Assembly: GCA_026025075.1 (NCBI GenBank)
Contig: JAPEUI010000008.1
Coordinates: forward strand, 124,001 to 188,000
Origin: Vezdaea acicularis
Taxonomy: Eukaryota
DNA length: 64,000 bases
Reading direction: 5' to 3'
In this document: positions 1 to 64,000 of the stretch, in pieces
How the letters are laid out: every line of letters starts with the position of its first letter
Position numbering within the stretch: the stretch's first letter is position 1
Notes under the pieces: model-generated
What the model saw: the letters and a program-made list of their open reading frames with translations, nothing else
Databases searched by the model: none
Told to the model about the DNA's origin: nothing
Made by a program: the position numbers and the translations under genes

Positions 1-13086: not shown

Positions 13087-15259
13087 ATGGTAGGATAAGC
13101 CTATCTCCCACAGGTTTTAAGCTGACCACATCTACCATTAGTGTTTTCAGCATGTGGTTCATATTTCCAGATTACTTCTCGTCTTGCTATGCTGCCTGTG
13201 GGGGACGACTGCCCAATTCCCGAATCCAGCAAATGCATCCGCATATACTACAATAAAATCCCCAGCCAATGCCAACATTAGCATTTCCTACAAAGTCCCG
13301 CTCCCTGGAACGTGTACCACTTATTTCCCGACTCAAAAGCAATGGACAGGTTACGTCTCTATACCTCCACTTACTCTAGCTCCGATTCAGCAAAATTATT
13401 CAATCAATACATTCTTTTGGTTCATCGAAGCGCGGGAGTCGCCACAAACGGCTCCATTGACAATATGGCTGAATGGCGGCCCTGGCTCGAGCAGCATGGT
13501 GGGTCTCTTCCAAGAGACAGGTCCCTGTGAGGTCGTAGAGCTTGGTAAAGGACAATATGGCACTATCGCGAGAGACTGGGGCTGGGACCGAAGCTCCAAT
13601 GTTTTGTACATCGATCAACCCAACGAAGTGGGCTTTTCATTTGACGTCCTAACCAACGGCACCATCAATTTTATCAAGAGTCAGATCGATGTTCCGCCAC
13701 AAGGCGTCCCTCCCGGCTCTCCGGGATACACTTTCCTCAATGGTACCTTTAGTTCAAACTCGCCGAAAGCTACATCTAATACGACTGCTATTGCAGCCCA
13801 AGCCATATGGCACATGTTACAAGGCTTTCTAACCGCATTTCCTCAATACAACCCAGGTAACTATCCTAATAGTAATAAAACCGGCGCCGTAGGGATCAAC
13901 CTCTTCGCCGAGTCATATGGTGGTAAGTACGGCCCAATATTTGCCTCCTTCTGGAAGTTGCAAAATTTGCGTCGCCGTAATGGTACTATCCCCTTCAACA
14001 CGACATTTGACATCACTCTCACCTCTCTCGGAATCTTTAACGGATGCGTCGACGACTTGGTCCAGGCAATATACTACCCGGCCATGGCCTCTAATAACTC
14101 CTACGGCATACAAGCTGTGTCTCCAGCTGAGGCAAACGCTATGACAAGTAGCTTCTACATGACCTCTGGTTGCAAAGACATGATCAATCAATGCCGCAAC
14201 CTCGCCGCTTCCGCGGACCCTCATTCGTTCGGCGAAAACACTAATGTATCCTCTCTATGCGCTTCAGCGCAACAAACCTGCCAGGACGACCTCCTGAATC
14301 CCTACCTAGCATCGTCTCGGTCGATCTATGACATTACCCACCCACTCCACGACCCATTTCCGGTTCTCACATACCTATCCTACCTGAACACGGCCTCTTT
14401 TCAATCCGCCATTGGCGTCTCCCTAAATTACACGGAAGACTCTCAAGCTGTTACGACGGCTTTCACCCAGACAGGGGACTACGAGCTTGTGACGCCAATT
14501 CAAGACCTTGTCGCCCTGCTCGCGAGCGGCGTCCGCGTGGCCCTGATATATGGCGACGCGGATTTTATCTGCAACTGGCTTGGCGGCGAAGCCCTCTCCC
14601 TCGCGATTGCCCGTACTGCGCCGGCCCCTTACCCCTCCTTATTCCCAAGCGCGGGTTATGCGGACGTCCTCGTCAACGATACTTATACCGGTGGTGCCGT
14701 ACGACAAGCGGGCAACCTGAGCTTCGCGCGCGTCTACGACGCTGGCCATCTCGTCCCTGCATACCAGCCTGAGACAGCGTTCACGCTCTTCACGCGGATC
14801 ATCGAGGGCACGAGCCTGGCCTCGGGGCAGCTGATCAATAGCAGCACCTTCGTGACGTCTGGCGACCCGCAAGCATACCATCAGAACAAGCCGCCTGCGA
14901 TGCCGAAGGCGACATGTTATCTTCGAGCAGTGCAGCAGACGTGTGAAGATGACCAAAAGGTGATGCTCCAAAATGGGCAGGGTTTCGTGATCAACGACGT
15001 TCTGTATACGAGTTCGAATGGTTGGGCACCGCCAAGTGCAGAGGTGACGAAGTCAGTAGGGACGCCTGGGATGGCGCCGACTGTGACAGGGTCGGCTAAG
15101 GCTGGGAGTAGCAGTCAAAGCAGTATTGCTACAGGCGTTTATGTGGCAACAGGGGCACCTAGGAAGAAAAGCGGGGGTGGGAGTATTGTTTCGGACCTGA
15201 GGTTTGTTTCTTTGTGCACCGTTTTTGCGGTGAGCATTGCGGAGTTCACTTGTTCATGA
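13087..15259 (+). CDS. Secreted serine carboxypeptidase (S10), probable GPI anchor
   Basis: Signal peptide; WLNGGPGSSS, AESYGG (Ser), GDADFICN (Asp), AGHLVP (His); S/T-rich tail with hydrophobic end. The ORF-track start is GTG 13154; the proposed true start is ATG 13087 followed by intron 13090-13150. Confidence 0.9.
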
Positions 15260-15461
15260 GCATAGCGTTGCCATAGCATTCTAATCGGGTTTCGGTTTGC
15301 ATATATGTTATAAGAATAGCTCTATACCAGCGAGGCGTAGGTAATTCGTGTAACGCCTAGGGTGAGGTATAATAGACATACAATTTTAATACAGTACTCT
15401 TCAGAGAAGTTAGCTCTTTGCTCTGAGTGAGAGAGAATTTAGATGGAAATGATGTTGAGTG

Positions 15462-15554
15462 ATTGTCAGATATAGAGCCCGGTCAAGGGCAATTCTCATC
15501 AATGCCAATCGGCTATGCCGACCGTCGTGAGTATTAAAAAAGTTCATCATTTGA
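15462..15554 (-). ncRNA. snR73: Box C/D snoRNA snR73-like (25S Cm2959, yeast numbering)
   Basis: C box ATGATGA (15544-15550), D box CTGA (15466-15469). Guide CTCACGACGGTC (15520-15531) is complementary to LSU GACCGUCGUGAG. D' would be a degenerate CATA. Confidence 0.85.
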
Positions 15555-15712
15555 AAACAAGGAGGATTCTGGGCAAGACAAAGAAGGAGAGTGGGCAAGC
15601 TTACTACCAGCGTTAGACCACCGATAGTTTGGCCGGAAGGTTGGACCTTATCAAAAGTAGGTCAGCTCAATTGCCAGATTGTTTTTGAAGATGCTTAAAG
15701 CCAAAGAGCGTT

Positions 15713-15799
15713 GAGATCAGTGAAGACAGTCTCGTCGTCGCCAAACAGAAGAATGACTTGGACATATGCTTGTCGTTGTACGTCGAGATCATCATTTGG
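15713..15799 (-). ncRNA. snR74: Box C/D snoRNA snR74-like (18S Am28)
   Basis: C box 15789-15795, D box 15717-15720. Guide GACAAGCATATG (15763-15774) is complementary to 18S CAUAUGCUUGUC; the +5 rule from D' CCAA lands on A28. Confidence 0.9.
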
Positions 15800-15949
15800 A
15801 GGTAGCTCTGGGTGTTTGGGCGTGAGGGAGATTTCGTACTTATTGAGAACCCTTGGCGAGACAAATCAAGCCTACAGTAACGTCGATTCTTTTATAAACG
15901 TTAGTGATTTCTCTAGCTAGGAGTACATGTAATCTAGAAACAAAAGCCT

Positions 15950-16040
15950 ATGATCAGAAAATGCATGAATGGTATATAAAAAGTGTTGTCTACATCGGTA
16001 ACCCGAATCAGACTCGTCATCTAAATGGTTCATCACGTAA
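15950..16040 (-). ncRNA. snR75: Box C/D snoRNA snR75-like (25S Gm2288)
   Basis: C box GTGATGA 16030-16036, D' CTGA 16008-16011, D 15954-15957. Guide TTAGATGACGAG is complementary to LSU CUCGUCAUCUAA; a second element CCATTCATGC is complementary to the nearby GCAUGAAUGG. Confidence 0.92.
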
Positions 16041-16190
16041 TGAGACCGAACTCGGAACTAGTCCCCATTACTTACCTTGAAGTGATTAGGAAGGCACCCA
16101 GGTCCTCATCTGCCCAGCTGCTCTCGGTGGTGTTGTCAGCATGACATCCAGATGTGGAAAGCTGCCAAGTCGTTCTGGTAGAGAAATATT

Positions 16191-16301
16191 GGGTTCAGTG
16201 GGCAAGGTTTTCTAGGCCCGCCACAAAAAGGCATATCCATTTCATGAGCAGCCTCAAGCTTTGTTGAGACGTATCGGCGCCCAGTGCCATTCATCATCTA
16301 T
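16191..16301 (-). ncRNA. snR76: Box C/D snoRNA snR76-like (25S Cm2197)
   Basis: C box 16291-16297, D 16195-16198. Guide GCACTGGGC before D' CCGA is complementary to LSU GCCCAGUGC; the +5 position lands on C. Confidence 0.85.
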
Positions 16302-16441
16302 AGATCTGACGGCGGTCGGAAAAAAAGATTTGGAGAATGTTCAACAAATGCGTACCATATGAACTCGTAAGGCCTATAGCTTAGGAGCTAAGTGTCAGCG
16401 ACGTCTCCTATCAGAGTTGAGGTTCAACTGTGTTGATAAGA

Positions 16442-16532
16442 AAGCTCAGATAAGCCATGAAGTATCCGCAAGGACCCGAAGGTCTCGGCCGGTAATTTCC
16501 AGCGTACAAAGTACGAATTGATCATCATTGCT
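16442..16532 (-). ncRNA. snR77: Box C/D snoRNA snR77-like (18S Um578)
   Basis: C box 16522-16528, D 16446-16449, terminal AGC/GCT stem. Guide GCTGGAAATTACCG before D' CCGA pairs with 18S CGGUAAUUCCAGC with a 1-nt bulge. Internal GACC-UUCG-GGUC hairpin. Confidence 0.88.
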
Positions 16533-16678
16533 AGGTGGAAAAATTATAGGAAAGCTCACCTGAGTGACCACCTAACTCCACCAGATCCCTAGGAAGCCCA
16601 ATAATCGTCATCTACAGACTTCATGTCAGCCGCCAAAACTTCCACTTTCATTAGATATGAACTAGGAAGGTGTGTTTG

Positions 16679-16762
16679 CTGTTCAGACTGACGTGTGCAA
16701 ATGAGTTTCATTCCCTTAGGTCAAAGACTCTAGTTTTGCGGTTTAAACAAATCATCAAGATG
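16679..16762 (-). ncRNA. snR78: Box C/D snoRNA snR78-like (25S Um2421), with a second snR72-type guide (Am876)
   Basis: C box TTGATGA 16752-16758. D' TTGA has guide AAACTAGAGTC vs LSU GACUCUAGUUU. D box 16683-16686 is preceded by ATTTGCACACGTCAG vs LSU CUGACGUGCAAAU. Confidence 0.88.
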
Positions 16763-17041
16763 TGGAAGGAAGTTGAAAAAAAGAGTGGCAACCTGAACTT
16801 ACTGTGTCTGGAGTAGAAGGTTGTGAGTTGAAGGAAGATAAATTTCTGTTTGGTACAAAATTCGTCAGTACGTTTCCCTTATTGGGGGTGTGCGCTAACG
16901 AGGCGAGGCACGCCAGGCCTGTTCGGGAGATGGGCAGTGGCCTTGGCGCACATGCAATAGAAGTGAAAAGGGTTCGCCGCCATCCTCGGAAGCATCTTCG
17001 TTTTCTATCTCGGATCAAGCAGGACCAGGAGCATTCTCAAC

Positions 17042-17054
17042 CGGGGCAGATCGG
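17042..17054. promoter_or_regulatory. CGG-N7-CGG (reverse complement CCG-N7-CCG), AcuK/AcuM-type gluconeogenic element overlapping a SYGGRG CreA-type site
   Basis: cgg ggcagat cgg lies about 370 nt upstream of the FBP1 ATG; CCGGGG at 17041-17046. Confidence 0.5.
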
Positions 17055-17424
17055 AAGCAACATTTCTGCACTACCGCATTCCTCGGAACAAAGGATCTAG
17101 CACGAGCCAGCTGGATTAGCGACGGGATGGAGCGTGCCCCGCAATTGCTAAAAGTCCTCTTCCTCGGCCATGTGAGGGGCGGACTTCATATAACGTCACG
17201 CGGCATGCAGGCACGAGGTCGCTAACACCAGGTTCACCCTGCATGCTCACGTAAAGTTTTCTCGTTGATTGGAATAAAAGCTATTCCGTCCGTCCTTTCT
17301 CCTACTTGACTCAATCTTCTGCTTTTATCATTGTCTGCTTAAGACTGTTCTTCTCTTCCAGTGGTCTCGTTCTTCCTCTCACGGGACCAATTGAGCTATC
17401 CGCAGCTTGCCAAATACCTTGACC

Positions 17425-18569
17425 ATGGCCTCCGTTAAGGGACTAACAAACCAAATCCTTGAGTTGACCGAGGACGCCACGCAACAAAATGGAGGAGAGA
17501 AGATCAACACGGACATCATTACTCTTACACGCTTCCTCACAGAAGAACAAACTAAGCATAAGGAGGCAACGGGAGACTTCACGTAAGCATTAGCCCTTAA
17601 ATGACATGTGAAAGTGTGCCGGCTAACTCTTCTGAACTCAGATTGCTCTGCCATGCTCTCCAATTCTCCTTCAAAAGCATCGCCTATTATATTCGCCGAG
17701 CAACGCTGATCAACCTCACCGGACTTGCAGGCTCCTCAAATATTACAGGCGACGATCAAAAGAAGTTAGACGTGATTGGGAATGATCTCTTCATTGCCTC
17801 TATGAGAGGGTCTGGCAAGTGCCGGATATTAGTCTCTGAGGAAGAAGATGAAGCCATCATCTTCCACGAAAGCCCGAAAGCGCGTTATGCCGTGGTATGC
17901 GACCCCATTGACGGCAGCTCTAATCTCGATGCCGGTGTATCAGTGGGAACAATATTCGGTATTTTCAAGCTAAAAGAAGGAGCGGAAGGAAGAAAAGAAG
18001 ACCTGCTGCTTCCTGGCACCGAACTCGTTGCCAGCGGCTTCACCATGTACGGGGCATCAGCCCAACTAGTTTTGACAATGAAAGGCGGGACCGTCAATGG
18101 GTTCACCATGGACAACGCCCTTGGAGAATTCATCTTAACACATCCGAATATGCGGCTTCCAAGGAAGCGCGCCATCTACTCTGTGAATGAGGGGAATACC
18201 CTATACTGGGATGCACCCACGAAGGAATATTTTGACAGCTTGAAGTATCCAAGCGAGAAAGATGGAAAGCCATATAGCGCTCGTTATATTGGCAGCATGG
18301 TTGCCGATGCCTACCGGACGCTACTATATGGGGGCATTTTTGCATATCCAGCCGACAAGAAGAGCCCCAAGGGAAAGCTGCGTATTCTTTACGAATGCGC
18401 TCCTATGGCTATGGTCATGGAGAACGCTGGCGGACAGGCAGTTGACAGTAATATGAACCGCATGCTGTCGGTCGTGCCAGAACACATCCACGATCGATCT
18501 GGCATCTACATGGGCAGTTACGATGAAGTGGAGAAGGTAGTCGCCACGTACAAAAAGCACGCGAAATAG
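17425..18569 (+). CDS. FBP1: Fructose-1,6-bisphosphatase
   Basis: ATG 17425, intron 17583-17641. Motifs DIITLTRFL, GDDQKKLDVIGN, DPIDGSSNLD, ARYIGSMVAD, GKLRILYEC. Confidence 0.97.
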
Positions 18570-18794
18570 ACACTGGCGTTGGTGTTACCGTAGGCCTGTT
18601 TGTATATATGGTGTATAGAGACTAAAGAAAGCTTGAAAGCGCTACACGTCCTATGTACCGTCGATGCTTTATCGTCGAGACCCATTCCATGCTTCCATGA
18701 TGCAAGATGCAACCCAACCCAGTTTATGCCGCCTCAAGAGAATAAGCAGCTTGATCGCATATCATCTGATATGTTAGAACAGCAACACTGGAGA

Positions 18795-19848
18795 TCAAGG
18801 CTCCTTCACACCCTTCCTAGTATTCCTCGTACCCTTCGCATTCTTCGCGTTCCCTTCAGCCCCTTTAGCAGCCCTCCCCCGTTTCCTATTGTTCTCGAAT
18901 AGCTCTTCCGGGGGTTCTTCTACTACCTTTTTCCTCTTAGCCTTCCCTTTCTTATCTTGTCCTGCATACTTCTCCTCCAGCCGATCTAGGAAGTCTGACG
19001 ACTGCTCCGCTCTCCGCTTCTGCCGGTTCTGGATCAGCGCCATCAGCGACTCATCAGCGGGCGCACCATTCTGCTTCGACTTTTTCGTTTTCCTCTCGAC
19101 GGTCTTCTCGCCCGTCCCGAAAACGGGTTCGTATATCCCCAACTCCTTCGCATACTCCTTAGCCTCGTCCGCTTCCTTACTCGCGTTCTCCCACCGCTGC
19201 CGCCGCTTGCTCTCCGGCTCGTTCACGTAGTCCTTGTACGCGTCCACCTCGCCCTTCTCGATCGCCGCATCGATGATCACCCGGAACCGTTCTTCATCCT
19301 CAAGCACCTCGCTCAGCATGATGGTCTCGAAGATTTTGTTGAGGTTCCCTTTGTATCGCTTGTAGGCGGCCAAGAGGTCCATCTCCTCTTTTTCGCTGCC
19401 CTGGTACTCGGCTTTCATGTCAGCCATCTGCTTCTTCATGACCGCGTGGTCCCATTCGGTGCGGTAGAAGGCCAGCCAGTCGAAGTCGCCCGCGTCGGTG
19501 ATCGACTCGGAGGTACTGCCCGTGGTGTCGTATCGCCGGCGACGCGTGGCGTCCGAGAGGATGGCGTAGGCAAACGCGATACCTTGGAATTTGTGGTGGG
19601 CGGCGTCTTGGCCATCGCGATCGGCTTTGTCTGGGTTTTGTTAGTTTCGCTGTAGCTGTCTGGTCGCTCGAGGACTTGGAGCTGCTCGGGGACGTGAGAA
19701 ACACACCTGGGTGGTGCTTCAACGCGAGTTTGCGGTAGGCTGAAGTAACCTCCTTGGGCGTGGCTTCCTTGGTCACACCAAGGACTTCGTATGGATTTAT
19801 CTCTTTGGGCGGATCGTCGATGGTGAGATCTTCTGTAGCGGAAGGCAT
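18795..19848 (-). CDS. DnaJ-domain protein (DNAJC9-like)
   Basis: NPYEVLGV..AYRKLALKHHP|DK, with the HPD motif split by intron 19631-19706. Continues FAYAILSDATRRRRYDTTG and YQGSEKEEMDLLAAY; basic C-terminus. Confidence 0.9.
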
Positions 19849-20151
19849 GCTTAACGTTGGAGCCAGGCCCGAATCTCAACTCGCGAAGGGACGCCTGCGC
19901 TTGCCAACAAGTTTCAGTTTCGATGTATGGCAGTCAAATTAAAGTCTAGGAGATTTTGCAAATGCAGTGTGATGGTGGCGTGCAGAAGAGAGACATGCAG
20001 AATTGGATGTTGGTTGGAATCTGTGGGGATGTGAGACGACGCGCTTTGATACGCGGTCGCAAGAATTGTCGTGCCACAGACCCCACATTGTGCTACAACG
20101 GTCAAATATCACCACCACCACCATATCAACTCCAGAGTTTGATGAGATCAG

Positions 20152-20694
20152 ATGGACTTGGAGATAAAATCTCCATCGCCAGATGACCACGCTGCATACA
20201 TGCAGATTGCGATTTCTCTTGCAAAGAAATCTCCTCCCAAGCCGACGAATTTTTGCGTGGGAGCCGTCCTCGTCGACGCGGATACGAATATCATCCTATC
20301 AACTGGTTACACGCTCGAATTGCCAGGCAACACTCATGCCGAGGAATGCTGCTTGAAAAAGTTTGCAGCTGAGCGCGGCGTGACTGACGATGCCGTTGGC
20401 ACTCAGCTCCCATCGAACACCATCCTTTACACGACCGTCGAGCCCTGTTTTCTCAGGTTGTCGGGCAACACTCCGTGCGTTGACCGGATCATCAATACTC
20501 GCGGAAAGGTTGGGCAAGGGATTCGGCGAGTGTATTCAGGCGTCCGAGAACCTGAGAATTTTGTAGGCGTGAACGCCGGGCGCGCGAAGTTAGAGGAGAA
20601 CGGAATTGAATGCTTAGTCGTGCCCGGATTTGAAAGCACGATCCTGAGTATCGCGACGGCTGGGCATGGTGGGGGAGGGCGTACAAGCGCATGA
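20152..20694 (+). CDS. Cytidine-deaminase-fold protein, DRAP deaminase (Rib2 C-terminal domain)-like
   Basis: PTNFCVGAVLV, STGYTLELPGNTHAEECC, and TVEPCFLRLSGNTPC (HxE and PCx..C zinc motifs). Confidence 0.85.
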   Translation: MDLEIKSPSPDDHAAYMQIAISLAKKSPPKPTNFCVGAVLVDADTNIILSTGYTLELPGNTHAEECCLKKFAAERGVTDDAVGTQLPSNTILYTTVEPCFLRLSGNTPCVDRIINTRGKVGQGIRRVYSGVREPENFVGVNAGRAKLEENGIECLVVPGFESTILSIATAGHGGGGRTSA

Positions 20695-22635
20695 GTCGCC
20701 CTTCTCGGTGCCCAGGCGAAGGAAGATACAGTCTCGCGATAATCCTACCGGTCGGTGTGACTTAGGTTGACTTCGGTCTACTTGACACGACCGGTTACAC
20801 CTCAACAAATCAAACAGACTGGCAGCCTGACCATTTCTCAGCGATGCGTCCGTGTGCGATGCTGTAAAGGCTGTGGTGGCGCAGGAGAAACCTATCTCGT
20901 CCTTTGGCGTCAACGTGAGTGCGGCTTGGCATCTCACCCAAATGGACTTGTATATGTCTGGAGAACAAGCTCGAAACCTAACAATACACGCGCGAGGCTC
21001 CTAGTAGCTTTTACACAGCCCGCATAATGGTGCAATATTCGATGCGACATGAAGGAAGTAGACAATTCTGCGTCTGCAATTGATCTGTGGGACATCATCT
21101 AGGAATTTTTTGGTTTTGATATTAATATCTTAATATTCGCAACAAAATAACGTCAAATATAAAAATTCAATGCAAACCGGAAGTATTCCGAAATATTCCA
21201 TCTAAAGCTGGTGGTACCATACAATTGTAATGAAATTTGCGTTGTGATTATTGATTATTCACCCCCAATATGACTGTGCAAATGCTCGATGCAAGGGTTT
21301 TGCTGCGGCCACTCTGTCGGGCGGTCAAGTTAAAACCCATAGGGCAGTCGCCCCGCTAAGGGTTCCCCGTCTGTTCGGCAGCCCTTGCCCTGTTTTCCCC
21401 TTTCGGCATGAGCAAGCCCCCAGCCACGAACGCATTAGGTTCTATTCTCGTTAGCGACAAGGCACAAACGATTCGCAATTCGACAGCCCTAATTCAGCCT
21501 CTCTTCCACATACACTTCAGACTGCCTCTTTGCGGAGTGCCTGAGCCTGTTCGTATTCCCGATCCATCTGTGGTAACTAATCGCTTCTGCCAATTCAGCG
21601 GCCCTACACTCAAAACCATCAGCGTATCGATTCGCTATCAATACGCCGCGCCTGATGGCCGAGGGACGAGGCTGCCATCTCTATGAGGGCGCGCGACTGC
21701 CTTACAGCAAAATTAGATATCGTGACGCATTTAGCGTCTGCTGTCTCTTGTCGCCGCCAGCTTTCATTTCCGGTTTGACGCGCTGACACAGTTCTGGATA
21801 TACGCTATTCCCTAAGGACTGCATCGTCACCACTCCCCTCTCAGCTGTCGACCGAGGCTTCTCGAGCCCGTGCACCAGCCCTGCCAAATCCATTCCTATA
21901 CTCATTCGGCGGCTTCAGATCGCACCGAGCTACCAACACGCTGATGCAGTGGCGTACTTTTCAGATCTTAGGTCAGGCAGAACCGTCCCACTGCTTCGTG
22001 CGGCCACACCGCCTTGAGAGGGTTCCATAACCTTCCGTACCTGCGCCCGCCTCTCCGGAATCGCAAACGGATAAGGTGAAAGCCCTACAAGGCGATAAGG
22101 ATGGGCTTGTTCGCGCTCCTGCTGCGCAAGGGGGGTCCCTCATCATCATAATTTCCGGCCGAGGTTGGCGCGTTGTCATATCACCCCGGCGTATTCCAGC
22201 TTCTGCTTTCCGGAGACACTGCGAGGAGATTCCCACTCTATCATGTCAGCCCAATCTATGATTTGATCTGACGGCGATGCGCTGGCCGATTGATACTTTA
22301 TACAACCGGTCTGACCGTCGCCATTCGTCCTGTTGACCCTAAAGTCTGCCCAACAGATGCAGACTGGGCCACTTTTCATTTGCCTCCTTTCCCAACGTCG
22401 CGGGTGTAAAACAGGGCCCATTCAAGGGCTGTCGCCGTATAAAAGGGGCGGTCAAGTTTCTTTCAATCGAATATATAATCCCCTTCCAAACCCCCAACTT
22501 GTTCCTTCAGTCCACAGTCCCAAGAGCATATCCTACGAATATATCAATCTTATCTTCCTTCTGATATCTCTCTTCACGGGACGGTATCTCCTTTGAATTT
22601 TTTAACCAATCCTCAACAACATCAGATTCCTTGCG

Positions 22636-22981
22636 ATGTCCGGTCGTCGCAGTGCTCCGCAAGGGTATCAGGCCCCCCAAGCGCCGCAAGCCCCCCAGGC
22701 TGCCCCTATCTACCACTGGTTCTGTGTAAGTGATCAAAATCCTCCTTAAACTGTAATTCTTGGCTGACACCAAAGCAGTGCCAGTGTGGAGATGGCCCGA
22801 ACCCCATGAATACCACTCAATGCGTAGTATATCGCTGTGGCCACTACCGTGATAGCGATCGATATCCAGGTTATCCGTGAGCAGTCCCGGCATTCTCAGC
22901 GTACATTATCACTCTCTGACATTACCTAGCCCATGCTGCAAGATCGACGAGGTGGCTCCCAGTATCAATATACGCCAGTAA
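22636..22981 (+). CDS. 79-aa Cys/His-rich microprotein, 3 exons (absent from ORF track)
   Basis: Exons 22636-22725, 22779-22876 and 22930-22981. Two 53-nt introns (GTAAGT..GCTGAC..CAG; GTGAGC..CTGAC..TAG) keep the frame to TAA. TATA-like elements near 22438 and 22473 and a pyrimidine-rich leader. Confidence 0.8.
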
Positions 22982-24421
22982 CGGCTATTGGAGGCTTTGG
23001 TCAACCGGATGCTGGCTCCTCCATTTAGATCAAGGGCCTTTTGCGCATCTTCCTCCTTTTGTGGCGAAATATTGCGGGCATCTTTGGGACCTTGGCGCTT
23101 CTAGGGGGTTTACATCTTAGACTAGCGTTGCTTTGAAGGTCTCTGGTAACGGCACGGGACATCTCCTTTAGTAAAATGATATGGCGTAGGTAGCATGGAC
23201 GGGGACTTGAGGGTTATTTTGGGCTGGGTAACTGGAGGCAGTTAGAAAATCTACTTACTTTGAGAGAGACCTATTCCCATCATATGGTTTAACGATCGCA
23301 AGCTGCTGTAAAAAATCAATCGAGCCCATTGTAGCGTCGTCCAAGAAGTCATTCGCCTTTCCATAAATTCAAAAAATATCAACAAGGTCCCATGGTTGTC
23401 CCTTTTGGTATTATAAGAGTACATGGTGAATTTGATTGGTCGGCCCTCGGAGAATTTCTGGTGAGATGGAAGCCGATTACGCTAGAAATGCATGTGCCGC
23501 AGATGTGATAGCCAAAGCGACCAACAACTTCGCTCCATCCCACACGACGCCATCACTCCCGCCAGCCCAAGGCCACCCATTCATTGCTCCATCGCAATAC
23601 TTCAGGCAACGGAATTGGCCGAGTGCCAGTCAGGTTCTGGCGTTGATAAAACGTGTACGACTAGTGCTGCCGATGATGGAAGCCATGGCAATAGGGCTAT
23701 CCTTTGCTATCGTCATAGTCCTCGGCGTCGTCATCCGACGGCGCCCGGGTGATATTTTCTTATTTTCCTAATTTTCTATATTCTCTAAGTACTCCTCGTA
23801 CTTTTTTGCGCTCTTACTGCTGAAAGTCTAAGGACATATTCTGCTTGACTGCTGTTCGGCATATCTCCATCACATCGCGATTCTGGATCAGCGAGGCCAC
23901 GCGGCTTACAAGCGGACATTCCTGGCCCTTGCTTTGTAGTAGTTCGATCAAGGAGTTCTCTCCACCTGAAATTCCTTGCTTTTATACATTCGCCATTATC
24001 TGAACTGCGGCGTGGTCTAGACCTCCGTTGATAGGTACGGTTCGTCGCATTCTTTCTCTACGCCAATCTCGCGTGCACGTTGCTGGGTGTCCCAATGTGG
24101 AACCTTGTTTTCCTTGGTTCTTCATATAGCTTACGAAGATGGTACATTTTACGCGTTCATCACTATTTTTGAGATAGGGAAACTTTCTGAGCTGCTAGAG
24201 ATTCTACCAATTCGAAATCTTGACGGCTCGCATTTTAACTATTATATTACTCAACTCTTTCTTGCAATTTTCACCCTACTCAGTTGCTAAACGGGGCCTT
24301 TTGGTGGTTGATCGTGTATTCTATTGAGCTTTTGCATTTCTCATATATTCTATATCTTTTATATCTTCTAAGAAGGCACATCAGCGTCATCGCAAAGGCT
24401 TGACCCAGAGCGAGGATCAAT

Positions 24422-27400
24422 ATGCCTGGCTACCCACCCTGTTCCTTGCTTTTTGTTAGGAGATTTGCCTTGCTAATATTAATTTGTAGTTATCCAGAGA
24501 CACAAGCTCTACCGCAAGCCCTGCCTTCGGCGCCGACATCTCTCACGTCTGGAATCCAACCGGGAAACGTGTCATATCCGGTAACACTGTCGTCTGGATC
24601 CGCGGATAAGAATCAAACTGTTGCGACTTGTTCTGCGGCCTCTTCAATTATAAACTATCGAAACCAATCAAGCACAGACTTGCATACCTTTGTATCAGGC
24701 CTTTCCAGTTTGACATTGAAAGAATTGGCCTCTTCAACTTTTTCCCTTAGTATAAGTTCAAATTCAGCACAAAACACTGCGGCATCTTCGAGAGCCCCAC
24801 CTGATTTTGAGAACCGACAGAATCCAGCAGAAGCAACATCGCCATCTCCGTCGTCGCAGAAGGGATCAGTAGTGACTCTAACATCTAGCGGAAGAGTAGT
24901 GCAGAGCCTCCCGCCTCCGAATACTCCCCCGAGTTTAAAAGGAGTAAGTCATAATCTTTGATCATATCTTGTTATGCTCGTGCTAAGTTACCCACTCTAA
25001 GACCATTTATACATCGTTAGATTGTGCTGGACACAGGACTGTGCAGCCATTTCCTACCTGCCAAATTCCAGCACCTACGACCACAATAACCTCTCGTCAT
25101 ACCGTGACAGTCACTTATCATTACCCAGACCAAATCCCCTTTCAAGAAAGATCATCAACAACAAGTTCGGGATCCCTTCCAAAAACGGAAATGTCACAAA
25201 AACCTTTGACACAATCTAAGGCCCTGGCCCCTGATATTTTTCAGCCAATATCCACATCAGCCCCACCTTCGCAAATTGAGAGTCGCCCTGACCACCCGGT
25301 TCCCCGTCTCGGGATTGTGGCGCAGAGCTCCCCTATTCCAACTAATAAGTTTTACGCGAATCTGTTTCTTGGAGGCCAGAACCAAGGCGTATGGACACAC
25401 CCGTATTCTGTATCTTGGAGCAAAGGCTCAGGAAATGCGGCAAGTTGGGGTATGAGCGTCTCGCACATTGATGCTGACCAGTTGGCTTTTGGGCCGGGGA
25501 CACCTGCCCAATACTTTATTAATCCTATCGGGCTACAGTCCATTGTTTTGTCAGCAACGTCTCTGACTAAAACGACTACTCTGACCACCGATTCGCTTGG
25601 TGCATTCTCTGCAAATGTCAACCTTCTGCCTTCTGCTGGCGCTCAACCAGCTATTACTTTTCCTCTAGTCCAAGGTATGGGTTTCGTGACCGCCATATAT
25701 ACAGGCAGTGTACCAGTCCTCCAGAGTAGCATTTTCTTCCGGACAGTCACACAGGTAGCATCCCCCCAACAGGGCATCACCAAGTACAAGATTGTCCTCG
25801 AAGACGGCAAGACGTGGCTAGCATATGCCTCTGGTCCTGCTATCGACCTTAAAGTGGTCTCAAACGGTCTAGTCCAAGCGGATGCAGCATTCAATGGAAC
25901 GATCCAGGTCGCAAAGAATCCGGGAGATAATGCAGCTGGTGAAGCTGCGTATGATGCTGCCGCTGGAGCATATGCAACTAGCGCGACGGTTTCCGGTTCA
26001 GTCAGTGGTACTACCGGAACCTATAACCTGCAGTGGGCTAAGGCTGGTCTGACAAACAAGACGCTGCTGATGTTCGCTCTCCCGCATCATATCCAGAGCT
26101 TCGATGGTGCAACCGCCGCCAAGAAGACCCCAATTCAGCTCAACACTACCACCAAAGGCTCCGCAACGGCCATGGCTGCTGATGCCTTCACTATGGTCGA
26201 ACCCAACATGCCAACGGACATGGGCTTTGCGCCCTGGACACCTCAGGCTCGAAGTCAATCAAACCTTTCCACTTCCGCTGTAAGCGCTATCAACAATGTC
26301 GCTACCTCTGAAGTGTCCCAAGATATCAACGGGCAGACGAATCTCGACAGCATGTATTTCAGCGGCAAAGGCTTGGCAAAATTCGCACAAATTGTCTACG
26401 TGCTCAATGATCTGTCGAAGAATAGCAGTCTGGCACAGACGGGCCTTGCAAATCTCAAAAGTGCGTTCGCCGTCTTTGCGAATAACAGGCAGAAGTACCC
26501 GCTTGTGTATGAGACCGCCTGGAAAGGGGTAGTTTCGACCGGATCATATGTGACTGGGGACAGCGGGCAAGACTTTGGGAACACGTATTACAACGACCAC
26601 CACTTCCATTTCGGGTATTTTATCTACGCTGCCTCGATCATCGGGTATCTCGACTCCTCGTGGCTAGCTGGCAACGCCGATTGGGTCAACACGCTCGTGC
26701 GCGACGCCGCGAACCCTAGCACCAACGACACCTTCTTCCCCTTTTCGCGCTCCTTTGACTGGTTCCACGGGCACTCATGGGCCAAGGGTCTGTTTGAGTC
26801 GGCCGACGGCAAAGACGAGGAGTCCTCCTCCGAAGATGCGCTGTTCAGCTATGCGGTCAAGATGTGGGGCAAAACCATCGGCGATGCCAACATGGAAGCC
26901 CGCGGGAACCTCATGCTGAGCATCCAGGCGCGGAGCTTGCAGAACTACTTCTTGATGCAGAGCAACAACACCAACCATCCTGCGAACTTCATCGGCAATA
27001 AAGTCACCGGCATCCTCTTTGAGAACAAGGCGGATCACGTCACCTACTTTGGGGCCAATACGGAGTATATCCAGGGGTATGCCTTTTCCGCTCTCTTTCC
27101 TTCTCCCCCTTTCCCTTGGCCCTTACTAATCTAACCCCGCGACAAGCATCCACATGATCCCCCTCGCCCCCTTCAGCACGCTCACACGCACCCCCACCTT
27201 CATCACCGAAGAATGGAACACCTACTTCTCCAACGGGCGCGTCGACAGCGTCGCCGGCGGCTGGCGCGGCATCCTCTACGCCAACTACGCCATCATCAAC
27301 CCCGCCGCCGCGTGGGCCTTTTTCACCGCCCAGGCCTTTGATGCCGGATGGCTGGATGGAGGCGCGAGTCGCACTTGGTATTTGGCTTGGGTTGCTGGTG

Positions 27401-27544
27401 AGTTTTTTGAGCAATTTTTTTATTATCCTGGTGTGTTGGTGGGGCGAGTAGGGGATTGAAGGGGTGCTGCTAGGGGAAGTCCGACGATTCAAAAGCGTGA
27501 GTGGCTAACGCGCTATCACAGGCTTGGGCGGCGCGCCTTCGTAG
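24422..27544 (+). CDS. ENG1: Endo-1,3(4)-beta-glucanase, GH81 family (Eng1/Dse4-like)
   Basis: Signal peptide (..FALLILICSYPETQA-LPQ) and S/T-rich N-terminal region. Motifs PTNKFYANLFL, DSMYFSGKGLAK, DFGNTYYNDHHFHFGY, DGKDEESSSED. Introns 24944-25001, 27077-27146, 27398-27521. Confidence 0.92.
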
Positions 27545-28429
27545 ATTTAATATATACTCCCCACCATTCATGACCACGGAAGGTGTTTGTCCCTCCATCT
27601 GACTCCTCCTCGCAATCTTTTCACGACGACGACGACATGACTTTTCTTGGAAGAAAAAAGGTAGGAGGTTCACCAGATCTCGCTAACGCAGGTACTTCTT
27701 CGGCTTTAGGAGGATTGGATGAGGGTGTCTGGCTTTGAGCTGGGGCGATATGGGAAATGTGCTGCGGTGAACTGGGCTTGGGCCGGGGAATCGTGGGAAC
27801 GTGCGGGACGGTGCTTGTGCTTCTGGCTATGTCGTTCCATCGAATAACGCTGTTGCGCGAAAAGGGTGGGTTTGGGCCAAGGGGCCGCATAGAATTGTTT
27901 TTGGACAATCAACCCACGTTGAGTTTTTGCAGGTCGCTGGTCGCTGGTTGCAGGGAAGGGGGAAAGGAAAAGGGAAAGGGAAAGGGGGGGGGGTTTGTAC
28001 AAGTTCTTCTATGTACATCGTCCTTTGTTTACGCGTTAACAACGTCAATCGATCAATGCAGCCACCGTCCAAGATGCCAGTACGTGATAATCCTCCCATC
28101 CCATCCATCCTTCGTCCCGGCCGTACGCGATACGTGAAGACCTCTCCTGGGGTTTTGTGGAATCGGGTGGGTGGGGTCAATAGGGGTTGGGTCGTGCTGT
28201 AGGATTATCTCATCTCATCTCATCATACCTTTTATGAGAGAGGGGGAGGAGGATGGGAGAGGGAGGGTTTTCGATTAGTAGCAGTCATGAGTTCCACGCG
28301 CAAGGTTCTGAACATGTGCTATTTTCCATTTTCTATTTTCGGGCAAGAGGTGCGAGGAGGACGGAGTGAAGTGTAGTGGTGGCAGAAGAAAATGTAAATT
28401 TACTGGCGATCTATCAAAGAAGCTGGATA

Positions 28430-28522
28430 CAAGCTCGATTATAAGTTCAAGGTCGATCATAAGCTCGAGCTCAAGCTCAACCATAAGCTCAAGCTCGATC
28501 ATAAGCTCAAGCTCGAGCTCAA
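28430..28522. repeat. Degenerate tandem repeat built on AAGCTC / ATAAGCTCAAGCTCGATC units
   Basis: Read directly; lies just downstream of the VCX1 stop. Confidence 0.85.
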
Positions 28523-28593
28523 CACACCCCACCCCACCATCTCCGCATCCCACTCTCCCATACTCTCCGGCATGACGTAGCCATACTTCACTC

Positions 28594-30207
28594 TCACAGC
28601 CCGACCATGTCGGCGGCGCGCACGACGAGGGAGGTGAATGTGGAGCCGGCGTCGTCGGGGTAGACGAAGAAGGCGAGGGCGATGATGGTGTAGGTCCCGA
28701 GGAGCATGGCGCCTTCGAGGTAGTTGCTTGCGCCGTCTTGGATGAGGTAGTTGACGACCTAAGGGGGGGAATGTGTTAGTGAGAGAAGAAAGGAGGGCGT
28801 GGAAGAAGAGTGACGGAAAGGGGGAAAGCGGAAAAGTGAGAACATACCAAGACGCTGATGAAAAAGACGACAGTCTCGAAAGTCTCGAAGCGGAGCGTCA
28901 TATCGACGCCGATGATCCAGCCGAGGATGACGAGGGCGGGGGTGACGAGGAGGGCGATCTGCATGCTACTGCCGATGGCGACGCCAATGGCGAGGTCCAT
29001 CTTGTCCTTGTAGGCGACGACGACGGCGGTGACGTGTTCGGCGGCGTTGCCGACGATGGGGATGAGGACGAGGCCGACGAAGGTGGTGGAGATGTGGAGG
29101 GTGGCGACGACGGCGGAGATGGAGTCGACGAGGTATTCGGCGCAGATGGCGACGAAGAGGGTGACGATGACGAGCATGGCGCCGGCGGCCCAGGGGTTGA
29201 GCAGGTGTTCCTCGTCCTCGTCGTCGGCTTGGGCCTCGCTGTCGGAGAAGAGGCTGGCGTGCGATTTCAGTTGGAAGTAGAGGTACATGACGTACAGGAT
29301 GAGCAGGATGATGGCGGTGCCGCGGGAGAGGATGAGGATGTTCTTGCGGGAGCTGTCGTGCGAGTCGGCGAGGGCGGCGTAGAGCGTGGCGGGGATGATG
29401 AGGGAGGCCGAGCTGACGGCCATGAGGGAGGACATGGTCGAGGCCACCGTCGTGTTGAAGCGCTGCTCCACCCTCCCGTAACCGCCGGCGACGAAGCAGC
29501 AGCCCAGCACGAGGAGGATGTTGGAGAGGATGGAGCCGAGCATGCTAGATTGCACGATGCGGATCTGGTTGTTTTTGAGGGCTACGATGGAGACCTGTGA
29601 TGGGGGAAAAGGGGGGTCATGATGTCAGCGGGGGTTTGATCTGAAAGAAGGGGGGGCGAGGGAAAAGGGGGGCTCGATATATGTTCGTAGATTGAAGAAC
29701 AGGTGAATGCTAGAGGAAACAACGTACGATCAGTTCGACGGCATTCCCAAAGGTAGCATTGAGCAGGCCGCCCAGCGTCTGGCCCAACGGCACACTGATC
29801 TCCTCCGTGGCAAAGCTCAGCAGCGCCGCGAGGGGGATGATCGCGAGGAAGTTGAGGGCAAAGACCGCCGTCGGCTTCCATCCCATGGCCCCCGAGATGA
29901 TACCCAGCGGCACGAAGACGAGCAGCAGGTTGACATAGTTATTCGTGAGGATCTTCCAGGTGATGATGAGCGTGTGCGCCGGCCATCTCATCCACATGGG
30001 CCGGTCGTCTCGGTCCGCCGTCCGGATGCGGCCGAGGAGCGAGGTGTGCTCGTCCGCATGGACGGAGCCGTTGCCGGTGGAGTATTGAGGCATGTCTTCC
30101 TCGCCGCCGCCATGCCCCAGGTGCCCACTGAGGCCGGAGATGGCGCGGTGGAACTCTTTGCGTGCCTTGGAAGCTTGCTTGCTGAGAGGGGTGCCCGCTG
30201 GTGCCAT
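28594..30207 (-). CDS. VCX1: Vacuolar Ca2+/H+ exchanger (CAX family)
   Basis: [54 protein letters not shown]. Introns 29595-29727 and 28759-28847. Confidence 0.93.
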
Positions 30208-31705
30208 CGACGAGCGCGAGGTTGAGAGTCAGCCTTTTTGTGTTATATAGTCATCGCGAGACGGAGACAAACACCCGTACACATACACAGCTCAAACTAA
30301 CACAAGGGGTTCAAACAAGGTTAAGGTATTATACAGGTGAAGCAGAGAAGGGATATGAACAAGACACCGAAGAAAAAAGAGAAGAGACACGACTTGGGGG
30401 CAGCACCACGAGGCGCTTATGTGTTGGACGACGGAATCATGTAGCGTCAGTGCCAAGCTTCCTCCGAAGCGTCTGATCGGGTGTCTATTGCGGCACTGCT
30501 CGCACGAAGGAAATGACGGGAGGACAAGAGACGAATGCGTGGAAGGGCCTATCTGAACTCACACATTGCGACTTGGAGGAAGGAACCACACAATCCCTTG
30601 AGATTCGAGGACGCCCGCGTTGCCTACTCAATCGAAAGGGCGAGAGGCGCAACTCGGGGGGTGGTGGGGAGGGTGGCCGTTTGCGGCGAAAATCGAGCTC
30701 GATCTGATCTCCGGAGAACGACACCGGGCCGACGTCGTCGTCGTCGTTCTTACTGGAGCAGAAAGGACGTCAAGACTATATCCTGACGTGATAGACAATT
30801 CCAATTGATCGAAGAAGAGAGCGAGCGAGACCGAGAGAAAAGATCGTGAGGGAAGTTCAATTGCCCAGTTTGACGCAACAACGCGCGATCTGCTGGCGCT
30901 GCTCTTCCCGTGAAGCTCCCCTCTCCCGGGGCCAAGCTCCCCCAAGGTCGAGCCTCCAGCGTCATCGGCTCGTCCTGGATGCCGGCGGAAGGAGGCTGTG
31001 CAGTGGCCCCTCTCCACCGGCACTTTCGGGGCCCGTTCGCCTCGCTACAGCGCGCTTAGCTCCTCCCGCGCGGGAAAGCTCTGCCGCAGATATCCTAATC
31101 GTGGCGGACATATCTCAGATCGACCGAGCAACTGTATTCATGACGCGTACAATCCACAACCCAACATCCCGAGCATGGCATCAAGGAGCGAGAAAAAGCG
31201 AAAGAGATTGCGCACGCTTCTTGGCAAATCCCCGTGCTCTCATCCTGCCCATCGGATAAACCAGCACCGCCAAGGCCGCGCCGGACGGACCGTCATCTTT
31301 CCGTCCATCTCGGCCTCTCCTTGGCGGTCTAAGCCACGCTCTTGGCATCGAATCCCCTTCCGACCGCGCGCACCCGGGAGGGTACGTGTAACACATGGGT
31401 CCTGGCGATCGATGAGGGTTATATGAAATTTAATGAGGAATAGAAGGGGAGAAAAAGGAGAAAGCCCTTGGATGGAATGATTCGGGATACCTCAAATATG
31501 CTGTAGAAGCCCGCTCTCCCTCGTTCTCTGGGCTTGGCGTGGACGAACAGGTGGGGGCCGCATTGAGTGGTGGGATCAAGCTATGGAATCGTGGATATAT
31601 CTACGACGTTTGATGCCATATACAACTCTAAAAACAAAGTCCGAAAGTGCCGCGCTCCCGATTGATTGCGTCATATACAGGCGTCCCCGGAGGGGGGGAC
31701 ATCTC

Positions 31706-32691
31706 TTAGATCCCCAACGCATCAAACTTCCCCCTCGCCTCTCTCCGCCTCCTCTCCCTCTCCCTCTCTTCGCGCTTCACCCTCTCCGCCTCCCTCTCCC
31801 TCCTCCGCTCCTCCCTCCGCCTCTCCCGCTCCTCCTTCCGCCTCTCCCGCTCCTTCTGCCTCTTCTCCTGCTTCTCCTCCCTCCTCTTCTCCCGCCACTG
31901 CTCCTCGCTCAGTCCCAACTTCCTACACTCCACCTCCCTCGCAATCCTCTTCTTCTCTGCCACCGAGCCGGCCACTTTGAGCGTCGCCACTTCTTGTGCT
32001 GTCAAAATCCACGGCGCGCGCAGATGCGTCGATTGGAAGCTGAGGAGAGCGCGCATGTGCGCCAGCTCATGCGTCGTGCTGGGCACGAGCGCGAGTTTGA
32101 TGACGTCCACTTGTCGCGCGTTGCGGTATATCCGGATTGTTCCCTTGACGCACACGACGTTGCCTACTTCGAGGAGAGTGTGGTCGATCTGGTCCTCCGG
32201 CCGCGGGTTCTCCAACGGTTCGCTCTTTTGTACCTCGGACTTGGCCATAGCTTCACTGTTTCCCGTTGGGATGACGGCAGTATCTTTGCCCTCGCCAAGG
32301 TCCAATTCCTTGTGTTTCACTTCAGGAAGATCATACTTCAGCTCGACCGTTCGGCCCGAGCTATCGTCGAGCTCCGCAAGCCCAAATTTGTCGTAGTGGT
32401 CAACGGACACGACCACGCCGGTGATCCGGATCCATTTAATCGGATGGTTGAGGTGAAAATACGTCTTCTGTCCTATAGCCACCCAACATAGTAAGCCACC
32501 AGCTCTAGAAAAGCAGGGGAAATAACAAACAAACAGCGCGACGAACCCTGAAACTCCGGAATAGCTCTCAGCGCAGGCAATTGGGCGCACGTCAGGTACA
32601 CCCAGCTATTATACGTCACCGAGCTCGGGAACGTGAACGCAGGATAATCTTCATATCCTGGGACGGTGGAGTTGTCGGGCGAGAGGGGCAT
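31706..32691 (-). CDS. STN1: CST complex subunit Stn1 (OB-fold)
   Basis: YPAFTFPSSVTYNSWV..G|QKTYFHLNHPIKWIRITGVVV..LDDSSG, intron 32473-32546; R/E-rich coiled tail. Confidence 0.8.
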
Positions 32692-33507
32692 GTCATGATT
32701 GTGAGATGGGAGGGGAAAAAAAACGACGCGTCTGGGTTAGCTTAGACAGGTCGTCCTGTTAAGAAGGAGCGAACGTCGATCGTGAGGGTTTGGGGGCGGC
32801 GCGTGCATCCTTGCCAAGCTAAGCGTAACCTTAAATTGCTGATCCCCGGTTACCTGTGCCACATGCAGCCGTAACGGGAATGCACTCATCCTGATGCTCT
32901 CTTATTGGCGGGATGGTCGTTGAGTTTGGAGGGTCAACAACTTAATTTGCACGTTTTGTCCTCAAGGCACGCTCTAGCGGTGTTCCATTGTTGGTTACTT
33001 GCTTGATGCTAGGATCTATGGAAGGAGTCTTTGCCACCCAAGAGGTCGCGAATCTACAGCACGGGAGTCTACATCCAGGCCCGCCCCCACCAATGTGAAA
33101 AGCAAGAGGTATATACACATGCAAACATAGAAAGCCCAGGGGGAGGAAATATGGTACAGGATGAGTGGATGAACGAGAAGCCTCGTGCCTAAGCTGTTGC
33201 ACACTCCTCGCCTTCGCTCGATTTTGGTCTAAGATGCTGATCAAAAGGGTATACGTGTCGAATAGTGGGGCTATCATAGCGACAGAAAGGAAATCGGAAA
33301 AGCTCCGCCAGAGATTGAAGGAGAATAATGATACATAACATCGCCGAGTCGCCCGTAAGACCGAATGAAATCGCCCGCCATTCTAAAATACAGCGAAAGG
33401 AGAGGTCAGTAGGTGCTTGATTAACGCAGTACGCGTCGTCGATAGACGCAAGGAACTACGAGACTCCAATAGACGGTCTGACAAGCACAGGGGGCATGAT
33501 GCGGCCG

Positions 33508-36186
33508 CTATCGATCACCACCTCCTACAGTGACTCCGACTCCAGCAGGCTCAGGGAGGCTCGGCAGCGGACAGTTCGGCGGCGGTGCGGGCGGAGGCAA
33601 ACCTCGTATCAACACCGGCATGCTCTTCCGCTGTTCCAGCTTTCTTTCTCGTCCCGCCTGCCGCGAAGCCCCAATCTTAGGATAAGACGGAGGGACGACC
33701 GTCGATTGGGACTTCGGAGGCGATGCCTGGGTCGGTGATTGGATCATCATGCTGGTCGGTCTTCTAAGTGAGCGAATATTCTCCAAAGCTTTGGGAGGGC
33801 TAGAAGACTTGTACGATGTCTTAGGCCGACGCGGTGATGTGGTACGAGCAGGAGGTAGTGTCGGCGCGGGCGGAAGGGCGTGGCTAGGTGGTAGGGCACG
33901 CAGCCTTGTCTCTGGGAAGTCGTAGGTATTCGAGTCTTGTCGAAGTTCGGAGATAGGTCTGCGGTAATCTGTATACGGGGCGTCGTGGTGGTATGAATCT
34001 CGTATAGCTTCTGCAAACTCATCGTCCGACTCCGAGGCCACTCTTCTCGGCTGCTTGAGAGCCGAGTATCTTTTAGGAGGAGGATCTAGGACAATTGGAT
34101 CACGTGGTCCTGGTGGGAGGTATGTGATGAATTGCTTCTGTGTTGCGGAAGAGGAAGGACGTGAGAACGAGGACCGCCGAGGCTGCGCTTCAGGCGTTCG
34201 CATCCTAGGCTGAGTTTGCTGGAGAGAGTGCATGGTCGATAGCCTGTTCGGATAGTAATGCGCCGGCAAAAGAGGCTGTGAGGTCAGAACCTCCTGTCGC
34301 TCAAAAGGAGCGGAAGATCTCTGACCCTGAAAAGAGCGGGAAGACTTGAGGCTTCCCAGAGAGGGTAATTCGCCAATGGCAGAAGGAGTACGGCGAGCAA
34401 TGCTATGTTGAGGTGGCGGCGAGGGAATAGGAGGTATGCGTGATACTGAATAGCGAGGATTCGGAACACTGAAATTAGGAGCCGAATGAGGTGCGTCGCG
34501 GGTAGACACGCTATCAGGAGCACCATAAGTCGAATGAGGGCGTTGCATATTTGCAGTCGGTGGACGATCATATGCTATAGTGTCCTCCCGGTTTCCAACA
34601 GCCGCGCTCATTGACTGACGGCGACCTCCTCGAGCCGCTAGCATCACCGCTCGACTTTTCGTGGGTGTCCGCGCTTGGGACTCATCTTCCATGGTAGTGA
34701 ATTGATCCGTCACTGGTGAACAAGCGGCCGATGTGCCTGGCGAGGTAGTTACCGTCCGGTTGCCAGATGAAATATATGAAGCCCTGGAGCCTTCACGAAG
34801 GTTGTCAAGCTGGACTTGATCGTTCGATATCACCGTCACACTGGAGACTGACGGTGTCTCCAGAGACGGACGAAAGGATTTACGTCTTGTGGAAATAGGA
34901 GACTGCTCTTCGGCATCAACTGCCTGGACGCCGGGAGGCGCTACGTCCTTTGCTGGTGAAAATTGATTCGGGTTTCTCTTTGTCAGATACCTCCGACCCG
35001 GTAATTGCCGTAACTGATGGGCATCCTTGGGTGCCGCTTGAGCTGGGGTGTTCCCTGAAACATAGTTGCCCCCACCCATGACCTCGATCTCGTTTCTGAT
35101 GGCAACCATCCATTCTCCCATCTCCTTTGCGTTCTCAAAAACCAGCAAGAGCGTGTTCGAGACCCTTTTGACCTCGGACTTCTTCTGAAACGTAAGCCTC
35201 CCGAAGAGAGATTTTGTGTTCTCGACCTCGATCGACCCGTCCTCATCGGCTAACTGTGATATCTGGAGTACGAAATGTTTCCCAGGTATCACATCGCTCA
35301 CGAAAGCGACAGAGTCTTCCCCTAGTTGGAGAACTCTCTCAGGCAATCGATCATACTCGCCATCACCCGCGTATTGCAATAGATAGCCAGATGTCACCAA
35401 CACATATACCTTCTTGGTCCATTCAGCCTTCGAGATTGATCCAGACATCTTTCGCTTGTGCTTCAGCAGAGCCTTTTCTTCCCGCTTCCTTGCTCGGCTT
35501 GCCGTAGAATCGAGATCAATCGCCGAGCGCATCATCTGAGTTCTGAGATTGGTGACACGCTTATGATTTGATAGTCGGAGCACAACATCCGCAGACCAGT
35601 TTGTGGCCGGCAATGAGGCATGTTTGATAGCTTGCGGATACGCCTGGAAAAGTGGTGGAGGCTGCCAGTCTGCCGCAACAATGGGGCGTGACCTGTTCTT
35701 CTTCTTCTTCGAATTTGAACGCATCGAGATCCGAGAAGACTTCGGCACCAGCCTCGGAGTGACTGGCACAGGAGGGAGTTTGGGGACGGGTGGGACACCT
35801 GTATGTGAATGAGGGGTTAGGGGCGCGTCTGGAGCAACGGAGAGGGTCTCGGTGGTACATATAGTCGTAACGCTTGTAGTTGCAGTGAGCGGACGATCGA
35901 CTGCTGAGGTCGATTTGGATCCTAAGCTTGTCCGAGGTGCGTAATGGTTTGACGTCCTGGCCGACCTTGAAGAGCGCCTGAACATTCCCCAGCGACTCGA
36001 TGAAGGCGGATCTTTGGCGGATGTCTTTGGAAGTGGGGTCAATGGCTCACGCACATGCTCTTCACCATGTGCATGCCCATGTGTAGGGGGATGCGACCTT
36101 TGGTTGTGGCTGGAAAGTACACGTAATGTTGGTGAGCGGCTCCCACCCACGAGTATACCTGGACTGGTTGGGATGTCTTCCGCCAT
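33508..36186 (-). CDS. PH-domain-containing, largely disordered fungal protein
   Basis: Single long ORF. PH-like segment WTKKVYVLVTSGYLLQYAG...LLLVFENAKEMGEWMVAIRNEI; Pro-rich C-terminus. Confidence 0.8.
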   Translation of the reverse strand: MAEDIPTSPGILVGGSRSPTLRVLSSHNQRSHPPTHGHAHGEEHVREPLTPLPKTSAKDPPSSSRWGMFRRSSRSARTSNHYAPRTSLGSKSTSAVDRPLTATTSVTTICTTETLSVAPDAPLTPHSHTGVPPVPKLPPVPVTPRLVPKSSRISMRSNSKKKKNRSRPIVAADWQPPPLFQAYPQAIKHASLPATNWSADVVLRLSNHKRVTNLRTQMMRSAIDLDSTASRARKREEKALLKHKRKMSGSISKAEWTKKVYVLVTSGYLLQYAGDGEYDRLPERVLQLGEDSVAFVSDVIPGKHFVLQISQLADEDGSIEVENTKSLFGRLTFQKKSEVKRVSNTLLLVFENAKEMGEWMVAIRNEIEVMGGGNYVSGNTPAQAAPKDAHQLRQLPGRRYLTKRNPNQFSPAKDVAPPGVQAVDAEEQSPISTRRKSFRPSLETPSVSSVTVISNDQVQLDNLREGSRASYISSGNRTVTTSPGTSAACSPVTDQFTTMEDESQARTPTKSRAVMLAARGGRRQSMSAAVGNREDTIAYDRPPTANMQRPHSTYGAPDSVSTRDAPHSAPNFSVPNPRYSVSRIPPIPSPPPQHSIARRTPSAIGELPSLGSLKSSRSFQGQRSSAPFERQEVLTSQPLLPAHYYPNRLSTMHSLQQTQPRMRTPEAQPRRSSFSRPSSSATQKQFITYLPPGPRDPIVLDPPPKRYSALKQPRRVASESDDEFAEAIRDSYHHDAPYTDYRRPISELRQDSNTYDFPETRLRALPPSHALPPAPTLPPARTTSPRRPKTSYKSSSPPKALENIRSLRRPTSMMIQSPTQASPPKSQSTVVPPSYPKIGASRQAGRERKLEQRKSMPVLIRGLPPPAPPPNCPLPSLPEPAGVGVTVGGGDR

Positions 36187-38127
36187 AGTCAATATATCTG
36201 GTCTACGGGGCGATCATGCAATGTTCGTGTATTGTGTGTAAACAGTATTTGATCGTTAGCCAGAAGCGCACGGATCATATGGCGGCGTCATTGATTGCAG
36301 GGCGTCGGAGGAATCGGGACGACGTAGGATTCGAATGCTGATCTGTGCGTCTGATGATGCAGGTGTCGATATTGCTGATTAGGTAGGCAACAGATATAGA
36401 AGTCGAAGAGAAAGGCTGAAAGCGCGCGGGTTTGCTTCTCAATTGGTGACGGAAATGGAGGTAGGGCGCAAGGCGCTCGAGGGAAGGGATTGTGAGTGAG
36501 CGTACGAGAGGGTCGTCAGCAGCTCGGAAGAAACAGAAGGTCGATCGTGACACTCTATCGCAAGGTTCTGAAACGAAGGACAAACCGGATATACCGTTCA
36601 GGAGAGAGATTGACAAGAGGCATGATAACGGACAAGATGTGTCTCTTGCTCGGAGAGGGCGTGACCGGGAGGACCGAGCACACACGACCGGGAAAGATCA
36701 AGGCGGCGAGATGGACAGAGTACGCCTGGAGGTATAGGGTTAGAGTGTGAGGGTTCCCCCCATGGCGACTTCAGTGCAAGCGCAAGAGCTGGGGCAGCGT
36801 GATGAGACGATAGCGTACGCCATCCAGGCATGACATGCCACGGCGCAACAGAGAGCAGAGCGGACAGTCCGGGGTCAACACGATGATCGTAATTCGAGGA
36901 GAGGGGCGTCGAGGTCGGGGCCAGAGCGAAATGGGAAACGCAGCAGACGGTGTGCAGCCGACAAAGCCGATGGCCGAGTAGTCCACGCAGGGTTGCCGCA
37001 CGTTTCGGGTTCCTCTCTGTGGCGCCTCTTTGCTTTTGGGGGTGATCGGCCCCCGATCAACCCCAGCTTTCGCTCTTTACTGTGCAGTGAAGCGGAAAGG
37101 CAAGCAGCAAGCAGCAAAATCGATATCGATTTCGGAAAAGCACAGCGCTCTTGTCTTGATGACGTACTGGAACCCTCTCCGATGTCTATTGATTCACCCT
37201 GTCCGAGCTTGGCCAGAGAGAAGGCCGACATGCTCGACATGATTGATCAATGGATACGACGGTGGAACAGGCGATCGCCCGTTTGGTTGCTGGTGGGGGG
37301 CGACCTCTCGCTTTCGCCCATCCGCTCAGGGGTTCTGTCTGCCGAAGTCCTCGACTAATTTCCACTCCGAACCGTCACACCGGAACCGAGAGGGGAAATC
37401 GCGGGATGTGAAGGGCACAGCGCCCAATCAGCGGCCAGAGAATAAAAAGATGCCGCCGAATCAGCGGAATTGTCTTAAACCCATCGAGTCAAGCGGTCGG
37501 CGAGTGATGCAACTTCGGTCACAATCACAGCGCTCCAGGGGAAGTTGCAGCCTCAACGAGGGACAGGACGAATGCGAGGACGAGCGTGTGACATTGGAGA
37601 ACGCCTCGTTGCTGAGCAATCCTTCGGCAGTTGACGAAAGGTTAGGGTAAGGGTATCGCCGACCAGCTCACTGTCGAGGCTCGAAAATAAAGGAGCGGAA
37701 GGATGAGGCGCGACGGTCACTGGCCCCTATCTGTTCTTCTCTCGATGGCGGTGACCTCAAGAGACTTGGCAGTCTCCGATCGAGGAGAACCCCGTTGAAT
37801 GATATTGTGCCCGACTCAATGAACGAGGGTGGGAAGGCGAGTGCAGTATGAGGGATGATACATGTTGATCACTTTGTGTGATATCCTGTGGCTGTTGTGT
37901 CACCTGATACTCCAGGTCGGCGTCGGGCGTGATCGCTACCGGATCGCTCGCCTAAGGATCGACGTCACAAGACAGGTCCGGCGACTCACTTTCCCCGTTC
38001 CGGCAATCCTCTGTTCGTTGCTCCTCATTCAGGCACCGCTCAACCCTCATCCTTCTCACCTATTCTTACCTCCTGCAATATCCTCATCTTCGCAACTCTG
38101 CGATATTGCGACTCACAGCTTGTCATC

Positions 38128-39223
38128 ATGGCACCCGACATCAACTCACTTCCCCCTTCACCCTCACCTCGTGCCAGTAACGTTTCTCTACAAGCAGCCG
38201 CCACCATGAATGCCCAGCTCCAATCCGAATCCTCCCGCCGTAACTCCAACAGCTCTCAGCTCGGCCGCAACCCGCCCAACCCAGCCATTCCTCCTTCACC
38301 TCAAGCAATGCGTGCCGAACGCCGCCGCTCGAGCGTCCTCATGAACCTGTCCATCAACGACCCCGCCATCCCCGGCCCCGGCGAGATGCAACCCGGAGAG
38401 GGCCGAGCGGGGATCTTTGGGAGTATAAGTCCTGGCTCTTTGGGAGGCAGCCCCGTGATAGCACAGGGAGATCCACATCATCAGCGAGCCCCAAGCCTGG
38501 GAGAGATTCACCAGGAGATTGAGCAGGAGCAGGAAGCTCAAGTAGTAAGTTTGTCCTTCCCCTCGTGTACTTGGCCATGACTGCTTCTTCTTCCCTCTTT
38601 CTTCGCAAACACCAAAGCTGACCCCTACACCCAAACAGAACCGCCTCCTCCAAATGATCCGCCAGCAACAACACCAACTCAACCTCCTCCAATCCGCCTC
38701 CGGTACCGCCCCGCCCCCCGCCATCGACGACAGCACCCCCACCTCAGAGCGCTCCCTCTCCTTCCCACCCCCACCAACCGCCCCAATCCCTCACTCCACC
38801 TCCTCCATCCCCCGCACCCGCTCCCCCGGCCTCCCCAATCGTCCTTCAAGCACCTCCCAATCATCCATCTCCGCCATCCGCTCCCTCTCCCGCGAGTCCT
38901 CGCGCCGCTCCCGCCGCTCAAGTCGCGGTCCCTCCTCACCCGCCCCTCGCGCGACATCCACATCCATCGGCCTCGGCGACGACACCGCCTGGGCCCTCCC
39001 CGCCCAGGGCAGAGACGAAGCCGCCTTCTACCAGGCCGAGACCCAGATGCTGGTCAGAGAGAACCAGATGCTGAAGCTCCGGATTCGCGAGTTGGAGAGG
39101 TTGGTCGCAGAGGGTCGGGAGGGATCTGGTTCGGCGGAGCCCACTACGCCATCGAATTTGGTCAGTGCAACGCCCCTGCGAGAAAGTGAGCAGGGGCCTG
39201 AGGCGAAGGAGAGTGCGGCGTAG
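38128..39223 (+). CDS. Fungal hypothetical protein with two short coiled coils
   Basis: Intron 38545-38638 joins GEIHQEIEQEQEAQV|NRLLQMIR; later DEAAFYQAETQMLVRENQMLKLRIRELE. Confidence 0.85.
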
Positions 39224-39820
39224 GGAAAGGAGCATAGACGTTTTTTTGGTTTTTCGTCCGAGATCTGACATGGTTGAGAAGCTGGAGGTCTGTTGTCTGT
39301 CTGTCATTCTCTTCTCCTCCTTTCTTTACTTTTTTAGTCTTTTTTTTGGGACAATAGCATTGCGCTGGGCTTTCGGAGAGGGGTGCGCTACTGCATGACC
39401 CGGGCATTCATACCAAAATCGCGTCACCGATAACGTTGAATTGAAACATTCATTCCTTTTTCTCCCACTGAAACCAAGTTAAACATGCACACCCCGCCTT
39501 ACTGCTTTCCCACCGCTCACACGCATCACAACACGCGGTGCGGCATGAAACCACCGAGAATAGTTTCTCAAGATCGATTGAAAACGCCACCGCAGTGCCC
39601 CCACTCATGCATATTTCTAGAAAAACGTCCGGGATTATGTGACACATCTGATTCCGCCCCCCCTGCCGCTCCACTCCCCCAATTACACCTCCCGGGGATA
39701 CCCCCTTGTGATGTTCGTATGATACAGGTCCCACCAACCGCGGAGACACCGGTAGGTGGTAGATACAGTGTACCCTCTCTGACGCTTCTCCCGTCTTCAA
39801 AGGTTTGACCTATCCGATCC

Positions 39821-40997
39821 CTACTCGTCCTCCACTTCCTCGATCCTTGGTTTCATATCGCGGGCGCTCAAGGCGGTTCTCGCGGGAGGCGCAGTGCCAG
39901 ACGAGGCGGCGGTGGTATGGGAGTTTTTGTCGGATTTCGAGGAGGTGCTCTTCTTCCCCGCTTTTTTGGATTTCTTGGTTTTCTCCTGTTACACGGGCAT
40001 ACACGCCGGTCAGTCACGCTGTTCTCGAGCGACGCCAAAGACAAGAACCGCAAAAAGAGGAGGGGGGGGGAAAGGAACTCACCTCCTGCCAGCCCCACAC
40101 AGGCCGAAAACTGTCAAAGAAGCCGACATCCTCGAATAAATTCGGATAGAGCCAAAGACCGCGCTCGCAGACGCCGAGACTGCAGACGAAGAGGATGAGG
40201 CGGACGACGGCCATGGCGAGGAAGGCGACGACGAGGAAGAGCATGCCCATGCTGAGATACCAGACGCCGAGGCGGAGCTTCATGGGCCAGAGGGGGAAGA
40301 GGACGAGGGCGAGGATGATGGAGATGGCAGCGAGGGCGTAGAGCTTGGTTTTCCATTGCGGGCCTTCGTATAGCCAGACGTAGTGTAGGTCAGCGGACAC
40401 GTCTTGTTGCTGCTCGATCTTGACCGTCCACAGGCCCTTGACTTTTTTGGGCTTCTTCTCCGCTTGTCCGGCCGCGTGGGCGTGGCCTTCGTGTGGGTCG
40501 GCTTTGGAGACTCTCAGCGCTAAGAGGGACAGTGGGAGCAGCTTGAATGCGGTTTCGGCGGAGGCGTCGTCCGTGACGGCTGGGAGGTCGGGGGTTTTCT
40601 TGCGTGCGGCAGCGTAGGCGGGGGATTGGAGGGAGCGTAGGGCGCGCTTCACTTTGAACATGTCCTTGCGCTGGCCGTTAAGGATGCAGGAGCGGCTCTT
40701 CAGGTCTTGGGAGCGCAGGAATGCGGCGACGGCGATGGCGGAGGGGTTGGGCGGGCCAGGGTTGATCGGGACTTGTTGCTGGACTTGCTGAGGGCCATGA
40801 TCGTGTGTGTGGGGCTGGATACCTGGTATGGAGCCGCCAGCCTGTTGGGCGGCGCGCTGTTGCATGGCTTGTGCTTTGAGCTGCTCGACGTAGGCTTGTA
40901 CGCTGATGCCACGCTTTTTTGCCTCGAGCGCAAGTTGGGCTTGCATGGCGGCGATTTGTTGGGGGGTCGGCATCTGGCCGGGAGATGGGGCCTGCAT
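39821..40997 (-). CDS. SEC62: ER translocation protein Sec62
   Basis: ILNGQRKDMFKVKRALR, HYVWLYEGPQWK, two TM helices, GLWLYPNLFEDVGFFDSFRPVWGW; intron 39986-40082. Confidence 0.95.
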
Positions 40998-41237
40998 GCT
41001 GAATGTATGCGAAGGGTGTGTGACGAGGGGGGATGTTGTGATGGGGAATGAAGTTGTTGATGAGGGGCGTCTGATGCTGCTGCTACTGCGGCGGGCGATA
41101 GAAAGGACAGGTGGAAAAAGGTCGCGGATTTTTTTATCGGTGCGGCTCGTCCCCCCTCCAGGGGCTTGGTTTAGCGATAGTCCGCTAGGAGAAACCGCAA
41201 AAAGCCACGGCCACGAAGCTGAGCGGCGGCGTACCAA

Positions 41238-41429
41238 TTATCGCACGGCGTCTGAGGGCCAACCGACGGACTGGAGGTATTGCCGGTGTCGCCGCTGGGT
41301 GGTTCGTCGACGGTAGGCACGGGCGTGCCAGAGGATGTGACAGGAGTAGGTGAGGATGATGCCGGCGACGAGACCGAGGGCCACTTGGAGCAGGCTGAGG
41401 AAGATGTCGCCAGTGCTTATGAGGGTCAT
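41238..41429 (-). CDS. Candidate 63-aa single-pass membrane microprotein
   Basis: ATG with A at -3; hydrophobic IFLSLLQVALGLVAGIILTYSC followed by an Arg-rich stretch; strongly C-ending codons. Confidence 0.55.
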   Translation of the reverse strand: MTLISTGDIFLSLLQVALGLVAGIILTYSCHILWHARAYRRRTTQRRHRQYLQSVGWPSDAVR

Positions 41430-42194
41430 TCTCTTGGGTCAGTAGGGAGGAGAAACGAACGATGATAGTGGAGGATGAGGAGAATGCTGGACTTTTGGAC
41501 GTGGGTTTTACTTTACGTCAGGGCAGACCCCAGGCATGGGAATCAGATGCACCACCTGCTTGTCGCAGGTGCAGCAGCTTGCCGATACTCTACGTCGTAT
41601 ACACACACCGCAGAAGAGCTCGTGCGACTTCTGGGAAAGGCTATCAGCGTCAAGAGATGAATACTCTTGAGTTTGACGAAATTGGCAAGTTTGAGAGGAA
41701 GAACGCATGGTCGGCGCAGTCACATGGACTTTGATTATCCTCAAGGTAGGTTGTCAAGAGACATTATCTTCGCAGTCTTCAGGGCCTATCAACCGGAATG
41801 CGGAGAGATTAACAGCCATCGCCTTTGATCTCCAGCTTCTGCCGGCATAGCTCCGATTATAACTGACATTTTACTTCAAGCAAAATGTCCTCAAATAAAC
41901 TCTGTAACGGCGGTTTCACGTCATGGCACGGATTGTCGTGTGTTCCAAGCGGGTCCTTCGCATGCGCCAAATTCACGGTCTCGTCTTACCGCTGGTTGCT
42001 GGGTCAACCCAACGTCTATTGACGAGACGCCGCTTATCCTCCGAGCTTGAGCCTCTTCACCGCATTCCTCAACAGAGCTCCACCACCTCGACTGTCTCAA
42101 AGCTTGGGCATTTTTTTGGGAATTCCCATTCTTTCACTTTCAGCTTGGTCATTCTTTGTTAGATCTGCTACTTTCCTCAAGTCGTCGCTGCGCA

Positions 42195-43947
42195 ATGGGC
42201 GTCGATCCTCCCTTTCTCTACGACCCGCCTTCCCGGTACAGCAATCCGTACGTCTATAACCCAAAGGCCGTTACTCAAGCAAGCTATGCGCCGAGACCAG
42301 AAAGGCCGAAGCAGGAAGGTCCACTGGTCAACTTCAATCGTCATCCAGATAGCTACCTCATCTTGCCGTATGGAAATACGGACGCAAAGCAAATGAGCCC
42401 GAGGACGAAAGGGAAGGTTAAGTATACGAGATGGGTCTTGCAATTCTTCCGTTTATGTCAGCTACTTGGTGCTATAGGTCTGCTCATCTGTGCAATTTGT
42501 GTAAGAGGAGTCGATGGATCTGTTGGATGGATGATACGAGTTCCTGTAGGTCCAGAGTTTGAACCAAGAAGCCTCCCTGTCCACTTTCTAACAATATCCC
42601 TAGGCCGCCGTCGCAATTGTACACGAACTTTATGCCATCTATCACCTCTGCCGTAGATCTTCAGCGCGTACCCCGGCTTCCACTGCTAGCTACATGCTCT
42701 TTGCGGCTGCTACCGATGTCGGCTTGGTCCCATTCTATATATTCGCCGCTCTGGTAAGTGGCACGGAGCAGAGTGTGCGAGTTGACAACCCTTCGGCGGC
42801 TACGTGGAGGAGCGTCTTCAACAACGAGGTCTCACCAACGGATGAGCCTACATCGAAGATTATACATTCTCTGTACCTCCTTGGCATCACGAATGCGGGA
42901 ATGCACGTCGTGTCGCTCCTCATCTGCATCTATCTCGCAGTTATTTTCCGCCAGATCGACATGCTTCCTCCTGATATGAACCCGTTGGAATCAAATCTGA
43001 CCTCAAGGCACAAGAAGAAGAACTCCTCCATCTCCGAAAAGCACATGAGCACTTCCACGACGGGTACATCGTTCACTGGGCCAATGGGTGCTAAGCGCGA
43101 TTCAAAAGTGGATGACCCCCTTCTCACCCCTCCCAGAACAATCCCATTCATGCACACGCGCACAAACTCCACGGAAAGCTTCTCCAACCCGAACAGCCCG
43201 CGGCACTCCCGTGCAGATCTTCCTTCGCAACTCTTACACCAAAAGCGCGCCTCGCAAGCCTCCCTGTCAAGAGCTCGGCCTTCGCCCACAAAACGGGCCT
43301 CAGTCTTCACTGAGTCCGCATCCATCACGGGCCGCTATGGTAACGAGTCTCCTAAGAAGCATGGCTCGCTCTTGACAGACAATTGGTACGTCCACGTACC
43401 GATGACAGCGGATGACGAAGTGGACGAGTTCCACGAGGAAGACATAGGCACAACGAACCTGCAAGCCCAGCGCCGCATGCCCTCGGACGTCTCTTCTCTC
43501 ACACCTGCGGATCACATGCACGCTTCGCGAGCCGATGCCTACGAGCCTCTCCCGCAATTGTACGACAACGACGCAAGCTTGCTCCCCCACCCCCTAGCGA
43601 TGAACCCGCCCACGCCCCAACCAGAAACGCAGCAACAACTAGAGAATACAAAGCGCACCCTCACCCCCGGAAGCGGCAACAGGGCTCCCACTCCTAAAGC
43701 CAAGGCCTATGGCGACCTAAAGCCCGGCACGCCACCCATCATGGTCGGGCGCTCGAAAGGCACGGCAGTCGACCTACCGATGGAGAGCACGCGCGTCGTC
43801 AGCTCCGGCCGAGACTGGAAAGACGAGCTGAATAGGGACAACGGCACGGTCATCAAAAAGCGAGAAGTTAGTGGTAAGCTCGTGGAAGAAGGTCGAGCTG
43901 GATGGAGCGGCTGGAGGAAGGGCAGTCGTGGCTGGAAACGCACTTGA
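42195..43947 (+). CDS. Fungal four-TM membrane protein with disordered C-terminal tail
   Basis: ATG 42195, intron 42546-42603; about four hydrophobic segments followed by LPPDMNPLESNLTSR. Confidence 0.85.
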
Positions 43948-44542
43948 TGTATCTTCTTTTCGGGGCTTTGCTGTGTATGGATGGGAGATGTATAAGGGAA
44001 GGGATCTGGGTTCATTTGCTTTTCTGGGAGTTCGGCAAGGGGGGCTTTGAGGCGTATGTTTAGCTATAACATACGGAATGCATCTCTTTGGCAGGTCCTG
44101 GCATTTTCGATATCGGCATGACTCTGAATCTGATGGCTCGTACGAGCGAAGCTGTAAGGTCGTTTTACAGCATGTGAGAGCCACTATACCGCCCTTTTCC
44201 CTTGCTTCTTACTATATCCATGTGAGCCCCAGAAGATGTAGGTTCGCCAAGTTAAGCAAGGAAACGGGTAGTGTTGCAATTAACAAATCACGAAACGTGA
44301 AATACTTCAGCCCATCAATAAAAGGGTGGGTGTCCAAGGGTTGCACGTGTGGATGATTGCTACGCTTCGAACGTCCAGATATCATTCTAAAAGGGGGCGA
44401 CCTAGAATAGCACACACAAGGAATATAGATGCAGCAAACGCGCTTCAGTTGTGCTTCCCAAACCGGACGTAACAGCAACCAACAGCCCACCGCGCTCAGT
44501 ATCCCCGACCAACGCCGCGCAATGCCGCCAAGGGAGGTTCCG

Positions 44543-46085
44543 TTACGAAGCAAAGACTCGCACATTTAGATCGACGCTTCCGGTCGCGATGACACACCGA
44601 ATATTGACCTTGCCCCCGGGATCGTCCTTTTTACCCGCGACGCCGTTAACGGCGGTGTTGCCATTCACGTTGCCATTTGTGGGCGGCGGGGGGGCTTCTT
44701 TGAGAATGCCGGGCGCCCAACGGATGCAGCTGACGAAGTGGCCGTGGGCGTCGTCGAGGGTCTTGACACATTTGCCCTCCTGCGCGAGGTCCCAGCAGCG
44801 GATAGTCTTGTCGTCGCTGATGCTGAGGAGGTACTTCCCGCCGGGGTGGAAGACGAGGCCGCGCACCCAGTTGTCGTGCCCAACTAGCGTCTTGATGAGC
44901 GTGCCGCGGGTGTCCCATAGCTTGATGCTCTTGTCGCGTGAGCCGGTGGCGATGAACTCCGCTGAGCTGGTGGCGGGAGGGGGTTTCTTCAGGCCGGCGA
45001 GCGTTGCGAGGTGCGTGTATGTGGCGGGAGGGGCGATGGTGCAGCATTCGATGACATGCTCGTGGCCAAGGAAGGTCGATTTGGCTTCACCGCTGCTGGC
45101 GTCCCATAGCCGCGCGGTTTGGTCGTTGCCGGCGGAGAGGAGCCAGCGCCCGTCGTATGAGGGGAATACGTCGCGGACCCAGTCGGCGTGGCCGCGGAGG
45201 GTTTTGACGCAGTAGCCTGTTGACACGTCCCATATTCGGATCGTCTTGTCTCGCGATGTGGAGACGAGCAGGTTGCCTGTCGAGGGGGAGCCGGCGGCGC
45301 CGCTGGAGACGAAGCGCACGGCGGATACAGAGTGGTCATGTCCGGGTAGTGTTCGTATGTTTTTATACTCTTCGCTCGGATCCCAAAGCTTGATTGTGAG
45401 GTCGCTCGAGCATGACGCTAGAAGTGTGCCACCTTTAGGCCCACCGAAATCCACGTCTAACACTGCTTTTGTATGCCCCTTGACTGTCCTCTCGAGCTCT
45501 CCAAGCTCCCAGTCCCAGATCTTGATAGTAGTATCCTCCGATCCCGAAGCAAGGGACGAGAAGACAGGATGAAAAGCAACACATGTGATTGGCAGTCTGT
45601 GCGATTGTAATGTATGTCTTGCTGGTGACCTTGGAAGCCATGTCGCTGGGTCTTGATTTCTTCGTGAGAGGGATGTAGGTGTTGCGGAGTCTAGTTCGCT
45701 CTGGAGAGTTGCGTTTCGCGATTCAAGGTCCATTATCTGCGAGACTGTCAGCATCGCTGGAACTCTAGGCTGTCCTGGGCAGTTAGGATATTCACCTTCT
45801 TTTGCAGGCGGACGACACTCGTCCATTTCTTCTCAAGTAATCCTTCGTATTTCTTACTCGTAGCTTCGTCAAACTTATCACCAATAGCTAGTTCTTGCCG
45901 TAAGGCAGCAGCGCTTTGTGGTAGATTGACAGCATTGAGGTATGCTATCATCGCTTTGTGCCTTCAAGTCTGTCAGCGCTCACCTCAAGGGTCGAGACCA
46001 GTTGTGATGCCGCAGAAATAAGGGGTCGACGAGACGGGGGAACTGACAGCTCTTCCGCCTGCCGCGAAGTGAGGAACTGGCTCAT
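44543..46085 (-). CDS. PAC1: LIS1/NudF/Pac1 dynein regulator (LisH + WD40)
   Basis: [21 protein letters not shown] (LisH), [21 protein letters not shown], multiple WD40 repeats. Introns 45962-46047 and 45737-45795. Confidence 0.96.
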
Positions 46086-46976
46086 TTCGGGGCTGGCGCA
46101 CACATGTGTGTCCGCCGCTCCCTTCGACCAGGCTCAGCAAGATCCTAGGCTGTTGAAACTGGTTGGAGGATCCTTCTAAGAGCCACTTAAAAGCCCACGA
46201 ACCAAGGGGCAGGAAGCGATGGTAAATATCGACGGAGGTCCGAAGGCGTTAAACTGCAAGATGCTATGAGGAAACGCTAAGCTATTGGCAGGCTTTCAAA
46301 TGCGTGGAGGATTAGACTTTTATATAGCAACTCAACGCATTTGCAATAGAAGATACTAGATGACTGCTTCCTTTGAAATTGTGTCTAGCAAGTGTCTAGT
46401 GATCATTGTTTTGGCGGGGAGCTCTTTCCACCTATTCTTCGCTAAAATGCGTGTAAAGTCGCGAGCCTTGGCGCTGCACCAGGTCCAAGCGAATGTTTTT
46501 CCTGGGCCCACCGCATCCCCGTCTGATCACTTCGCCAACAGGGATTGTTGACAAGTGCGAATTCTGTGTAACTGCACCCATCAACACCGCTCTCTGCTGC
46601 ACAGCTCGAATAGTCGCCACTGCACAGCTCCGATAATCTGGAATAGCTACAGGCTCTTCCTTTAGATCAAGGAGTGCGCTTTCTTGCCGCGGAAGGCTAA
46701 AATCAACTTATAAGTGACCGATGAGATTCAAGTGGAAGACTTCACAAGCGACGTATCGCTTTTTATAACTCACCTCTACGAAGCCTCCAATAATCTTATA
46801 TAGGTACGTGTACATTTCCTCTCAGATATCATATCGTGCGGTATAGTAGGGATCATCTGTGGCCGTGAGGATCGTTCATCGCTGCACATACCTCTCTGGC
46901 CCCTCAACCAACATAAAACTGACAGTGGAAGTTAGATAACCCTTTAAAGCTACAGCGCGCATAGCGAAACGCGAGG

Positions 46977-49709
46977 ATGGCTGATCAAGAAGAGGATTTC
47001 AGTTCGCTACCGCTCCCTGACAGGTTTGCTCATAAGATATGGAAGGTCCGGAAGCAAGCGTATGAAGATGCAGCGAAGGAATTTGAAAAGACTCCAGACG
47101 AGTCAGACCCAGCCTTTAAACCCTTTTTGCAAGACCCAAGTCTCTGGAAAGGCGCTGCCGCAGACTCAAATGTTGCTGCACAACAGGAGGGTATTGCTGC
47201 ACTTTGCTCATTCCTACAATATGGTGGACCGCAAGCTTGCACGAGGTAAGAACTACGCCCGCAACGAGACCAAATGCCAATAAACTAACTGCAATGGCTG
47301 GATAGGACTCGGAACCTTACCATCACCCCTCTTGTAGAGAAAGGCCTCTCTTCAACTCGTGCCGCGACAAAATCGAAGTCTATAGAGGCTCTCTTGCTGT
47401 ACATCGAATTAGATAAGCCCGAGCCAATTATCGAAGATCTCATCCCTCCCCTCTCACACAAACAACCGAAGATTATCGCTGCAACATTGACAGCCCTCAA
47501 CACAATCTATCATGCATATGGATGCAAGACGGTGGATCCGAAGCCGGTGCTAAAGGCACTGCCCAAGGTATTTGGCCATGCAGACAAGAACGTAAGGGCA
47601 GAAAGTCAGGCACTTGCTGTAGAGCTCTACAGATGGTTGAGGGAAGCAATGAAACCTATGTTTTGGAACGATTTGAAGCCGGTGCAACAACAGGATCTTG
47701 AAGCTCTTTTCGAAAAAGTCAAGGCAGAGCCACCCGCAAAGCAGGAGAGGTTCTTACGATCGCAACAGGCAGCCCAGGCGAAAGCAGCTCTCGCGGGCGA
47801 TCCTGAGGAGGCCGCAGAAGAGGAAGTGGTGGAAGAGCCGGAGCCTTTCGACCTAGCAGAACCGGTCGACATTACTTCTAAGGTCCCGAAGGATCTGCAC
47901 GAAAACCTGGCCTCCACAAAGTGGAAAGATCGCAAAGAAGCTCTAGACGGACTATATGCGGTGGCCAACGTTCCTCGAATAAAGGACGGCGACTTTGCCG
48001 AAATTGTTCGTGCTTTAGCCAAGTGCATGAAAGATGCGAACATTGCTGTCGTAACTGTAGCAGCAAATTGCGTGGACGTTATCGCCAGAGGACTACGGAA
48101 ATCTTTTTCAAAGTATAGGCAAATCATCATGTCTCCCATGATGGAGCGGCTGAAAGAGAAGAAACAATCGGTTGCAGATGCCTTGGGTCAAGCTTTGGAC
48201 GCTGTTTTCGCCTCCACCAGCTTAACGGACTGTTTGGAGGATATTTTGGAGTTTCTGAAGCATAAGAACCCCCAGGTGAAACTCGAATCATTACGATTTC
48301 TAATTCGATCACTGCGCACTACACGGGAGGTTCCAGCTAAGACTGAAGTTAAATCTATTTCAGATGCAACCACAAAACTGCTTACAGAATCAAGCGAGGT
48401 CCTACGGTCAGGGGCGGCGGAGGCGCTAGGAACCCTGATGAAGATTATGGGCGAGCGCGCCATGGGCCCTTACCTGGATGGCCTAGATGAGATCCGTAAA
48501 ACGAAAATCAAGGAATACTCTGACACAGCCGAAGTCAAGGCAAAGGATAAGCCGAAACCGCCACCTCCCGCTGCAGCGCCAAAGACAGCCCCAGGGAAGA
48601 AGACAGTAGCTAAAAGGCCGGCTTCTACGGTCAAGAAACCAGCGCCACCTCCGTCGATCTACGCCCAGGAACAGCCGGCCGCAGCACCTTTACAACCAAA
48701 GCCATCCTCAAGAAATATTCCTTCTAAGCTCGGCGGACCACCAAAGTCCGGACTAGCTACCCCAGGATCAGGTCTTAAGCTACAAAGGAAGCTTACTGGT
48801 CCTGGCGGAGCTCCCCCTCCAGACTCACCGAGACGACCACAGGCCGCAGCACCAATAGAAGAAGAACCTGCTCCGGCGGCGAAGTTCGGTCTGGGAGGTC
48901 GAGGCTTGGCTGGGCGACCCCTAGGTAAGCCTGCCGTGGTGGCGGCAGAGCCCGCGGCAGCGATTCAGCCTGCAGCTTCTGGCCTCGGAGCAGTGGAACG
49001 GGCCGAGCTTGAAGAACTGAGAGCCGAAAAAGAGCGGCTGCAGCGCACGAATGAAGATTTACGTGCCGAGCGATCGAAACTCAACTCTCAGATACATGAG
49101 CTTCATAACCAAAATGCTCAATTAATCGAAGATCACACGCGCGACGTTCTCAGCATCAAGGCTAAGGAAACTCAACTTGTACGAGCAAGGACAGACGCCG
49201 AGACTGCAGAGCAAGCGGTGCAGAAGCAGCAACGCGAGATAGATCGGCTTAAGAGAGAACTCAATCGCTCTGTGCGGCCGGCAAGCCCGGGACCACCTGA
49301 TGTTAGTGATCAGATATATCGCGATGCTGGCTTGAATCAAGAAACGATAAGAAGACCCGGCGGCTATGCGGCTGGTCTCAGTCGCAGCAATAATCGACTT
49401 TCGATGGCATCAAGCTTGAGCGAGGAGAAGGAGAACGGAAGTCTGGATGCCGCGTACAGAGGTTCAAAAATGTCACCCCCACTCAGTTCTGGTACCGCGA
49501 CTGGAGGACGGGGAAGCCCCGCCGGTGCAAGACAGAGTACTGATAGCGCCGGAGGAGCTGGCGAGGGAATAGAGAGCTGGAGGAGAGCCGCGGAGGTGAC
49601 CAGTGCCCTGAAGGCGCGAATTGAGCAGATGAAGGTAAAGACTCGCTCATACTGATGATAGGGCAATGCTAATCAAAGACAGGCGAGGCAAGGGATATCA
49701 CGGCAATAA
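46977..49709 (+). CDS. STU2: XMAP215/Dis1-family TOG microtubule polymerase (Stu2/Alp14/AlpA)
   Basis: DRFAHKIWKVRK (TOG1), STKWKDRKEAL (TOG2), coiled coil, WRRAAEVTSALKARIEQMK|ARQG. Introns 47246-47305 and 49635-49682. Confidence 0.95.
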
Positions 49710-51257
49710 TGTCTATGAGCTTCATTTACGTTGTTAAATAGATCCTTGGCGCCTTCTTCCCGGATGTTTTGTTATTGAGCCACATGTCATTCGTCTTGGG
49801 GAAGAGCACGTATTCTTGGGGCTAGCATGAGAATGGTTTCGCATGGTGTTTTGGAGGACGTTTTTTTCACGATATCCTATGTCGGTCTGTCATGAGTAAT
49901 GTACTGCATTGTCACGAACGAACTACAATCATTGATCAAGCGCAAGACACCTACAAGTGAGCACTTGAGATCTCGCAAGGGTAAGCGAAACTCGCCCCCA
50001 CGGACGATTTTCTCAAGCGTATGCTAGAATCCAACAGAGTTTGTGAAGCGTTTCGAGACAACCATCCACCAGCGAGCTGAGGCGGAAGAAGCCGTCGAAG
50101 GATTCTACAGCCAGGATCAACAAAGTTGAAATACTCCGGACACGAATCGCTCAGTGGACCAAACAAGAAGGTGCGTATCATCAAGCGACCGGCATAGGCG
50201 AATCTGCATGGACGCCGGGAGGTAAATTAGTCATCTATTTCATCGCACTCTCTCTGTTCATCATCTGCTAGGGGGTACGCTTCAAGGCGACACGACCCCC
50301 GAATAACCTCCCTCTACACTATCCAAGTTGAGTACGCTGCAACGATGATTAGAGATCTTATTCTGATGGAAATTAATTCACTTTCGAACCAGATGTCGCA
50401 ATAGTCGTGTGATCACGTCTGGTAAAAGAAGCTGTCGAGGTTGACTAGCCCGTCGGGAGGGTGCCTGCATTAACTTCTCACTTATGCATATCTTAGCAGC
50501 CGCACCAAACAGTTTCTCCACCACAAGGCTGTCTCGCTACACTCCATAGAGGCGAAGCACATCACCGGCAGAGCCGATCATCTACGAAAAAGTCTAGTTC
50601 TATGACGCGGAAAAGCCTGCCCCTAATGACGATAGGTCGAGGGCGAATTGGAGGGTTCCCTTCTTCCAAGGTTGTCACGGACCTTTTCGCGTCAGGCCCT
50701 GCCTCTAAAGAAAGAACTTCCATCGCAGCTGTTACTCCTGAGCTGAACCATTCCCCCAAGAGTTTTTCGGGGCTTTGGTCCCTTGCCACCCGTACTTCCC
50801 CTCAATCTGTCAATCATGGAGCTTTTCATGAGCCAGGTGCATGTCTATCAACGCCCGCCCTGTAGCTACGAAGAGGGTGGGCTGATATGCACGATACCAG
50901 CATCTGTATCCTTCACGCTTCACGCGATCAATCAGTCTTTGATTCTGGTACTTGGCACCGCTTTGCCCTCGCCTATTGAGGGCTTGTACCTGCAAGGCGT
51001 CTTCTGCATACATGCCTTAGACTCGACGCGGGACCTTACTGGTGCCCGGCCTTATGGCCTATAACGGCTAGTAAAGGTGTTGCCTGACGACAATCGTTCG
51101 TTGCTGCATGTAAAGCCATCTTCACACACCAGAAGATTTCTTTCCTTCTGGAAGCTTAAGATGGAGCACTGCCCAGCTCTATTTTCTAGTACCATGATGC
51201 CCTGCTTTGCCTCAGCTTCGCAGCCTTTCTTGGTACTCTTGATTCTCTTTCACAGTC

Positions 51258-52849
51258 ATGAAGACCGGTCATCATAATGCCGGTCCGGAGAGTGGGCCTA
51301 CTATGGCGGAACTGGTATACCAATTTTCTCATGCAACGGACGACCGTAGGCGTTCGGGAATCATATGTAATGCTACTCTGGTTGCAGTAGCCACCATAGC
51401 GGTTGCCTTGAGGTTCGCTTCCAGGCGCTTAAAGGGTGCTCGAATACTATGGGACGACTACATGGTGGTCATTGCTTTGGTCAGAACGTTTTCTTAGGCT
51501 GGAACCGAACGCAAGCACTGACTCTTCTAGGTCTTTTGCTATGGTCTCGCAATCGAAGCAATGTTGGGTGAGTGGCTGGGAGTCTACCATATCCCGAACT
51601 CGTGCTGATATTCCCCGAAGCTATCCACTATGGGCTGGGACGACACACAGCCGTCGTCGGCTTGCAAAGCGCCATAGAATTCCTCTTAGTTGACTTTGTC
51701 TGCTCTATAACGTACTGCTTCTGCAACCTCGCAGTCAAGCTTTCAGTACTCATGCTCTATCACCGCATCTTCGTTGAAAACCGCCGATTCAAGACATGCC
51801 TTTATGTCGTGGCTGGGGCCTCAGTGGCGTTCACAATAGGAACAGTCTGCGCTACTATCTTCCAGTGCAGCCCAATTAAACTTTCGTGGGATAAGACTAT
51901 TACTCATGGGTCATGCGTTGACCCAATGTTTGCATTCTGCATTATCGCGTCCATTAGCATGGCCATGGATGTTCTCATCTTAGTGATGCCCATGCCCATC
52001 GTCTGGCGGCTGCGCATCCCGATCAGGCAGCGGTTTGCTGTGACCGGCATTTTCATGCTTGGTAGTTTGTAAGCTTCACCTTTTATGGTCTGTCTCGAAA
52101 ACTACGCTAATATTTGTGGCTATAGCGTCTGCTACGCGAGTGCAATCCGTATCTACTATATCGCCCATGTAGCAGATGGACATGATCCAAGCTGGAACGC
52201 GTGGTGGCCGGGAGTATGGTCTGTAGTCGAGGTCGATGTGGGCGTTATATGCGCCTGCTTGCCCATCATGCGACCCTTATTCTGCCGTATCAGACTACCG
52301 AGCGCTCTGACCCGGCCTGTCGGTAATTCTATGCGATACCTTTTGAGTCCATCTCGATCCAGCCATATCAAAGGGAAAGAATCGAGATCGAGCAGCTTCG
52401 GAGATGCAGGAGAAGATAAACCTCTTCCTGATCCCCTAGCCTCCACTATGTCCTGGCCTGGCCGCAGAATCGAAGCTATTCTAGACGAACCACTATCCTC
52501 GCAAGAGGGAAACGATAGCATACCATCTTCAAACGCTACGACACCAACACCTCCTCCTTCACGACCAGAGTCAGCCCTCCTCGTGTCTCGTCCCTCGCCA
52601 CTCGATGTTCCCAGCAGGAGAACATTTGGATCCAATATCTCGGAAGAGCTTAGAACTAAATGGCGATCTTCTCATCCCTACCGGGTTTCATTATCGACAG
52701 TGTGTGAGGCGGATATGGGAGCGGAGACGCGAGGCAAAGAGACTACTGAAAGGACGGAAAATCCGCCGTCCGTGCCGAAGAAGGATGGAGGGGAATCTGT
52801 GGCGGAGCGGTGGAAAAGGAGAGATGATGTGGAGTGGGGTTTCTTTTGA
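51258..52849 (+). CDS. PTH11-like integral membrane protein (fungal rhodopsin-domain GPCR-like), no CFEM
   Basis: VALRFASRR..WDDY, GLGRH, VKLSVLMLYHRIF, FQCSPI..WD, DVLILVMPMP, WSVVEVDVGVICACLP. Introns 51480-51530, 51568-51620, 52069-52125. Confidence 0.9.
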
Positions 52850-53960
52850 AAGAGGGGGTTTTGTTGTAACATAGTCATTCTTAATATAGTCGATATGCCT
52901 TCACGCTAAAAACTCCTTCGTCATACCCTAATGTAAAGTGGTTGAAATTAAGCCAAACCTTCTCTTTTGCCTTAGCTCCCCTTGAAGTTATACCCTTAGC
53001 TCGCACTACCCTCCTGGGGACCAGCCCCACTCAAAACTCTATCCCTCAAGTTCCTCATAACTTCAGAGACAGCTACCAGCACCCACTCACAAGCACTTGC
53101 CTCTCTCCCACCCTCTTCATGAGGTTGCTCATACCTCAGTGCGTTGGGCAACAGGAGTTCAATCCAAAAATTTCTTCACATAGCTTCTACATGGTTCCAT
53201 CAATGGAGGGTGATTCTGCATTTGTTACATACTGGGCTTGTTGACGCTCTCGTACCTCTATTTGCGCGCAGTTGCGGTGAGCAGCTAGATAAATTGCAAG
53301 ACTGGTTGGAGAAAATTATGATATGATTTGTTGACTTTCTCGTCAGGCAGGTTTCAGGGTTCGCTTTGCTGTGATGATTCGCGGGAGGTCTATTTGAGAA
53401 AATGGAAGGAAATAAATAATTTTATCTGTCTGAATCGAAGCCCACAACACTTGAACACCCACCTCTGTACCGTTTGTATTAAACTCTCCATTGATATTCA
53501 GTCAGTGGAAGAGATCAAGAAATCAGGAAATCAGGAAAATTAATGAGCGCAACGAAAAAATGAAATCGAAGGAGAGAGCACGCAGCTGGCAGATTTCTCG
53601 CTGAAGTAGTAGAAGAATAGCCAATATCTTGGGAGTCCGGTGTCTTCAAAACATAAATTTCGCGAACTCCAAAATTCTTTCGAAAGTAAACAATGAATAG
53701 CCACTACGACCCTACTTGCCAAGCTCCAGTTCATTTCACGTAATCAGGCTATTTACAAGTAACATAGGTTGCTGGATCAAATGAGCACCTCAGAAGCTTG
53801 AAAAACGAAGGTCTCGGCGGTAGTTTCCACAAGAGCTCATCCTCGCGTTACGAAATTCCCGTTCAAGGAACCATTTCCTATGATGAGAAGATTCAAGCCA
53901 CGTCTCTTGCCAGAGGAGCTACACCCAGGCTAAGACAAGCCTTTGTTCCTCTTAGGAAGA

Positions 53961-56078
53961 ATGAGTAGCGATGACAGCTCATACAAGGGCCCTACTTCTG
54001 AAAGCCGGCAAGCATCAGAAGGTTATGCTGAAGCAGAGTCAACCAAGCTAAATCCGAGGAAACGTAAGGCTTCTAGTTTCTACAATGACAACTATCGTCT
54101 ACTACTCAACTCCATGATTGAAGATGCTGTTGACGGACGCATTTGGGACGAACAGTCAAAGTTCAGGCGCAGACTGCAGATAACTCAGATAGGACTGACC
54201 GAATGGAGCTGGGAAGAGAAAGAGGATCTCTTTAACGCTGTCGCTAGGCTTGGCCAACACAATACTCGGGGCATTGCAGAGGCTATTGGATCGAAGACAG
54301 AGGTTGAAGTTGTGGCATACAGAGATCTGCTACAAGAAGGCATACTGGAGCATCTGCGGAAGGTGGGTGAGATTGAGCTTCTGAAATATACAGAACTACC
54401 TGCGGCCGTAGAGGTTAGCGTGGAGTGTTGCACCGTACTTGATAAAGCCGGAGACTCACTTCAAATGAGACAAAATGACTTTGAAGAGAAGGATGAAAAG
54501 AAGATCTGGGGTTCTCTTTGGCAGCTGACTCAACAGGACGGATTATGGGTGAGAGAGCAGTTCGCTTCGGGTGAAGGAGGAGAAAAGGCTGTGGAGGAGA
54601 AGATTCCATCTGGAGTGTTGTTGAGGCTGGAGACATGGCTTGAACTTTCCGAACGTATTTTCATGAACCCTGCTCCACCACATGCAGAGGACAATTGGCG
54701 GTCCCTCGCTGAGGGGGAAGAGGAGCCCTCGATTCGACATACAGCTTTTCGCGACTTTCATAACTTGGCAGTCAGCATTACGAGGAGGTTGATTCAAACC
54801 TCAATATTCTATGCTACTTCCCGCCTTAGAGCAATGGACCAGAAAACCTTCAGTAACAAGCCTTGTATAAAAATAAGAGACGTAGAAACGGCGATTGAGG
54901 TACTAGGAATGCAGCGGAACTCAGCCAAGTTCTGGCGAACGGCAGCACGGAGAAATAATCTGAATGTACGCAGGATAGATGGCCGAAGGAAAGAATCTAG
55001 TAATGATGGTTACATGCCTTACAACGATGTAGAGAAAGAGCTTAGCAGTGGAAATTTGGATTTCACCGAGACAACCCCATCTCCCTCCACAGACGAAGAT
55101 ATGGAAGGGGCCCAGGTGCAGGAAAAGGCAGACGAGCGGGCCCAAATCGCAAAGCCCTCGGTTTTATCAATCTCCAGTACGAGCATTTCTACAAGAGAAT
55201 TAGACTCGGAGGACAGCCACGATCCTTCATGGGACACTTCTCGAGCGCCCACGACGCCCTCAACGTCCCCGGACGAAGGCATCCATCCGTCTGATCACGA
55301 CTTCGACCCCATCTACACAAACGCCGCTCACGTCCTACGACAGCGCGAAAAGAGACGGGAACTACACAACCTGCAAGACGCCTACGCCGAAGCCTTCGAC
55401 AAGAAACAGAGCTTGATAGAAGAGAAAGACTTGTGGATCATGCTGAACCTGAATCCACCCGAGAGTGTGAACCCGGAAGAAACTCTCCTACCAAAGAGGC
55501 CGCCCATCGATCGAGGGACCTTCAATGAACATCTGTATGAGCGTCCGCATTGGAGGTTTTGGCCTGAGTGGGAGACATTGAGGGCACCGGTAGAGGAACA
55601 GGCGTTCAAACGGTGGAAGATCACAAAAGAGCCAGAGGGCTCTTCAACTACGGCGTCGAGCGCCATAGGATTAGGGCCACGAGATACCGGAAACGAAGAG
55701 GTCTTTGCGGAGGAAGAGGCTAAGGGGGCAAGTGCCAGTGAGCTAGAAGAGGTGGAGGACTCTTCAACCGCGGCATCGAGCGCCACAGGCTCAGGGCCAC
55801 CAGATGGCGGCAGGGAAGAGGTCATCGCGGAGAAAGAGGCTGAGAGGGCAAGTGTCAGTGATCTAGACGAGGTGGAGGACTCCCTTGCTGGCTTGGAAGA
55901 AAACAGTGATGATTCTGGAGAGGGGATAGAGGAGACGTCGAGTGAAGGCATGGGAGAGACACTGGACGGAGAGAGTAGCGGCTCTGACGGTCTCAGTGAG
56001 CGTGAATTAGGCTCTAATAGCGGGCTTGAAAGTGAGGATCAAGGGCAAGTCGGTGGATATGCCTCCGAAGAGCTCTAG
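53961..56078 (+). CDS. RRN5: Rrn5-like RNA polymerase I UAF subunit (Myb/SANT domain)
   Basis: WSWEEKEDLFNAVARLG..IAEAIGSKTEVEV..Y..LL, ELPAAVEVS, ELSERIFMN, DFHNLAVSITRRLIQ; acidic tail. Confidence 0.75.
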   Translation: MSSDDSSYKGPTSESRQASEGYAEAESTKLNPRKRKASSFYNDNYRLLLNSMIEDAVDGRIWDEQSKFRRRLQITQIGLTEWSWEEKEDLFNAVARLGQHNTRGIAEAIGSKTEVEVVAYRDLLQEGILEHLRKVGEIELLKYTELPAAVEVSVECCTVLDKAGDSLQMRQNDFEEKDEKKIWGSLWQLTQQDGLWVREQFASGEGGEKAVEEKIPSGVLLRLETWLELSERIFMNPAPPHAEDNWRSLAEGEEEPSIRHTAFRDFHNLAVSITRRLIQTSIFYATSRLRAMDQKTFSNKPCIKIRDVETAIEVLGMQRNSAKFWRTAARRNNLNVRRIDGRRKESSNDGYMPYNDVEKELSSGNLDFTETTPSPSTDEDMEGAQVQEKADERAQIAKPSVLSISSTSISTRELDSEDSHDPSWDTSRAPTTPSTSPDEGIHPSDHDFDPIYTNAAHVLRQREKRRELHNLQDAYAEAFDKKQSLIEEKDLWIMLNLNPPESVNPEETLLPKRPPIDRGTFNEHLYERPHWRFWPEWETLRAPVEEQAFKRWKITKEPEGSSTTASSAIGLGPRDTGNEEVFAEEEAKGASASELEEVEDSSTAASSATGSGPPDGGREEVIAEKEAERASVSDLDEVEDSLAGLEENSDDSGEGIEETSSEGMGETLDGESSGSDGLSERELGSNSGLESEDQGQVGGYASEEL
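55641..55880 (+). repeat. Intragenic 120-nt (40-aa) tandem duplication
   Basis: Copies start at 55641 and 55761 (tcttcaac...gaggtggaggac). Confidence 0.9.
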
Positions 56079-56292
56079 GATTCCTGATAGTTCCCACTTT
56101 GGGGAGCAATCGACCCCAACCTTTTGCCTTTTAAGTATAAGCAAGCACATATTCTGAAATTAAGATTTTGGATGCATGCGGGCTTTTATTTTTGCCATAA
56201 GCTGGTCTTCTACAGCCTTGAAATGTAACGCCTTAGTAGTGCATAAGCCACACCTGAGATATATATGCAGCAAACAATGCCAAAGCAATGGC

Positions 56293-57525
56293 CTACGCCT
56301 CCGAAAACGCCCTCCCAGCCGCCGCCGCCCTAATCGCAGGGTCCCGCCCCGCGGTGTAAGCGTTCCCGCGCTCGATCTCCAGCTCTTCATTCAGCGTCTT
56401 AATGATATCCGGCAACGTCTGATCCTTGGGCTCTTCCGGCATCTGGCCCTCGCCCTTCTCCGCCTTCTCCTTCGCCTCCGTCCACTCGCGCAACTCCTTA
56501 TCGAGGGCGTCCCTGCGATGCAGTTTGTCGAGCCAGGCGGCCAAGTTGGCCTCGCTCCCGAAACAGATGCCGTAGCCATCACAGTAGCAGGTGTGCTGCA
56601 CGGGGCAGAACTCGGGGAAGCCCGTGAAGATGTATTGCCAGATGTACTCCATGACGCGGCCGCTCATCTCGTCGTCGAGCGTCGTGCGCATCAGCCAGTC
56701 GCGGTACATGACGTACCGGCTCACGGGGTTACTACGGATGCGCTCGCGGCTAACGGCGAATTGTGCGCAGCAGGGTTGGGACAGTGCGGGTGGGACGGGG
56801 TCGAGTGGGTGCAGCTCCGTCCAGATCTTGGAGGTGAAGTATCGCTCTTCTTTGCGCTTGAAGTCGTCGTAATCGGCTTCCGGACGGTCGAGGTGGATCC
56901 AATCAGGACAGCCCGGGTCGCGGTGGCAGCGGGCGGGAAAGTAGCCTGTGCGCACGACACGCTCGCTGGAGAGGCGCCTGATGGTTAACTGGGAGTCGAG
57001 GTTTAAGAGGATGTTGTTGTGCCAAGCAGTCTGATGAGCGTGGAAGAAGAGGACAACATCGGGGAGGGAGTCGTAGTTGTCTATTATATAGGAGAGGTAG
57101 ACGGTGGCTTCTCGGCCTTTGTTTTTGGGGGGATGAAGGGGCGCAGTTGGGTCGTCGACTACATAGATCGCTTTGTTGAGATTGGGGATTGCGTCCACCC
57201 AAGAGACATCTTGTTCCTTGAGTCGGCCTATGACGAGCGTCCGGGAATAATTCGAACCCGGTGGTTTGAGCTCGCCATCGAGGAAGACGGTATGAGAGTA
57301 TGGGACAGGCGTAGGAGTGATTTGTGGAGGAGAAGAGAATGTAACGAGGTGTTCCGGATTTTGATAGAGAATAGAGTATGCCCTCCGCTCATAGGTAGCA
57401 GCAAAGCCTAATCGATAACAGAAAACAAAAATGCCCGGAATAGCAAGGATGGCAAGCACAAAAATGTAGTGTCGTGGCATAGGCATCACGACATGTAGTT
57501 CAAAAGAAAAAGCTTCAGCATCCAT
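56293..57525 (-). CDS. DUF3431-family protein (type II membrane)
   Basis: N-terminal TM; PKNKGREATVYLSYIIDNYDSLPDVVLFFHAH..WHN, CCAQFAVSRERI, GRVMEYIWQYIF. Confidence 0.85.
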   Translation of the reverse strand: MDAEAFSFELHVVMPMPRHYIFVLAILAIPGIFVFCYRLGFAATYERRAYSILYQNPEHLVTFSSPPQITPTPVPYSHTVFLDGELKPPGSNYSRTLVIGRLKEQDVSWVDAIPNLNKAIYVVDDPTAPLHPPKNKGREATVYLSYIIDNYDSLPDVVLFFHAHQTAWHNNILLNLDSQLTIRRLSSERVVRTGYFPARCHRDPGCPDWIHLDRPEADYDDFKRKEERYFTSKIWTELHPLDPVPPALSQPCCAQFAVSRERIRSNPVSRYVMYRDWLMRTTLDDEMSGRVMEYIWQYIFTGFPEFCPVQHTCYCDGYGICFGSEANLAAWLDKLHRRDALDKELREWTEAKEKAEKGEGQMPEEPKDQTLPDIIKTLNEELEIERGNAYTAGRDPAIRAAAAGRAFSEA

Positions 57526-58559
57526 AGAGACGCCTCCGCCCCCGTACGTACAGCGGAAAGCTACTGTAGCCGAACATTTCCGCGCATCACGCTTATCCGG
57601 GAAAACGAGGGAGAAGAGGCAGGTCCGTTAGAAAGTAAGAAAAGGGAAATGCTGGGTTCATGGATCATGAAACGTGCAGCGGAGTGGTGAAGGTGACACT
57701 TCCGTCGCGGAGGGGAGATGCCCTGGGGCCTTGACATTCCATCCTGTCTTGGGTTCACGGACAGTCTAGTGCACCGATCGTGTTTCGATAGCTTTTCGCG
57801 TAGCTGCAGATTATCCCGATCCATGGCTAAAGCGTGGTAAGACGGAGTAGGATTGGAGACGCAAGACATTGACTGGTCTCGCTTTTCGGAACGCCGACCA
57901 GCGTAGGATTTTCCAGATCCTAGCAGACGGTCAGACCCGTGTCGACACGCGTCGCGATAGGGGAAAATGACGTTAGCAGTCCATGTACGAGTTGCTAATC
58001 GCATGGGAAGAGCCGCTGTGGCATAATACTTTATGAGGTTTGTCCAGCCGCGAGAGGCGATACGTAGAGTAGACGGCTGTAGTCGTTGCGTGGAGGTGAA
58101 TCCACGAAGAGTTTCTCGTTTTCGAAGCCATCCGTACCACACTGCCGGGCTCAATCCTGCCGATGAATGATGCTCTCACAGTCCCTAGTCAGGACCTGTT
58201 TGTCGTGACAAACAAAAAATCAATGTGATCTCAAATGCCGACATTGGTCGGAATTTAAAAACGAGGAGCCAAGTATAAATGCTTCGACCTGAATAAGGGG
58301 CCCGGATAGATCCCCGCAGCCCGCAGGCACTTGCCCTCAATCAGGAATCGATCGGCACGTGACGTGAGGCTAAGCTCAAACAGGAGCTGTAGACGACTCG
58401 GGGGGGCTCTCCAAGACCAATCGCCAATCTTAAGCCTGCCAATCTCGCAGCGATCACACCCTCGTGTGCCCTTCCCATTGAATTACGAAATCTCACCGTA
58501 TATCACACGCAGCCAGCCAGTAACAGGCGAACGCTGAGATTGCCTTACAGAGCGAACTG

Positions 58560-60203
58560 ATGGCCGCTCCTGACGAAGCGTCTATCGCTGATTCTGGGTT
58601 AGGAGAGGAAGGCTCTATATACTCTCGCGAAGCCCCGGCCTCGATTTATGATAAGCCTACGATAGAGGCTCCATTGAACCTCCACGAAGCCCCTAGCACG
58701 GTCACGGACCAATCGAAGGCAGACGGATGGTTAGAGGGTCACGAAGTCTTGAGCACGGTCGCAGCGCCATCGAAAGATACGGCGTTAGAAGAGGCCCCCC
58801 AAGAGTTCTACGACGCTCTTACTACCGTTCCCGACCATTCCACGCCAGACCTTGCTACTGACTCTCATCAACTCCCGACCGCTGCCGCACTAGAACCTAA
58901 AGACTCTGTGATCGCAGTAAAATCCGAGGTGCAAGCTCCAGCAGATGTTCGAGATGCACCAAAACCTGTTGAAGAAAACCCTGAGACGACAGAAATCGAA
59001 AAAGTTGATGTCGAGTTTCACGACGCCCCCACCGAGAACACCGAGACAGCAGCTCCCTTGGAGTCCCAAGACCGCAATGTCCGAAAAAAGTCAGCAACCC
59101 CTGCGCCCCCTCCCGCCCCACCCGGTCACGGCTTTGAGTTTGAAGGAATCGAGGTGGACGAAGCAGAACATACTGACGGCGCGGACTCCACATTCGAGGA
59201 TGGTTCGAGCTATACAACTTCCTTAACGGAAAGCGTAACGAACTACCAATTCGAGAATGGCCGACGATACCACGGGTACAAAGGCGGGCGCTACATGATT
59301 CCGAATGACGAGAAGGAGATGGACCGCGAGGACATGAAGCACCACATCACCATGCGAATCACAAATGAGCGCCTCCACCTTGCCCCAATTCCCCAAACAC
59401 CAACAAATGTCCTAGACATAGGGACAGGCACTGGCATATGGGCCATGCAAATGGCGGACAAATATCCCTCAGCCGAAATAATCGCCACGGACCTAAGCCC
59501 TATCCAACCAACCTGGGTCTTCCCCAACCTGCGCTTCGAGATCGACGACGCAGAGGCAGACTGGCTCTACAAGCCAAGCACCTTCGACCTGGTTCACGCC
59601 CGCTACATGTTCCACGGCATCCGCAACTGGCCGCGCCTGCTCAAACAAGCCCTCATAGTGCTAAAGCCCGGCGGCTGGACGGAGCTGGTCGAGTTCCACG
59701 TCATCCCCTCTTCCTACGACGCCTCCCTCCCCCAGCCCTCGCAGATCATGGAACTATACAACGTCCTCGCCGTCGCAGCCGGGAGAGTAGGCATCGACCT
59801 TGCTGTATCGACAAAATTCAAAGGCCTGATGGAGCAAGCGGGCTATGCGAACGTGCGGGAAGAAGTGTTCGATCTGCCCTTAGGCGGCTGGCCGAAAGAT
59901 CCGCGGCTCAAGGAGATCGGCGTCTTTCAGCGCGTGCAGATGGTCGAGGGATTGCAGGGGATTGCGATGGGCTTGCTCACGAGGGTCATGGGATGGAGTA
60001 CGCAGAAGGTGGAGGTCTTCCTTGCTGGCGTTAGGGCCGAGATGAAGAATAAAAGGGTGCACAGTCTTTATAAAGTGTGAGTTTTGATTGCTCTGGTGCG
60101 AATGGACTGGTAAAGGAGACCTTGAGACGTTAGATGCTAACATGCGTGGGTGGATAGGTATTTTGTGTACGGTCAAAAGCCGGTGTACCAGGCACCGGCG
60201 TAA
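58560..60203 (+). CDS. SAM-dependent methyltransferase (LaeA-like family) with long acidic N-terminal extension
   Basis: YQFENGRRYH, PNDEKEMDRED, VLDIGTGTGIWA, DLSPIQP, FEIDD, LKPGGW.E; intron 60077-60157, ending VYGQKP. Confidence 0.92.
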
Positions 60204-60627
60204 TTGACAGTTATTTGTTTGGATACGACGTACTTGGGATTTAGGTAAGGTTGGTATTGGCGCGAACGGCTTATGAAGTTCAACCGGGTGGTCTTGGAGA
60301 CATGAACTGTATTTTTAGGTACGGCCTGTCACGACAGGATTTGGGTCATGTAAGCTAGGTACCACGATTTCTTCGAATGTTATAGTAGTACATTTATCTA
60401 TCTCACACAGCCGCGAAGTCTGGACTGCAGAAGCAAATAAGAGATAATCGAACGAATTACTAATAAAGGTTCCCGAACATGTCAATCAGAGTTCGCCTGA
60501 AAACGCCACCCATCTATATCAGGAAACCAGCCGAGAAACCGAAGTCTACCATAAGTGAAGGACGAACCATCACAACAATTCTAATAAGGGAAGAGGTTTT
60601 GCGGTGACGGGGACTGGAAGAGACGTC

Positions 60628-61987
60628 TCATGTCGACGATCCATAATAGGTCGCGCCCCAGCTACCCAGGAGACCGTCATACCAGCCGATAAGTGCACCT
60701 CTGAGGCCAGAGCTCGCCAACATGCCAGTGAAGAGCTCCGGCCTATCAACATTAACGACCATCCAAACTTTCTCGGTGATACCGGGTGGGAGATTCGAAG
60801 CATACGAGACACTGTAGAAGAGGAGAGCGCCCAGTACGGCAAAGCCCGCGATCATGGTGCACCAAGGTCGTCGTAACTTAAGGCCATTCGGTTTGTCGTT
60901 GGTGTTGACCATGATGATGAAGGCAAGATCGAAGACTTCCAAAACGAGGGATACGATCAATGCGCCCACTGTTGCCTTGAGCCATTGCTGTTGGTGAATG
61001 CCGGGTAGCTCGATGCAGCCGATGCCTTTGGTGGTGCTCTGGTTGATGGTGTAAAGCTTGCAATCCCCCGTTCGTAACACGGTGCCGAAAGGAGCGAACA
61101 TAGGGCTACACCAGGAGATGAGCGGATGTGATGTTTCTGCAACGCCTCTTATTGCCTCAAGCAGCGCAACGATTTGCATGCCGACGACAGTGCAGAAGAG
61201 AAGGAATGCGAGCACGGCGATCCAGAATAAACTGTCCTTGACTAGGTTTTTTTCGAAGAGCTGCAAGACTTCTTCTCTCATCTTTTCTTCTTTTGCTTTT
61301 TCGTTCCATCGAACGGTGTCCCTTTCTCGACGTTCAGATTCATCTGCATCTCGTGGGACGGGCGTCCAAGGGGCATGGGCCATCTCCCATTCTCCGCTGC
61401 TAATATCACCACTTTCCGCAAGTCGTCTCATGCGTCTGCTTACCGCGAGCTTGATCGCTACAGGAGAAGATCAGCATGTAGCACTCAATGGGAAAAGGGG
61501 AGCTATGCATACCTTCCCCTTCTTTCTTGGCTTTCTCTCGCTTTTTCTGTTCCGCTATGGTTGGGTTCTTGTGAGAGTCGGAGCGGAAGGGAAGCTTCAA
61601 CCGAGCCATCAACTCTCCTTCCTCCGCGACAAGAACCCAGACTTGTACCATGCTCCCAGCATCGATGATCAATATTAGTGGCATCCACACAAAAATCTTC
61701 GATGGATCAAACTTGGTCGAACGATACGCCTGGAGATATACAGCAAGATGCAGGACGGTGATAGCCATGCAGATCATCCGGACCGTTTCCCATCTAACCA
61801 CTCGAATGATGACCAGAGGTATTTGGACGATTATCAGCAACACTGTGTAAACCCATGGCATCAAGGCTTGCCCGTCCGGCCTGAGATATGATGGACTATC
61901 GAAGGACATTGTGCCGTTGTGCTCGAGATCGGACCAAGCTATAATGGTCCCCGATATGTTGACGAGAGGGTTTCCGCAGGGATCCAT
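60628..61987 (-). CDS. Hypothetical multi-pass membrane protein
   Basis: Two hydrophobic ORFs joined in frame by intron 61458-61512. Confidence 0.8.
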
Positions 61988-63053
61988 CACGGTGGAGGGG
62001 CCGCTTGTTGAGCGGGTTCTTTCGACGAGGCTATAGGCAGACGAGTATAAGGCGAAGAATTGGTCTAGGTACTGCTGTGTACGCGCTCAAGGGGCTTCCC
62101 AGAACTGTAACTGTTGGTTGGCACGATATATTCCGATTGAGTCGTAAGGTATAGAGATGATCCTTAGGTACAGAGCTGAGGGTAGTGTCTCATGTAGAGA
62201 AGGTTGAAGGAAAGACGGGCGGGGCCTGGCAAGCTTTTTAGCCTAACGGACTAGGCACGGCGAATGGGATCTCTATTCGGTGCATTGCTCAGGGACCACC
62301 ACCCTCTTGACCCACACTGCTGGTCATGGGATTCTGAGGGGCGGCTCCGCCATCTACGAATCTACTAGGCTGTGAACATCCTGACCATCCTAGGGTATCA
62401 GCCTCTCTTGCCGGCAGCACTTGCCAATAGAGCCGCATAATGGTGGGGTAGCTGAGATGACTATTGGCTAGAGCAGACGTCTCTGTTGGTGGAGGTTTAG
62501 GATGCATCTCTAGAACTGCCCGGCAAGGCTAACCCAAGGCTAGAAAGGCTGGACGGCTCGAGACTTTGGCGCCACGAACAGGCGCATTTGGTGTGCGATA
62601 CTGTTCAATTCTAGACTACGGAAAGATGGGAGGCTTGAGGGGTGGGGCCGGGGCGAGTGAGCGATGTGGTTGGTGGCCTTGCGGCTCAAAATATTGAGGG
62701 GGTCCTAATCGGGAGGCCGCGCCTTTCCCGAAACAAAAGCTCGCGCATGAATCCAGACGCCACAAAGGACCCAAGCCCTCGAACGCCTCCACAAATGGGA
62801 TCTCGCTGGTGGTACGCCTCCGCAGCTACTGCTTATACGTCGTACAAGGTCAATCATGCAGATTTCAGGCTCATTTGATTGATGTATATGCCGTCATTCA
62901 CGTTTGCGATAGGCGAGAAGGGTCCACATAGAATCAAGCCTGAAGACTCGTTGGACATATCAACTACCTACGCCATCGCTAAAAATGCAATCAAACCTAA
63001 TCTATCATAACAAAATGTCATTTATCATGAAACACGCCGTGACCTCGTTCTCT

Positions 63054-64000
63054 TCAGCTAAGGTCAAATCCAGCACCAGAGTTGATCGCGTAGAGCAGTT
63101 TTTCTCGCAGTCTCTCCGCACTGGTATAACGTGGGAGCTTGAGAAGATTGACGCAAGTGCTTGTGCTTGGCAGGCGTTCTTCATCAGCCCCCGCGTCTCG
63201 AATGCTGAACCGAGGGTTCAGTTGGGAGAACCCTAGTAGGGGACCTCGGGGGGTCGAGGTGACAAACTTCAACACCATCCGGCGCTCGGAATCTGACATC
63301 TCTTGCAACACCTGCCAGAAGAGTTTGACGGATGGGTGCTCTTGCAGATCATCGCCGATAGTGTATATGCCGCCGTAAAGCGTATTCTTTCTAAGGTCTG
63401 CGACGTCGATCTCCGATGATTCTCCTCCGATGAGCGTTTGTATCTCTGCTTGGTTGAACATTGACAGCCAAGAAGGCTGGATAATCTGACCTAAGCCCTT
63501 GAGAAACGCGGACGTTTGTGCTTGCGGTTGGACCTGGAGACGGTGGCGGGCAACAAGTGAGATGTAGAATAGCTTATTTTCGTTCGTGACAGCAATGTTG
63601 GACCCGTTGGGCCTCAAATCTCTAGTGACCGTTCGAGTATGCTGATCGCCAAACAGGTTCGAAGGCCCGATCGTGTCTGTGATGGTAAAGTCGAGCGAGA
63701 AATCCTCAGCGACGTCACCAGTGTAATTCTTAAGTTGAAGCAGTCCCTGATACAGGGTCTCATCAAGATCCCGAAGGTCATTCAAATGTGGTCTGTAGCC
63801 GCTTTCTTTTGACGCTACTCCTCGTCCGCCAGTCAAGGCCCACTTGAGGAGGAAGAACCCGGCAAAGTTAACATCTACCAGAATGCCCTCATAAAGACAC
63901 TTGCCGATGATGCGACCCAGGAATTCAAAGCGGCGGAGATATTCCCGAATATTCAACATCCACTCTTGGCTGTTTTCTTGGATTCCTGTATCTCTCATTT
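63054..64000 (-). CDS. HUL5: HECT E3 ubiquitin ligase, Hul5/UBE3C-like (3' part only)
   Basis: FLGRIIGKCLYEGILVD, LKFVTS..R.PLLGF, RLPSTSTCVNLLKLP.Y, AINSGAGFDLS; runs off the window edge. Confidence 0.88.
   Translation of the reverse strand, partial: MRDTGIQENSQEWMLNIREYLRRFEFLGRIIGKCLYEGILVDVNFAGFFLLKWALTGGRGVASKESGYRPHLNDLRDLDETLYQGLLQLKNYTGDVAEDFSLDFTITDTIGPSNLFGDQHTRTVTRDLRPNGSNIAVTNENKLFYISLVARHRLQVQPQAQTSAFLKGLGQIIQPSWLSMFNQAEIQTLIGGESSEIDVADLRKNTLYGGIYTIGDDLQEHPSVKLFWQVLQEMSDSERRMVLKFVTSTPRGPLLGFSQLNPRFSIRDAGADEERLPSTSTCVNLLKLPRYTSAERLREKLLYAINSGAGFDLS

What the first reader, a model, noticed from the sequence alone, without database searches (positions are those of the whole stretch)
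15400..16850. Hidden non-coding host gene with six intron-encoded C/D snoRNAs
The apparent intergenic gap between the carboxypeptidase and FBP1 is a regular array with a period of about 230-260 nt on the minus strand. Each unit is donor, then C box (RTGATGA; TTGATGA in the first unit), rRNA-complementary guide, CTGA, RCTRAC branch point and acceptor, with exons of only about 18-52 nt. Seen directly: boxes, splice signals and guides. Established knowledge: the guides and their order match the yeast snR78-77-76-75-74-73(-72) cluster, which is polycistronic in S. cerevisiae. The one-snoRNA-per-intron form is, from memory, the arrangement in other fungi. The system is therefore known in kind, but ORF-based annotation would miss it.
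Basis: partly seen in the sequence, partly recalled or inferred. Interest (0 to 1): 0.8.

Follow-up and report, generated by a model that had tools for sequence, protein, structure and literature searches.

The report
Known fungal intron-encoded snoRNA cluster
The gap between the carboxypeptidase and FBPase genes holds a non-coding gene whose six introns each carry one rRNA-methylation guide RNA, a real but well-described arrangement in filamentous ascomycetes.

Summary
On the minus strand, 15399-16802, six units of the same build follow one another: donor, C box, guide, CTGA D box, branch point, acceptor. The C boxes lie 230-261 nt apart and the inferred exons are 18-52 nt.

- **Rfam:** three units pass the gathering scores: snR75, Afu_513 and Afu_300.
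- **Chance:** a composite motif hits only these six places in the 64 kb, both strands, against 0.135 expected.
- **Guides:** those next to D'/D are complementary to eukaryotic rDNA taken from public contigs. The sites sit at the offsets published for N. crassa snR76, snR75, snR78 and snR74.
- **Unit 1:** it is the fused snR78/72 double guide, so snR72 is not a seventh unit.
- **Coding potential:** the spliced RNA has no ORF longer than 43 aa.

Luo 2013 describes this cluster as intronic in all Euascomycetes, Aspergillus included. Liu 2009 confirmed the spliced, UHG-like host by RT-PCR in N. crassa. Jöchl 2008 cloned five of these snoRNAs in A. fumigatus beside fbp1, the same neighbour as here. 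Splicing and expression in this organism are inferred, not shown. Interest is low.

The parts
16803..16860 (-). Exon 1 of the non-coding host gene; the 5' end (transcription start) is unknown and 16860 is a placeholder
   Evidence: Pyrimidine-rich stretch ending at donor GTAAGT 16802. No promoter was tested. Inferred.
16612..16802 (-). Intron 1 (191 nt): GTAAGT donor, GCTGAC branch point (A at 16626), CTGTAG acceptor
16683..16758 (-). Unit 1 box C/D snoRNA, fused snR78/72 type. C box TTGATGA 16758-16752, D' TTGA, D box CTGA 16686-16683. Two guides.
   Evidence: The D' guide AAACTAGAGTC pairs with LSU GACTCTAGTTT. The target U lies +133 from the snR75 target G in L068, the same offset as N. crassa Um2383 from Gm2250. 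The D guide ACGTCAGT pairs with ACTGACGTG in 29 of 97 LSU loci, with target A; the snR72 D target is described in PMC5824354. No Rfam hit.
16560..16611 (-). Exon 2 (52 nt)
   Evidence: boundaries inferred from splice signals
16374..16559 (-). Intron 2 (186 nt): GTGAGC donor, GCTGAC branch point (A at 16395).
16444..16533 (-). Unit 2 box C/D snoRNA, Rfam Afu_300, snR77 orthologue. C box 16528-16522, D' CCGA, D box 16449-16446.
   Evidence: Afu_300 68.2 bits against gathering 40. The D' guide is complementary to CGGTAATT then CCAGC of the SSU 530-loop region, with one extra A in the guide. Target is the U of CGGU.
16356..16373 (-). Exon 3 (18 nt with the last AG; 25 or 32 nt with the earlier AGs)
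16118..16355 (-). Intron 3 (238 nt): GTACGC donor, GCTGAC branch point (A at 16136), GAGCAG acceptor
16193..16301 (-). Unit 3 box C/D snoRNA, Rfam Afu_513, snR76 orthologue. C box 16297-16291, D' CCGA, D box 16198-16195.
   Evidence: Afu_513 74.4 bits against gathering 48. The D' guide GGCACTGGGCG pairs with TGCCCAGTGCT in 63 of 97 LSU loci. With D' read as CCGA the target C lies -91 from the snR75 G in L068; this is my own count from the adjacent registers -92 and -93 printed. N. crassa Cm2159 lies -91 from Gm2250.
16076..16117 (-). Exon 4 (42 nt)
15872..16075 (-). Intron 4 (204 nt): GTAAGT donor, ACTAAC branch point (A at 15901), CTGTAG acceptor
15952..16038 (-). Unit 4 box C/D snoRNA, Rfam snR75. 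C box GTGATGA 16036-16030, D' CTGA, D box 15957-15954.
   Evidence: snR75 81.6 bits against gathering 40, full model 1-88. The D' guide TTAGATGACGAG pairs with CTCGTCATCTAA of eukaryotic LSU rRNA, with target G.
15840..15871 (-). Exon 5 (32 nt)
15647..15839 (-). Intron 5 (193 nt): GTACGA donor, GCTGAC branch point (A at 15662), GATAAG acceptor
15717..15795 (-). Unit 5 box C/D snoRNA, snR74/SNORD27 type. C box 15795-15789, degenerate D' CCAA, D box 15720-15717.
   Evidence: The D' guide GACAAGCATATG pairs with CATATGCTTGTC at the 5' end of SSU rRNA. In L054 the target A is SSU position 28, matching N. crassa 18S-Am28, snR74. The Rfam SNORD27 hit is only 19.8 bits, below gathering.
15605..15646 (-). 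Exon 6 (42 nt)
15399..15604 (-). Intron 6 (about 206 nt): GTAAGC donor, GCTAAC branch point (A at 15410), acceptor AG ending at 15399 or 15397
15466..15550 (-). Unit 6 box C/D snoRNA, snR73/U35 type. C box 15550-15544, degenerate D' CATA, C' TGATGA near 15501, D box 15469-15466.
   Evidence: The D' guide CTCACGACGGTC pairs with GACCGTCGTGAG in 30 of 97 LSU loci. The target C lies +678 from the snR75 G in L068, against +667 in N. crassa (Cm2917 from Gm2250). The snoZ161_228 hit is 26.4 bits, below gathering 45.
15300..15398 (-). Terminal exon; the 3' end is unknown and 15300 is a placeholder. It converges on the 3' end of the carboxypeptidase gene.
   Evidence: Sequence after the last acceptor; the Peptidase_S10 ORF ends at 15259 on the plus strand. 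Inferred.

Best explanation
This is the orthologue of fungal 'snoRNA gene cluster I' in its Pezizomycotina form: a Pol II-transcribed, non-protein-coding host gene like the mammalian UHG/gas5 genes.

The gene lies on the minus strand. Its six introns each hold one box C/D snoRNA, in the order snR78/72 (double guide), snR77, snR76, snR75, snR74, snR73.

The proposed mechanism is as follows.
1. The precursor is spliced.
2. Each excised lariat is debranched and trimmed by exonucleases down to the snoRNP, which has assembled on the C/D boxes.
3. The short exons are joined into a non-coding RNA of a few hundred nt.
4. The mature snoRNPs, with fibrillarin, 2'-O-methylate the rRNA nucleotide paired to the fifth guide position upstream of D' or D.

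The predicted targets, in the numbering of the papers read, are LSU U2421 and A876 (unit 1), SSU U578 (unit 2), LSU C2197 (unit 3), LSU G2288 (unit 4), SSU A28 (unit 5) and LSU C2959 (unit 6).

Shown here: the boxes, the splice signals, the family matches, the guide complementarity and the lack of an ORF. Inferred: transcription, splicing, processing and methylation in this organism.
For: 1. **Rfam.** snR75 81.6 bits, Afu_513 74.4 bits and Afu_300 68.2 bits all pass gathering. They are the only 3 gathering hits in the 64 kb.

2. **Uniform build.** Six units have the same architecture. The composite motif gives 6 hits, all here, against a simulated mean of 0.135. The D box begins 57-61 nt before the branch A in 6 of 6 units. 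The donor lies 32-59 nt before TGATGA, in line with the mainly 41-60 nt reported for N. crassa intronic snoRNAs (PMC2780460).

3. **Guide complementarity.** I tested against eukaryotic rDNA from public contigs. L068 scores 2739.9 bits for LSU_rRNA_eukarya, and L054 carries an LSU plus the 5' end of an SSU.
   - Unit 4: 12 bp.
   - Unit 1 D': 11 bp, target U at +133.
   - Unit 3 D': 9 Watson-Crick pairs plus G-U pairs, target C at -91.
   - Unit 6 D': 12 bp, target C at +678.
   - Unit 5 D': 12 bp, target A at SSU position 28.
   
   The first three offsets equal those between the N. crassa sites Gm2250, Um2383 and Cm2159, and position 28 equals 18S-Am28 (Table 1 of PMC2780460).

4. **Unit 1 has both guides.** It carries an snR78-type D' guide and an snR72-type D guide. 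This is as described for Nc CD5 and for all Euascomycetes.

5. **No coding potential.** The spliced RNA, with generous ends (583 nt), has a longest ATG ORF of 43 aa.

6. **Synteny.** An FBPase gene lies beside the array. The A. fumigatus cluster of cloned snoRNAs Afu-40, -188, -300, -513 and -515 lies between Afu4g11310 and Afu4g11320, and Afu4g11310 is fbp1.

7. **Literature.** The cluster is intronic in Euascomycetes. The order and the length of about 1.5 kb are conserved across Ascomycota. RT-PCR showed spliced host RNAs in N. crassa.
Against: - There are no expression or junction data for this organism, and no genome is held, so its own rRNA could not be used.
- Units 1, 5 and 6 have no Rfam hit above gathering; unit 1 has none at all.
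- Two guides are short or interrupted. Unit 2 D' makes 8 bp, then a one-base bulge, then 5 bp. Unit 1 D makes 9 bp (8 in L068), then a two-base bulge, then 5 bp.
- My shuffle control shows that one anchored 9-bp match to a conserved rRNA site is not rare. Between 9 and 34 of 200 shuffled 12-mers reached at least 5 loci. The guide evidence therefore rests on length and on agreement of position, not on any single match.
- Terminal stems next to the C and D boxes are weak or absent.
- Donors of introns 2, 3, 5 and 6 depart from GTAAGT, and several acceptors are ambiguous.
- The offsets for unit 6 (+678 against +667) and for the unit 1 D target (-1456 in L068 against -1394) do not match exactly, so these two sites are assigned by sequence context only.
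Confidence: 0.93

Rival explanations
1. The six snoRNAs are real but are released from an unspliced polycistronic precursor by endonuclease cuts (RNase III/Rnt1 type) and exonuclease trimming, as in S. cerevisiae snR72-78. The splice-like signals would then be relics or coincidence.
For: The same cluster is processed this way in S. cerevisiae. This is stated in PMC3596301, and the title of Qu et al. 1999 appears in the reference list seen. Four of the six donors are not the GTAAGT consensus. Jöchl 2008 listed the A. fumigatus members as 'intergenic'.
Against: All 6 units have a donor, a CTRAC branch point and an AG in the right order, with near-constant spacing from D box to branch point. The composite motif occurs nowhere else in the window. 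The five spacers show no significant folding (z from -1.45 to +0.09). Their MFE structures hold only one AGNN tetraloop, on a 3-bp stem. PMC3596301 reports that all Euascomycete clusters are intronic, and N. crassa splicing was confirmed by RT-PCR.
Confidence: 0.04
2. The units are independently transcribed snoRNA genes, or the host is a protein-coding gene whose short exons encode a peptide.
For: Some N. crassa cluster members have putative promoters of their own (cluster V). Short ORFs cannot be ruled out as translated.
Against: Only about 150-165 nt separate one D box from the next C box, and that space is filled by splice signals. The longest ATG ORF is 43 aa in the spliced RNA and 53 aa in the unspliced RNA. 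The published host genes are described as lacking coding potential.
Confidence: 0.02
3. The array is a chance arrangement of short motifs in an intergenic region.
For: The boxes are short, and I wrote the composite pattern after seeing the units.
Against: Three Rfam hits lie far above gathering, with E-values from 8e-11 to 4.6e-15 for the whole window. Guides of 11-12 bp fall on known methylation sites. The locus is syntenic with the cloned A. fumigatus cluster.
Confidence: 0.01

Closest known systems
Fungal snoRNA gene cluster I in Euascomycetes/Pezizomycotina (Luo et al. 2013, PMC3596301; Canzler et al. 2018, PMC5824354)
   Same: The order is the same: snR78/72, snR77, snR76, snR75, snR74, snR73. 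There is one snoRNA per intron, the exons are short and lack an ORF, the first unit is the fused snR78/72, and the total length is about 1.4 kb against the reported ~1.5 kb.
   Different: Nothing of substance. I could not compare exon sizes with their Figure 1, because figures are not held.
Aspergillus fumigatus chromosome 4 cluster Afu-40, -188, -300, -513, -515 between Afu4g11310 (fbp1) and Afu4g11320 (Jöchl et al. 2008, PMC2377427)
   Same: Units 2 and 3 match the Rfam families built on Afu-300 and Afu-513. An FBPase gene is the neighbour in both. The one-base bulge in the unit 2 guide is also in the Afu_300 consensus.
   Different: That paper cloned five snoRNAs, called them intergenic and left Afu-300, Afu-40 and Afu-515 without targets. 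Six units are seen here, each in an intron with an assignable target. I did not check what Afu4g11320 encodes.
Neurospora crassa cluster I: CD5, CD24, CD12, CD7, CD21, CD31 (Liu et al. 2009, PMC2780460)
   Same: The six snoRNA types, the double-guide CD5, and which box (D' or D) each guide sits beside are the same. The host is UHG-like with short ORFs only, and splicing was confirmed by RT-PCR.
   Different: The N. crassa snR77 homologue is listed with a perfect 13-bp guide, whereas here the guide has an extra A. N. crassa shows exon skipping, which could not be tested here.
S. cerevisiae snR72-snR78 polycistron
   Same: The guides and the order are the same.
   Different: In yeast the cluster has seven separate snoRNAs, no introns, and is processed from an unspliced transcript. 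Here six are intronic and snR72 and snR78 are fused.
Mammalian non-coding snoRNA host genes (UHG, gas5)
   Same: They follow the one-snoRNA-per-intron rule, have exons without coding potential, and place the snoRNA at a fixed distance upstream of the branch point (the last point is recalled from Hirose and Steitz 2001, not read here).
   Different: The snoRNA sets are unrelated, the genes are not orthologous, and fungal introns and exons are far shorter.

Membership tests
Box C/D methylation-guide snoRNA | C box RUGAUGA near the 5' end and D box CUGA near the 3' end | tested here: met
   6 of 6 units have both. Unit 1 has U in place of R. TGATGA to CTGA spans 75-102 nt.
Box C/D methylation-guide snoRNA | A guide of about 10 nt or more, complementary to rRNA and ending 1-2 nt before D' or D, with the target opposite the fifth position | tested here: met
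   Units 1 (D'), 3, 4, 5 and 6 have guides of 10-12 bp in the right register. Unit 1 D has 9 bp and unit 2 D' has 8 bp plus 5 bp across a bulge. The rDNA came from other eukaryotes, not from this organism.
Box C/D methylation-guide snoRNA | Short terminal stem bringing the C and D boxes together | tested here: inconclusive
   The nine-nt flanks show no clear complementary stem in any unit. I recall that this is common in intronic snoRNAs.
Box C/D methylation-guide snoRNA | Stable small RNA bound by fibrillarin/Nop56/Nop58/Snu13, with methylation at the predicted site | not testable with these tools
   No expression data are available. The A. fumigatus orthologues were cloned as cDNAs.
Rfam snR75 (RF01185), Afu_513 (RF01514), Afu_300 (RF01509) | Score at or above the curated gathering score | tested here: met
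   81.6 against 40, 74.4 against 48 and 68.2 against 40, all full-length.
Rfam families for snR74/SNORD27 and snR73/Z161 type (units 5, 6), and any family for unit 1 | Score at or above the gathering score | tested here: not met
   SNORD27 scored 19.8 against 52 and snoZ161_228 scored 26.4 against 45. Unit 1 had no match at E up to 10. These three units are assigned by guide and position, not by Rfam membership.
Fungal snoRNA cluster I, Euascomycete form | Order snR78/72-77-76-75-74-73 on one strand within about 1.5 kb | tested here: met
   The order follows from the guides and Rfam hits. From the first C box to the last D box is 16758-15466, 1.29 kb, and the introns span 1.40 kb. The published description was read.
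Fungal snoRNA cluster I, Euascomycete form | First unit is a double guide combining snR78 (D') and snR72 (D) | tested here: met
   the description is.
Intron-encoded snoRNAs in a non-coding (UHG-like) host gene | Each snoRNA is flanked by a donor, a branch point and an acceptor, one per intron | tested here: met
   6 of 6 at the sequence level. The exact acceptors are ambiguous in introns 2, 3, 4 and 6.
Intron-encoded snoRNAs in a non-coding (UHG-like) host gene | The spliced host RNA exists and has no long ORF | tested here: inconclusive
   The ORF part is met, with a longest ORF of 43 aa. Whether the spliced RNA exists cannot be tested here.
S. cerevisiae-type Rnt1-processed polycistron | AGNN-capped stem-loops in the spacers between snoRNAs | tested here: not met
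   In the MFE folds of the 5 spacers there is one AGTT loop on a 3-bp stem and no other AGNN loop; z-scores run from -1.45 to +0.09. This used MFE structures only.

The most novel reading that the evidence does not exclude
The snR77 orthologue (unit 2, Rfam Afu_300) may differ in function from other fungi. Its D' guide has an extra A that breaks the 13-bp duplex listed for N. crassa into 8 + 5 bp, and the same extra A is in the Afu_300 family consensus. Its D-side guide has a 9-bp anchored complement (TAAGCCATG) to the 5' domain of 18S in 46 of 52 SSU loci, pointing at a G near position 48. If this is real, the Aspergillus-type lineage would have weakened or bulge-tolerant guidance of the decoding-centre Um578 and would have gained a new 18S Gm site.
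Probability: 0.08. Interest if true: 0.3.

Novelty: already known. Interest (0 to 1): 0.12.

Why it matters
The main value is for annotation. ORF-based gene calling leaves this 1.5-kb stretch empty, yet it encodes six snoRNAs predicted to guide seven rRNA methylations. Some of these lie in functionally central regions, such as the 18S 530-loop region and the LSU core.

For biology it adds one more instance of a conserved ascomycete locus. That locus is already used as a model for how introns were lost, and how polycistronic processing arose, in budding yeasts. It opens no new question.

Tried and rejected
- **Own genome.** None is held for this window, so the test 'guides complementary to this organism's rRNA' could not be run. 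I used eukaryotic rDNA instead: 97 LSU loci from metagenome contigs and 52 SSU loci that sit as contaminant contigs in prokaryote assemblies.
- **Extending metagenome contigs to reach the SSU.** Those records are not held.
- **Best-score shuffle control for guides.** It did not discriminate, because shuffled guides reached similar best scores somewhere among the diverse loci. A stricter count of loci sharing an anchored 9-bp Watson-Crick match still gave 9-34 of 200 shuffles with at least 5 loci. I therefore do not claim significance for any single 9-bp match. This includes the unit 2 D-side match to 18S.
- **Second (D-side) guides of units 3, 5 and 6.** I found no convincing rRNA target. At most 5 of 97 LSU loci and 1 of 52 SSU loci had an anchored 9-bp match. 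Many loci are partial, and 5.8S and the snRNAs were not available.
- **Earlier notes of this scan.** Nothing was found by place or by sequence.
- **Promoter motifs.** PMC4138321 reports no shared RP/snoRNA motif for A. fumigatus, so I ran no promoter test.
- **Rnt1-type hairpins in the spacers.** None were found.
- **Not done.** I built no covariance model and made no alignment with other fungi, because no fungal genome collection is available in these tools.
Full report
**What is in the sequence**

I read 15100-17200 on the minus strand. It shows six consecutive units with the same layout.
- Matches to [AGT]TGATGA begin at 16758, 16528, 16297, 16036, 15795 and 15550, so they are spaced 230, 231, 261, 241 and 245 nt apart. 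A seventh match at 15502 is the internal C' box of unit 6.
- Each C box is preceded by a GT donor 32-59 nt upstream.
- Each is followed, 75-102 nt later, by a CTGA D box. Then come a CTRAC branch point (GCTGAC four times, ACTAAC once, GCTAAC once) and an AG.
The internal exons are 52, 18, 42, 32 and 42 nt.
The D box begins 57-61 nt before the branch-point A in all six units.

**Is it more than chance?**

A composite pattern for one whole unit matches six times on the minus strand of the 64-kb window. Every match is at a predicted donor, and there is none on the plus strand. Two hundred first-order Markov simulations gave a mean of 0.135 matches. I wrote the pattern after seeing the units, so the figure flatters the result. 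It still leaves chance implausible.

**Family matches**

A scan of the whole window against Rfam at gathering thresholds returned exactly three hits, all in this array on the minus strand:

| Unit | Family | Coordinates | Bits |
|---|---|---|---|
| 4 | snR75 | 15952-16038 | 81.6 |
| 3 | Afu_513 | 16193-16301 | 74.4 |
| 2 | Afu_300 | 16444-16533 | 68.2 |

A permissive scan of 14800-17400 added three sub-threshold hits of the expected kind:
- snoR118 on unit 3 (32.3 bits).
- snoZ161_228 on unit 6 (26.4 bits), aligned through the guide CTCACGACGGTC.
- SNORD27 on unit 5 (19.8 bits), aligned through GACAAGCATATG.

Unit 1 had no hit.

**Guides against rRNA**

No genome is held for the window, so I could not use the organism's own rDNA.

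I scanned metagenome contigs for the two rRNA-sense motifs implied by unit 4. Rfam confirms that L068 is eukaryotic LSU rRNA (2739.9 bits). It also confirms that L054 carries an LSU followed by the first 375 nt of an SSU.

In L068 the guides place their targets as follows:
- **Unit 4 D' guide:** pairs over 12 bp and puts a G at the fifth position.
- **Unit 1 D' guide (AAACTAGAGTC, D' TTGA):** pairs over 11 bp with a U 133 nt downstream of that G.
- **Unit 3 D' guide (GGCACTGGGCG, D' CCGA):** pairs with TGCCCAGTGCT. I place the target C 91 nt upstream; the tool printed the adjacent registers -92 and -93.
- **Unit 6 D' guide (CTCACGACGGTC, D' CATA):** pairs over 12 bp with a C 678 nt downstream.
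- **Unit 1 D guide:** pairs with CTGACGTG, with an A at the fifth position. Five more pairs follow a two-base bulge.

Table 1 of Liu et al. 2009 (PMC2780460, passages read) lists these N. crassa sites:
- 26S Gm2250 (snR75)
- Um2383 (snR78)
- Cm2159 (snR76)
- Cm2917 (snR73)
- Am856 (snR72)
- 18S Am28 (snR74)
- Um575 (snR77)

The offsets +133 and -91 are therefore identical. The offset +678 against +667 is close. The snR72 site cannot be fixed by offset (-1456 against -1394).

For the small subunit:
- L054 shows CATATGCTTGTC with the target A at SSU position 28.
- To reach the 530-loop region I scanned prokaryote genome contigs with a 23-nt string from L054. This gave 52 loci of contaminating eukaryotic SSU.
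- 19 of the 22 loci that reach the region read GCAGCCGCGGTAATTCCAGCTCCAATAGCGTATATT.
- The unit 2 guide is complementary to CGGTAATT and then CCAGC, with one extra A in the guide, and it places the U of CGGU at the fifth position.
- The same extra A is in the Afu_300 consensus.

**Limits of the guide test**

Many loci are partial, so the counts below are lower bounds.

| Guide | Loci with an anchored Watson-Crick match |
|---|---|
| Unit 1 D' | 57 of 97 LSU loci (9 bp) |
| Unit 1 D | 29 of 97 LSU loci (9 bp) |
| Unit 3 D' | 73 of 97 LSU loci (9 bp) |
| Unit 6 D' | 31 of 97 LSU loci (9 bp) |
| Unit 2 D' | 22 of 52 SSU loci (8 bp) |

The 97 of 97 for unit 4 and the 52 of 52 for unit 5 follow from the search patterns themselves.

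Shuffled 12-mers reached at least 5 loci in 9-34 of 200 trials. One 9-bp match is therefore weak evidence. The case rests on the 11-12-bp guides and on the agreement of positions.

**Host gene**

Joining the inferred exons, with generous ends, gives a 583-nt RNA whose longest ATG ORF is 43 aa. In the unspliced RNA the longest is 53 aa.

The flanks are a Peptidase_S10 ORF (13154-15259, plus strand), which converges on the host gene, and an FBPase ORF (17601-18569, plus strand), which diverges from it.

The five spacers between units show no significant folding and no AGNN-capped long stem. This argues against yeast-style RNase III processing.

**What is known**

- **Luo et al. 2013 (PMC3596301, passages).** They define cluster I as snR78-77-76-75-74-73-72. 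They state that in Euascomycetes all its snoRNAs are intronic and that a recombined snR78/72 intron is found in all Euascomycetes. Five Aspergillus/Neosartorya species were in their set.
- **Canzler et al. 2018 (PMC5824354, passages).** They state that the order and the length of about 1.5 kb are conserved throughout Ascomycota. They give snR72 as a D target and snR78 as a D' target.
- **Liu et al. 2009.** They confirmed spliced, UHG-like host RNAs by RT-PCR in N. crassa.
- **Jöchl et al. 2008 (PMC2377427, passages).** They cloned Afu-40, -188, -300, -513 and -515 from one cluster between Afu4g11310 and Afu4g11320, and called them intergenic. Afu4g11310 is fbp1 (PMC12719309 and PMC4551469, passages). 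FBPase is the neighbour seen here too.

**Verdict**

The refinement is that snR72 function sits in unit 1 rather than in a seventh unit.

Transcription, splicing and methylation in this organism are inferred by orthology. The system is already in print, for close relatives as well, so interest is low.

The only mildly unusual detail is the bulged guide of the snR77-type unit. It probably explains why Afu-300 was listed as an orphan in 2008.

Noticed in passing
window 16485-16505 (-), unit 2 D' guide: The snR77-type guide reads GCTGGAAATTACCG, while eukaryotic SSU reads CGGTAATTCCAGC (19 of 22 loci). The guide therefore has one extra A, giving 8 bp, a bulge, then 5 bp. The Rfam Afu_300 consensus carries the same extra A, whereas N. 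crassa lists a perfect 13-bp guide. This may be why Jöchl 2008 listed Afu-300 as an orphan.
   Followed up: partly
window 16450-16462 (-), unit 2 D-side guide: A 9-bp anchored complement (TAAGCCATG) to the 5' domain of 18S occurs in 46 of 52 SSU loci and predicts a G target near position 48. The shuffle control (34 of 200) shows that this could be chance. The register differs by one base from the Afu_300 consensus.
   Followed up: partly
window 15962-15971 (-), unit 4 D-side element: CCATTCATGC is complementary to LSU rRNA 10 nt downstream of the D' target, but it ends 5 nt before the D box. It therefore cannot direct methylation by the fifth-position rule and looks like accessory pairing next to the target. 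This idea is recalled from van Nues et al. 2011, which I did not read here.
   Followed up: no
window 16199-16220 (-), unit 3 D-side element: GGCCTAGAAAACCTTGCCCA before the D box is conserved in the Afu_513 consensus and partly in plant snoR118. I found no convincing complement in the LSU or SSU loci (at most 4 of 97 and 1 of 52).
   Followed up: partly
L055, about 70-5 nt upstream of the pattern match: This metagenome LSU rDNA carries a 65-nt insertion that begins GTAAGT, contains CTAAC and ends CAG, at a place where five other loci are continuous. It looks like a spliceosomal-type intron in rDNA, a thing I recall being reported for some ascomycetes.
   Followed up: no
L098-L149 (genome contigs): At least 52 prokaryote species assemblies, including isolates and MAGs, contain contigs with the 5' end of a eukaryotic 18S rRNA gene. 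This is likely contamination or mis-binning.
   Followed up: no
window 15259-15400 and 16803-17600: The host gene's last exon converges on the 3' end of the S10 carboxypeptidase gene, about 140 nt apart, so the transcripts may overlap. Its first exon shares a divergent intergenic region of about 750 nt with the FBPase gene.
   Followed up: no
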